In this document: positions 1-64,000 of the stretch, one piece after another
Position numbering within the stretch: the first letter of the stretch is position 1
Layout of the letters: each line of letters opens with the position of its first letter
Source: Eledone cirrhosa
Lineage: Eukaryota
Reading direction: 5' to 3'
Assembly: GCA_964016885.1 (NCBI GenBank)
Contig: OZ024740.1
Location: 393,328,001 to 393,392,000, forward strand
Length of the DNA: 64,000 bases
Translations under genes and position numbers: made by a program
The notes under the pieces: generated by a model
Databases searched by the model: none
What the model was told of the DNA's origin: nothing
The model's input: only the letters and a program-made list of their open reading frames with translations

Positions 1-399
1 TTCACAACATAAATATATTGGTTGACAGCCCTTCAACAAGGGATCAAGAAAAAAAAAAAAAAAAAAAAAAATAGAAAAAGTAGCAGAGAAAAATAAAAGG
101 GGACATAACAGCAGCAGTAGCAGCAACAACAACAATATAACAACAACACAAAGACAAAAGTGTTGCCTATTTTGAATGGTAGAGCGCAATAGTTTAGATA
201 TTGGAAACATTTTAAAAGTACATGTTCCAAGTGTTTTGGACATTATATCCACCAAAGCTCCAAGCAAAACACACCATCAGGCAAATCTCTAATGGTTTTA
301 TGTTCATAATTTACGAGAGGAATTTAAGATAAACACACACACACATATATATATAGAAAAAGTGAAAAGAAAAGCAAACATAATCACAAACACACATAT

Positions 400-446
400 A
401 CATATATATATACACACACACATGTATATATATATATATATATATG

Positions 447-477
<31 letters not shown>

Positions 478-576
478 GTATGTATATATACATATATATA
501 CATATGTATGTATATATACATATATATACATATGTATGTGTATATATATATATGTGTATGAATGTATATGTATATA

Positions 577-609
<33 letters not shown>

Positions 610-626
610 GTAAGTATGTATGTGTA
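400..626. repeat. (TA)n/(TATG)n microsatellite
   Basis: Direct low-complexity sequence; source of spurious YI-rich ORFs. Confidence 0.95.
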
Positions 627-1016
627 TCATCACCATCATCATCATCATCATTTTACGTCCGCTTTTCCCTGCTTGCAAGGGTGGGACGGGAACTGATTCT
701 GGCTTGATTTCTACAGCTGGATGCCCTTCCTAACACCAACCACATTTACAGTGAGTGCTTTTTTTTTTCCGTGGTGCCTACATGTCCAGTTTACAGTGTG
801 GGCTGGGTGCTTTTTTGCCGTGGCACCTCCCCGACCACTTTGCAGTGGAATGATAGGGAACCCAGTCCTATCATCTCATTTTTACAGCTGAGTAAACTGG
901 AGCAATGTGAAATAAAGTGTCTTGCTCAAGGAAACAACACATCACCCGGTCTGAGAATTGAACTCATAACCTTTGGATTGCAAGGCCAATGCTCTAACCA
1001 CTAAACCATGTGATCC
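627..1016 (-). mobile_element. tRNA-derived SINE with RTE (family B-like) 3' tail
   Basis: Minus strand starts with A-box-like TGGTTTAGTGG and B-box-like GAGTTCAATTC, then CCTTGAGCAAGACACTT. The 3' part matches the family B 3' UTR and ends in (GAT)n. Second copy at 35445-35772. Confidence 0.8.
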
Positions 1017-1162
1017 AGGTGTATGTGTATATATATATATATAATATAAATATGTATGTATATATGTATGTTTGTATGTATATATATATATATATATATA
1101 AATATGTATGTATATATGTATGTTTGTATGTATATATATATATATATATATAAATATGTATG

Positions 1163-1196
<34 letters not shown>

Positions 1197-1220
1197 TATA
1201 TATATATATATATATATTAT

Positions 1221-1825
1221 GTCAGGTCACCAGTTGGTGCTACTGGTAACATGTATCCCAGTACAACCTGTCTCATGGTCGGGTCGTTGGCGACTAAACT
1301 GGCAACCCCACCAAGGTTTCTTGGTGAGGAGGGTGACTTTGGACATCCTGCAGGACTAAAAACAAAACCTGTCAAAGGGAAAAAGAGCTCTTAAGAGTCA
1401 ATGGCCATCCAAAATCACCGGGAGAGATGACCCCTTCGCCTTTGTCAAGGCAGAATTCTAGGAGAAGGAAAACTCTGATATAACACCTGCAACTCTGATG
1501 GTATCCAATGATGTTGAGATGTTCTTCTTTTTGGTAAATATCAACTTGGTTAAGAGAGTGGGACTGGCTTTGTGCAGTGCCTTTGCTCACTATAAAAGCT
1601 TCACGGCACAGGCATTGCTTTATATCTGGAGATCTCTCTGCACTTGTCGTCACATGGTACCATGGGCCCAGCACTATGTATCAATAATTGTCACAAGTGT
1701 AGTGTTTGTACCAGAGTTTTCAAGTCGCTGGCTGGACTAAAAAGTCACACTCGTTCAGCGCATCGGTAGGAGTTCTACATGGATATAAAGTAGTAGCCGT
1801 ACTCGAAAACGAGTTGGCAGCCACC

Positions 1826-1826
<1 letters not shown>
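1221..1826. mobile_element. Unclassified GC-richer insert in (TA)n, probable interspersed repeat
   Basis: Sharp (TA)n boundaries on both sides; no convincing ORF. Confidence 0.4.
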
Positions 1827-1857
<31 letters not shown>

Positions 1858-1919
1858 GTATGTGTATATATATATATATATATGTGTATGTATATATGTA
1901 TGTATGTATATATATATAT

Positions 1920-4238
1920 ATCATCATCATCATCATCGTTTAACGTCCATCTTCCACGCTTGCATGGGTTTGGACGGGAATTTTCCCACTTGAGGCAAGA
2001 TTGGTTGTCTTGCTCGTATAGGACTGTCTGGTGGGTTTTCTACGGCTGGATGCTCTTCCTAACGCCAACCACGTTTACAGTGTGGACTGGCAGGTTTTTA
2101 CCGTGTTACCTACACGACCACATTACAGCGTGGACTGTGTGTTTTTTGTTGTGACACCTACACAACCTCATTTATTTCGGACTGTATGTTGTGGTACCAA
2201 CATAACTTTACATCGAAAGGGGTGGTGTGGATGGGGTGGGGGTAGTGGGACGAGGGTGTATTTTTGTTAAGAGGTGCCTACTGACTGTAGGTTTCGCTTT
2301 GTAATTAGGCAAGGCGGGTCTTCTGTATTACTGTGTAGCGCCATAGATCTCGGTCCAGTGACATTGTCTTGGAGAGGTGTAAGTGTGTGAGGTCGGAATT
2401 TATCAAGTCGTCCCATGTTTTTCTGGGTCTGCCTACTCCGTGGCTACCGTCTATTTTTATCGCCCTGCACTTTTTTATACAGCTGTCGTCTTTCATGCGA
2501 ATTACATGACCATACCAACATAGTCTTCTCTCGAGTAAAAAATATCTGATCCCTCTTATTCCTAATTTCTTCCTTAGTTCATTTATGATTTGCCATTCAC
2601 ATATATTACTATTACACATCCAACGGAGCATGCAAGCTTCGTTCCTCTCCAGTCTGCGTATATCCTCTGCACACAATGCCCAAGTCTCACTGCCATGTAA
2701 CATTGCTGTTCGTATGCAGGCATCATACAGCCTGCCTTTCATTTTTAGAGAGAAACCTTTAGCGGCCAATAGTGGTATAAGCTCTCTGAACTTTTTCCAT
2801 CCTGTTCTGACTCTAGCTACTGTACTTTCAGAGCAGCCTCCACCACTGCTGATTTTGTCACCCAGGTAACGGAAGGTGTCCATTATTTCTATAGAACCAT
2901 CTGTGCAATGGAATGAGCTAGTATTCTGTGGGCACTTGCTGCTACTTATTGCACCTGAGCACCGGCCACATATAAAATCTATATTCTTAGTTAGCTTACC
3001 TGTGATCCCACTACATCTTTTATGCACCCATACTTTGCATTTGGGACATAAAATGGAGTTTCTGCCTACTCCTTTCCTACACACTGAGCATGGCCATTTC
3101 CCAGATGGGACCAGTGCCCTATTTTCCTTCCTACAAACTAGAACTTTAGTCTTAGACAGGTTAATTTTAAAGCCTTTTGACTCTAGGCCATGCTTCCATG
3201 TTTGGAATTTCTTCTCTAGTTCAGCCATTGATTCAGCTATGAGCGTTAGATCATCTGCGTATAGGAGTTCCCATGGGCAGCCGGTCTTGAACTCCTCTGT
3301 TATAGCCTGAAGGGCAATAATAAATAGGAGGGGGCTAAGGACAGAGCCCTGAGGAACACCAACTTTTACGCTAAACTCTTCACTATATTCGTTGTTAATT
3401 CTAACCTTGCTGACTGTTTCTTTATACATGGCTTGTATAGCTCTGACAAGCCATTCATCAACACCTAGTTTTCTGAGAGCCCACCAGATAATGGGGCATG
3501 GGACTCTGTCAAAGGCTTTCTCCAAGTCAACAAAAGCTAAGTATAGGGGTTTACTTTTAGCCAGGTACTTCTCCTGTAGTTGTCGTACAATGAAAAGAGC
3601 GTCTGTGGTACTTTTACCTGACACAAACCCGAACTGCATTTCATCTAGATCAATTCGCTCTCTGATTAGTTGCGCTATTACTTTTTCTGTGACCTTCATG
3701 ACCTGGTCGATTAATTTAATGCCTCTATAGTTTCCCCTATCTAGGGCATCTCCTTTACCCTTGTAGCAGTTAATGATGATGCTGCTACGCCAGTCCTTCG
3801 GAACGACCCCATTCTGTATGACTTGGTTTACTATCCGGGTGACCATGGTGTGTCCCACCGTTCCAGATGCTTTCAGCATTTCAGCAACTATTTCCGAAGG
3901 CCCAGCCACCTTGCCTGTCTTCATATCTTTGATCGCCTTACTTATTATACTACCTTCAACTTGCACTGCTGGTCCCTCTATTGGATCGATGTGGGGGAGA
4001 CTGTCTTTCTCCCATTTATTCTCCTCATTTATTAGCCTTTTGTAGTGACACTTCCAAGATACCTTCTTATCAGCGTCAGTGATGGCAAGTACACCATCAT
4101 CATTAAGGACTCACTTCTCCCCGACAATATCATGGTTTTCCTTGACACATTGCCTAGCATCCTGAACACCTCACGTTTTTGGTCCTCGCGTTGTAGAACA
4201 TGCTTGAACTTTCTTTCCTCTGCTTCCCTTCTTGTGAA

Positions 4239-4242
<4 letters not shown>
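1920..4242 (-). mobile_element. RTE-clade LINE, family A, 5'-truncated
   Basis: RT ORF 2305-3966 ([49 protein letters not shown]), 3' UTR and (GAT)n tail; flanked by (TA)n. Confidence 0.95.
2305..3966 (-). CDS. Non-LTR reverse transcriptase (RTE family A, partial ORF) with embedded PHD-like finger
   Basis: 553-aa ORF with RT motifs and CSVC-CPKC-HKRC-CGRC. Confidence 0.9.
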   Translation of the reverse strand: MQVEGSIISKAIKDMKTGKVAGPSEIVAEMLKASGTVGHTMVTRIVNQVIQNGVVPKDWRSSIIINCYKGKGDALDRGNYRGIKLIDQVMKVTEKVIAQLIRERIDLDEMQFGFVSGKSTTDALFIVRQLQEKYLAKSKPLYLAFVDLEKAFDRVPCPIIWWALRKLGVDEWLVRAIQAMYKETVSKVRINNEYSEEFSVKVGVPQGSVLSPLLFIIALQAITEEFKTGCPWELLYADDLTLIAESMAELEKKFQTWKHGLESKGFKINLSKTKVLVCRKENRALVPSGKWPCSVCRKGVGRNSILCPKCKVWVHKRCSGITGKLTKNIDFICGRCSGAISSSKCPQNTSSFHCTDGSIEIMDTFRYLGDKISSGGGCSESTVARVRTGWKKFRELIPLLAAKGFSLKMKGRLYDACIRTAMLHGSETWALCAEDIRRLERNEACMLRWMCNSNICEWQIINELRKKLGIRGIRYFLLERRLCWYGHVIRMKDDSCIKKCRAIKIDGSHGVGRPRKTWDDLINSDLTHLHLSKTMSLDRDLWRYTVIQKTRLA

Positions 4243-4282
<40 letters not shown>

Positions 4283-4317
4283 ATATGTATGTATATATAG
4301 ACACATATATATATGTC

Positions 4318-4597
4318 TAAAGTCTGTCTTATGCCAGAAGGCTCATTTGGCCGGTGCTTATCCCGGTTTCATGGCGTGAAGCAACTGAGGGTACAAGACT
4401 CCCCCCTGGACAGGACGCCAGTCCATCGCAGGGTTAAACCTCCAGCTATTGCTGGTACTCATTTTCAGCTGAGTATACTGGAGCAATGTGAAATGAAGTG
4501 TTTTGCTCAAGAACACAACACGCAACCCAGGAATCAAGCCCACAACATTATGATCGTAAGTCCAACACTCTTACCACTAAGCCACGTGCCTCCACCG
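4318..4597 (-). mobile_element. tRNA-derived SINE (V/CORE-like central domain)
   Basis: Minus strand GGTGGAGGCACGTGGCTTAGTGGTAAGAG..GGCTTGATTCC, then TTCTTGAGCAAAACACTT and CCCTGCGATGGACTGGCGTCCTGTCCAGGGG; inside (TA)n. Domain name is from recall. Confidence 0.75.
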
Positions 4598-4678
4598 TGT
4601 GTATGTATGTATATATATATATGTGTGTGTATGTATGTATGTATATATATAAATACACACATATATATATATATATAA

Positions 4679-4723
<45 letters not shown>

Positions 4724-4732
4724 CATATATAT

Positions 4733-5478
4733 AGAGAGGAACGAAGCTTGCATGCTCCGCTGGATGTGTAACAGTAATATACGTGAACGGCAAAGCATAA
4801 ACGAACTAAGGAAAAAATTAGAGATAAGAGGGATCAGATGTTGTTTACTCGAGAGAAGGCTACGTTGGTATGGACACGTGATGCGCATGAAAGTCGATAG
4901 CTGTATAACAAAGTGCAGGGCAATAAAGATAGACGGTAGTCACGGAATAGGCAGACCTAGAAAAACCTGGGACGAGCTGATAAACTCCGACATCACACAC
5001 TTACACCTCTCCAAGACAATGTCACTGGACCGAGACCTTTGGCGGTACTCAGTAACAGAGAAGACCCGCCTTACCTAAATATATAGTAAAACCTACTCCA
5101 GCCAGTAGGCATCTCTAACAAATACACCCCGTCCCACCACCCCCACCCCCACCCCATCCACACCACCCCGTTCTATGTAAAGTTATGTTGGTGCCGCGCC
5201 ATCGAGGCCGAAACAAATGAGATCGTGTAGGTGTCACGACAAAAAAACACACAGTCCACGCTGTAATGTGGCCGTGTAGGCAACACGGTAAAAACCTCCC
5301 AGACCCACACTGTAAATGTGGTTGGTGTTAGGAAGGGCATCCAACTGTAGAAAACCTGCCAGACAGTCCTATGCGAGCAAGACAATCACTCTTGCCTCAA
5401 GTGGGACTACCTCCGTCCAAACCCATGCAAGCGTGGAACACGGACGTTAAACGTTGATGATGATGATGATGATGATGA
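4733..5478 (+). mobile_element. RTE LINE family A, 3' fragment
   Basis: ORF 4752-5078 ends EKTRLT; UTR and (GAT)n tail run into (TA)n. Confidence 0.95.
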
Positions 5479-5499
5479 TATATATATATATATATATAA

Positions 5500-5560
<61 letters not shown>

Positions 5561-5561
<1 letters not shown>

Positions 5562-6664
5562 TGGCCTTGCTCAGTATGTAGGAAAGGTGTAGGTAGGAAC
5601 TCCATTCACTGCCCCAAATGCAAACAATGGGTACACAAGAGATGTAGCGGGATCTCAGGAAGCTTAATTAAGAATGTAGGATTCACATGCAGCAGCTGTG
5701 CTGAAACAGCAAGCAAACAGCCACAGGAAACAAGTACCACCAATCTCTGGGAGGGCCCTGTAGAAACAGTAGACAGCTTCTGCTACCTAGGTGACCGAAT
5801 TAGCAACGGAGGTGGGTGCTCAGAAAGTACAATAACTAGGGTAAGAACGGGATGGAAGAAGTTTAGGGAACTACTACCACTGCTAGCTGCAAAAGGCTTC
5901 TCCCTCAGAATGAAAGGCAGACTGTATGATGCGTGTATCCGAACAGCGATGTTGCATGGTAGTGAGACCTGGGCGCTGAAGGTGGAAGACTTACGTAGAT
6001 TAGAGAGAAACGAAGCCTGCATGCTCCGATGGATGTGTAACAGTAATATACGTGAACGACAAAGCATAAAGGAATTGAGAGAGAGACTGAGCATAAGAGG
6101 AATCAAATGCTGCGTGCAGGAGAGGCGGTTACGCTGGTATGGACATGTGATGCGTATGAAGGATGACAGCTGCATAAAAAGGTGCAGAGCACTAGAAGTT
6201 GATGGAAACCGCGGAGTGGGGAGACCCAAGATGACTTGGGATGAGGTGATAAAAGCCGACCTTACCCAACTACACCTCTCAAAGTCAATGACACACGACC
6301 GTGACTTCTGGCGTCACGCAGTAATACAGGGTACCCGACCTCCCATGGGTACATGCTGAAGCATATAAACAATATGCCCCACACCCTCCCACTGTAAAGT
6401 TGTCGTGGAGGTGCCACGGCAAAAAAGCACCCAGCCCACACTGTAAAGTGGACGTGTAGGCGCCACGAAAAAGCACCCAGCACTCACTGTAAATGAGGTT
6501 GGTGTTAGGAAGGGCATCCAGCTGTAGAAATCAAGCCAGATCAGTTCCTGTATGAGCAAGGCATGGTCAGCCGACCAGACACTGCCCACAACAGGACAAC
6601 CCGTCTAACCCATGCTAGCGTGGAAGAACGGACGTAAAACGGTGATGATGATGATGATGATGAT
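5561..6664 (+). mobile_element. RTE LINE family B, 3' fragment
   Basis: Coding part ends [10 protein letters not shown] at 6359; UTR and (GAT)n tail; (TA)n on both sides. Confidence 0.95.
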
Positions 6665-6670
6665 ATATAA

Positions 6671-6769
<99 letters not shown>

Positions 6770-6824
6770 CACACATATATATATATATATATATATAAAT
6801 ACACACATATATATATATATAAAT

Positions 6825-6873
<49 letters not shown>

Positions 6874-6876
6874 AAT

Positions 6877-6933
<57 letters not shown>

Positions 6934-7082
6934 GGAGGTGAGTTTTATTGTAGTACAATAAATTATCCCACAGGTTTGTTCTAATTGTTCTTCTTTGAAC
7001 TTAAATTTATGGTTTGGTACTTCTGAAGTGATTGGCTGGTTCAACAAATTGAATAAGAAAAATAAACAAAAATTTATTCAAT

Positions 7083-8695
7083 TTGATATTGCCAGCTACT
7101 ATTCTTCTATTTCGCCCTCACTTCTCAACAATGCTCTATCTTTACAAATATTCAGACATTACCACAGATGAACTTCACATCATTCTCACTGCACGTAAAA
7201 CCATCCTAGAGTTCAACAATCAATATTGGACCAGAGCTGATACCTCTAACAACTTTGACATCACAATGGGAACATCCGATTCATCCCAATTGACAGATTT
7301 AATTGGTATCTTTATTTTGAACTCTTTCAATCGGAAAATTCCTCAACTTCGCGGTGGAATTTATCGTGACGATGGACTCTTTACTATCTTAAATTGCAAC
7401 ATATTTAACCTTAATATTATTAAGAACAATATACATAATCTCTTTAACCAACATAACTTAAAAATTGAATTTGATAACAGCATCAAACTAGCTAATTTCT
7501 TGGATGTATCTCTTAATCTTGACACTGGCCTATATTACCCTTACCATAAAAACAATGAGAACCTAAATTATGTTAATTTTAAATCTAACCACCCTACTAA
7601 TATTAAGAATGCTATAGTTAGTAATATTGGAAAAAGAATATCTAACCTATCTTCTAATAAAAACATCTTTGATGCTAACGCCAATTACTATAATAACGCG
7701 CTTTCTAAACCCGGTTATCCTGAAAAAATCAAATATAGTAAAGAAACAAATTCTAGAAGATCTTACAGTAGAATAATTAATCATGATCATTCCAATAGCT
7801 TTAATAAAAGACCTAGATACAAAAACATAATCTGGTATAATGCTCCTTTCGCCATCTCTATTAATAATAATATTCCTAAATTATTCTTTAGTGCCTTAAA
7901 TAAATGCTTCCCTCCCTCACATATCTATAGTAAAATATTTAACAAACACACTATAAAATTCTCCTATTCGACCTTCTCCAACATCTCCAACATTATCTCT
8001 ACAATAAAATACTAAATACTAAATCTCTTCCTTCCAACACTGAATATCATAATAATAGTAATAGTACTCCCGACGTCATTGTTAACTCGAGGCTAATTTC
8101 TGCAAACCCAAATACAACGTCAAACGCAACTTCGCTAAATGTTCTTAATCCCATTCTAAATCAAGAAACTATTATTCCTATCGTAAATAACTTCTCCAAT
8201 CCAATCTCTTCTATAGATAACACTAGGTCACTTGTTAATAACTCTGTTAATCTCTCTAATTGCAATTGCAATTGCCCTGTTAAAAATAAATGTCCTCTCA
8301 ACAACCATTGTCTTGAAAAAAACTTAATCTACGAATGTAAAGTTATAACTGACACCAATTCCTTTACCTATTTTGGCTCCACTTCCACCTCCTTTAAAGC
8401 TCATCTTTATAATCATCATTCGTCTTTTAAATACCAACTTAAAAGAACCAACACGGCACTCTCAGAACTCATATGGTCCTTGAAAGACAAACATATTAAC
8501 TATAACATCTCTTGGAAGAAGGTTTCTTCTGCTTCTCCATACTTGAACAGTTCACTATCCAAGACATGCAATCTCTGTTTATGTGAAAAATTTACCATTA
8601 TATCTAATTTAAATTCTATAATAAATAGACGCACTGACTTGTTTTCTCTCTGCTTGCATAAATTCCACAGAACATTCCATAAAGTATACAGCTAA
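7083..8695 (+). pseudogene. PLE RT + GIY-YIG endonuclease ORF broken by frameshifts
   Basis: ORFs 7083-8015 and 8480-8695; the endonuclease frame extends upstream of 8480. Confidence 0.85.
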
Positions 8696-9659
8696 TATCC
8701 AATACTTTACCAATTTAAAATCCTTTTCTCAAAGGCACATATATATATATACATATATATTTCTTTAAAAATATACCCATCTTTCTACCTTATTTCAATA
8801 TTATTTATTATACATTATATAATACTAGTTACTCATTCTATTTCACTCCTATTTATCACTTCCCTTTCTTTCTTTTTCCTTTTTTCTTTTCTTTTCTCAT
8901 TCTTTTAATTTCTAACCCCTAATCTGTACTTTTTCTTCCTAGACACTTCTCAATTATCATTGTGCCTAACGTAGAAACAATTATTACACAGCACAATATA
9001 TTCTTACTTTATATCACCTTAAAAAAATCCTTCGTAAACAAACATTTTTTTGACATTAGATTATTCATCCTCAATTCATTATTTTTTTCTCCCTTTCATA
9101 CTCATCTAACTTATACATATTACACTTATTCATCCTCTCTTCTACTTCTTTCACAATATATCCTTAATTACATTACTATTGCAATATTTTTATATTTTTT
9201 AATAATACATATCAACAATTTCTTTCCATCGCACATATTAAACCCTTAAATATTATTCTTAATACATATTAACAATTTCTTTTCATCACACATATTATTA
9301 AACCCTTAAATATACAAACCTTAATTTAACATTATTCTAAAATTTTTCTCTTCGTTAATTTTCAAATTCTTTTAATTTATATATTATCTTCCAACGGTTT
9401 TTCAACCTCTCTATGTAAAACAATATATTTTTCTCAGTTATAAAAGCTATCTCTCTCTCTCTATCACCCATCTCTCCTCCTATCTCATCCTTCCTCATTA
9501 TACTCCTCCCCCTCCACTTTTTACTCTCATCTCCTCCTCTTTTTCATCCTTACCCCCCCCCCCCCCGAATTTTTTTCCCAATATCACACATCAATCTAAA
9601 ACTACTTTTCATATGTTGATTTAAAACAAGTGTGTTTTAACCTTCATATCATGTCTCCC

Positions 9660-9730
9660 TATTTTATCTGACGAAAACGCAAATGTTATTGCATGATGAT
9701 ATTTGTTTTTGAAATGCGCATAATAAAATA
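9660..9730 (+). ncRNA. Type I hammerhead ribozyme in PLE 3' end
   Basis: TATTTTAT-CTGACGA-stem II-GAAA-TGCGCA-TA-ATAAAATA: 8-bp stem I, palindromic stem III. Confidence 0.88.
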
Positions 9731-9767
9731 CATGGAACTCTTTTAACCATCTTTTGATCTTATATAT

Positions 9768-9817
<50 letters not shown>

Positions 9818-9840
9818 ATATGTATATATATAAATACACA

Positions 9841-10730
9841 CATCATCATCATCGTTTAACGTCCATGTTCCATGCTTGCATGGGTTTGGACGGGAGTTTT
9901 CCCACTTGAGGCAAGAGTGGTTGTCTTGCTCGCATAGGACTGTCTGGCGGGTTTTCTACAGCTGGATGCCCTTCCTAACGCCAACCACATTTACAGTGTG
10001 GGGCTGGGAGGTTTTTACCGTGTTGCCTACATGGCTACATTACAGCGTGGACTGTGTGTTTTTTGTCGTGACACCTACACGATCTCATTTGTTTCGGCCT
10101 GGATGTTGTGGCACCAACATAACTTTACAGTGAAAGGGGCGGTGTGGAGGGGCTGGGGGTGGTGGGGCGGGGTGTATTTTGTTAGAGATGCCTACTGACT
10201 GTAGTAGGTTTTACTTTGTATATAGGTAAGGCGGGTCTTCTCTATTACTGAGTACTGCCAAAGATCTCGGTGTCCAGTGACATTGTCTTGGAGAGGTGTA
10301 AGTGTGTGAGGTCGGAATTTATCAGCTCGTCCCAGGTTTTTCTGGGTCTGCCTACTCCGTGGGTACCGTCTATCTTTATTGCCCTGCACTTTTTTATACA
10401 GCTATTGTCTTTCATGCGCATCATGTGACCATACCAACGTAGCCTTCTCTCGAGTAAACAACATCTGATCCCTCTTATTTCTAATTTTTCCCTTAGTTCG
10501 TTTATGCTCTGCCGTTCACGTATATTACTATTACACATCCAGCGGAGCATGCAAGCTTCGTTCCTCTCCAGTCTGCGTATATCCTCTGCACACAATGCCC
10601 AGGCCTCACTGCCATGCAACATTGCTGTTCGTATGCAGGCATCATACAGCCTGCCTTTCATTTTTAGGGAGAACCCTTTAGCGGCTAATAGTGGTATAAG
10701 CTCTGTGAACTTTTTCCATCCAGTTCTGAC
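9841..10730 (-). mobile_element. RTE LINE family A, 3' fragment
   Basis: [15 protein letters not shown] homology, UTR, (GAT)n tail. Confidence 0.95.
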
Positions 10731-11118
10731 TATATATATATATATATATGTATGCATATATACATATATATATATATATGTATACATATATATATGTATG
10801 TATGTATGTATGCATATATATATGTATGTATGTATGTATGCATATATATATATATGTATGTATGTATGCATATATATATGTATGTATGTATGCATATATA
10901 TATATATATATGCATATATACATATATATATATATATATGTATGCATATATACATATATATATATATATGTATGTATGCATATATACATATATATATATA
11001 TATATGTAGGTATGCATATATACATATATATGTATGTATGTATGTATGTAAGTATGTATATATATATATATATGTGTGTGTGTGTATATATATATACATA
11101 TGTGTGTGTGTGTGTGTA
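10731..11118. repeat. (TA)n/(TATG)n/(TG)n microsatellite
   Basis: Direct. Confidence 0.95.
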
Positions 11119-12719
11119 TTCTTGTTAGAATAGTTAGAATAGAATAGTTAGTATTTATTTTCTTTCTCTCTCTCCCTTTAGCTTATTTTAAAAAAAAGAA
11201 AACACAAATCAAGAGAAAAGGAAGTAAGAAAAAATAGTAATTCATGTCAAAACAAAAATAACTGAAAATATTTTTTTACATATATTTTCTATAAAAAAAA
11301 ATTGTAGTGTGTATTTGTTTTAAGTGAGGGTGTGAAATGAAATCAGAATTTTAGTACCCTAAAAAAACCCAAACTAGTGTTTCTCTAAGACTCAAAGTAG
11401 ATGTCAAAGAAAAAAAAAGTAAAGATGTGTAGAAGGGGATGGTAGGCTGTGGCAGAAAATGTTCCATGTTTAGTGGTGATGTTGCTTTTGCCTGTATAGG
11501 AATGAAAGAAAAAAACATCATATGGGAGGAGGACTCTGACTAGGCTGGGGAGGTGGGCATAAGGTGAAGTTGGATGGAAAGGGGGGGGGGGGGCTAAAGG
11601 AAGGAAAAATAGAATGAAGAGTGGCAGTGAGTATTACTTTGTTTTTCTTTTTTCTCCATCCACCCACCATCTGCCCTCCTTTAAGCTGGATCTATATACA
11701 ATGCAAGGATACTAACTTGCTAAAATACCCATCTGCCACCCACCCAGTTCTAGTGATAGATAGATAGATAGATGTGGAGAGAGAGAAGAAAAGAGAGAAC
11801 CTTAGAAAGAGAGAATGGAATGGGGGATTAGAAAGTTAGGGTCAAATAGAGAGAGAAGAGAGAGAGAAGAGAGAGACAGAGAATATAATCCCTGTTGGCA
11901 GTTAGCAAGGAAGAAGTCAGTGATACCCTGCTGCCAAAATTGTTTTTCTAAGCTGGAAAAATTCAAGCCACAAAATTTCTTCAAGACAACAAAAATATAT
12001 TAAAAACAAAGAAACTCACAAGAAAAAAACCTCAAAAACAAAAAAACAAATGTAAAACAAAAAAAATCTGTAAAAACAGAAAGAGCAGGAGGAGGTGAGC
12101 AAGGAAGAGGTGAAGAATAAGAAGGAGGAGAAGGAGGAGGAATAATATTTGGCTGACACTGTTAACTCATCAGTGTGTCAGTTGTGACACTTATCTGACA
12201 GATTTCCTTTCTGTCTGTCAGTAAGAGAAACACACCAGCACCAAAGAAAAGGAGCAGGCAAGCTTTATTGCTAAGGAATGAAAGAATATGTGTGCTTGTG
12301 TGAGTGTGTATATGTACAAATATACATGCACATGCGCATACAGTTGCACACACACACACAGATCTCTCTTTCTCTATTGAACCCGGGATACACACACACA
12401 TATATATATATATGCACACACATAACATATACAAGAATGACTCATGTATGTTCAGATGTGTCAATATTTGTTTGTATGTATGCATGTATGAGAGTGGTGT
12501 CTCTGGCATGGCTGCAGTCCAATGACTGAAACCAGTAAGAGAATAAAAAATGTGTATGTTTCCACACCCACTTGTAACAGTACAAATGTAGAGAAGAAAA
12601 AAGTAAGAAATCGGTTACACAAAAAATATTTTCTAATTATATACCCATTTCTGCAGTATACTTATGAAGTCCAATATACCCTTTTACTGGTTTTTCTAAC
12701 ATCTTTTATTAAGTATTGT

Positions 12720-13020
12720 TGTCATCATCATCATCATTTTACGTCCGCTTTTCCCTGCTTGCAAAAGTGGGACGGGTCTTCTTCAGCACAGCATATATCC
12801 ATTCGTCATGGTCCCTCGTCATCTCCTCTGTGAGCTTCAGCAATCTGAGGTCAGCTCTCACCACCTTCGCTCATATTTTTCGTGGTCTTCCTCTACTGCG
12901 TCTTCCTTCCACCAGGATTTCTTGGCACTTCTTCACCTAGCTGTCATCTTCCATGCGCATCACCTGGCCATACCAACGCAGTCTTCTCTCCCACACACTA
13001 CAGTTTATCCCTCTTATACA
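12720..13020 (-). mobile_element. Older RTE LINE 3' fragment
   Basis: Minus strand encodes RRLRWYGQVMRM..GRPRK; tail GCGGACGTAAAATGATGATG. Confidence 0.75.
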
Positions 13021-13390
13021 CAGTTTATATGTATACATATGACTGGCCTGAGAAAGGGTATCAAGATGAAGAGAACATGTCAAATATGGAACATAATAAG
13101 CAAGATGGATTGCTCTGACCAGTCAGGTATCAGACTGTGATAGCTTATCCAACCCATGCTTGTGTGGAAAGCAGATGTAAAATAATGATAATGATGACGT
13201 GTTTGCAAAATGCTACGTATATATGTAAGCCTATATTTCAATCTGCCTGCAACAATAGAGGACTTAAAATTTTAAAGCTAAAATCATGGGTTTTATATTT
13301 CTATCTCTTTCAGTTATTTACCACGATAGCTAGCTATCTACCTATCTCTTTCACACATTCGCCTATATTATTATTATTATTATTATTATA

Positions 13391-13697
13391 GAGCGGTCGA
13401 TTGGCAGTATCGGTAGAGGGTCGGACGCCATGCTTTGACGTATAGAGTTACGGTCCTTGCCATTCTGAGTTCAAATCCCACCGAGGTTAACTTTGCCTTT
13501 CATCCTTACGGGGTCGATAAAATAAAGTACCAGTAATACACTGGGTAATTGCTGGCCTTGTGCCAAAAGTAGAAACAGTTATTCCCGCCGAGGTTGACTT
13601 TGCCTTTCATCCTTACGGGGTCGATAAAATAAAGTACCAGTAATGCACTGGGTAATTGCTGGTCTTGTGCCTAAAGTAGAAACAATTATTATTATTA
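13391..13697 (+). mobile_element. tRNA-derived SINE with tandemly duplicated 3' half
   Basis: TGGCAGTATCGG A-box, GAGTTCAAATCC B-box, GCCTTTCATCCTTACGGGGTCGATAAAAT core occurring twice, (ATT)n tail. Confidence 0.85.
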
Positions 13698-14409
13698 CAA
13701 TTTTTTTTTTTTTTTACAAAACCCACCTCGAAAACTTGTCTCTCTCTCTCTCTTCCTCATCATTCATCACAATGTGTGGAGCGATGCACTGACTTTCTCT
13801 CTCATACTTGTAGAAATATTCATTCTGCTTGTGGTAATGGAGGACTTCAAATTTTAAAGCTAAGATCATGGTTTTTATATTCCTATCTCTCACCCTGTCT
13901 GTCTTAACATTATATCCCCTTAGTTGTAGTGCCACAATAAAAATCGATCCAGTACACTCTGATAAGTGGTTGGTGTTATGAAGATCATCAAACTGCAGCA
14001 ATCATGACAAACTATAATACACTACACTAGAATACATGACACTACACGCTAATACAGTACAATACACTACCTAGCACCATAGTACATGAAACTACACTGC
14101 AATTAAAGTCACTACACAACACTATAGTACAGACACTTCACAATACTGGGATAAATCTGGCCCTTTGAATTACTGGTACAGTCCACTCAACAGGCTTCTA
14201 GTCAGTTTTCATTTACCCAATTTTACTCATAGATGAAACTTGTTGAAGATGCTGTATAATTATAATGGAGTCAAACCCAGAACCATGTGAATGAGAAGTA
14301 GACCAGTGAACTTCTTAGCTATCTAGTAATGGGAATATATACAAGAAACATAATCATCATCAAGTGTTATCTACTCTCAGCAGGTTCAATACCATGGATT
14401 GCTCTAATA

Positions 14410-14729
14410 CAGGTGTGTACAACATATTCCATTGGCGGACAACTTTTAAACATTGGAACAACTATTAGGGCCATTAATATTTATTAAGCACTATTCCAAA
14501 GATTCACCACAACTTCTTTCCATAACACGGAACTGGGAAATTATAACACACATAACCCTATCAGTGAAGCCCTTTAGTATAGGTCAACTAGCAGAAAATT
14601 GTATTATGGTTATGAAAAAAAATTCTAAATAAGCCCACAAAGTAAAAATTAAAAACGATCATTGCGGGCCACTCTGACTGGTCTGGCGGGCTGGAATGTG
14701 GCCCGTGGGCCACCTGTTGCACGCCCCTG
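14410..14729. mobile_element. hAT (Charlie-like) non-autonomous DNA transposon
   Basis: Imperfect TIRs CAGGTGTGTACAAC / GTTGCACGCCCCTG; 8-bp TSD CTCTAATA at 14402-14409 and 14730-14737. Confidence 0.85.
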
Positions 14730-16092
14730 CTCTAATACTATCAATAGTTTATTATGACTGTGTACATGGTAGGGCTCCAATCTCTTCCAGGGTGACTGGT
14801 AGGCCATGGCATGGATTTGAACTTACAATACAAATGGCTAAAACAAATACTACAACATATCTTGTCTGGCGTTTTAGTGTTTCTGACAGTCCACTGCCCT
14901 AGACTTATATTTTATTTACCGACCACAAAAGGTTGAAAGACAAAGTTGACCCAAGTGGCATTTTGTCTGATTTAAAAATATAATATTTGGAAACAAAAAA
15001 ATTTGAAAACAGAAAATAAATTTGTTGTAGATATTTTTGATATTTTTTTTATTGTATTTGCTATTATTGTTGAAGTTTCCTTTCTCCCTTGTTTTTATTT
15101 TAATATTTCATGGTTTCAGAAAAATAGCAAAGGTTAAGACATTCCACTACTGACTAGTCCTGAGTTTATATTACATGTTCTCCCACACTCTTACTACCAA
15201 CCACCATTCATCACCATGCAGGGCACTTAATTCTACATGCTTCAGTTCACCCAGTTATGTGAAAACAGAGTACCAAATGTTTGAGGAATGCTTCCTGTGA
15301 CAATAGGCAGACTGGCATTCCATTCAGGAATAGATTTATCTCTTGATTGGTTCCTTAAAGCTACAGACCTACAGCTAAAGGACACCACCAGACCTGCAGC
15401 TTAAACAGTAGTGATTTAATTGAGTGTGCCCCCTGTTGCACGAGGAAACATTTATCATTTATTGCCAATATTTTGTGAAGTTGTTTAGAAATTTGGTGTC
15501 ATATTTGTAACCGGAAATGAAACTGGGGGGAAAAAATAGAAAAAAAGGGATACAAATCAAACCAAATGTACTACTACTACTGGAAATACAACTACTGCTA
15601 CTAATAAATAAATATATATATATATAAAGAATAATTGGATCTGCATGAATGCATAATTATGACATGACATCTACACATGAAGGGTCAAAATAGCTGTATA
15701 TTATTTTTTAACCCATTGGCCAATTATATTATTTATCTTGAAGGCAGAAATTAATGGATTTTTTGTAAAGTTGTTTATGATTCAATTATTATTATTATTG
15801 TTTCTTGTTATGTTGTTTTTGCTGTTACTGTATGCATGTGTGTGTTTGTGTCATTTCCTATTTCAAAGACCACATGGTTAAAATAAACAAACAAATAAAT
15901 AATGGAAAAGCTTATTATCAGCAGAAGCTAACTTTTTTCTTTTCGTTTTCTTTGTCTTTATTTTCTTTTTTACTTTTACTTGTTCTTGGAAACTTCTAAC
16001 CAATTTATCAACCAAATTTCTACAAAATTTTACAAATCCAGGTCAAATTTCCAAAATATGATTTTTAAAGCATGTCTGAATGTGCAGTAATA

Positions 16093-16537
16093 ATGGTTTC
16101 TGATTTAGGCACAAAGCCAACAATTTGGGAAGGGGAAAGTCAATTAAATCGACCCCAGTGCATTACTGGTATTTTGTTTTATTGACCCTGTAAGGATGAA
16201 AAGCAAAGTTAACCTTGGCAGGATTTGAACTCAGATCGTAAAGGGCCATAACTCTATGCATAAAGCATGTTGTCCGTTGCTCTACCGATACTTTCTATCC
16301 GCTGCCCTTGAATGTGCAATAATAATGATAATGGTTTCTGATTTTGGCACAAGGTCAGCAATTTTGGGGGAAAGGAAAGTCAAGTAAATCAACCCAAGTG
16401 AGTTACGGTACTTTATCAGATCAGTAAGGATGAAAGGCAAAGTTAACCTCAGCTGAATTTGGACTCAGTACGTAAAGGGCCGTAACTATATGCCACAAAC
16501 CATGTTGTCCTACTCTCTACGGATACTGCCAATTCAA
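16093..16537 (-). mobile_element. Two tandem tRNA-derived SINEs (same family as 13391)
   Basis: Two reverse-complement copies of the core (AAGGATGAAA..CAAAGTTAACC..GAACTCAG). Confidence 0.8.
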
Positions 16538-16589
16538 ATGATAGTAATAATTATTATTATTGTGATTTCTTTTGTCACGCAGTGTAGAT

Positions 16590-17040
16590 GGAAAATGCAC
16601 CGAAGTATGGCCCTTTACGTTCCGAGCTCAAATCTGACGAGGTTAAATTTGCCTTTCATCCTTACAGCGTCGATAAAATAAAGCATGAGTAAGCACTGGG
16701 ATAATTGCTGACCTTGTGCCAAAAGTAGAAACATTATTATTAATATTATTATTTACATCATTAGTTAGGCAGCAGATAGGCACAGTTAATGCATCAGAGA
16801 GAACAACTTGCAGTAATCATTCTGGATTTCTGTACTCTGAGTTTAAATCCTATCGGGATCAACTTCATCTTCTAACCTTTCAGGGGTGATAAATAAAGTA
16901 TAAACCCAAGGTGGTGGATTGGCAGAATACTTAGTGGCAGAGAAAATGCCTTGTAGCATGCATTTTGGTCTTTTACATTCCGAGTTTAAATCCCAGTAAG
17001 GTCAACTTTGCTTTTCATACTTTCACAATCAATAGAATAG
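16590..17040 (+). mobile_element. Three decayed tRNA-derived SINE copies
   Basis: GAG(C/T)T(C/T)AAATC B-box plus core variants near 16625, 16840 and 16982. Confidence 0.7.
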
Positions 17041-19249
17041 TCAATTGAAGTCAATTTAATACTTGCTGTTTACTCCAGGGGTGGCTTGGAGTTTGGATTT
17101 TTTTTTCACGGGTTATTCTAGATGGTTCTGGCTACCTGTGCCAAATTTTATAAAGATTTGTTGAGAAACGGTAACGTTTCAGGTCATAAACTTTCAGACT
17201 TATTATATAGATACAGTGCATGCATGTTATATGACACAGGTACTGTATTGAACAAGAATCTAATACTCATGATATGTCTTTGAGGAGAATGTATTATAAG
17301 CCATTTCTAATTTAAAAAGTAATATGCTAACAAACAGGAAGAGGTGAAAAAATTACATAATGAATGAAAGGGAAGTGAAGGGAGAGGGAGAGTCTATACC
17401 CCTGGCTAGGCAGTATATCTCAGCTAGAGCCCACAGACAAGATGATGAAAGTCTTGCAATGAAGAATGACCAGCAACACCTGTTACATTGGTTACTTTGA
17501 TAATAATATATGGCACTGAAGTGAAAATAGTTTAATTAAAATGTAGACAACATGGGCCCAATCATCCTCAAGAATAATAATTTGTAACATAGTGTTTTGT
17601 AAAGAAGTGTACTTACAATAGTAAAGGAAAGGAAACAACACTTTTCTCTTGTCTATTATTCTTTGTCAAAATGGCTAAAATGTTTCTTTTATTGTATTAT
17701 TTGTTGTCATTTTTTAACACATGAGCATTTGTACGATGTTTGACAAATTTTCTGAGCTTCAAGCTTATTTCTTATACATTAAGAATAAATTATGTTTGTT
17801 AGTCAGGAAGATAGAGAAAAGCAAAGCTATATACCATAGGCAATCAAAGCAACTGTAGAGATGTCTGAACTTACAACCAGATGGTCAATAATCCAACACC
17901 ATATTCTTACAGGGACAAATTCAAACAATTCATCTCAAAGTTATTTAAAATAAAAAATAAAAAAGCAGAAAATGCAAACATCCGTTTCATGTTATATATT
18001 AAAATTAATTAAAAATCATTATGGTATATGTCAATGTAGAAGACAAAATATAAACAAAACAAAACAAAAGGAAAAGAAAAAAGAAAATCATCTCCAAACT
18101 GTTGGTTGCCTTAAATAGAGAGTATATAAACTGAACCTTAGAATTCTGTGATTTGGAGTGTTGCCAATCATGATGGAGAACACTGCAGAACACTTGTGTA
18201 TCTTCAATGGTGTTGCCACTGAATATATTTTAATGAAATATAAAGGTATGTTTGGAAAGCTGGATCAATAGTAAGGTTATATTGGAATAATAAAAATATA
18301 TTTAAAACTTCTCTAGTATACCCCAGAATAGCCATAAAGCAAGCTTAAATAACAGGCATCTGTTGCTATTTGTAACAGTTGACAAATAGTCAAAATGAAC
18401 TGTCTTAATTTTAATAACCAAGACTGTGTTGCATAGTAGTCAGCTTAACATCATCATTCTACTGGTCATTGGGATTGTTGTTAATTCAGACAGTAGACTC
18501 CCAGTGGTAAGTGTCAGATTCCAACACCTCTGTGACTGTCAAAATACTGTCATGATCACTAAATAGAAATATTTATAACCATAATAATCTTTATATAACT
18601 GTAGGTTACAAAAGTTGGTTGTGGTTCAAAATAAATCGAAAGATGCTAAAAACACACAGGGTTATCTTGTTAAAAATACCCATACACTAACTAAACCAAA
18701 ATTTAGAACCTACTATTGTGAAATATTGTTGGGACGTGTTATACAGAGTGTATATAACTAAAATCTTAAATGTTAATGATTAACATCCTGTACTGCACGA
18801 AACTACATTAGCAAGTCATTCTTGAAAAGTATAAAAATAGCACTATGGCTGCATCACATTTACAATTTAATCTAGTACTGTAAGTTTTCTCAACAATCTG
18901 TCCACTAATAAAGATATTATAAACATTTGAATTAACAAACCTGTTTTTAGGCATTGTCTGCTAAATTATTATAGGATGTTAAAGAGTTACAGGAACATTC
19001 TGTGGGTCATCTTATACATTGACATATATAGTATCACCACACATATTTCTTATTTCCGTGATTATATAATGTGATTGGATATATATGTCCATATATATAT
19101 ACATATACATACACAAATGATATTCAAGGAATGTAATGTGTAAGTGTTTGGGACTAAAAGTGTGTGCATATAAGTGCAGCAAAAATATTTTCATGCATAT
19201 ATTCTTTCATTCTTTTACTGGCTTCAGTCATTGGTCTGTAGCTATGCTG

Positions 19250-20529
19250 GAGGTAGGTGAGGAAGTGGACTCAACAGAGGGACCAGCTGTACAAAGCAGC
19301 AGCAGCATAGTATGTAAGGCAATTAAGGATATGAAGATAGGCAAAGCAGTTGAACTATGGAGAGTAGTTTATGAGATACTGAAAGCATCTGGGATGGTAC
19401 GACACATGTTACCCCTCCCTCTCTGCATCGTAAACCAAGTAATACAAAATGGTGTCATACCCAATCACTCGTATAGCAGCATCCTCATCAATTGCTACAA
19501 GTGTAAAAGAGATGCACTTGACAGAGGAAACTACTTAAGCATCAAATTGATGGACCAGGTAATGAAAGTTACAGAAAGAGTCATTGCACAGCTGACTAGG
19601 GATTTAATTAACCTAGATGAGATGCAGTTTGGATTTGTGCCCCTTTCCTTGTGAGGTAACTGCAGCAGAAGTACCTAGCTAAAAGTAAGCACCTCTACTT
19701 AGCATTTGTTGACGTGGAGAAAGCATTTGACAGAGTCCATCATTCCATAATCTGGTGGGCGCTTAGGAAACTAGGAGTAGATGAGTGATGGATGTGAAGG
19801 CAGTTCAAGCCGTGTACAGAGGAGCAGTTAGCAAGGTTAGAATTAATAATGATATAGTCAGGAGTTTAGCATGCAAGTAGGGGTCCACCATACACCTCCC
19901 ATGTCTTAACACTACCCCTGTCCTCTTTCCTTCACCAGCTAAGTACCCCATATTAGACCTACCTCTCCAATCCCCATCTTGCAAGCGCACACCACAGCCT
20001 CCTCCACCTTCCACATTTTATACATTCCCTCTGTCCAACTCATGCATAGAAGATTGGAAAGCTAGAATACCTCTCCCATAATGCTGCTGTAATGACAAAA
20101 AGCACTTAGTCCACCCTGTAAGGTGGTCATACTGGTGACAAGAAAAGCCCCTAGTCAACCATGTAAGGTGGTTGTATTGGTGACATGACAAAATGCACCC
20201 AGTCCACCCTATAGAGTGGTTGTGTTGGTGACACAACAAAAAGCACCTGGTTCACCCTGCAATGTGCTTGTGCTGGTTAAACAATGAAAAATACCCAGTC
20301 CAACCCATCAGACAGTCATTTTGGTGCCATCATGAAAGCACCCAATCTATGCTGTAATGTGATTGGCATTAGAAAGGGCATCCAGCCATAGAAACAAGCC
20401 TGAAACAATTCTGTATGAGCAAGACATGGTCACCTGATCTGACTTGTCTCACAATGGGACAACTCCTCTAACCCATGCTAGCATGGAAAAATAGATGTTA
20501 AATGGTGATGATAATGATGATGATGATGA
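19250..20529 (+). mobile_element. Decayed RTE LINE with internal deletion
   Basis: ORF 19136-19654 homologous to RTE RT ([16 protein letters not shown]), broken by stops; RTE-type UTR repeats and (GAT)n tail near 20510. Confidence 0.85.
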
Positions 20530-21385
20530 ATGGTATGTCAGTCAGTTTGTTGGTCAGCCAGTCAGTCTGTTTGCCTGTCAGCAGGCAGTATGCACAGATT
20601 TCACAATCTCATATTTCAATAATTTCATTTAGTCTTCCACTTCTGTCAAGTCAAAATGGCAGAAAATTAATCCTGGGAAATTAATGTTTGTAATTCATAA
20701 CAGCAAAGAAGAGAATTTCGTGATTTATTATGTGGGGGAGCTTTTTTTTCTTTTTTTTTTCGTTTATTTTTTATTTTACAAGAACATTTCATGCATATAT
20801 ATTATTGACAGAAATAAATAAATAACAAAAATAAATAAATTATAATGATAAAAAGAAATTTACTTCCAAAAATACAGCAGCAGTTTTTAAATTTCCTTCC
20901 CTAAGATGATGCTGCTATTGTGAATAAAAATAAATATATAAACAAAAATTAAATATAGAAGACAAAAGCACCCCCACCCCCATCACCTCAACTACTGCTA
21001 CTACTACAACAACAAAAACAATACTAAATAAAAAAAAAACAGTAAAAAAATAAATGAATGACCTAAGAAAATTTGAGATTTGCAGACAAAGTTTGAGGGG
21101 AAAATGTTAAGGGAGATATGACACAAAATAGTAGAGGAAGGCTGATGGTATGGGTGTAATGGGGGAACGGGAAGAGAAAGAACAATAACAATGACAACAA
21201 CAAAAATGACAAAGACTGACAGCAGCAATAAACAAAAATAAAGTATGCTCATTTCCTAGCACTCTCTATCTTACTCTCTCCTACTCACAGACACAAACAC
21301 ACAGTACATATATAAGCACCCATTCTTTTGGAACATCATGATGCAACAGAGGTTCCCATCAGAATTGTGTGCGTGTGTGTGTGTA

Positions 21386-21584
21386 TCATCATCATCATTT
21401 AATGTCCATCTTCCACGCTAGCATGGGTTAGACGGGAGTTGTCCCACTTGAGGCAAGGTTGGTCGGGTGACCGTGTCTCACTCATATAGGACTATCTGGC
21501 AGGTTTTCTATGGCTGGATGCCCTTCCTAACACCAACCACATTTACAGTGTGGAACTGGGAACTTTTTACCGTGTTACCTACAC

Positions 21585-21586
<2 letters not shown>
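21386..21586 (-). mobile_element. RTE family A-like 3' UTR fragment
   Basis: Homology to the family A UTR; (CAT)n at the left, (TA)n at the right. Confidence 0.85.
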
Positions 21587-21645
<59 letters not shown>

Positions 21646-21959
21646 CAATAAATAGTTATGTGCATGCATAAATGTATGTGTGTATATATATATATATATT
21701 TATTTATATGTATGTAGATCCTGAGTAAAATCAAGGGGTAACTACAGTTAAGAAAGGTACTCAGTATATTAGTAGAGTGTAAACATAACTATTTATTATA
21801 GAAATGGCTTTTACAGGACTAGAAGTGTTTGATTAATATGATGTGTGTGTGTGTGTGTGTGTATGTAGTAATATCAGTAGGTGTAAAAAGTAAATCAGTG
21901 CTTAATCGAGAAGAAAGCAGAAATAACATATTATATATTTATGTTCATACACGGAACAA

Positions 21960-22912
21960 AAGTGCTACCCAAGATTTCAAGGCCTAATTATTGACCACAC
22001 CTCCAGAATGCAAGAGAGATCAAAATTGTGATCTATCTTGAGGCGCTTATACAAGTTTACAAGATACCATTAAAAATAATTGTTTCTACTTTTGGCACAA
22101 GGCCAGCAATTACCCAGTACATTACTGGTACTTTATTTTATCGACCCCCGTAAGCATGAAAGGCAAAGTTAATCTCGACGGGATTTGAACTCAAACCGTA
22201 AAGGGACATAACTATGCTAGAAAGCATGGCATCCAACCCTCTACCGATACTGCCAATTCACCACCCTTTAAAAATAATATACCATTAAAAATAATGTGTG
22301 CTAAAACTGTTAGTTTACGAAAAACGTATTATAACTCCAATATATAAATTTGGAAAGCAAGATCATTCACGTGACTATCTTAGTGAGAAATTTAGAATAT
22401 AACAAGGTTTGTCATCTCTAAACAATATTTATTTGAACTCAACGAGTAAAATTTTTAGAGGATGCCTCCATCTCAAAACCCAACTGCTTGGTAAATGGAA
22501 ATACTAAACAAATTCAACTGATTTTCGACCACCTTAATTTAATTTATATATTTCCGTTATATCTTTTCTTCCTCTTTCTACACTTACATAATACATTACA
22601 CTTTCTATACGACTCTACTCCATACCTTAATAAATATTACCATCTCTTTATTACATTCCACAACATAATACAATACTTCTGCTATAGCATACAAACACTA
22701 ACATATTAATGATGTCACTTCTCAAATTTATATCTTGGAGTTATTTCCCTTTGTTATAATATGTTTTTTGTAAACTAGTGTTTTTTGAGCACACATTACT
22801 TTTAACGGTGTCTTATAAACTCAAATAAATGCCTGAAGATAGGTCACAATTTTGATGCCCCTTGTATTTTGGGTGTAGTCAGTAACTGGGCCTTGAAAAC
22901 TTGGGCAGCAAT
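21960..22912. mobile_element. Old DNA transposon/MITE with long (~180 bp) diverged TIRs
   Basis: CCCAAGATTTCAAGGCC..CAAAATTGTGATCTATCTT..GTGTGCT is inverted against AGCACAC..AAGATAGGTCACAATTTTG..GGCCTTGAAAACTTGGG. Confidence 0.7.
22081..22268 (-). mobile_element. tRNA-derived SINE inserted in the left TIR
   Basis: Full SINE homology; flanking duplication ATACCATTAAAAATAAT at 22064-22080 and 22279-22295. Confidence 0.88.
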
Positions 22913-23289
22913 CTTTAAGATAAATAAAGAAAATATATATATATATATCCTCATCATTTTATGTAAGCTTTCAATGTTGGCACGGCTTTGAACACCTACA
23001 CACACATATATAGTTTTGATTTCAAAATTAGGCAGTGTGAGTTACAATGATAATATCATTTAAAAAAACACATGGGATATATACAGGAAACAGAAAACTT
23101 GGAAGAGACACACATATGGACAATCCCCATTCATCAGCTGTTTTCTGGGAATCATTATAGTTCCAGATGCTTCTAAAAACAGGAGTATTCACCACCAGTG
23201 CACCAATAGTACCTAAAGAAAGATATCTATTCAGAATGAAAACACAACTTTATGCCATGGAGAAGCACTACTGATGCTATATTCCTAGT

Positions 23290-23670
23290 GAGACAACTGC
23301 AAGAGAAGTGCTTAGTTCAGAATAAGTGCCTATACCTTGCATTCACAAGCCTGGAAAATGACTTTGACATGAGTGCAGAAGATCTCTGACATCTAAAAAG
23401 AAATGAAACATGCATGCTATGCTGGATGTGTAATGTACACGAATAATAGAGTACATGTAAGCTAGGAGAATAGCTGACTATAAGAGGAATTGAATATAGC
23501 ATGCTTGAGAGATGATTGCACTGGTATAGTCATGTGATCTCTAAGAACAATGAACATTCTTTTGAAAAGTGTCAAGAGTTTGAAGTGGATGGGACCTGTG
23601 TATGAGGGAGGGCCTATGAAGACATGGGACAAAGCTGTGAAAAATGACCTGCATGATGATGATACATCTA
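23290..23670 (+). mobile_element. Highly decayed RTE 3' fragment
   Basis: Remnants ..AEDL.HLKRNETCMLCWMCN..GPMKTWD; short (GAT)n tail. Confidence 0.65.
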
Positions 23671-24274
23671 AATGAAAATGCAGGCACATATAAAAATGTA
23701 CATATGTATATATTTATACATTTATATAGATACACACACATAGACACACATAAATATGCCAGGACTCTTCAGTTGTGTCAAAGATATGACAATCTTCTAG
23801 TGTTGGTGATCTACATGATAAATGCACTGAGTAGACTCAGGAAGAGCATCCAGCCGTATAAATCCTGGCAAACAAAATGTTGGAAGGACCTTCACCCATG
23901 TCAAAGACATAACAACCTTCCTAGTGCTGGTGTCATGATCAAATACACTCAGTAGAGCGTAGGATAGTATGCAAGTGAAATATTGGTACCTGAGTCATCT
24001 GAGAGGTCCGTAGCCATGCTTGAGTACTGACTCAGTCTGTGAAGACCCATCCAACACTTGCTAACATGGAAAACAGACGTTAATTGATGATGACAATAAT
24101 GACGATACTCACGTGACTGCACATATACATAATGTAAATGGTTAAGACTTTTTGTTGGTATTCATTAAATATATAGATACATAACCACAGAAATGCCTGC
24201 AAGGTTAAATTGACTTTGCAACTACATGATTGCAAGTTTGGTTTCATTATGTAGCAGCTCCATGTGTATATATT

Positions 24275-24310
<36 letters not shown>

Positions 24311-24320
24311 GATGTATGTG

Positions 24321-24368
<48 letters not shown>

Positions 24369-24387
24369 AACAAACACAGATATCTCT

Positions 24388-24626
24388 TTATCCTTTCATT
24401 ACCATATTTCTAATGAAACACACACTATTTCAATTAATTAATGAAGAATTTTGAAGGATTTACTAAAATAACTGTCTATTTCAGAACTAAGATAGTAACT
24501 TGGTATATGGTTCTTATATAAGATTATGTTGGAAGATTTTTATTTAAATTGGAAACCTTTAAAATTGGTTTTTTATCTTTCATGAACCAGAGCAGGCTTT
24601 TGACGGGTTGGTAACAAGAGGGTTAA
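24388..24626. mobile_element. Short MITE-like repeat (TTAA-ended, piggyBac-like)
   Basis: Homologous to the split copy at 25371-25471 plus 26150-26281; ends GGGTTAA. Confidence 0.5.
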
Positions 24627-24669
24627 TTTTTCAAGTTTAATACACATTTTTTCAAAAACTTTGAAATTA

Positions 24670-24838
24670 CTGTATTTCCTGGCGTCAAAGACACTACTTT
24701 TTCCCTAAAATAAGTCTAAAAAATCTACCATGCGTCCTGGAGGCAGAAGGTTGTTTTTTTATTTTTTTTCAAATTTTTGGTTGTCAAAATTAGGGTGCGT
24801 CCTTGAGGATGAAGCGTCTTCGGCGCCAGGAAATACGG
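24670..24838. mobile_element. Tc1/mariner-pogo-type MITE
   Basis: TIRs CTGTATTTCCTGGCGTCAAAGAC / GTCTTCGGCGCCAGGAAATACGG; TA at the left end. Confidence 0.8.
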
Positions 24839-25471
24839 TTATAATTATACACAAGAATTAAATATTGCCCTTTTGTGGTCAAATAATGTATAGATATATT
24901 TGGGATGGTATGACTGAAAATAAGTTATATATATTGTCTAAACTAACTGAGGCGTCATCAATATTTTCAATCATGATGGTAATAATACATCTTTCTATGA
25001 TATGATAATATATTAAATGTTTATCATATTTCCCAAGTATTCATTAAAGATGTAAATTTCATATTGCTGATGCCAATATTGATACCTCATATTTGAGATC
25101 TTATCAATCAATGTCTCATGATTAAATGCAACAAAATTTTGCTTAGGTATTATTGATAGGAAAAAACAAAACAAAAACAACACAAAAACAGAAATAAACT
25201 TGACATTAGTAGCATTGAAATAATCTTTCTCTTTTACACTTTTCTTAACAGAAATTCACATACTTGGCTGTCTCTACCTTTTGTCTTACATTGGTATGTT
25301 GTTCCCATCTTCTATGAAATTTCTTTTATATTGAGACATATGGTAGTCATGTGAAAGTTTGGACTTTGTTTTAACCATTTCATGATCATATTTCTAATGA
25401 AATAGACTCTGTTTCAATTAATTAACAATTTTGAAAGATTATTAAAATCATTAAATATTTCATTACTAAGA

Positions 25472-26149
25472 CTAGCAGAAAAACCACCCTTCGGGTGGTT
25501 TCCTGCTAGCATGTGGAATGTGCATATTGATATTATACGCAAGTATATATGCATGTAGATAAGCATCAAGATAAGCATGTAGATAAGCATAAATAGATAT
25601 ACGCAAGTATATATGCATCAAATAAAATTGTAATTTACAATATACACAAAAATTGAATGAAGACTGTGTTACACTGTCTTATGTAATCAGTAACATAATT
25701 CATGATACATTAAACAGACGATATTATATATAAACTGCATTAGGAGAAAATTAGTGATGGAAATATATCAATGTTTATTTAAGCGATCACTAACCGGAGG
25801 TGTTGACATTTAAAAATTTCAAAGAAGTGAATCTTTAAATAAACAACAAAATATCTTTAATCAACAGCTACGAAATTTAGTAGATAAATTATATAGTAGT
25901 CATTCATTATTTATTCAAAGTAAACGGCCCTTGCCATTCTGAGTTCAAATCCCGCCGAGGTTAACTTTGCCTTTCATCCTTACGGGGTCGATAAAATAAA
26001 GTACTAGTAATACACTGGGTAATTGCTGGCCTTGTGCCAAAAGTAGAAACAATTATTTATTCAAAGTAATCCAATTTATTTTACTAATGGGATAAAATAA
26101 TTATAAACCATACGCAGTCCCGCACTCCTTACTTTATTATAGTTTAGAT
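25472..26149 (+). mobile_element. Non-autonomous Helitron/Helentron-like insertion
   Basis: Starts CTAGCAGAAAAACCACCC-TTCG-GGTGGTTTCCTGCTAG hairpin, ends TTTATTATAGTTTAGAT; interrupts a MITE whose halves join cleanly. Confidence 0.55.
25924..26051 (+). mobile_element. 5'-truncated tRNA-derived SINE with 18-bp TSD
   Basis: TSD ATTATTTATTCAAAGTAA at 25906-25923 and 26052-26069. Confidence 0.9.
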
Positions 26150-27349
26150 AGTAAGTTAATGTAAGGTTCAATATAAAATTATGTTAGAAGATTTTAATTT
26201 AAATTGGAAACTTTTAAAATGGGTGGTTTTATTTCAAAGAATCAGAGCCGGTTTTGGCCGGGTTGGTAACTAAACGTTTAAAGTTAGATACTGGACTCAG
26301 AATAACCAAAATAACAACTAGCTGCTCAGTTTCCCTTTTCTTCTAGATAGAAGACTGCCTTCAATTTCTCTGAACTTATGTACAATATTTCCTTAGATAC
26401 TATGGTCAAGAATGACAACTTCATTATGTAGTAAATGTGTTTAAATATGAAAACAACTCTACTGACTTTCACAAGTGAATGAAAAATACTTTGTACTTTT
26501 GTGACAAAGCAACTGTGTGCATCAGTTTATAAACTGTATAGTAAAATTAAGTATAAACTTATTTATGTACACTGTCACAACCAAAATCAAATTGATTTAC
26601 CCCCCCCCCCCCAAAAAAAAACCCATCAATGTGTTATTTTCACAATATTAATTTAACAGCAGGTGCATTTTTACAGCCAACATTGATAAAGTTTAAAAAA
26701 ACACATTTGCTTTTATTTTGTTTAGAATGTGCTAATTTTTTCAATGATCTCATTTTGTATTTTATTCAAAAGTCAGTGGAAATTTGACTAACACAGCTTT
26801 TCCCATACAATGCGAAATGGCTTGCTGTGTGATTAAAATGATACTAAAGAAATGTCAGTGCATATTATTGTAGTATGGCAGAAGTAGGTATCTAGAAGCT
26901 CCAATAGTTAGCATTTGTCTATTTGGAGACAATCTTTTATAGTTCCAAACTCTGTAATCTGGTGTGAACTAAGGAAGTTATGGTAAATGAATGACTTTTA
27001 CCAGCCATGTAGAAAGGCACAATCAGTAAAGTGAGAGTCAGCAATGAGTTCAACAAGAACTTCAGTGTGCAGATAGGAGTTCATTAGATTTCAATTCTCA
27101 GCTGCTTCCTGTTTATCATAATCCTTCAGGTTATAACAGACTAGCTGTCTATTGCAACTACTGCATGTTGATGACATATTTCTTATAGAAGAACTTGTCA
27201 AAGGATAAGAGAAGAAATTCCAGCAAAAGCTTGTGGCTATTGAACCCCTCCCCACTTAATTTCAATCAGCATCATGGTTGCCTTGAAAGAATAGAGACAA
27301 TATAGGAAGGATAGGATTTCCTAGCCTTGCTGAAAATAAGGTAACTTCT

Positions 27350-27650
27350 CTAGTGTTGGTGTCGTGATAAAATGCCCCCAATACACTCTGTAAATTGGTT
27401 GGCAATAAAAAAAAAAGTCAATGTAGGGTTAAGAAAACTCAAATGTGGGTGCAATGATAAAATGTATCCTGTACACTCTATGAATTGGTCGGTATTAAGA
27501 AGGACATCCAACCATAGAAACCAGGCAAAAAACGAATCAAGATGTAGTTGATATAATAGGGCAGTAAATCCCCCAAAAGAACTAAGATGGGACATAATTG
27601 TATGATACATGCCAACATAGAAAGTGGATGTGAAAATGATGATGATGATA
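27350..27650 (+). mobile_element. Decayed RTE-tail-bearing repeat
   Basis: ACACTCTGTAAATTGGTTGG and GAAGGACATCCAACCATAGAAA motifs; (GAT)n tail. Confidence 0.55.
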
Positions 27651-29822
27651 TTAATGCATATTGGTATACACGAGGAACAAATTTTCTTTTAGTCATGCTT
27701 TATTGAAAACACGACTGTGTTCTAGGGTTCTTTTTTCAAAACAAATATACAGATAGCATGCACTAATCACAATAAAAAATCAACACCTGATTGATCACAT
27801 AAAAATCTAATGGTCAAAAATTCAAATTTTGGGGTTAGTGTCTAGCAAATGACATTAACCCTGCTTACTATAAAGAGGCAACAATGATCATCAACACCAT
27901 TTCCACCAGAACATGCAACTACAAAGGTCTAGAAACTGTGATGAATTTGGGAGTTTAATAGCTTTAAACAAACTTCAAGAAAGTGTGAAAAATAAACTTA
28001 GTGGAAAAACTAAAATTAGAAAACATTCATGCTTTTTGATACAACATATGATAATATTTCTGGTAATGTTAGGCAAAATAAGCCCTCTGATAGAAATACA
28101 GATTATAATAATGTAAATAATGAATGTTATATTGCAGATATGGTATGCTATTGCCCTACTCAGAGTTGTCACATCAGAGTCTTCTATTAGAATCTTTGTC
28201 AGCAAGACTGCCATCCATAGCTTTTGTTTTTTAATTATCTTTGTTGTTCCTGACCCAAAATAAATCTGACATAGAAATAGAATATTGAGAGCAGATGATG
28301 CAGTTTCAGCACTTTGGCTTTGCAAACTCTCCTACAGCCTACAATACTTCAAACTTAATTATACATTTATCATGTCACCCTCTTTCAACTGCCATATTTC
28401 AGTGGAGGTTATTGCTTAGCAAGCATATGATTAAAAGCATTCTTATCATGACCACTTCATATTTTTATTAGCCAAACACAATGCATAAGACATTATCTTA
28501 TCCAATGTACCTTTCTATTTTTAAGATGTTAGCGTGCTATATGAAAGAGAATTGGCTGCTATTTCTTTGGGCTCATGTCAGTTTTAGTAGATTTATCAAA
28601 ATATGTTTTAAAGTCTACCCATGATGATCTGCTACTTTTACCATTAAATCCATAAAGTGCTGGCACAAAAGACCCTATGCATTTGCTTAGGGTCAGTAAT
28701 CACATCATGATCCCAGTTAAACATAAATCTTATTGTGGCTTTATTACTAAAGCATGAATCCATCCACTATCTAAGCCCAGAGGATGTCTTCTAACTTGAT
28801 CATTTGTAAAGCTGAACTTTTAACTATCTAATCCTATCTTCTTTTCTAATTACAACTTCAGAATTCCCTCAACTACAGCTTGTGTTGACATAAATCAATT
28901 TATATATGCTACACTTGAGTAGCTAAGTTATTTCAGAACAGAAATAGATAATGGGTGTGTACATGGAAATCTTTATGCTTTTCATTCAACTTTTAGAAAG
29001 AAACAATCATTGCATGCAGCCAAACAATAACTGAGAGATGCCTTGAGACTTAAGGACAGAGGCTGTTGACATTTCACCTCTTGCTTGACCACTGAAAAAT
29101 CAAATACTCGAGCGACATAAAAGTGGGTTTCCAACATAATTCTTTATTATGCAAATTGCTGTTATTTTGTTTCAGTTTATCGATATTGCAATAGCATAAT
29201 AAAAGAAAGAGAAAAAGAAAAAAAAGGAAAAGGAGAAAAGGTTCAAATCTGATTTTCGGAAATCCCCTTGGCTCCTGCTCCATAACCATCTGCATTCCCT
29301 TGGCTATAGCCAGTATTCACCATAATCAATTTATTTATACTTTGCTCCAACAAGTTAACTAAGTTATTAAAGAATACCAATAGATAATAAGCTGGCACAC
29401 AGAAATTTCTATAGCTCTAGCAAGAAACAATCTTTGCATGCAGGCAATAACATAGAAACAACAGTGCCAGCATTATTTATGCGTTGGAAATTGAAGCAGT
29501 AATTGGGTCTTTTTGTAAACTTTTCCACTTGGCCGATTATGCAAAGAGGCACTACCATGAAATTGACTGCCTTCTAGAGTATTAAAATTGTGGAGAAAGA
29601 AATATTAGGAACAACTACAAAAACAACAACAGCAGAAGTAACAACATCAACTATGTAAATATAAAAGAGAAAAGAAAATCTCCATCAATACATCCAGTTG
29701 TGTTGTATTTAGTTTAATACATTCAATAAAATTTCATAAGAGTATTGGGAAGAATTTCTTGATTTAATATTGATTTTTATAAGCACATTTTGCATATAAG
29801 TGTGTGTGTGTGTATATATATG

Positions 29823-29892
<70 letters not shown>

Positions 29893-29900
29893 AATATATA

Positions 29901-30683
29901 TGCATAAACGAACTAAGGAAAAAATTAGAAATAAGAGGGATCAGATGTTGTTTACTCGAGAGAATGCTACGTTGGTACGGTCACGTGATGCGCATGAAAG
30001 ACAACAGCTGTATAACAAAGTGCAGGGCAATAAAGATAGACGGTAGCCACGGAGTAGGCAGACCCAGAAAAACATGGGACGAGCTGATAAATTCCGACCT
30101 CACACGCTTACACCTCTCCAAGACAATGTCACTGGACCGAGACCTTTGGCGGTACTCAGTAATAGAGAAGACCCGCCTTACCTAAATACATAGTAAAACC
30201 TACTACAGCCAGTAGGCATCTCTAACAGAATACACCCCCGTCCCACCACCCACACCCCATCCACACCATCCCCTCCTATGTAAAGTTATGTTGGTGCCAC
30301 AACATCCAGGCCGAAACAAATGAGATCGTGTAGGTGTCACGACAAAAAACACACAGTCCACGCTGTTATGTAGCCGTGTAGGCAACACGGTAAAAACCTC
30401 CCAGCCCCACACTGTAAATGTGGTTGGTGTTAGGAAGGGCATCCAGCTGTAGAAAACCCGCCAGACAGTCCACGCTGTAATGTGGCCGTGTAGGCAACAC
30501 GGTAAAAACCTCCCAGCCCCACACTGTAAATGTGGTTGGTGTTAGGAAGGGCATCCAACTGTAGAAAACCTGCCAGACAGTCCTATGCGAGCAAGACAAC
30601 CACTCTTGCCTCAAGTGGGAAAACCCCCGTCCAAACCCATGCAAGCGTGGAACACGGACGCTAAACCTGATGATGATGATGAT
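29901..30683 (+). mobile_element. RTE family A 3' fragment with duplicated UTR segment
   Basis: Coding part ends EKTRLT at 30185; internal UTR duplication; (GAT)n tail. Confidence 0.95.
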
Positions 30684-30739
30684 ATATATATAAATATATA
30701 TATATATATAAATATATATATATATAAATATATAAATAT

Positions 30740-30774
<35 letters not shown>

Positions 30775-30810
30775 AATATAAATATATATATATATATGAA
30801 TATAAATATA

Positions 30811-32967
30811 AACGTAGAAGAGAACTGGGAGTTCCTAAAAAATAACTTACTAGAGGCGACGGATAAGGTTTGTGGCTGGAGTAAGACCTCAAGCAGGAGG
30901 AGAGTGACTTGGTGGTGGAACAATAAGGTAGATGAAGCAGTCAAGGCCAAGAAACAGGCATGGAAAGAATGGAAGAACGGGGGGAGCAGGGTACATTACA
31001 TAGAGACCAAGAGGGAAGCTAGGCGACAAGTATACTTAGCTAGGAGGGAAGCAGAGGATAGAAAATTCAAGCATGTTTTACAACGTGAGGACCAGAAACA
31101 GGAGGTATTCAAGATTGCGAGGCAGTGTGTCAGAGATAGTTGTGATGTCATTGGAGAGAAGTGTATCCGGAATGATAAAGGTGAGCTTGCCCTCACAAGT
31201 GCTGAGAAGAAAGATGCATGGAAGAGTCATTATGATAGATTACTAAATGAGGAGAATGCATGGGAAGAAGAGACCCTACCCCACGTAGACCCTATAGAGG
31301 GACCAGCAGTACAAGTCAGCGGCAGCGTAGTAAGTAAGGCAATCAGAGATATGAAGATAGGGAAGGCAACCGGTCCATCGGGTATAGCTGCCGAGATGCT
31401 GAAGGCATCTGGGTTTGTAGGTCACACTATAACCACACGTATTGTTAACCAGGTAATACTAGAGGGGGCCATACCAAAAGATTGGTGCAGTAGCATCATT
31501 GTCAACTGCTACAAAGGTAAAGGCGATGCACTAGATAGAGGAAACTATAGAGGTATAAAGTTGATGGATCAGGTCATGAAAGTAACAGAAAGAGTTATAG
31601 CACAGCTGATTAGGGACCGGGTGAATATAGACGAGATGCAATTTGGGTTTGTACCAGGGAAAGGCACCACTGATGCCCTCTTCCTTGTGAGGCAATTACA
31701 GGAAAAGTACCTAGCTAAAAGTAAGCCACTCTACGTGGCATTTGTCGACCTTGAGAAAGCCTTTGACAGAGTTCCACGTGCAGTAATCTGGTGGGCTCTT
31801 AGAAAACTAGGAGTAGATGAATGGCTTGTGAAAGCGGTACAAGCCATGTATAGGGGAGAAGTCAGCAAAGTTAGGATTAGCAATGAGTATAGCGAGGAAT
31901 TTAGCGTACAGGTTGGGGTCCACCAGGGCTCTGTTCTTAGCCCTCTCCTGTTCATCATAGTCCTGCAGGCAATAACGGAGGAGTTTAAGACCGGATGCCC
32001 ATGGGAACTCCTGTATGCTGATGACCTCGCACTCATAGCTGAATCTATGGTAGAACTAGAGAATAAATTCCAAACCTGGAAGCAGGGACTAGAGAGAAAG
32101 GGCCTCAAAGTCAACATGACAAAGACTAAGGTCCTTATAAGTAGACGAGAAAACAGAACCCAGATCCCCTCAGGGAAATGGCCTTGCTCAGTATGTAGGA
32201 AAGGTGTAGGTAGGAACTCCATTCTCTGCCCCAAATGCAAACAATGGGTACACAAGAGATGTAGCGGGATCTCAGGAAGCTTAATTAAGAATGTAGGATT
32301 CACATGCAGCAGCTGTGCTGAAACAGCAAGCAAACAGCCACAGGAAACAAGTACCACCAATCTCTGGGAGGGCCCTGTAGAAACAGTAGACAGCTTCTGC
32401 TACCTAGGTGACCGAATTAGCAACGGAGGTGGGTGCTCAGAAAGTACAATAACTAGGGTAAGAACGGGATGGAAGAAGTTTAGGGAACTACTACCACTGC
32501 TAGCTGCAAAAGGCTTCTCCTTCAGAATGAAAGGCAGACTGTATGATGCGTGTATCCGAACAGCGATGTTGCATGGTAGTGAGACCTGGGCGCTGAAGGT
32601 GGAAGACTTACGTAGATTAGAGAGAAACGAAGCCTGTATGCGCCGATGGATGTGTAACAGTAATATACGTGAACGACAATACATAAAGGAATTGAGAGAG
32701 AGACTGAGCATAAGAGGAATCAAATGCTGCGTGCAGGAGAGGCGGTTACGCTGGTATGGACATGTGATGCGTATGAAGGATGACAGCTGCATAAAAAGGT
32801 GCAGAGCACTAGAAGTTGATGGAAACCGCGGAGTGGGGAGACCAAAGATGACTTGGGATGAGGTGATAAAAGCCGACCTTACCCAACTACACCTCTCAAA
32901 GTCAATGACACACGACTGGCGTCACGCAGTAATACAGGGTACCCGACCTCCCATGGGTACATGTTGA
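30811..32967 (+). CDS. RTE reverse transcriptase (open frame, lacks endonuclease and native start)
   Basis: [35 protein letters not shown]-like insert, FCYLG, WYGHV. Confidence 0.9.
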
Positions 32968-33272
32968 AGCATATAAACAATATGCCCCCACTCCCCCCAC
33001 CGCAAGGTGGTCGTGGAGGTGCCACGGCAAAAAAGCACCCAGCCCACACTGTAAAGTGGACGTGTAGGCGCCGCGAAAAAGCACCCATCACTCACTGTAA
33101 ATGAGGTTGGTGTTAGGAAGGGCATCCAGCTGTAGAAATCAAGCCAGATCAGTTCCTGTATGAGCAAGGCATGGTCAGCCGACTAGACACTGCCCACAAC
33201 AGGACAACCCGTCTAACCCATGCTAGCGTGGAAGAACGGACGTAAAACGGTGATGATGATGATGATGATGAT
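30811..33272 (+). mobile_element. RTE family B, 5'-truncated
   Basis: Uninterrupted ~720-aa RT frame, UTR, (GAT)n tail, (TA)n flanks. Confidence 0.97.
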
Positions 33273-33301
33273 ATATATATATGAATATATATATATATAT
33301 A

Positions 33302-33361
<60 letters not shown>

Positions 33362-33404
33362 AATATATATATATATATGAATATATATATATATATGAAT
33401 ATAT

Positions 33405-33526
33405 ATTATTTCTGAAGACGGCGTATATATGTGTTGGTATGTATATTTAATCTTGATAGTTTGTATAATTTTGTATAATTTTGTACATAGATCTGTTGAA
33501 TATGCATGCCAATTCTAACATATATA
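33405..33526 (+). mobile_element. Fragment of the Naiad-type PLE 3' end (5' half of long-stem HHR)
   Basis: Near identical to 44050-44160 and to the reverse of 50480-50606. Confidence 0.85.
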
Positions 33527-33541
33527 TGAATATATATATAT

Positions 33542-33575
<34 letters not shown>

Positions 33576-33594
33576 GAATATATATATATATATG

Positions 33595-33717
<123 letters not shown>

Positions 33718-33768
33718 GAATATATATATATATATATGAATATATATATATATATATGAATATATATA

Positions 33769-33808
<40 letters not shown>

Positions 33809-33821
33809 TATATATATATAT

Positions 33822-34370
33822 ATCATCATCATCATCAACGTTTAACGTCCGTGTTCCATAGGACTGTCTGGCAGGTTTTCTACAGTTGGATGCCCTTCCT
33901 AACACCAACCACATTTACAGTGTGGGTCTGGGAGGTTTTTACCGTGTTGCCTACACGGCCACATTACAGCATGGACTGTGTGTTTTTTTGTCGTGACACC
34001 TACACGATCTCATTTGTTTCGGCCTGGATGGCGCGGCACCAACATAACTTTACATAAAACGGGGTGGTGTGGGGGTGGTGGCGGGACGGGGTGTATTTTG
34101 TTAGAGATGCCTACTGGCAAGGCGGGTCTTCTCTGTTACTGAGTACCGCCAAAGGTCTCGGTCCAGTGACATTGTCTTGGAGAGGTGTAAGTGTATGAGG
34201 TCGGAGTTTATCAGCTCATCCCATGTTTTTCTAGGTCTGCCTATTCCGTGGCTACCATCTATCTTTATTGCCCTGCACTTTGTTATACAGCTATCGACTT
34301 TCATGCGCATCACGTGTCCATACCAACGCAGCCTTCTCTCGAGTAAACAACATCTGATCCCTCTTATCTC
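33822..34370 (-). mobile_element. RTE family A 3' fragment
   Basis: IRGIRCC..EKTRLA; UTR with deletions; (GAT)n tail. Confidence 0.93.
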
Positions 34371-34395
34371 TCTCTCTATATATATATATATAAAG

Positions 34396-34750
34396 AAAAA
34401 GGGATGAAATCGAAAATGCAACTGAAGTCTTATTTTTTTTTAAAATATATATATTTATTTGGTTCCTTTACCGGTTTCGCAGTTCTTCTGCTTTTCAAAA
34501 GGTGAGTTGAGATGGAGGGTCTGTGGTTTTTCTCACAGATGTGAGAAAAACCACAGACACTCCATCTCAACTCACCTTTTGAAAAGCAGAAGAACTGCGA
34601 AACCGGTAAAGGAACCAAATAAATATATATATTTTAAAAAAAAATAAGACTTCAGTTGCATTTTCGATTTCATCCCTTTTTGTTTAGACTTCCACTCGTG
34701 TAGGACACCTCGGTTATTTTTCATTTTGTAAAAAAAACCTCACTTTCTAA
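34396..34750. mobile_element. Fold-back (palindromic) HHR-bearing mini element
   Basis: Near-perfect palindrome 34396-34681 centred near 34538, with a ~70-bp unique right extension; in (TA)n. Confidence 0.85.
34575..34612 (+). ncRNA. Minimal type I HHR with U3-A8 core (mirror copy at ~34465-34502 on minus)
   Basis: CCTT-TTGAAAA-GCAG AAGAA CTGC-GAAA-CCGG-TA-AAGG. Confidence 0.75.
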
Positions 34751-34755
34751 TATAT

Positions 34756-34816
<61 letters not shown>

Positions 34817-35049
34817 TGTAATAAACAACATAAGGCAATTATTTCATTTACCAGTGGTTTCATAAAAGCAAAAAAATTTTGCTTTCAATCATCAGAATGA
34901 AAAAATCCTGATGTATTTATTGACGTTGGATTTTAAAAACAAAAATGCAATCTATATGAAAATGAGGCTGGAAAAGGAAGAAGGAAAGGAAAAATAAAAT
35001 AAAAACACACATGCAAACACACACACACACACACACAATTATATACATA

Positions 35050-35080
<31 letters not shown>

Positions 35081-35297
35081 ACACACATACATACACACAC
35101 ACATATACACACAGACACACATATATATGTGTATATATATATACATAAACAGACATATACACAAACATGTTTGTGTATATGTATGTGTATGTATATATAT
35201 ACACATATATATGTGTGTGTGTATATGTATGTGTGTATGTATATATATATATATATATTCATATATATATATATATATATATATTCATATATATATA

Positions 35298-35427
35298 TCA
35301 TCATCATCATCAACGGTTAACGTCCGTGTTCCACGCTTGCATTAGTTTGGACGGGGGTTTTCCTACTTGAGGCAAGAGTGATTGTCTTGCTCGCATAGGA
35401 CTGTCTGGCGGGTTTTATACAGCTGTA
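35298..35427 (-). mobile_element. RTE family A extreme 3' end
   Basis: UTR homology and (GAT)n tail. Confidence 0.88.
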
Positions 35428-35444
35428 TATATCATTTTCATTTC

Positions 35445-35772
35445 ATTTCATTTTACGTCCGCTTTTTCCCTGCTTGCGATGGTGGGACGGGAACTGATTT
35501 TGGCTTGATTTCTACAGCTTGATGCCCTTCCTAACACCAACCTCATTTACAGTGAGTGCTGGGTGGTTTTTTGCCGTGGCACCTCCACGACCACTTTGCA
35601 GTGGAATGATAGGGACCCCTGTCCTATCATCTCATTTCTACAGCTGAGTAAACTGGAGCAATGTGAAATAAAGTCTCTTGCTCAAGGAAACAACACATCA
35701 CCCGGTCTGAGAATTAAACTCACAACCTTTCGATTGCAAGGCCAATGCTCTAACCACTAAGCCATATGCCTC
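35445..35772 (-). mobile_element. tRNA-derived SINE with RTE tail
   Basis: Homologous to 627-1016. Confidence 0.85.
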
Positions 35773-35785
35773 CATTATATATATA

Positions 35786-35861
<76 letters not shown>

Positions 35862-35893
35862 CATATATTTATATATGTATATATGTATATATT

Positions 35894-35924
<31 letters not shown>

Positions 35925-36000
35925 ATATTTATATATGTATATATTTATATATATATATATTTATATATATATATATTTATATATGTATAGGTTGTAATAT

Positions 36001-36188
36001 AATTGTTTCTACTTTTGGCACAAGGGCAGCAATTACCCAGTACATTACTGTTACTTTATTTTATCGACCCCGTAAGGATGAAAGGCAAAGTTGACCTCGT
36101 CGGGATTTGAACTCAGATCATAAAGGGACGTAACTATGCTGGAAAGCATGTCCGAGCCTCTACCGATACTGCCAATTCACCGCCCTTT
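36001..36188 (-). mobile_element. tRNA-derived SINE
   Basis: Homologous to 22081-22268. Confidence 0.88.
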
Positions 36189-36318
36189 GTGCGAAATTTC
36201 ATACATACATACTTACATTTCATACATACATACTTACTTACATACATACATACTTACATTTATATATGTATATATTTATATATATATATATTTATATATA
36301 TATATTTATATATATATT

Positions 36319-36350
<32 letters not shown>

Positions 36351-36544
36351 TATATATATATATATTTATATATATATATTTATATATATATATTTATATA
36401 TATTTATATATATATTTATATGTAAGTATGTGTGTATACATACATACTTACTTTCATACATACATACTTACATTTATATATGTATATATTTATATATATA
36501 TATATTTATATATATATATTTATATATATATTTATATATATATA

Positions 36545-36585
<41 letters not shown>

Positions 36586-36586
36586 T

Positions 36587-36623
<37 letters not shown>

Positions 36624-36864
36624 ATATTTATATGTAAGTATGTGTGTATACGTACATACATATATGTATACAGACGTACAGTAGCATGCATATATATATA
36701 TATATATACATACAGGTACACATACATATATGCACGTATCAGTTTAGCGGACGCTTATTATAACGCCGCTTTGTTCGTTTGTAAACGAACTGAAAAGCCT
36801 GAATTTTTATGCCGTACGGTGTTAAGGCAACCACGTCACTTTTTTGTTCAACACTGACACAGGA

Positions 36865-36907
36865 ACGATGTACTAGTTTCAAGCTTGTTAGCTATCATCA
36901 GCACCGT
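36865..36907 (-). ncRNA. Type I HHR
   Basis: Minus strand: ACGGTG-CTGATGA-TAGCT AACA AGCTT-GAAA-CTAG-TA-CATCGT. Confidence 0.85.
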
Positions 36908-37147
36908 ATACCCATCTGCCAGATAGTTGAACGTTCGAAAGTATATACTTTCCTTATGAAAATTAACGGCTGAGCAGCCTAATTTGCATATCGAGTGAGC
37001 TAAGTCGGTCAGGCATACCGAAAACGATAAGTTGAAATAAAATGAAAACGAAATTTCATTTCTCACTCTTAGTACGGCACTTACTTAAATGTAAGTATGT
37101 GTGTATACGTACATACATATATGTATACAGACGTACAGTAGCATGCA

Positions 37148-37203
<56 letters not shown>

Positions 37204-37300
37204 CAGGTACACATACATATATGCACGTATCAGTTTAGCGGACGCTTATTATAACGCCGCTTTGTTCGTTTGTAAACAAACTGAACAGCCTGAAGGGTAT

Positions 37301-37343
37301 ACGGTGCTGATGATAGCTAACAAGCTTGAAACTAGTACATCGT
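37301..37343 (+). ncRNA. Type I HHR
   Basis: ACGGTG-CTGATGA-TAGCTAACAAGCTT-GAAA-CTAG-TA-CATCGT. Confidence 0.85.
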
Positions 37344-37657
37344 TCCTGTGTCAGTGTTGAACAAAAAGGTGACGTGGTTGCCTTAACACCGTACGGCATA
37401 AATTCAGGCTGTTCAGTTTGTTTACAAACGAACAAAGCGGCGTTATAATAAGCGTCCGCTAAACTGATGCGTGCATATATGTATGTGTACCTGTATGTAT
37501 ATATATATATATATGCATGCTACTGTACGTCTGTATACATATATGTATGTACGTATACATACATACTTACATTTAAGTAAGTGCCGTACTAAGAGTGAGA
37601 AATGAAATTTCGTTTTCATTTTATTTCAACTTATATATTTATATATATATTTATATA

Positions 37658-37729
<72 letters not shown>

Positions 37730-37747
37730 TATACATATATATATATT

Positions 37748-37783
<36 letters not shown>

Positions 37784-37801
37784 TATACATATATATATAT
37801 T

Positions 37802-37832
<31 letters not shown>

Positions 37833-38032
37833 TTATATATATATATATTTATATGTAAGTATGTATGTATACGTACATACATATATGTATACAGACGTAC
37901 AGTAGCATGCATATATATATATATATATATACATACAGGTACACATAAATATATGCACGTATCAGTTTAGCGGACGCTGATTATAACGCCGCTTTGTTCG
38001 TTTGTAAACAAACTGAACAGCCTGAAGGGTAT

Positions 38033-38075
38033 ACGGTGCTGATGATAGCTAACAAGCTTGAAACTAGTACACCGT
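38033..38075 (+). ncRNA. Type I HHR
   Basis: Same motif with a perfect stem I (ACGGTG/CACCGT). Confidence 0.85.
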
Positions 38076-39676
38076 TCCTGTGTCAGTGTTGAACAAAAAG
38101 GTGACGTGGTTGCCTTAACACCTAAATACAGAATTAACGAAAGGTTGTAACTGTAGAAACAAAGCAAACTGCCCATTAAAAGGAAATTGTCTTGTTAACA
38201 ACATAGTTTATAAATGTAAAGTTAAAACTAAAGATTCTATTTGCTCATATATAGGAGCTACTTCTAACAATTTTAAGGTAAGGTTTAATACCCACAAACA
38301 TAGTTTTAAAAATGCCGCACTGGCTAATACAACATCTCTAGCAGAAAAAATTAATAGTTATAGAAATAAGAATATAGAATATGATATGACCTGGAGTGTG
38401 CTCAAAAGAGCCACCCCTTATCAAAATAATAGAAATGAATGTAGATTGTGTTCCCAAGAACTATTTGAAATAATGAAATCTAAGGATATCCTATTAAATA
38501 AGCGACAGGAATTAATTATATCGTGTAATCATAAACTGAGAAAAACATTTAAATATTATAAACCTAATTAATAATATATATTTTAGAAATTAATATATAA
38601 ATTAATTTAAATGTAGTTAACCTATAATTTAATTTAATTAAAATTCTACTACAGATGAAATTAAAAAATATCGTATAATCATAAACTGTGAAAAACTTTT
38701 AAATATTATTAACATAATTAATATATACTTTGGAAATTAATATATAGATTAATTTTAGTTTATTTAACCTTTTATTAAAATTCCTTTACATATGAAATAT
38801 AACAAAATATCGTGTAATTAATAACAGAGAAATACTTTTTAATATTATAAACCTAATTAATATACAATTTAGAAATTAATTTTAATTTAGTTAACCTATA
38901 ATTTTAATTTAGTTAGCTTAAAATTAAAATTCTAATACAGATGGATTGCAGAATATCGTGTAATCATAAACTGAGAAAAACTCTTAAATATATACCTAAT
39001 TAATATATTCTTTACAAATAAATATATAGATTAATTTTAATTTAGTTAACCTATAATTATATTCTACTATAGATAAAATACAAAATTTTGCTTTAATTAT
39101 TATAAACCTAATTAACATATACTATAGAAATTAATATATAATTTTTAATTTAGTTAACCTATAATTAATATTCTACTACCAATGAAATACTTAATTTGGC
39201 TTTCCCTATTACAAAATTCATTTCCTAAAATTGATACCATCATGTTAATAATTTTAATTTAGTTATGCTATAATTAATACTCTACTACTGTTTAACTTCA
39301 AAATTCCGCTTTATAAACCTAAGTAGTATACACCTTAGAAATTAATATATTAACTATTTTTACTTTAATTAACCTATAATTAATAGTCTACTTATATTAA
39401 AATACATAATTTAGCCTTCTTTCTTACAAATAACATTTCCTAATACTGACACTACTATGTAAACACATATTATGATTTAACTGCAGATTAATATTCTATG
39501 TTCCTTGAAACCTATATTTACTATTTCCCACTAATAATTTTAATCCCCCCCCCCCAATAATTATTCGTATTTATAAGCGTGGATGTATGTATGTGTATGT
39601 AAGTGTGCATGTATGTTTGTGTGTTTGTATGTGAGTATAAAAATACATATGTGCGCATGTAAATATGTGTGTATGA

Positions 39677-39736
<60 letters not shown>

Positions 39737-39825
39737 GTGTATGTATGTATGTGTATGTATTTGTAGAGATGTGTGTATGTATGTGTATATATGTGCATAA
39801 GTGTCTGACTGTGTGTATTTATTTT

Positions 39826-39900
<75 letters not shown>

Positions 39901-40640
39901 AGTGTAATTTTCTACACAAAACGAAGGTTATAGAGAAAATTGAGGTTGGTAATGGCACATGGAATATATAAGAGACAGAATACTTTTTTGTGAAAAAACA
40001 TAATTTTATAAGGTAAGGAAATAATAAAGGGTATAAAAAATGACCGGTTTCGATGGGTCTGCAAAAGCCATCTTTTCAAATGTTGATTAATATTAAGAAA
40101 AATTAATAATACGAAGAGTTAAAATTTGAGACTTGAAAATTCAAGTATAAAATTCATTGTGGGATTTCATAGCAGTTTTCATCTAGGTAGCAACAACAGG
40201 TTGACTGCTGTGTCCCTTTCTGGTAGTGAATGAGAAGTTATTTGGGGTGTGGGTTATTTTGTAAAGGTCAGATTTAGCAATCGCCAGCTGCTGGTCAGTG
40301 AGGGGGTGGAAGCAATATACACACACATATCTTCCTGTGATGGGTAGGAGAGTGGAGCGTGATAGAAAAGGATTTAGTGCACTTACACCTATATATACAC
40401 ACATACCTTCATCCACACATACATACATATACATATACATATATATATATATATATATATACATATACACACATACATACACACACACATACATACATAT
40501 ACATACACACATACACACACACACACATATATATACACATACACACACACACATATATATACACATACACACACACACATATATATACATACACATACAT
40601 CCAGATACACACATACACACACACACACACATATATATAT

Positions 40641-40692
<52 letters not shown>

Positions 40693-40777
40693 CCACACAT
40701 ACATACACACACACATATATATATACATACACACATACAAACATCCACACACACATATATATACACACATACACACA

Positions 40778-40812
<35 letters not shown>

Positions 40813-41294
40813 GCATATATATATATATATACACATACGCATACATCCAGATACCCACATACATACACACACACACACACACACACGCACACACAATACA
40901 TACATCCACATGCACACACATACTCACACACACACACACACACATACATACACCCACACACAGAGAAATGGCCTTCAAATATATATATATATATATACAT
41001 ACAGACATATATTTTTTCCATAATATAAGAAGTTGGGGCAGTGAAATTAAAATACAAGTCATTCTGATCACATTGAGTTCTTCATGTAGATTGGGCCCCG
41101 CAACCGACAGTGGTGAATTCTGTGTGCGCATATATATATAGATATATGTGTGTGCACGTGCAGGGTTTAACATGGATGTGTTGGTCACACAAAGGCATGG
41201 TCTGTCAATGAATAAACCTGATTCTACAGAATTGGTCTCTGGTCTTTAATAGTAGTGATTCCGTGCGTATGTGTGTTTATATTTTATGACAATT

Positions 41295-42293
41295 CTATTG
41301 GGGTGATAACCCGTTTAGTTTTGGTTTAAATTTGTTAAGGAATAGATTTTCTTTGTTTATTCTTTGTTGTTGTGTGAACGAATCTGAGCACTTGTAGAAG
41401 GGGAAGATTTTAAAGTTGGGTAGTGTCATTCCTGCGCAGTTCGCAATATGGCTGCTCAAGGGGATTTTTCTTGTGTTAGCGTCCCGGATTTGTTGGCGGT
41501 GGATGGTCATTCTTTTGCGTAATGAGGTGCCCGTCTGTCCTATGTAGTTGTGTTTGCACCCACCGCAAGTTATTGCGTAAATCAAGTTCTCCGAGTTGCA
41601 GGTGAAATTGTTTTTTACTGTAAATGTTTGGCCATCTTTGAATGTAAATGTTTGTCCTTCAGTGAGGTAGAGGCACGTTCCACAGTTTGTTCTACCACAT
41701 TTGGTAACTGTAGGGTTGAGGATTGGTTTGGGTATATTTGGTCCAGTGAGAATGCGTTTAAGTGATTTGGGTTGTCTTTTACTTTTAAGGATCTTGTGTG
41801 TTTCAAGAATAGACTTCATTTTTACATCTTTAAGTAGGATGGGGAGGTTTTTGTGTAGGTGATCAAACATTTCGGTATTTCTGGGGTTGAAAGTGGATAC
41901 ATATGGCAGGGTGTTGAGTGTGGTTTTCTGTTTTGGATTGTTAAGTTGATGGGGATTTAGGTGTTTTGCCCTGTCTATTCCATTGTTGATTATTTCAAGT
42001 GGAAAGGCTCTTAAGATAAGGGTGTCTTTTAGTTCCTTTAGTCTTTGCTCCCGTTTAGGTGGATCTGATACTATGGTACATATACGTTTGGCCAAATTGT
42101 AAGGAATGTTAAGTTTTGTATGTTTTGGGTGACTTGATGTGAAAAAGAGGTATTGCTTGGAATCTGTGGGTTTATAGAATATATCTGTATCTAATTTCCC
42201 GTCTATTACAGAGATGAGAATATCCAAGAAGGCTAATTCCTTAGGATTGGATTCCATTGTGAATTGTATGTTATTATCTATGTTGTTTATCAT
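41295..42293 (-). CDS. PLE RT thumb + GIY-YIG endonuclease (partial)
   Basis: 332-aa ORF with a CCHH-type GIY-YIG domain. Confidence 0.88.
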   Translation of the reverse strand: MINNIDNNIQFTMESNPKELAFLDILISVIDGKLDTDIFYKPTDSKQYLFFTSSHPKHTKLNIPYNLAKRICTIVSDPPKREQRLKELKDTLILRAFPLEIINNGIDRAKHLNPHQLNNPKQKTTLNTLPYVSTFNPRNTEMFDHLHKNLPILLKDVKMKSILETHKILKSKRQPKSLKRILTGPNIPKPILNPTVTKCGRTNCGTCLYLTEGQTFTFKDGQTFTVKNNFTCNSENLIYAITCGGCKHNYIGQTGTSLRKRMTIHRQQIRDANTRKIPLSSHIANCAGMTLPNFKIFPFYKCSDSFTQQQRINKENLFLNKFKPKLNGLSPQ

Positions 42294-42300
42294 GTTTTTA

Positions 42301-42349
<49 letters not shown>

Positions 42350-42697
42350 GTATATGTATGTATGTGTGGATGAAGGTATGTGTGTATATATAGGTGTAAG
42401 TGCACTAAATCCTTTTCTATCACGCTCCACTCTCCTACCCATCACAGGAAGATATGTGTGTGTATATTGCTTCCACCACCTCACTGACCAGCAGCTGGCG
42501 ATTGCTAAATCTGACCTTTATAAAATAACCCACACCCCAAATAACTTCTCATTCACTACCAGAAAGGGACACAGCAGTCAACCTGTTGTTGCTACCTAGA
42601 TGAAAACTGCTATGAAATCCCACAATGAATTTTATACTTGAATTTTCAAGTCTCAAATTTTAACTCTTCGTATTATTAATTTTTCTTAATATTAATC

Positions 42698-42745
42698 AAC
42701 ATTTGAAAAGATGGCTTTTGCAGACCCATCGAAACCGGTCATTTT
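42698..42745 (+). ncRNA. Type I HHR with U3-A8 core (identical copy at ~40037-40084 on minus)
   Basis: AACAT-TTGAAAA-GATGG..CCATC-GAAA-CCGG-TC-ATTTT; one mismatch in stem I. Confidence 0.65.
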
Positions 42746-42842
42746 TTATACCCTTTATTATTTCCTTACCTTATAAAATTATGTTTTTTCACAAAAAAGT
42801 ATTCTGTCTCTTATATATTCCATGTGCCATTACCAACCTCAA

Positions 42843-42940
<98 letters not shown>

Positions 42941-43069
42941 ATGTATGTCTCTATATTTATGTATGTCTGAGTGTGTGTGTATGTGTGGTTGTGTGTATAT
43001 ATACATGGGTATGTGTGTGTTTATGTATATATATGTATATGTATGTGTATGTGTATGTATGTGTGTATA

Positions 43070-43110
<41 letters not shown>

Positions 43111-43160
43111 ATGTATGTGTGTATGTGTGTGTACATATATGTATATATGTGTGTTATGTG

Positions 43161-43202
<42 letters not shown>

Positions 43203-44046
43203 TGTATTTATATGTATGAGTATATGTTTTACTTGTTTTTATGTATATGCATACAAACAGGTTAAGTATGTGTATGCGTGTGTGTGTACGTATGTATGTA
43301 TCGAACGTATGGATGTGTAAATGTGCGTATGTATATAAGCATGTATATTTTATGTCTCTCTTTTATGTTTTTTTATGTTTTTTTTATATTTCTTTTGTGA
43401 GACATTCGCGTCTGTGTATGTACGTACCCCCCCCCCTTATTTTTTTTTGTTCCCCCGTTTTTAAGTTTTTTCCTTATATAAAAAATTTTTTTTTATTTCT
43501 AACTTTATAGATACATTTTTATAAATAAGCTGAGTTTGACACTCTCCTTTAATTACTTACTCCCTTACCTCCTTTTAATTCTGCATCTAAATGTAAGTGT
43601 GTGTGGGCGTGTTTATGTGTGCGCCTCAATATCCATATAGTTTTAATAATAATATATACGTATGTGTGTGTGTGTGTGTGTGTATATATGTGTGTGTTCG
43701 TAGGTATGTGTGTGTTTATGTATATATGCGTGTGTGTGTGTGAATGTATGTATATGTGTGTATATATGTATGTATATATATATGTATATGTATGTATATT
43801 TTGTCTGTAGATTATAAACATACAGATACATTAGCCTTAAATTTTTATATTTACATACACTTTTTCGACATGCGTATGCATGTGAACATACATTTTTATA
43901 CATATCTGTGAACGAATTTACTTACATATATACACACACCTAACTGTATTTTCTTGATGAATTTTTATGTATTTCATTGGTCTATTTAAAATCTGTTCCC
44001 AAACAGACCTGTAATTTTAAATTGTTGTTATTATCAATAAATATAC

Positions 44047-44189
44047 TTCATTATTTCTGAAGACAGCATATATATATGATGGTATGTATATTCTCCTTGA
44101 TAGTTTGTATAATTTTGTACATAGATCTTTTGAATATGCATGCCAATTCTAACACATATATGTCCTAGAAACGATCGTTAAATAATGAA
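44047..44189 (+). ncRNA. Type I HHR with ~100-nt stem II
   Basis: TTCATTATTT-CTGAAGA-(104 nt)-GAAA-CGATCG-TT-AAATAATGAA; perfect 10-bp stem I. Confidence 0.75.
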
Positions 44190-44249
44190 CTTTTTTTGTT
44201 TAATATAAGGAACTGTTTCTTTGTTTTATTCATTATTTTTTTAATATTT

Positions 44250-44282
<33 letters not shown>

Positions 44283-44283
44283 T

Positions 44284-44347
<64 letters not shown>

Positions 44348-44348
44348 A

Positions 44349-44410
<62 letters not shown>

Positions 44411-44416
<6 letters not shown>

Positions 44417-44980
44417 ATAGGTAAATATTTAAATTATATTTTTTAAAATCTTGTTTTAAAAAATTGGTTGAATTTTGCTTGTTCTGCTTATCTTAATATT
44501 ATAGTTCTGGTATGTCAAATTAATACCATAGAACAACCTTAAAGCATAGACAACCTATATATTTCCAGGGGTACTTAGTATCCACGGGCATATTAACTTC
44601 TTCTATTAATATTCTCCGTTATGTTGAGAACAAATCTGTTGTTTATATTTAGCTGCTATTTTTAGTAACGAGATAGACAACACGTCTATGCTTTTCCCGC
44701 TTTCACCTCGGGTAGTTCACGTACAGGTCATTTTTCGGGCTTTCGAATCTGTGCTAGCTGGCAGATAACAATATATTTTATCGTTCCTGGGTCTTTAGCC
44801 CTAGGAAAGGAAAATGCTTCTCTGATGAGCTTTGATTTTCCATTGGATATCCATTGGATTTCTGGTGTTTTACAAAGCGAAACCGATCGGTAAGGGCCAA
44901 AAGAATAGGTAAATATTTAAATTATACTTTTTAAAATTGTGTTTTAAAAAATTGGTTGAATTTTGCTTGTTCTGCTGATC

Positions 44981-44985
<5 letters not shown>
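44411..44985 (+). mobile_element. Retrozyme-like element: 488-bp unit plus ~85-bp terminal direct repeat
   Basis: AAAAGAATAGGTAAATATTTAAATTATA..TCTTAATAT at 44411 and 44899; HHR immediately before the second repeat; (TA)n both sides. Confidence 0.82.
44816..44897 (+). ncRNA. Type I HHR
   Basis: TTCT-CTGATGA-GCTTTG..CAAAGC-GAAA-CCGATCGG-TA-AGGG. Confidence 0.85.
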
Positions 44986-45040
<55 letters not shown>

Positions 45041-47268
45041 TAGTGAGGTGTTCAGGATTGCTAGGCAATGTGTCAAGGAAAACCGTGATATTGTCGGGGA
45101 GAAGTGTGTACTTAATGATGACGGCGTACTTGCCATCACCGACACTGATAAGAAGGTAGCTTGGAAGTGTCACTATGAAAGGCTACTAAATGAGGAGATT
45201 AAATAGGAGAAAGACAGTCTCCCCCACATCGACCCAATAGAGAGACCAGCAGTGTTAGTCGAGGGTAGTATAATAAGTAAGGCAATCAAAGATATGAAGA
45301 CGGGTAAGGCGGCTGGGCCTTCGGAAATAGTTGCCGAGATGCTGAAGGCATCTGGTACGGTGGGACACACCATGGTCACCCGGATAGTTAACCAAGTCGT
45401 ACAGAATGGGGTTGTTCCGAAGGACTGGCGTAGCAGCATCATCGTTAACTGTTATAAGGGTAAAGGAGATGCCCTAGATAGGAGTAACTATAGAGGCATT
45501 AAATTAATCGACCAGGTCATGAAGGTCACGTAAAAAGTAATAGCGCAACTAATCAGAGAGCGAATTGATCTAGATGAAATGCAGTTCGGGTTTGTGTCAG
45601 GCAAAAGTACCACAGACGCTCTTTTCATTGTACGACAACTACAGGAGAAGTACCTAGCTAAAAGTAAACCCCTATACTTAGCTTTTGTCGACTTGGAGAA
45701 AGCCTTCGACAGAGTCCCCCGTTCCATTATCTGGTGGGCTCTTAGAAAACTAGGTGTTGATGAATGGCTTGTGAGAGCTATACAAGCCATGTATAAAGAA
45801 ACAGTCAGCAAGGTTAGAATTGACAACGAATATAGTGAAGAGTTTAGCGTAAAAGTTGGCATCCATCAGGGCTCTGTTCTCAGCTCCCTACTATTTATTA
45901 TTGCCCTTCAGGCTATAACAGAGGAGTTCAAGACCGGTTGCCCATGGGAACTCCTATACGCAGATGACCTAACACTCATAGCTGAATCAATGGCCGAGCT
46001 AGAGAAGAAATTCCAAACATGGAAGCATGGCCTAGAATCAAAAACCCTTAAAATTAACCTGGCTAAGACTAAAGTTCTAGTTTGTAAGAAAGAAAATAAG
46101 GTGGCGGTCCCTTCCGGGAAGTGGCCATGCTCAGTGTGTAGGAAAGGCGTAGGTAGAAACTCCATTTTGTGTCCCAAATGCAAAGTATGGGTGCATAAAA
46201 GATGTAGTGGCATCACAGGTAAGCTAACTAAGAACATAGATTTTATATGTGGCCGGTGCTCTGGTGCAATAAGTAGCAGCAAATGCCCACAAAATACTAG
46301 CTCTTTCAACTGCGCAGAGGGTTCTATAGAAATAGTGGACAGCTTCCGTTACCTGGGTGACAAAATCAGCAGTGGGGGAGGGTGCTCTGAAAGTACAGTA
46401 GCTAGAGTCAGAACTGGATGGAAAAAGTTCAGAGAGCTTATACCACTATTAGCCGCTAAAGGGTTCTCCCTAAAAATGAAAGGCATGTTGTATGATGCCT
46501 GCATACGAACAGCAATGTTGCATGGCAGTGAGACCTGGGCATTGTGTGCAGAGGATATATGCAGACTAGAGAGGAACGAAGCTTGCATGCTCCGCTGGAT
46601 GTGTAATAGTAATATACGTGAACGGCAAAGCATAAACGAACTAAGGAAAAAATTAAAAATAAGAGGGATCAGATGTTGTTTACTCAAGAGAAGGCTACGT
46701 TGGTACGGACACGTGATGCGCATGAAAGTCGATAGCTGTATAACAAAGTGCAGGGCAATAAAGATAGACGGTAGCTACGGAATAGGCAGACCTAGAAAAT
46801 CTTGGGACGAGCTGATAAACTCCGACCTCACACACTTACACCTCTCCAAGACAATGTCACTGGACCGAGACCTTTGGCGGTACTCAGTAATAGAGAAGAC
46901 CCGCCTTACCTAAATACATAGTAAAACCTACTACAGCCAGTAGGCATCTCTAACAGAATACACCCCCGTCCCACCACCCACACCCCATCCACACCATCCC
47001 CTCCTATGTAAAGTTATGTTGGTGCCACAACATCCAGGCCGAAACAAATGAGATCGTGTAGGTGTCACGACAAAAAAACACACAGTCCACGCTGTAATGT
47101 GGCCGTGTAGGCAACACGGTAAAAACCTCCCAGTCCCACACTGTAAATGTGGTTGGTGTTAGGAAGGGCATCCAACTGTAGGAAACCTGCCAGACAGTCC
47201 TATGCGAGCAAGACAATCACTCTTGCCTCAAGTGGAACACGGACGTTAAACGTTGATGATGATGATGA

Positions 47269-47269
<1 letters not shown>
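45041..47269 (+). mobile_element. RTE family A, 5'-truncated, with premature stops
   Basis: ORFs 45252-45533 and 45579-46913; UTR; (GAT)n tail. Confidence 0.96.
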
Positions 47270-47318
<49 letters not shown>

Positions 47319-47333
47319 TATATATATATATAT

Positions 47334-50320
47334 ATCATCATCATCATCATCATCATCATCACCGTTTTACGTCCGTTCTTCCACGCTAGCATGGGTTAGA
47401 CGGGTTGTCCTGTTGTGGGCAGTGTCTGGTCGGCTGACCATGCCTTGCTCATACAGGAACTGATCTGGCTTGATTTCTACAGCTGGATGCCCTTCCTAAC
47501 ACCAACCTCATTTACAGTGAGTGCTGGGTGCTTTTTCGTGGCGCCTACACGTCCACTTTACAGTGTGGGCTGGGTGCTTTTTTGCCGTGGCACCTCCACG
47601 ACCACCTTGCGGTGGGGGGGGGGGGCATATTGTTTATATGCTTCAGCATGTACCCATGGGAGGTCGGGTACCCTGTATTACTGCGTGACGCCAGAAGTCA
47701 CGGTCGTGTGTCATTGACTTTGAGAGGTGTAGTTGGGTAAGGTCGGCTTTTATCACCTCATCCCAAGTCATCTTGGGTCTCCCCACTCCGCGGTTTCCAT
47801 CAACTTCTAGTGCTCTGCACCTTTTTATGCAGCTGTCATCCTTCATACGCATCACATGTCCATACCAGCGTAACCGCCTCTCCTGCACGCAGCATTTGAT
47901 TCCTCTTATGCTCAGTCTCTCTCTCAATTCATTTATGCTTTGTCGTTCACGTATATTACTGTTACACATCCATCGGAGCATGCAGGCTTCGTTTCTCTCT
48001 AATCTACGTAAGTCTTCCACCTTCAGCGCCCAGGTCTCACTACCATGCAACATCGCTGTTCGGATACACGCATCATACAGTCTGCCTTTCATTCTGAGGG
48101 AGAAGCCTTTTGCAGCTAGCAGTGGTAGTAGTTCCCTAAACTTCTTCCATCCCGTTCTTACCCTAGTTATTGTACTTTCTGAGCACCCACCTCCGTTGCT
48201 AATTCGGTCACCTAGGTAGCAGAAGCTGTCTACTGTTTCTACAGGGCCCTCCCAGAGATTGGTGGTACTTGTTTCCTGTGGCTGTTTGCTTGCTGTTTCA
48301 GCACAGCTGCTGCATGTGAATCCTACATTCTTAATTAAGCTTCCTGAGATCCCGCTACATCTCTTGTGTACCCATTGTTTGCATTTGGGGCAAAGAATGG
48401 AGTTCCTACCTACACCTTTCCTACATACTGAGCAAGGCCATTTCCCTGAGGGGATCTGGGTTCTGTTTTCTCGTCTACTTATAAGGACCTTAGTCTTTGT
48501 CATGTTGACTTTGAGGCCCTTTCTCTCTAGTCCCTGCTTCCAGGTTTGGAATTTATTCTCTAGTTCTACCTAGATTCAGCTATGAGTGCGAGGTCATCAG
48601 CATACAGGAGTTCCCATGGGCATCCGGTCTTAAACTCCTCCGTTATTGCCTGCAGGACTATGATGAACAGGAGAGGGCTAAGAACAGAGCCCTGGTGGAC
48701 CCCAACCTGTACGCTAAATTCCTCGCTATACTCATTGCCAATCCTAACTTTGCTGACTGCTCCCCTATACATGGCTTGTACCGCTTTCACAAGCCATTCA
48801 TCTACTCCTAGTTTTCTAAGAGCCCACCAGATTACTGCACGTGGAACTCTGTCAAAGGCTTTCTCAAGGTCGACAAATGCCAAGTAGAGTGGCTTACTTT
48901 TAGCTAGGTACTTTTCCTGTAATTGCCTCACAAGGAAGAGCGCATCAGTGGTGCCTTTCCCTGGTACAAACCCAAATTGCATCTCGTCTATATTCACCCG
49001 GTCCCTAATCAGCTGTGCTATAACTCTTTCTGTTACTTTCATGACCTGGTCCATCAACTTTATACCTCTATAGTTTCCTCTATCTAGTGCATCGCCTTTA
49101 CCTTTGTAGCAGTTGACAATGATGCTACTGCACCAATCTTTTGGTATGGCCCCCTCTAGTATTACCTGGTTAACGATACGTGTGGTTATAGTGTGACCTA
49201 CAGACCCAGATGCCTTCAGCATCTCGGCAGCTATACCCGATGGACCGGTTGCCTTCCCTATCTTCATATCTCTGATTGCCTTACTTACTACGCTGCCGCT
49301 GACTTGTACTGCTGGTCCCTGTATAGGGTCTACGTGTTGTAGGGTCTCTTCTTCCCATGCATTCTCCTCATTTAGTAATCTATCATAATGACTCTTCCAT
49401 GCATCTTTCTTCTCAGCACTTGTGAGGGCAAGCTCACCTTTATCATTCCGGATACACTTCTCTCCAATGACATCACAACTATCTCTGACACACTGCCTCG
49501 CAATCTTGAATACCTCCTGTTTCTGGTCCTCACGTTGTAAAACATGCTTGAATTTTCTATCCTCTGCTTCCCTCCTAGCTAAGTATACTTGTCGCCTAGC
49601 TTCCCTCTTGGTCTCTATGTAATGTACCCTGCTCCCCCCGTTCTTCCATTCTTTCCATGCCTGTCTCTTGGCCTTAACTGCTTCATCTACCTTATTGTTC
49701 CACCACCAAGTCACTCTCCTCCTGCTTGAGGTCTTACTCCAGCCACAAACCTCATCCGTCGCCTCTAGTAAGTTATTTTTTAGGAACTCCCAGTTCTCTT
49801 CTACGTTAAATGTCTCTATCTGTTCTTCTTTACTGTCGTAGGCGTTGAGTAAAATATCTTTAAATCTGTTACTGGTTGAGGGGACTTTCAGCTTCCAGAT
49901 CTTTCTTCTCCAGGTTGGCCTCTGTTTCAGGGCTCGTCTAGTTCTGACCGTGAGGTCGCTGACAACTAAGCTATGTTGGGATGTACATTCCTCACTAGGG
50001 AAGGCTTTTGTGTTTACGACCGTCCATCTGTCACGTCCTCTGATGAGGATAAAATCTAACTGACTAGAGTGCTCCCCTGATCTATAGGTGATCAGGTGGT
50101 TGTCGGGTTTTTTAAAGTTTGTGTTACATATCGACATGTCATTGGCGTTGCAGAATTCTAGAAGTCTGAATCCTTCCTCATTCCTTGTGCCAACTCCATG
50201 GCCTCCATGTACTCTATTGAAGCCGTCGCAGTGTTTACCTACGTGTCCGTTAAAATCTCCTGCAATCATTAGGAAGTCCTTGTCGTCTGTTAGAGCAGTA
50301 GTGTGTATTAGGGACTCGTA
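47334..50320 (-). mobile_element. RTE family B, longest copy (part of APE endonuclease + RT), one frameshift near 48570
   Basis: AGDFNGHVG, NEEG, NTNF, SQLDFIL, SQH APE motifs; RT ORFs 48566-50269 and 47643-48503. Confidence 0.97.
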
Positions 50321-50355
50321 ATATATATATATATATCTTCATATATATATATATA

Positions 50356-50409
<54 letters not shown>

Positions 50410-50454
50410 TAAACAAATAATGAACAAACAATTCCTTATATTAAACAAAAAAAG

Positions 50455-50609
50455 TTCACCATTTAACGATCGTTTCTAGGGTATATATGTGTTATAATTG
50501 GTATGCATATTCAACAGATCTATGTACAAAATTATACAAAATTATACAAATTATCAAGATTAAATATACATACCTAACACATATATACGCCGTCTTCAGA
50601 AATAATGAA
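50455..50609 (-). ncRNA. Type I HHR with long stem II
   Basis: Minus strand: TTCATTATTT-CTGAAGA-(116 nt)-GAAA-CGATCG-TT-AAATGGTGAA; stem I retained through G-U pairs. Confidence 0.75.
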
Positions 50610-51428
50610 GTATATTTATTGATAATAACAACAATTCAAAATATCAGTTCAAAATTGACCAATGAAAACACAAAGGGTTAAAAGCAGTTCGGTGTGTGTA
50701 TATACATGTAAAATCCTTACACATATTTTACAATAATGTGTGTATAATTTGTATGCGCATACTAAAAAGATGGATGCAAACACAAAATTTCAAGGTTAAT
50801 ATCTCTGTAAGCTTAATGCGCTGATAAGATGCGCATTGATACTTATGGAGTCAAGCATATAAATATATTTTTTCATACTCACACATATCAGTATAATCAC
50901 ACATACATGCGCGTATATGCATAAATATACACATAACCACGAACATACAAACACACACACTCCCCCACTCACATTTATATATGTGGATATAAAATCATAA
51001 GCACATAGAAATTAAGTCACTCACATAAAACACTGGCACACACATTTCAAGATCAAGATACAGAAATTTGGTGGGAGGGGGGGGGAGGGGTCAGTATTCA
51101 ATTGTCTGAGCAGACTGCCTAATATAAATGTATCTATAAATTAAGAAAAATAAAAAAATAAAAACAATAAAATATAATAAATATAATATAATGTACATAC
51201 ACATACAGATATATATACACATACATACATGTACGCGCACATAGAGATATTTACGCATACACACATACACACATACATATACAGTCATACACACACATAC
51301 ACTTACACGAACATACACATACACATATAAAAGATATATATATACACACACACACGCGCAACACATACACACATACACATATATATAAAAAATAGATAAT
51401 AAAGATATATATCCATATATATATATAT

Positions 51429-51479
<51 letters not shown>

Positions 51480-51572
51480 TATACATATACATACACATAC
51501 ATCTAAATATACATACACATACATACACACATACATGTACATACATGTACATACATATACGCACATCGATAT

Positions 51573-51616
<44 letters not shown>

Positions 51617-51948
51617 TCACATAGACATAAAGATACATACACACACAACTTACATACACACGTATATATATATATATATAGATGTACCTTCATACATAGA
51701 ATTAGATATATAATCATACATACATATGCACCTACTTATACTCATATAAATAAATACATACGCTTCCATATATGTGTATATACATAAAAAACAATACCAC
51801 CTCACCAAACTCAGACATACAAATGAAAATAATAATAAAAAAACGCATATGTATATACATACACACACGCATTAATAGAGATATATATATATACACACAT
51901 ACATACACATATATATATATACATACACACACATATATATACACATAC

Positions 51949-51995
<47 letters not shown>

Positions 51996-51999
51996 TAGA

Positions 52000-52038
<39 letters not shown>

Positions 52039-52130
52039 ATATATATCCACACACTCATACCACCATAAATACACATACAAACACCCACATGTATATATAT
52101 ATATATATATCTATATACACACACGTATAC

Positions 52131-52165
<35 letters not shown>

Positions 52166-52470
52166 CACACACATAAAAAACAGACATGCACATATATATA
52201 TATATATATATTTCATTACTCTTATATATACACATATTATATATACATACACAACCTCACTTATACACATATACACATAAGTTATATTACAATAATAATA
52301 AAGAATAATATACATATATATATATACATATAGATATATATATATATATATATACATACATACATACACATACATACATACACATAAATATATACATACA
52401 TAAATACACACATACGAATAAAAACATATATTCACACATAGACACCTATATATATATACATATATATATC

Positions 52471-52528
<58 letters not shown>

Positions 52529-54233
52529 CACACAGACACACATACACACTCACATATATATATATATATATGTGTATGTGAGTGTGCGCACACACACATA
52601 TATACACACACACATACAAACACACACAAACACATACATATGCATACGTGCACACACACACACATATATCACATAGATACGAAGATAAACATATAAATAG
52701 AGAGACATACATATATATACACAACACATATACACATACATACATACACGCATATACATATACATACATATATACACATATATATATTCCTATATATACA
52801 AGCATACACATACATACACATATATACACATACATACACATATACATACAACACATTCACATACACATACATATATAATACATATATATACATATATATA
52901 CATACATATGTATGTACAATCATATATACACACACAATCTTACATTCATATTTGCATGCTCATATATGTATTTTTATATTTAGATATAAATACCCAAACC
53001 TATATAGACACCTACCTACATATATATTCATACATAGACGCTTACAAATACAGATGATAATAGTATGGGGGAAAGGGGGGGTTTGGAGAAGGGGATCAAA
53101 GTAAATATATGTTTCAAGAAACATATAATATTTTCCGTATCTTAATTCAATGTATGTTCTTACATATTTTCAGTGCTAGGAAATACGAAATCTATGCATC
53201 TCAAAATAAATAAGTATACCATTAATCATATGTTAACTAAACCAAAGATAGTCAACATATTGATTTCTAAGGTGTAAATTAGTTAGGTTTATAATATTTG
53301 AAGCAGAATTTTGAAGTCAAACAGTAGTAGATTATTAATTACATTATAACTAAATTAAAGTTAATAACGTTATGGTATCAATATTAGGAGATGAATTTAG
53401 TAATAGGGAAAAGAAACCCAAATAAAAATAAAATAAAGTATTACATCGGTAGTAGCATATAAATTATATGTTAACTAAATTAAAAATTATATATTTATTT
53501 CAATAGTATACGTTAATTAGTATATGTTAATTAGGTATACAATACATAAAGCAGATATTGTATTTCATCAATAGCATAATATAATTATATGCAAATAAAA
53601 ATCAAAATTAATACGCATACATATACATATACATACACATACACATATACATACATATACACACATATATATATATATATACATATATATACATATATAC
53701 ATATATACACACATAAACATACATACAGATACACATACACAACACACACATATACATATACATATACATATACATATCTTATTCAAAAAATTGCACAGAA
53801 TATATTAACTAGGTATATATCCAAAACACATCCCATTCTATGATTACATGACATTCTGCAATTCGTCTGTATAAGGATACTAATTTTAAGCAAATTAAAA
53901 TTAAAGTTTTAGGTTGATTAAAACTAAAACCAAATAATAAATATATTTCCAAAATGTATATTAATTAGGTCTATAATACTAAAAATTCTTTCTCCGTCAT
54001 TGGATACATGATATTATTTTGTTATATTTTATCTGTAAAAGAATTATAATAAAAGGTTTAAATAAATTAAAATTAATCTATAAATTAAATTACTAAGTAT
54101 ATATTAGTAATATTTAAAGGTTTTTCACAATTTATGATTACATAATATTTTCTCATCTGTAATAAAATATTAATTAAATTAAATTTATAGGTTAACTAAC
54201 ATTTAAATTAAATTAATTTCTAGAATAATGTTA

Positions 54234-54980
54234 TTAATTAGGTTTATAATATTTAAATGTTTTTTTTAGTTTATGATTACACGATATAATTAATTCCTGT
54301 CGTTTATTTAATAAGATATCCTTAGACTTCATTATTTCAAATAGTTCTTGGGAACATAATCTACATTCCTTTCTATTATTTTGATAAGGGGTGGCTCTTT
54401 TGAGCACACTCCAGGTCAAATCATATTTTATATTCTTATTTTTATAACTATTGATTTTTTCTGCTAGAGATGTTGTATTAGCCAGTGCGGCATTTTTAAA
54501 ACTATGTTTGTGGGTATTAAACCTTGTCTTAAAATTGTTAGAGGTAGCTCCTATATATGAGCAAATAGAATCTTTAGTTTTAACATTACATTTATAGACT
54601 ATGTTGTTAACAAGACAATTCCCTTTTAATGGGCAGTTTGTTTTGTTTCTACAGTTACATCCTTTCGTTAATTCTGTATTTGAGGAGATATTATTGTTAA
54701 TTTGATGTACTGGTGGTATACTTATGGTTTTCTTACATTTATATGCATTATATGCACTTATATTTTGTTTTATGTTATTTGTTGTAGAGTATGAGAATTT
54801 AACTGTAGACCTATTTAAGATTTGATGGTATTTGTGGTTTGGCGGGAAGTTTTTCTCAAGGATATAAAAAAATTTTTTAGCAATATTATCCTTAACTTGT
54901 AAATTAAAAGGAGCATTATACCAAGTAACTCGTCTATTACGGTTTCTATGTTGTTTATTATTTTTATTATTTTTATAGGT

Positions 54981-54983
<3 letters not shown>
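54234..54983 (-). CDS. Naiad-type GIY-YIG endonuclease domain (partial)
   Basis: Non-repetitive part of ORF 54234-55055. Confidence 0.88.
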
Positions 54984-56610
<1,627 letters not shown>

Positions 56611-56817
56611 TTTTTGTTTTTAGTCAGTCAGGAACTAGAGAAAAACACAATGGAAAGCATCCAGCAAATAGCAAACTCCATCCACCAGAGCATTAGAGCT
56701 ACTATAGACTACCCAAGTAGACACCCCAACCATTGATTACCTGTACTAGACACAGAGCTCTGGTTAGACACCATTAACAACCAAAAACAAATCCTCCATT
56801 CCCATTATGCCAAACCC

Positions 56818-57711
56818 ATGACTTCCAAACATCTGATCCACCGCAACTCGGCCATTTCGGACCATACCAAAATCAACATACTGATTGCGGATTTGGTACG
56901 GGTGATGAGAAATGTGTCCCGCATGTGCAACCCCGAAGAACTAGAGAGACACATACAACACTTCATCCACCGTATGCAGTTCTCTGGCTACAATCAGAGA
57001 GATAGAATTAGAGTGTATAGAGGAGCCAGAACCAAATGGGAAAAAATGGTAAATAATGACATAAATGGGACCTGCCCCTTGTATAGGAGCAAATTTTGGA
57101 ATAGAATAGAAAGAACTAAGAACAAGGCCAATAGAATAAACTCATGGTATGATAGCAATAAATACCAGAGTGTAATGTTCATCAATACAACCCCTAGAGG
57201 CGAACTAGCCTACAAATTTAGAAGGGCCCTAAATAAACATAAACTCAATATTAAGATAGTAGAAAGACCAGGTACCTCCGTAAAAACACTTATTAGCAAG
57301 ACATACCTGTTCCAAAGACCCTCATGTATAGATAAGAAATGTATAACCTGTAAAATAAGCCCCCATATTAACTGTAAAACTAGAAATGTAGTGTATAGCA
57401 TAAGATGTACTGAAGGACAATGTAGAAACAAAAAAAATATAGTGTACATAGGTGAGACAGCTCGTAGTATAGGGGAACGAATAAATGAACACTGGCGAGA
57501 CCTTCAAGATAATAAAGAATCATCTGTGCTCTACCAACATGCTAAGATAGAACACAGGGGTAAATTAGAGAACATAGAAATAAAAATAGAATCCACACAC
57601 AGAAAAGATGCAATGTTTAGGCAAATTACAGCGGCAGTAAGCATAAAAGAATTACAACCAAAATTAAATAGAAAATATGAGTGGAACAGTAACATCACAA
57701 CTTACAATTAA
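56818..57711 (+). CDS. PLE RT C-terminus + GIY-YIG endonuclease (partial)
   Basis: 297-aa ORF. Confidence 0.85.
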   Translation: MTSKHLIHRNSAISDHTKINILIADLVRVMRNVSRMCNPEELERHIQHFIHRMQFSGYNQRDRIRVYRGARTKWEKMVNNDINGTCPLYRSKFWNRIERTKNKANRINSWYDSNKYQSVMFINTTPRGELAYKFRRALNKHKLNIKIVERPGTSVKTLISKTYLFQRPSCIDKKCITCKISPHINCKTRNVVYSIRCTEGQCRNKKNIVYIGETARSIGERINEHWRDLQDNKESSVLYQHAKIEHRGKLENIEIKIESTHRKDAMFRQITAAVSIKELQPKLNRKYEWNSNITTYN

Positions 57712-57919
57712 GGACAAAATGAAAACACACACACACATAGAACAAACAACCAACCAACAATAAATAAATAAATAAATAAACAAATAGATAAATGAACACA
57801 AACACACACAGACACCCGGATGTGGCGCATGCGCAAACTGAGTACACAACACACACACAGAAACAAAATGGCGTAGGACAGAAGAAAGGAAAGGCACAGA
57901 AACAAAGAAAGGAATCCCC

Positions 57920-57964
57920 AGTCACTGAAGAGGTCACAGAGTGTGTGACGAAAGGACTATGACT
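57920..57964 (+). ncRNA. Type I HHR (slightly degenerate)
   Basis: AGTCA-CTGAAGA-GGTCACA..TGTGAC-GAAA-GGAC-TA-TGACT. Confidence 0.75.
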
Positions 57965-58145
57965 ATATATAAACAACTATCTGGTTGTGGAACCAACCAA
58001 CCAACCAGAAATTTATAAATTTATACATATATATATATATTCATATATATATATATATATATTCATATATATATATATTCATATATATATATATATATAT
58101 TCATATATATATATTCATATATATATATATTCATATATATATATA

Positions 58146-58181
<36 letters not shown>

Positions 58182-58246
58182 TATATATATATATTCATAT
58201 ATATATATATATATTCATATATATATATATTCATATATATATATAT

Positions 58247-58489
58247 CTGTAGAAAACCCGCCAGACAGTCCACGCTGTAATGTGGCCGTGTAGGCAACAC
58301 GGTAAAAACCTCCCAGCCCCACACTGTAAATGTGGTTGGTGTTAGGAAGGGCATCCAGCTGTAGAAAACCTGCCAGACAGTCCTATGCGAGCAAGACAAC
58401 CACTCTTGCCTCAAGTGGGAAAACCCCCGTCCAAACCCATGCAAGCGTGGAACACGGATGCTAAACCCGATGATGATGATGATGATGAT
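58247..58489 (+). mobile_element. RTE family A 3' UTR fragment (duplicated-UTR subfamily)
   Basis: Matches 30447-30683. Confidence 0.92.
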
Positions 58490-58590
58490 TCATATATATA
58501 TATATATATTCATATATATATATATATATATATTCATATATATATATATATATATTCATATATATATATATATATTCATATATATATATT

Positions 58591-58962
58591 CAATTCGATT
58601 CTCTAGAAAGGCCGGAAGATAGGTAAATATTGCTGATGAGATGTAACAACATCGAAACTAGTCCAATATTCCTTGTCTGGCTTTCTGGAGAATAGAGGAA
58701 AGGTGTTTCCTCAAAAACCAGTATGACTCTAAAAACCGGTTTGTCTGTGTGTTTACATACAGAATAGCTGGACACTCACAGTAAAGTGACCAGTGAAAAA
58801 CTCGGTACATCTACATATGTACACGTGTGTGTATTCATATGCATACTAGTATTTCAGTATACATATGTGGATGTACATTTTTAACTTAATTGTTTAAGCG
58901 TCAGTCATACAAAAGTGAGTTACAAACAAAACGAAATTTAATTTCGTTTCGTTATTTGTTTT
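58591..58962 (+). mobile_element. Non-coding HHR-bearing mini element in (TA)n
   Basis: ~370-bp complex sequence bounded by microsatellite; contains a perfect HHR. Confidence 0.8.
58626..58670 (+). ncRNA. Type I HHR, canonical GUC site
   Basis: AATATTG-CTGATGA-GATGT AACA ACATC-GAAA-CTAG-TC-CAATATT. Confidence 0.92.
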
Positions 58963-59108
58963 CATATATATATATATATTCATATATATATATATATATG
59001 TTCATATATATATATATATTCATATATATATATATATATGTTCATATATATATATATATATATATTCATATATATATATATATATTCATATATATATATA
59101 TATATATA

Positions 59109-59142
<34 letters not shown>

Positions 59143-59189
59143 TATATATATATATATATATATTCATATGTATATATATATATATATTC

Positions 59190-59223
<34 letters not shown>

Positions 59224-59229
59224 ATATTC

Positions 59230-59263
<34 letters not shown>

Positions 59264-60474
59264 ATATTCATATATATATATATATATATTCATATATATA
59301 TTCATATATATATATATATATTCATATATATATTCATATATATATATATATATTCATATATATATATATATATTTTCATATATATATTCATATATATATA
59401 TATATATATATATTCATATATATATTCATATTCATATATATATATATATATATTCATATATATATATATATATATTCATATATATATATATATATATTCA
59501 TATATATATATATATATATATTCATATATATATATATATATATATTCATATATATATATATATATTCATATATATATATATATATATATTCATATATATA
59601 TATATATATATTCATATATATATATATATATATTCATATATATATATATATATATATTCATATATATATATATATATATTCATATATATATATATATATA
59701 TTCATATATATATATATATATATTCATATATATATATATATATTCATATATATATATATATATATTCATATATATATATATATATTCATATATATATATA
59801 TATATTCATATATATATATATATATTCATATATATATATATATATACTCATATATATATATATATATTCATATATATATATATATATTCATATATATATA
59901 TATATATTCATATATATATATATATATATTCATATATATATATATATATTCATATATATATATATATATATATATTCATATATATATATATATTCATATA
60001 TATATATATATATTCATATATATATATATATATATTCATATATATATATATATATATTCATATATATATATATATTCATATATATATATATATATATTCA
60101 TATATATATATATATATATTCATATATATATATATATATATTCATATATATATATATATATTCATATATATATATATATATATTCATATATATATATATA
60201 TATATTCATATATATATATATATATTCATATATATATATATATTCATATATATATATATATTCATATATATATATATATATTCATATATATATATATATA
60301 TTCATATATATATATATATATATTCATATATATATATATATATATTCATATATTATATATATATATTCATATATATATATATATATTCATATTTATATAA
60401 TATATATTCATATATATATTATATATATTCATATTATATATATATATATATCATATATATATATATATATATTC

Positions 60475-60505
<31 letters not shown>

Positions 60506-60798
60506 ATATATTATATATATATATTCATATATATATATATATATATTCATATATATATATATATATGATTCATATATATATATTCAATATATATATATAT
60601 ATATTCATATATAATATATATATATTCATATATATATATATATATTCATATATATATATATATATTCATATATATATATATATATATATATTCATATATA
60701 TATATATATATATATTCATATATATATATATATATATTCATATATATATATATATATTCATATATATATATATATATTCATATATATATATATATATA

Positions 60799-60836
<38 letters not shown>

Positions 60837-60950
60837 TATATATATATATATATATATATATTCATATATATATATATATTATATATATTCATATATATAT
60901 ATATATATTCATATATATATATATAATTCATATATATATATATATATATA

Positions 60951-60994
<44 letters not shown>

Positions 60995-61089
60995 TATATA
61001 TATATATATATACATATATATATTCATATATATATATATATATATACATATATATATTCATATATATATTATATATATATATATATATA

Positions 61090-61161
<72 letters not shown>

Positions 61162-61300
61162 TATATAGTATATTCATAATATAGTATATATATTATATAT
61201 ATATATATCATATATATATTATATATATATATATATTCATATATATATTTATATTCATATATATATATATATATTCATATATATATTTTATTCTCATATT
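58963..61300. repeat. ~2.3-kb [(TA)nTTCA]m array
   Basis: Direct. Confidence 0.95.
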
Positions 61301-61304
61301 TTAT

Positions 61305-63996
61305 TCTCATCAGAGGACGTGACAGATGGACGGTCGTAAACACAAAAGCCTTCCCTAGTGAGGAATGTACATCCCAACATAGCTTAGTTGTCAGCGACCT
61401 CACGGTCAGAACTAGACGAGCCTGAAACAGAGGCCAACCTGGAGAAGAAAGATCTGGAAGCTGAAAGTCCCCTCAACCAGTAACAGATTTAAAGATATTT
61501 TACTCAACGCCTACGACAGTAAAGAAGAACAGATAGAGACATTTAACGTAGAAGAGAACTGGGAGTTCCTAAAAAAATAACTTACTAGAGGCGACGGATG
61601 AGGTTTGTGGCTGGAGTAAGACCTCAAGCAGGAGGAGAGTGACTTGGTGGTGGAACAATAAGGTAGATGAAGCAGTCAAGGCCAAGAGACAGGCATGGAA
61701 AGAATGGAAGAACGGGGGGAGCAGGGTACATTACATAGAGACCAAGAGGGAAGCTAGGCGACAAGTATACTTAGCTAGGAGGGAAGCAGAGGATAGAAAA
61801 TTCAAGCATGTTTTACAACGTGAGGACCAGAAACAGGAGGTATTCAAGATTGCGAGGCAGTGTGTCAGAGATAGTTGTGATGTCATTGGAGAGAAGTGTA
61901 TCCGGAATGATAAAGGTGAGCTTGCCCTCACAAGTGCTGAGAAGAAAGATGCATGGAAGAGTCATTATGATAGATTACTAAATGAGGAGAATGCATGGGA
62001 AGAAGAGACCCTACCCCACGTAGACCCTATAGAGGGACCAGCAGTACAAGTCAGCGGCAGCGTAGTAAGTAAGGCAATCAGAGATATGAAGATAGGGAAG
62101 GCAACCGGTCCATCGGGTATAGCTGCCGAGATGCTGAAGGCATCTGGGTCTGTAGGTCACACTATAACCACACGTATCGTTAACCAGGTAATACTAGAGG
62201 GGGCCATACCAAAAGATTGGTGCAGTAGCATCATTGTCAACTGCTACAAAGGTAAAGGCGATGCACTAGATAGAGGAAACTATAGAGGTATAAAGTTGAT
62301 GGACCAGGTCATGAAAGTAACAGAAAGAGTTATAGCACAGCTGATTAGGGACCGGGTGAATATAGACGAGATGCAATTTGGGTTTGTTCCAGGGAAAGGC
62401 ACCACTGATGCGCTCTTCCTTGTGAGGCAATTACAGGAAGAAGTACCTAGCTAAAAGTAAGCCACTCTACCTGGCATTTGTCGACCTTGAGAAAGCCTTT
62501 GACAGAGTTCCACGTGCAGTAATCTGGTGGGCTCTTAGAAAACTAGGAGTAGATGAATGGCTTGTGAAAGCGGTACAAGCCATGTATAGGGGAGCAGTCA
62601 GCAAAGTTAGGATTGGCAATGAGTATAGCGAGGAATTTAGCGTACAGGTTGGGGTCCACCAGGGCTCTGTTCTTAGCCCTCTCCTGTTCATCATAGTCCT
62701 GCAGGCAATAACGGAGGAGTTTAAGACCGGATGCCCATGGGAACTCCTGTATGCTGATGACCTCGCACTCATAGCTGAATCTATGGTAGAACTAGAGAAT
62801 AAATTCCAAACCTGGAAGCAGGGACTAGAGAGAAAGGGCCTCAAAGTCAACATGACAAAGACTAAGGTCCTTATAAGTAGACGAGAAAACAGAACCCAGA
62901 TCCCTCAGGGAAATGGCCTTGCTCAGTATGTAGGAAAGGTGTAGGTAGGAACTCCATTCTTTGCCCCAAATGCAAACAATGGGTACACAAGAGATGTAGC
63001 GGGATCTCAGGAAGCTTAATTAAGAATGTAGGATTCACATGCAGCAGCTGTGCTGAAACAGCAAGCAAACAGCCACAGGAAACAAGTACCACCAATCTCT
63101 GGGAGGGCCCTGTAGAAACAGTAGACAGCTTCTGCTACCTAGGTGACCGAATTAGCAACGGAGGTGGGTGCTCAGAAAGTACAATAACTAGGGTAAGAAC
63201 GGGATGGAAGAAGTTTAGGGAACTACTACCACTGCTAGCTGCAAAAGGCTTCTCCCTCAGAATGAAAGGCAGACTGTATGATGCGTGTATCCGAACAGCG
63301 ATGTTGCATGGTAGTGAGACCTGGGCGCTGAAGGTGGAAGACTTACGTAGATTAGAGAGAAACGAAGCCTGCATGCTCCGATGGATGTGTAACAGTAATA
63401 TACGTGAACGACAAAGCATAAATGAATTGAGAGAGAGACTGAGCATAAGAGGAATCAAATGCTGCGTGCAGGAGAGGCGGTTACGCTGGTATGGACATGT
63501 GATGCGTATGAAGGATGACAGCTGCATAAAAAGGTGCAGAGCACTAGAAGTTGATGGAAACCGCGGAGTGGGGAGACCCAAGATGACTTGGGATGAGGTG
63601 ATAAAAGCCGACCTTACCCAACTACACCTCTCAAAGTCAATGACACACGACCGTGACTTCTGGCGTCACGCAGTAATACAGGGTACCCGACCTCCCATGG
63701 GTACATGCTGAAGCATATAAACAATATGCCCCCCCCCCCCCACCGCAAGGTGGTCGTGGAGGTGCCACGGCAAAAAAGCTGGACGTGTAGGCGCCACGAA
63801 AAAGCACCCAGCACTCACTGTAAATGAGGTTGGTGTTAGGAAGGGCATCCAGCTGTAGAAATCAAGCCAGATCAGTTCCTGTATGAGCAAGGCATGGTCA
63901 GCCGACCAGACACTGCCCACAACAGGACAACCCGTCTAACCCATGCTAGCGTGGAAGAACGGACGTAAAACGGTGATGATGATGATGATGATGATA
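61305..63996 (+). mobile_element. RTE family B, 5'-truncated, several 1-nt indels
   Basis: Near identical to 47334-50050; ORF pieces 61639-62454, 62564-62944, 63262-63711; (GAT)n tail. Confidence 0.96.
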
Positions 63997-64000
63997 TATA

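What the first reader, a model, noticed from the sequence alone, without database searches (positions are those of the whole stretch)
34396..34750. 286-bp palindrome with an HHR in each arm carrying a U3-A8 compensatory core
Seen: near-perfect fold-back; each arm has CCTT-TTGAAAA-GCAG/CTGC-GAAA-CCGG-TA-AAGG. Known: HHR C3 and G8 form a tertiary Watson-Crick pair, so UUGAAAA replaces C3-G8 with U3-A8, an uncommon natural variant missed by CUGANGA searches. Read-through transcription would give a ~140-bp hairpin dsRNA, a possible siRNA source.
Basis: partly seen in the sequence, partly recalled or inferred. Interest (0 to 1): 0.7.

Follow-up and report, generated by a model that had tools for sequence, protein, structure and literature searches.

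The report
Head-to-head Penelope stub, U3-A8 hammerheads
This palindrome is two back-to-back end pieces of a very abundant Penelope-like jumping gene, each with a hammerhead-shaped RNA motif whose U3-A8 core is family-wide and already in print for other Penelope elements; the fold point likely marks where the element's RNA starts, and this copy is predicted to be inert.

Summary
Observation confirmed: a 286-bp palindrome (34396-34681, one mismatch, 4-nt loop) with a type I hammerhead layout and TTGAAAA core in each arm, on opposite strands. It is one stub of a high-copy Penelope-like retroelement (reverse transcriptase plus GIY-YIG). U3-A8 is the family state: 12,444 exact genomic matches; no C3-G8 among 70 non-U3 copies. 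U3-A8 cores and opposite-strand hammerhead pairs in Penelope terminal repeats are published (PMC4209133). In 113 sampled ends, 61 stop about 30 nt after a TATA-like box (likely RNA start); 36 of 37 head-to-head pairs join a tailed to a tail-less end. Few ends (6 of 113; about 1% genome-wide) stop at the predicted cut site, so templates were likely mostly uncut. The arms were likely made in one insertion by priming both strands of a (TA)n target at two adjacent start sites on one RNA; cDNA fold-back is the rival. Read-through would bury the ribozyme in a hairpin; cleavage, transcription and siRNAs are untested. The scan noted such stubs before in other genomes and on another piece of this one. 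Side finding, also noted earlier by the scan: two ORFs joined by a likely -1 frameshift.

The parts
34377..34392 (.). (TA)n target microsatellite, left flank, at the end of another dispersed repeat
   Evidence: sequence; the flank upstream matches 5 other places in the window
34389..34537 (-). Left arm: tail-less pLTR end of the Penelope-like element (element positions 1-148), inverted; the last TATA is shared with the target
   Evidence: 98.7-99.3% to the pLTRs of full-length copy L074; 40 of 113 sampled ends stop here
34465..34502 (-). Type I hammerhead motif, U3-A8 core, predicted cut between 34469 and 34468
   Evidence: descriptor scan
34536..34541 (.). Head-to-head junction with 2-nt microhomology; corresponds to the likely transcription start (30 nt after a TATA-like box that this copy lacks)
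   Evidence: 61 of 113 sampled 5' ends lie at element positions -5..+9; TATA-like box at -32
34536..34756 (+). Right arm: pLTR end with tail (element positions about -3 to 216)
   Evidence: 97.7% to L074; 67 of 113 sampled ends stop here
34575..34612 (+). Type I hammerhead motif: stem I 34575-78/34609-12, core 34579-85 (U3, A8), stem II 34586-98, GAAA, palindromic CCGG 34603-06, GUA triplet, predicted cut 34608/34609
   Evidence: descriptor scan, folding
34689..34750 (+). Tail, on this arm only; in tandem copies it runs straight into the ORF1 start
   Evidence: exact 20-mer counts: tail 8,729 against 17,875 just upstream
34751..34812 (.). (TA)n target microsatellite, right flank

Best explanation
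The feature is one short head-to-head insertion of a high-copy Penelope-like retroelement whose terminal repeat carries a hammerhead motif with a family-wide U3-A8 core; it likely arose when both strands of a (TA)n target primed reverse transcription at two adjacent start sites on one uncut element RNA and both copies ran to the RNA's 5' end and were joined there. Shown: family membership, core state, the two fixed 3' ends, the fixed fold point, and the tail/no-tail pairing. Inferred: the fold point is the transcription start; the template was uncut (both arms run 70 nt past the cut site); both arms come from one event; two-site priming (by analogy to the anole element in vitro). Predicted: the family ribozyme cuts slowly and only as a dimer or with protein help, further braked by a U3-A17 pair; this copy has no promoter and would bury its ribozyme in a 141-bp hairpin, so it is likely inert.
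For: The arms match the repeats flanking an RT + GIY-YIG reading frame in tandem copies. Core counts: 12,444 / 70 / 54; 89 of 94 sampled whole cores are TTGAAAA; no core difference at >=10% in contigs of 4 public runs from 3 studies. 3' ends: 67 tailed, 40 tail-less, 6 other of 113; 36 of 37 classifiable pairs are mixed (p 3e-10 against 50%); the same two ends followed by (TA)n appear as loose ends in the runs. 5' ends: 61 of 113 at -5..+9; the exact 20-mer count falls from 17,875 downstream of the ribozyme to 3,544 upstream of the fold point. Arms are coupled: where the tailed arm reaches upstream of the start, the partner does too in 8 of 9 pairs, otherwise in 0 of 27; subfamily sites agree in 60 of 63 comparisons, 51-64% expected. 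The tail-less arm reaches further 5' in 7 of 36 pairs and carries the reading frame in L034 and L035, which plain fold-back cannot give. Literature: two adjacent RT start sites define the tail, both strands are extended, and uncut RNA is the substrate (PMC11167929).
Against: No RNA or biochemical data, so the start site and the cleavage rate are inferred. Fold-back also explains most counts: unpaired ends are mostly tailed (28 tailed, 4 tail-less, 5 other of 37), in 27 of 30 abutting pairs the tailed arm is as long or longer, and longer tail-less arms could be later deletions. Arm agreement could reflect gene conversion. The sample covers only the first 26 Mb of one contig, some fetched stretches were short or one-sided, and BLAST end points are uncertain by a few bases. 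The tail (about 62-68 nt) is longer than the published 30-40 nt. A weak excess of ends at the cut site exists (231 against 149 and 139 in two control windows).
Confidence: 0.6

Rival explanations
1. Same element and same fold point, but the second arm is made by fold-back: the first cDNA, primed at the tail end, reaches the RNA 5' end, self-primes at the near-palindromic CAGATGTG, copies itself, and is resolved at the inner TATA (self-priming and endonuclease resolution as proposed in PMC3846280 and PMC8557442).
For: 36 of 37 mixed pairs; unpaired ends mostly tailed; 19 of 30 abutting pairs have both ends within 10 nt, 5 of them away from the start site; the tailed arm is as long or longer in 27 of 30; the ORF-bearing strand ends in a tail in 9 of 10 long copies with a 3' end seen; passages.
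Against: The tail-less arm is longer in 3 of 30 abutting and 4 of 6 spaced pairs and carries the ORF in L034 and L035; in vitro both tail boundaries are RT start sites in a related element.
Confidence: 0.3
2. The palindrome is a functional unit: an active ribozyme pair or a host-used hairpin that yields siRNAs against the family.
For: Very stable hairpin; roughly 2,000-3,000 similar palindromes genome-wide by extrapolation (15 tight pairs among the first 100 rows; 19 pairs among 113 arms), so some may be read through; rotifer Penelopes yield small RNAs.
Against: The motifs are on opposite strands and cannot dimerise in cis; both stems have probability 0.0 in the read-through fold; the promoter box is cut off; among open frames of 130 aa or more in the window (read by eye) I recognised only retroelement-like or simple ones, so no host transcript is evident; the copy is one of thousands and shows private mutations.
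Confidence: 0.07
3. It is a foldback DNA element or MITE, or an assembly artefact, and the hammerhead look is chance.
For: Near-perfect inverted repeat between TA repeats.
Against: The ends are unequal (tail on one side); the arms are the terminal repeats of an RT + GIY-YIG element; junctions differ between copies; the two arms differ at 2 sites; a sister family keeps a C3-G8 hammerhead-like motif at the same distance from its TATA-like box.
Confidence: 0.02

Closest known systems
Minimal type I hammerheads of metazoan Penelope-like elements, including the U3-A8 variant of Schistosoma mansoni Cercyon elements (Cervera & de la Pena 2014, PMC4209133)
   Same: Type I layout in the pLTR, short helix I, palindromic helix III, G10.1-C11.1 pair, U3-A8 covariation, pairs on opposite strands 100-700 bp apart, mostly truncated copies
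   Different: Short 4-bp helix II and no extra base between positions 9 and 10.1; one nearly invariant family with over 12,000 exact cores rather than about 1,300 heterogeneous hits; U3 combined with A17
Endonuclease-bearing Penelope-like elements with inverted 5'-truncated pLTR and one-sided tail (Arkhipova et al. 2013, PMC3846280; Craig et al. 2021, PMC8557442), Neptune/Nematis type by linker motif
   Same: RT then GIY-YIG, CX4CXXC linker, tandem pLTRs, head-to-head inverted ends, tail at one end, (TA)n targets, TATA/Inr-like promoter in the pLTR
   Different: Tail about 62-68 nt, not 30-40; two overlapping ORFs instead of one; clade not tested by a tree
Poseidon element of the green anole, PAc (Frangieh et al. 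2024, PMC11167929)
   Same: Two fixed ends bounding a tail, AT-rich targets, uncut RNA as the apparent template
   Different: In PAc the start sites lie inside the ORF and the core is C3-G8; here both ends lie upstream of the ORF1 start and the core is U3-A8

Membership tests
Penelope-like element (endonuclease-bearing) | Reverse transcriptase followed by a GIY-YIG endonuclease | tested here: met
   Pfam RVT_1 (29.4 bits, just under the 29.6 cut-off) and GIY-YIG (22.6 and 29.6 bits, cut-off 22.6) in linked copies; 714 homologs at E<=1e-30
Penelope-like element (endonuclease-bearing) | Tandem arrangement giving direct pseudo-LTRs around the coding region | tested here: met
   13 of 30 ORF1-anchored copies have the whole arm plus tail directly upstream of ORF1; both repeats seen in 10 of 12 longer stretches
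Penelope-like element (endonuclease-bearing) | Inverted 5'-truncated copy with a tail at one end only | tested here: met
   36 of 37 classifiable pairs; the tail is longer than the published 30-40 nt
Penelope-like element (endonuclease-bearing) | Hammerhead motif in the pLTR | tested here: met
Neptune/Nematis clades | CX2-5CxxC linker before the endonuclease; (TA)n targets | tested here: met
   linker motif at ORF2 residue 645; ends followed by (TA)n; definition from passages of PMC8557442
Neptune/Nematis clades | Placement by RT phylogeny against named references | not tested
   no named reference set was fetched; clade not claimed
Canonical single-ORF endonuclease-bearing PLE (strict reading) | One ORF | tested here: not met
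   ORF1 (400 aa) and ORF2 (771-775 aa stop to stop) overlap out of frame; both unbroken in 5 of 12 long copies, and the overlap is the same in 7 of 7 shown; not filed under this strict form
Minimal type I hammerhead of PLEs | Core boxes with a Watson-Crick 3-8 pair, G10.1-C11.1, NUH triplet | tested here: met
   U3-A8, G-C at the base of stem II, GUA
Minimal type I hammerhead of PLEs | Short helix I and palindromic helix III for dimer formation | tested here: met
   4-bp helix I (3 bp in a second subfamily), CCGG; the two-strand form is predicted at -11.9 kcal/mol
Minimal type I hammerhead of PLEs | Extra base between positions 9 and 10.1 (common trait in PMC4209133, not part of its descriptor) | tested here: not met
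   A9 is followed directly by G10.1
Minimal type I hammerhead of PLEs | Self-cleavage as monomer or dimer | not testable with these tools
   genomic proxy inconclusive: 6 of 113 ends at 69-74, but also 6 at 90-93; 231 against 149 and 139
Hairpin small-RNA locus | Transcription and small RNAs from both arms | not testable with these tools
   Rfam miRNA matches are all below gathering scores
MITE / foldback DNA transposon | Symmetric terminal inverted repeats independent of an RT element | tested here: not met
   asymmetric ends, arms are pLTRs of an RT element

The most novel reading that the evidence does not exclude
Thousands of such stubs form a genomic record of Penelope integration: a dimeric enzyme primes the two target strands at two adjacent sites of one uncut pLTR RNA, one site per strand, and the U3-A8/A17 hammerhead is a self-braked ribozyme kept for pairing RNAs through its palindromic CCGG or for a late, rare cut (about 1-5% of templates), in a lineage that makes its RT-endonuclease by a -1 ribosomal frameshift.
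Probability: 0.3. Interest if true: 0.55.

Novelty: new member of a known kind. Interest (0 to 1): 0.27.

Why it matters
The value lies in the family as a test bed. About 18,000 ends give a near one-to-one tail/no-tail rule, a fixed fold point and few ends at the cut site, which bear on two open questions: how Penelope elements finish integration, and what their hammerheads do. A single invariant U3-A8/A17 motif is also a clean substrate for testing whether U3-A17 pairing brakes cleavage.

Tried and rejected
(1) Copy-specific decay from CTGANGA: rejected. (2) The A/C difference between arms (34559/34518) as a mark of two templates: rejected; A occurs in 0 of 91 arms of the position-ordered sample, so its frequency among the top hits is query bias. 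(3) Ends at the predicted cut site as proof of cleavage in vivo: inconclusive; 231 against 149 and 139, the controls include small indels (about a fifth of the 100 rows shown), TA microhomology and a length gradient confound, and an equal cluster lies at 90-93. (4) Expression: no RNA holder listed, so no evidence either way; laid only contigs. (5) Strong hairpin or pseudoknot after the slippery site: only weak structures (-9.4 and -5.8 kcal/mol over 90 nt; no pseudoknot candidate in the sister family). (6) My descriptor missed the sister family's motif because of a T-T pair at the base of stem II; it was found by eye. (7) Look-ups of earlier findings by place and by sequence returned nothing. 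(8) Two papers on dimer cleavage and on 3-8 pair swaps were not held; the 2026 retrozyme preprint passages had nothing on this.

Full report
1. Observation. The palindrome is real: 34396-34681, 141-bp arms, one internal mismatch, 4-nt loop; z-score -42.5, with 0 of 200 shuffles folding as well. Each arm holds the motif described, at 34575-34612 (+) and 34465-34502 (-): 4-bp stem I, core TTGAAAA (U3, A8), 4-bp stem II starting G-C, GAAA, palindromic CCGG, GUA triplet. The motifs are on opposite strands. The right arm runs on through about 62 unique bases to 34750, and both ends meet (TA)n.

2. What it is. A search of the window's genome (G000, 3.0 Gb) with one arm found 340 candidates; the 40 scored are 95-100% identical. 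Extending copies led to a unit of about 4.7 kb: terminal repeat, ORF1, ORF2 with reverse transcriptase and GIY-YIG domains, 3' untranslated region, terminal repeat. In 13 of 30 copies picked by ORF1 sequence the whole arm and tail sit directly upstream of the ORF1 start. The window's arms match these repeats at 97.7-99.3%. The linker before the endonuclease has a CX4CXXC motif, which passages of PMC8557442 assign to the Neptune and Nematis clades; I built no tree. Both ORFs are unbroken in 5 of 12 long copies, so the family is young or active (inference).

3. The core. Exact genome counts on both strands: 12,444 for the U3-A8 core with stem II; 70 with another base at position 3, all still A8, so none C3-G8; 54 with U3 and another base at 8. 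Backward-read controls were 0. In a position-ordered sample 89 of 94 whole cores were TTGAAAA. Contigs from 4 public runs (3 studies, 3 organism codes) showed no core difference at 10% or more; three of the runs listed are near-equal in size from one sample and one study could be the source, so this is weak support. A sister family with 49% ORF2 identity has C3-G8. U3-A8 is therefore the inherited family state. It is already published for Penelope terminal repeats, together with opposite-strand pairs (PMC4209133, parts 1-2 of 4 read; its supplements, not seen, may list this taxon).

4. Anatomy of the family's ends. I took the first 100 genomic matches of a 20-mer downstream of the ribozyme (first 26 Mb of contig C1), fetched them all and mapped 113 arms, partners included. 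3' ends: 67 at the tail end, 40 at the inner TATA, 6 other. 5' ends: 61 at -5..+9, 28 further upstream, 6 at 69-74, 18 elsewhere in 10-110. Of 38 head-to-head pairs, 36 of 37 classifiable join a tailed to a tail-less end; 28 are tight palindromes, 19 with both motifs whole and 14 with both arms ending at the fold point, as in the window. Genome-wide 20-mer counts agree: tail 8,729, downstream of the ribozyme 17,875, upstream of the fold point 3,544. The fold point lies 30 nt after a TATA-like box, so it is likely the transcription start (inference; motif names recalled). Extrapolation gives roughly 2,000-3,000 such palindromes; the sampled region may not be typical.

5. How it likely formed. 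Both arms run 70 nt past the predicted cut site, so their template was uncut (inference from the sequence). The arms are coupled: subfamily sites agree in 60 of 63 comparisons, and both or neither reach upstream of the start (8 of 9 against 0 of 27). In the anole element PAc, reverse transcription starts at two adjacent RNA sites that bound the tail, both DNA strands are cut and extended, and ribozyme mutants insert normally (PMC11167929, parts 1-2 of 4 read). Priming of both target strands at the two sites of one RNA explains all counts, including the 7 of 36 pairs where the tail-less arm is longer. Fold-back of the first cDNA (self-priming, PMC3846280 passages) explains most of them too and is favoured by unpaired ends being mostly tailed (28 against 4). 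I give about 0.6 and 0.3; the family assignment itself is above 0.95.

6. Is the ribozyme active? Not testable here. Metazoan Penelope hammerheads cut poorly, and as dimers or with protein (review passages PMC6765202). Here A17 can pair with U3: -6.4 against -4.7 kcal/mol for the monomer and -12.6 against -11.9 for the two-strand form. An analogous C3-G17 trap lowers rate and extent (PMC3884650, passages and Discussion read); the transfer to U3-A17 is my inference. As a genomic proxy, ends at the cut site number 231, about 1.3% of 17,875, against 149 and 139 in two control windows; 6 of 113 in the sample, with an equal cluster in an A/T run. Rare cleavage is neither shown nor excluded. An earlier scan note on another genome reported a pile-up at the cut site (e1-8612152); here the signal is weak. 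For this copy, read-through from either side gives a hairpin in which the ribozyme stems have probability 0.0 (computed for the + strand), and the promoter box is missing.

7. siRNA idea. The hairpin is long enough, and rotifer Penelopes give small RNAs, but nothing here shows transcription of this locus.

8. Novelty and verdict. New member of a known kind. Paper searches returned the known papers above; two relevant papers were not held. I did not find the near one-to-one tail/no-tail rule quantified in the passages read, though 'tail often at one end only' is stated. For the frameshift, a search for Penelope-like + programmed + ribosomal frameshift + slippery found 0 papers and searches found only a figure legend whose clade I could not see and one unread paper. 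The scan's own notes, looked up after I had reached these readings, report the same kind of stub and the same frameshift elsewhere; they are unchecked and add no independent support. Interest 0.27.

Noticed in passing
L074:3231-6694 (overlap 4370-4457); sister family L220, L223: The parent element has two ORFs: a 400-aa ORF1 and an RT-GIY-YIG ORF2 in the -1 frame, with T TTT TTA in phase in the overlap. A sister family (ORF1 28%, ORF2 49% identical) has the same heptamer in phase; the 120 best ORF2 homologs listed are 478-803 aa, none fused. Likely a programmed -1 frameshift; the scan noted this before. The Fig. 1 legend of PMC8557442 mentions an ORF1 set off by a frameshift, but I could not see for which clade.
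   Followed up: partly
L223 and L220-L226, pLTR: The sister family's pLTR has a hammerhead-like motif with the usual C3-G8 core (CTGAAGA), palindromic GTAC and a T-T pair at the base of stem II, downstream of a TATA-like box. So the 3-8 pair differs by two changes between the two families.
   Followed up: partly
L074, about 110 nt upstream of the fold point: Promoter-like cluster in the pLTR: TATA-like box at -32, a CCAAT word and an E2F-like word further up; the motif names are recalled.
   Followed up: no
window 58626-58671: A second hammerhead with canonical CTGATGA core, 7-bp stem I and palindromic CTAG (Rfam HH9 38.9 bits, under the 52 cut-off); a repeat, with 88-96% copies in L125/L126 and L040.
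   Followed up: partly
window 9660-9730: A third hammerhead-like motif (CTGACGA, long stem II, palindromic TGCGCA) ending in (TA)n, downstream of an RT-like frame at 7053-8692; it matches 14 fetched loci, some overlapping. Probably another Penelope family.
   Followed up: partly
window 41298-42404 (-): Fragment of a related Penelope RT-endonuclease, 65% DNA identity to the parent element over 1 kb.
   Followed up: no
rows P0012, P0037, P0041, P0056: Close homologs of this eukaryote-type retroelement protein (45-50% identity) are filed under bacterial symbiont names on short contigs; likely host DNA in those assemblies.
   Followed up: no
window-wide: The open frames of 130 aa or more are mostly copies of one non-LTR RT family plus Penelope fragments, between long (TA)n arrays (read by eye).
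   Followed up: no

What the first reader, a model, noticed from the sequence alone, without database searches (positions are those of the whole stretch)
36634..38121. Second HHR mini-element family as tandem and fold-back ~457-bp units
Seen: about 1.4 head-to-tail units on minus (36634-37294), a polarity switch to plus (37295-37632), then another inverted/forward pair with the same junction (CCTGAA|GGGTATACGGTG). There are three HHR copies, stem I varies between G-U and G-C, and there is no coding capacity. Inference: tandem permutation suggests a circular or multimeric RNA template, and the inverted-then-forward layout matches PLE-type insertions. Minimal HHRs with palindromic stem III (CTAG) are known to work as dimers.
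Basis: partly seen in the sequence, partly recalled or inferred. Interest (0 to 1): 0.75.

Follow-up and report, generated by a model that had tools for sequence, protein, structure and literature searches.

The report
Two-ended hammerhead retrozyme with U6-like promoter
This is one folded-back, partly duplicated copy of an abundant 457-base non-coding repeat that carries a hammerhead-ribozyme motif and a likely U6-type promoter, and that is likely pasted into TA repeats by Penelope-like retrotransposon enzymes working from both ends of a DNA cut.

Summary
In detail: 1.39 inverted units, a fold-back junction, 0.76 forward unit, a partial repeat of the pair, and three hammerheads (HHR). The family has 10,650 exact HHR matches in this 3.0-Gb genome and is a non-LTR retrozyme.

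Corrections. The repeated junction occurs only here (local duplication). The G-C stem variant is private (1 of 167). A Hydra-clade Penelope endonuclease fragment starts at 38124. The window's other HHR mini-family is a relative.

Family evidence. Copies end at two fixed sites about 59 nt apart, mostly in (TA)n. Of 38 resolved fold-backs, 37 use one site per arm, fitting priming from both ends of a cut. 5' ends avoid the HHR cut (1 of 142), so the template was circular or an uncut multimer; this is unresolved. Each unit carries the upstream box of the host's U6, U6atac, MRP and tRNA-Sec genes, but with TATA spacing 41 instead of 45-47. The unit was not seen as a coding element's pLTR, and the partner is unidentified. 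This copy likely cannot release a monomer. The scan noted the two ends and the U6-like box before, on sister families. Cleavage, circles and promoter activity are untested.

The parts
36634..37294 (-). Inverted arm, 1.39 units (V224>457>1>~394), ending at the short 3' site in TA-rich DNA
36978..36990 (-). Box TATGCAAATTAGG matching the upstream box of host U6/U6atac/MRP/tRNA-Sec genes
36938..36951 (-). TATA-like element 41 nt after the box (host genes 45-47); predicted start about 36917-36912, at the 5' base of HHR stem I (inferred)
36862..36913 (-). Type I hammerhead 1, predicted cut after GUA at 36871
36684..36719 (-). Internal (TA)n tract of the unit, itself a target for nested insertions at other loci
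37286..37304 (.). Fold-back junction 1 (V224 / V111-114, GAA microhomology)
37295..37634 (+). Forward arm, 0.76 unit, ending at the long (tail) 3' site; carries hammerhead 2 (37295-37346)
37576..37634 (+). About 59-nt tail between the two fixed 3' ends (V398-V457)
37635..37854 (.). Interrupted (TA)n spacer resembling the left flank of the first block
37855..38122 (.). Local partial duplicate: inverted 0.39 unit, same junction (38018-38036), forward V114-209 with hammerhead 3 (38027-38078, private G-C pair)
38124..38571 (+). 5'-truncated GIY-YIG ORF end of a Hydra-clade Penelope-like element, joined to the unit through CC microhomology; a different family from the unit
38572..39897 (+). Part of the 3' UTR of that Hydra element (AT-rich tandem repeats), ending in (TA)n without its own pLTR/HHR

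Best explanation
This is a fold-back copy of a young 457-bp non-coding hammerhead repeat (a non-LTR retrozyme) that is likely transcribed from a U6-like promoter box inside each unit and likely copied into (TA)n by an endonuclease-bearing Penelope-like element acting in trans. Steps: (1, inferred) the box plus TATA start RNA at V110-115, the 5' base of HHR stem I, reading through tandem units. (2, inferred) Paired minimal HHRs cut, and the product may circularise. (3, shown as a genomic pattern) Copying starts at two fixed sites, V398 and V457, one for each end of the target cut; the two copies run variable lengths through the HHR site and join head to head, giving the fold-back with a tail on one arm. 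(4, junction uniqueness shown, mechanism inferred) At this locus the insertion and its left flank were partly duplicated later, probably when a Hydra PLE fragment became joined at V209. This copy has the box followed by only one same-strand HHR, so it likely cannot release a monomer.
For: 3' ends of 188 non-edge arms in 95 loci: 81 tail (V452-457), 67 short (V388-402), 26 in the internal TA, 14 other; four TA units follow directly in 69 of 81 and 49 of 67. Of 58 fold-backs, 38 had both ends resolved: 37 short+tail, 1 tail+tail, 0 short+short; p=1.4e-10 against 50:50; 9 of 9 in the set not selected on the tail. This matches the in vitro PLE that cuts and extends both strands and starts at two sites bounding the tail (PMC11167929, parts 1-2). 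Coding Hydra families here also show two TA-flanked ends. Arms share haplotype in 25 of 31 informative fold-backs versus 470 of 1655 random pairings. HHR fold across 13 variants: 93% of cells paired, 6 of 15 pairs with two-sided change, slid controls 30-46%. Box: PWM score 20.2 versus 17.1-20.6 for the five training genes, 0 of 1000 shuffles; kept in five sister units (0-5 of 1000); 0.5% variation versus 1.1-1.7% in most other segments. Junction unique to this locus.
Against: TATA spacing is 41 in this family (40-41 in sisters) versus 45-47 in all seven host genes carrying the box. The training genes were chosen because they carry it: 3 of 16 U6 hits, 1 of 6 U6atac, 1 of 1 MRP; RNase P (0 of 1) and U2 (0 of 4) lack it. 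Sister units contain T5-T6 runs that should impede Pol III read-through; this family has at most T4. No partner PLE sharing sequence with the unit was found, and a Neptune-type element also shows two TA ends (by eye), so the clade is open. A monomer circle is not proven: 4 of 13 rare variants shared across arms occur in only some laps, position-matched in L106, and long arrays show post-insertion duplication patterns. The HHR fold is no more stable than shuffles (z 0.3-0.9). In the 2026 preprint 8 of 9 Xenopus retrozyme dimers did not cleave in vitro. The tail-selected set is biased against short+short pairs, and about 3 pairs have junctions in low-complexity DNA.
Confidence: 0.72

Rival explanations
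1. The same PLE-mobilised element, but copied from uncut multimeric read-through RNA; the HHR is weak or regulatory and no circle is needed.
For: L106 has position-matched different laps in both arms, and 4 of 13 shared rare variants are lap-specific. HHR cleavage was not needed for insertion in vitro and unprocessed RNA was the dominant substrate (PMC11167929).
Against: L118 (3 rare variants in all 4 laps) and L136 fit one monomer template. The HHR fold is kept by two-sided changes across subfamilies. Circles are shown for coral, mussel and axolotl retrozymes (PMC7229834 discussion).
Confidence: 0.4
2. The unit is the pLTR of an autonomous PLE and these are its truncated ends.
For: The layout is PLE-typical; Xenopus retrozymes match PLE pLTRs (preprint); an endonuclease fragment abuts the unit here; many PLE families in this genome were not examined.
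Against: Arms wrap V457>V1 for up to 6.8 units with no ORF between; none of 95 loci showed the unit in register with a PLE ORF. 0 of 30 loci of the abutting Hydra family carry the unit within 1.5 kb, and its long-ORF copies carry a different, oversized HHR motif upstream.
Confidence: 0.1
3. The box is not a promoter, or serves Pol II as in newt satellite 2, and units are transcribed from host promoters.
For: Spacing is 4-6 nt short of host genes; T runs in sister units; newt satellite 2 is described as Pol II with an snRNA promoter (PMC2220036 passage).
Against: A 12-nt exact match to host U6 and tRNA-Sec boxes, U2 genes lack it, it is kept across families that diverge by a third, and it points at the HHR 5' base.
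Confidence: 0.3
4. The second block is an assembly artefact.
For: It sits in low-complexity TA DNA, and no listed contig bridged it.
Against: 4 substitutions and different TA lengths separate the blocks; the flank motif occurs three times with variants; the family and the fold-back form are genome-wide.
Confidence: 0.05

Closest known systems
Metazoan non-LTR retrozymes (Cervera and de la Pena 2020, PMC7229834: passages and Discussion seen; Li, Clavereau and Pollet, bioRxiv 10.64898/2026.07.22.740005: parts 1-3 of 5 seen, supplements not seen)
   Same: Short non-coding tandem units, one type I HHR per unit, dispersed monomers to multimers, co-occurring with PLEs that are proposed as mobilisers.
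   Different: Here there is direct insertion-signature evidence for PLE chemistry (two fixed ends, one per arm) and a U6-like box. No parent pLTR was found, and circles and cleavage are not shown.
EN+ Penelope-like elements, Hydra clade (Craig et al. 2021, PMC8557442: passages, section 11 and supplement rows seen) and the PAc mechanism (Frangieh et al. 2024, PMC11167929: parts 1-2 of 4 seen)
   Same: (TA)n targeting, inverted plus tandem layout, tail at one end, two start sites, HHR.
   Different: The unit has no ORF, its tail is about 59 nt rather than 30-40, and it shares no pLTR with the Hydra families examined. A tail on one of two inverted pLTRs was already noted in rotifer PLEs (PMC3846280 passages).
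Schistosome HHR SINE-like repeats and newt satellite 2 (seen only through passages of PMC6765202 and PMC2220036; Coats et al. 1994 was not held)
   Same: HHR tandem repeats carrying their own promoter, so only tandem copies can propagate.
   Different: The schistosome repeat is described as Pol III and the newt repeat as an snRNA-type Pol II promoter. Here the box matches upstream elements of U6-class genes and not U2.

Membership tests
non-LTR retrozyme | Short tandem units with a type I HHR in each unit | tested here: met
   Arms up to 6.8 units with 7 HHRs; 28 of 191 arms with two or more; fold supported across subfamilies
non-LTR retrozyme | No protein coding, no LTR structure | tested here: met
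non-LTR retrozyme | Dispersed multicopy family | tested here: met
   10,650 exact HHR 33-mers; 863 exact tail 37-mers
non-LTR retrozyme | Self-cleavage | not testable with these tools
   Core intact in nearly all of about 165 copies; activity needs an assay
non-LTR retrozyme | Expressed as circular monomer RNA | not testable with these tools
   Needs RNA data; lap-variant patterns are mixed
PLE-mobilised insertion | Inverted plus direct layout with a tail at one end | tested here: met
   37 of 38 resolved fold-backs
PLE-mobilised insertion | Microsatellite target | tested here: met
   118 of 148 fixed ends followed directly by four TA units
pLTR of an autonomous PLE | Unit flanks an RT-EN ORF in register | tested here: not met
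   0 of 95 unit loci; 0 of 30 plus 11 loci of the abutting Hydra family; a sample, not a census
U6-class (type 3) promoter | Upstream box like host U6-class genes | tested here: met
   score 20.2, 0 of 1000 shuffles
U6-class (type 3) promoter | Box-to-TATA spacing as in host genes (45-47) | tested here: not met
   41 in this family, 40-41 in sisters
U6-class (type 3) promoter | Pol III transcription from the predicted start | not testable with these tools
   needs 5' end mapping and inhibitors
Hydra-clade PLE (abutting fragment only) | RW(K/R), DKT, CxCx5C linker, CxxC and CxH motifs in the endonuclease | tested here: met
   All present in an 828-aa family member against the description in PMC8557442 section 11; Pfam gave no hit; no tree built

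The most novel reading that the evidence does not exclude
A superfamily of over 23,000 hammerhead repeats has captured the host's U6-class promoter box, makes its own RNA starting at the ribozyme, cuts it into monomer circles, and is copied by a dimeric Penelope-like enzyme that primes both ends of a cut at two dedicated, non-interchangeable RNA sites, one per subunit, sometimes on two different RNA molecules (as at L026). That would be a complete, testable life cycle for animal retrozymes and in vivo evidence for asymmetric two-end priming in PLEs.
Probability: 0.3. Interest if true: 0.75.

Novelty: new variant of a known kind. Interest (0 to 1): 0.5.

Why it matters
How animal retrozymes are transcribed and which enzyme copies them is proposed but not shown in the papers I read. 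This family is young and abundant enough to read the mechanism from the genome. The near-strict pairing of one short and one tailed end per fold-back links the in vitro two-site, two-strand PLE reaction to real insertions. The U6-like box names a concrete promoter to test and would explain why only tandem copies propagate. The locus itself is an ordinary, probably inactive copy.

Tried and rejected
Rfam scan: among the 150 of 229 rows shown, the three HHRs here were not listed; only the HHR at 58615 and microsatellite-driven miRNA hits appeared. Pfam found nothing for the endonuclease fragment. The repeated junction as a mobilised composite was rejected: 2 matches, both local. The L105, L103, L102 and L106 ORFs as parents were rejected: they are neighbouring or nested PLEs with other ends. 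Enrichment of 5' ends at the HHR cut (1 of 142) or at the predicted start (3 of 142 in V108-116) was not found. Apparent 5' peaks at V1 and V393-398 were set aside because palindromic microhomology and alignment edges can explain them. The 30-unit sister array is not evidence of rolling-circle copying, since its variants show nested duplication. RNA search: no RNA holder listed. Contigs of four runs covered parts only and no listed piece bridged the junctions, which is uninformative. Sequence look-ups in earlier notes were blank. The U2 gene upstream region as a model for the box was rejected.

Full report
Observation. I read 35500-39500 and mapped it against itself. I number the 457-bp unit so that V457 is the longer 3' end and the predicted hammerhead (HHR) cut follows V156. 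The locus is: TA-rich flank; minus arm 36634-37294 (V224>457>1>~394, 1.39 units); junction with GAA microhomology; plus arm 37295-37634 (V111/114>457); interrupted (TA)n; a second minus arm 37855-38026 and plus arm 38027-38122 (V114-209) with the same junction; then, from 38124, the end of a GIY-YIG ORF. Three HHRs lie at 36862-36913 (-), 37295-37346 (+) and 38027-38078 (+). The G-C stem I variant is in 1 of 167 copies covering that column.

Family. The window lies on C1 of G000 (3.0 Gb). The HHR 33-mer occurs 10,650 times exactly and a tail 37-mer 863 times; a looser pattern that also takes sister families gives 23,037; reversed controls gave 0. Median divergence from the majority base is 2%. 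Sister units of 420-430 bp (79-86% identical) and 466-469 bp (66-71% over two segments, including the window's HHR unit at 58590-58970) share the layout. Across 13 HHR variants the type I fold keeps 93% of cells paired, with 6 of 15 pairs changed on both sides and slid controls at 30-46% (related sequences inflate the shuffle test). The isolated motif folds no better than shuffles, as expected for a 2-bp palindromic stem III that is reported to need a dimer (PMC4209133 passages).

Insertion signature. I analysed 67 loci picked by the tail pattern (the first listed places on C1) and 31 picked by the HHR region. Arms under 88% identity were dropped, leaving 191 arms in 95 loci, 3 of them at locus edges. 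Of 188 3' ends, 81 are at V452-457, 67 at V388-402, 26 in the internal TA tract and 14 elsewhere; 118 of the 148 fixed ends are followed directly by four TA units. Of 58 fold-backs, 20 had an unresolved end; the other 38 were 37 short+tail, 1 tail+tail and 0 short+short (p=1.4e-10 against 50:50). Tail selection biases against short+short but not against tail+tail, and the HHR-selected set gave 9 of 9 mixed. This window fits: short on the left, tail on the right. A purified Poseidon PLE cuts and extends both strands and starts at two RNA sites bounding the tail (PMC11167929 parts 1-2). I infer that each target end primes at its own site. Coding Hydra families here also end at two TA-flanked sites (6 and 4 of 10; 13 and 4 of 21), as does a Neptune-type element by eye, so the chemistry is PLE but the clade is open.

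Template. 118 of 191 arms span an HHR and 28 span two or more; 1 of 142 5' ends lies within V150-162 (those starting in the internal TA were excluded). Cleaved linear monomers are therefore not the usual template. Both arms share haplotype in 25 of 31 informative fold-backs, versus 470 of 1655 random pairings; five differ at one site, including this window, whose arms also differ in a poly-A length, and L026 differs at 6 of 7 sites, so two RNAs can contribute. Of 13 rare variants shared across arms, 9 are in every lap, but only L118 and L136 involve multi-lap arms; 4 are lap-specific, position-matched in L106. Long arrays show duplication after insertion (L107, L108, a 30-unit sister array). 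Circle versus uncut multimer stays open.

Promoter box. All sister units keep ATGCAAAT-type and GTATATA-type motifs ahead of the HHR. Host U6 (3 of 16 hits examined), U6atac (1 of 6) and MRP (1 of 1) carry TATG[CG][AT]AAT[TG]AG at -76 to -78 and a TATA at -31; RNase P (0 of 1) and U2 (0 of 4) do not. Many U6 hits without it look like promoterless retrocopies (inference). Two tRNA-Sec genes, not used in training, show the same box at -79 with spacing 47 (my count). A matrix from the five genes scores the unit 20.2 (genes' self-scores 17.1-20.6; 0 of 1000 shuffles) and five sister units at 0-5 of 1000; the box varies at 0.5% versus 1.1-1.7% in most other segments. Either anchor puts a start at V110-115, the 5' base of extended stem I. 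Against it: spacing is 41 rather than 45-47, and sister units hold T5-T6 runs. I reached this, which showed that the scan had noted it on sister families; those notes are not independent support. Precedents are the schistosome Pol III repeat and the newt snRNA-type promoter (passages). Searches listed no paper on a U6-type box in retrozymes (listings, plus passages of PMC7229834 and PMC6466107); one search listed no PLE paper using the term twin priming. The library lacks most subscription papers.

Is it a pLTR? The abutting ORF belongs to a very abundant family (150 scored of 64,057 first-look candidates; frames up to 866 aa) with RWR, DKT, CxCx5C, CxxC and CxH motifs, matching the Hydra clade description. 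None of 30 loci has the unit within 1.5 kb, and among 11 long-ORF loci only L097 has an unrelated 82% copy. Its upstream repeat holds a different, oversized HHR motif (by eye). No unit arm in 95 loci continued into a PLE ORF in register. This is a sample, so a rare parent is not excluded.

Local history. The junction 19-mer occurs twice in the genome, both here, while junctions elsewhere vary. The second block repeats the left flank and lacks one unit; it differs by 4 substitutions and in TA length, which argues against an assembly duplicate. It joins the Hydra fragment through CC microhomology. Either the truncated Hydra copy switched onto nearby DNA and recopied it, or the block was duplicated and then cut by the Hydra insertion; I cannot separate these. 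Only 21 of 188 arms have the box followed by two HHRs; this locus has the box followed by one, so it likely yields no monomer.

Verdict. A real, ordinary copy of a non-LTR retrozyme family, a published class (PMC7229834; preprint 10.64898/2026.07.22.740005). Two family-level features go beyond the papers I read: near-strict one-site-per-arm pairing and a U6-class box with altered spacing. Cleavage, circular RNA, promoter activity and the partner enzyme are untested. New variant of a known kind; interest 0.5.

Noticed in passing
window 58590-58970: HHR mini-element of a 466-469-bp sister family, 66-71% identical to this unit over two segments, with the same box and two fixed ends; a 30-unit array of it lies at L173-L174.
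   Followed up: partly
window 56626-57990: Truncated PLE of another type (RT end plus GIY-YIG, 93% to the L106 ORF) with an HHR motif at 57925.
   Followed up: no
window 54116-54929 (-), 6938-8692 (+), 41313-42263 (-): Second copy of the abutting Hydra family, a copy of a second Hydra family with an HHR motif at 9668, and a Neptune-type fragment.
   Followed up: partly
window 36190-36480: Reiterated short pieces of the unit's short 3' end in both orientations, inside an approximately 210-bp duplicated TA block; suggests repeated local slippage or aborted starts.
   Followed up: partly
L091, L095-L097 upstream of the ORF: The Hydra family carries an HHR-like motif with an oversized stem II region of about 105 nt and a very long microsatellite-rich 3' UTR.
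   Followed up: no
L104:2580-5434; L105:1208-1410: The unit's internal (TA)n is itself a target: a sister-family fold-back and a full Hydra element are nested in it.
   Followed up: partly
L026: Fold-back whose two arms come from different subfamilies (6 of 7 diagnostic sites differ).
   Followed up: partly
L193-L195, L228, L234, L248-L249 versus L213-L215, L235, L247: Host U6-class genes share an octamer-like box at about -77, while U2 genes have a different element (CAGTGG-like) that also appears upstream of the RNase P match.
   Followed up: partly
window 34496-34581: Near-perfect 86-nt inverted repeat, unrelated to the unit.
   Followed up: no
loci fetched: More than ten further HHR sequence families occur in the fetched flanks.
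   Followed up: no
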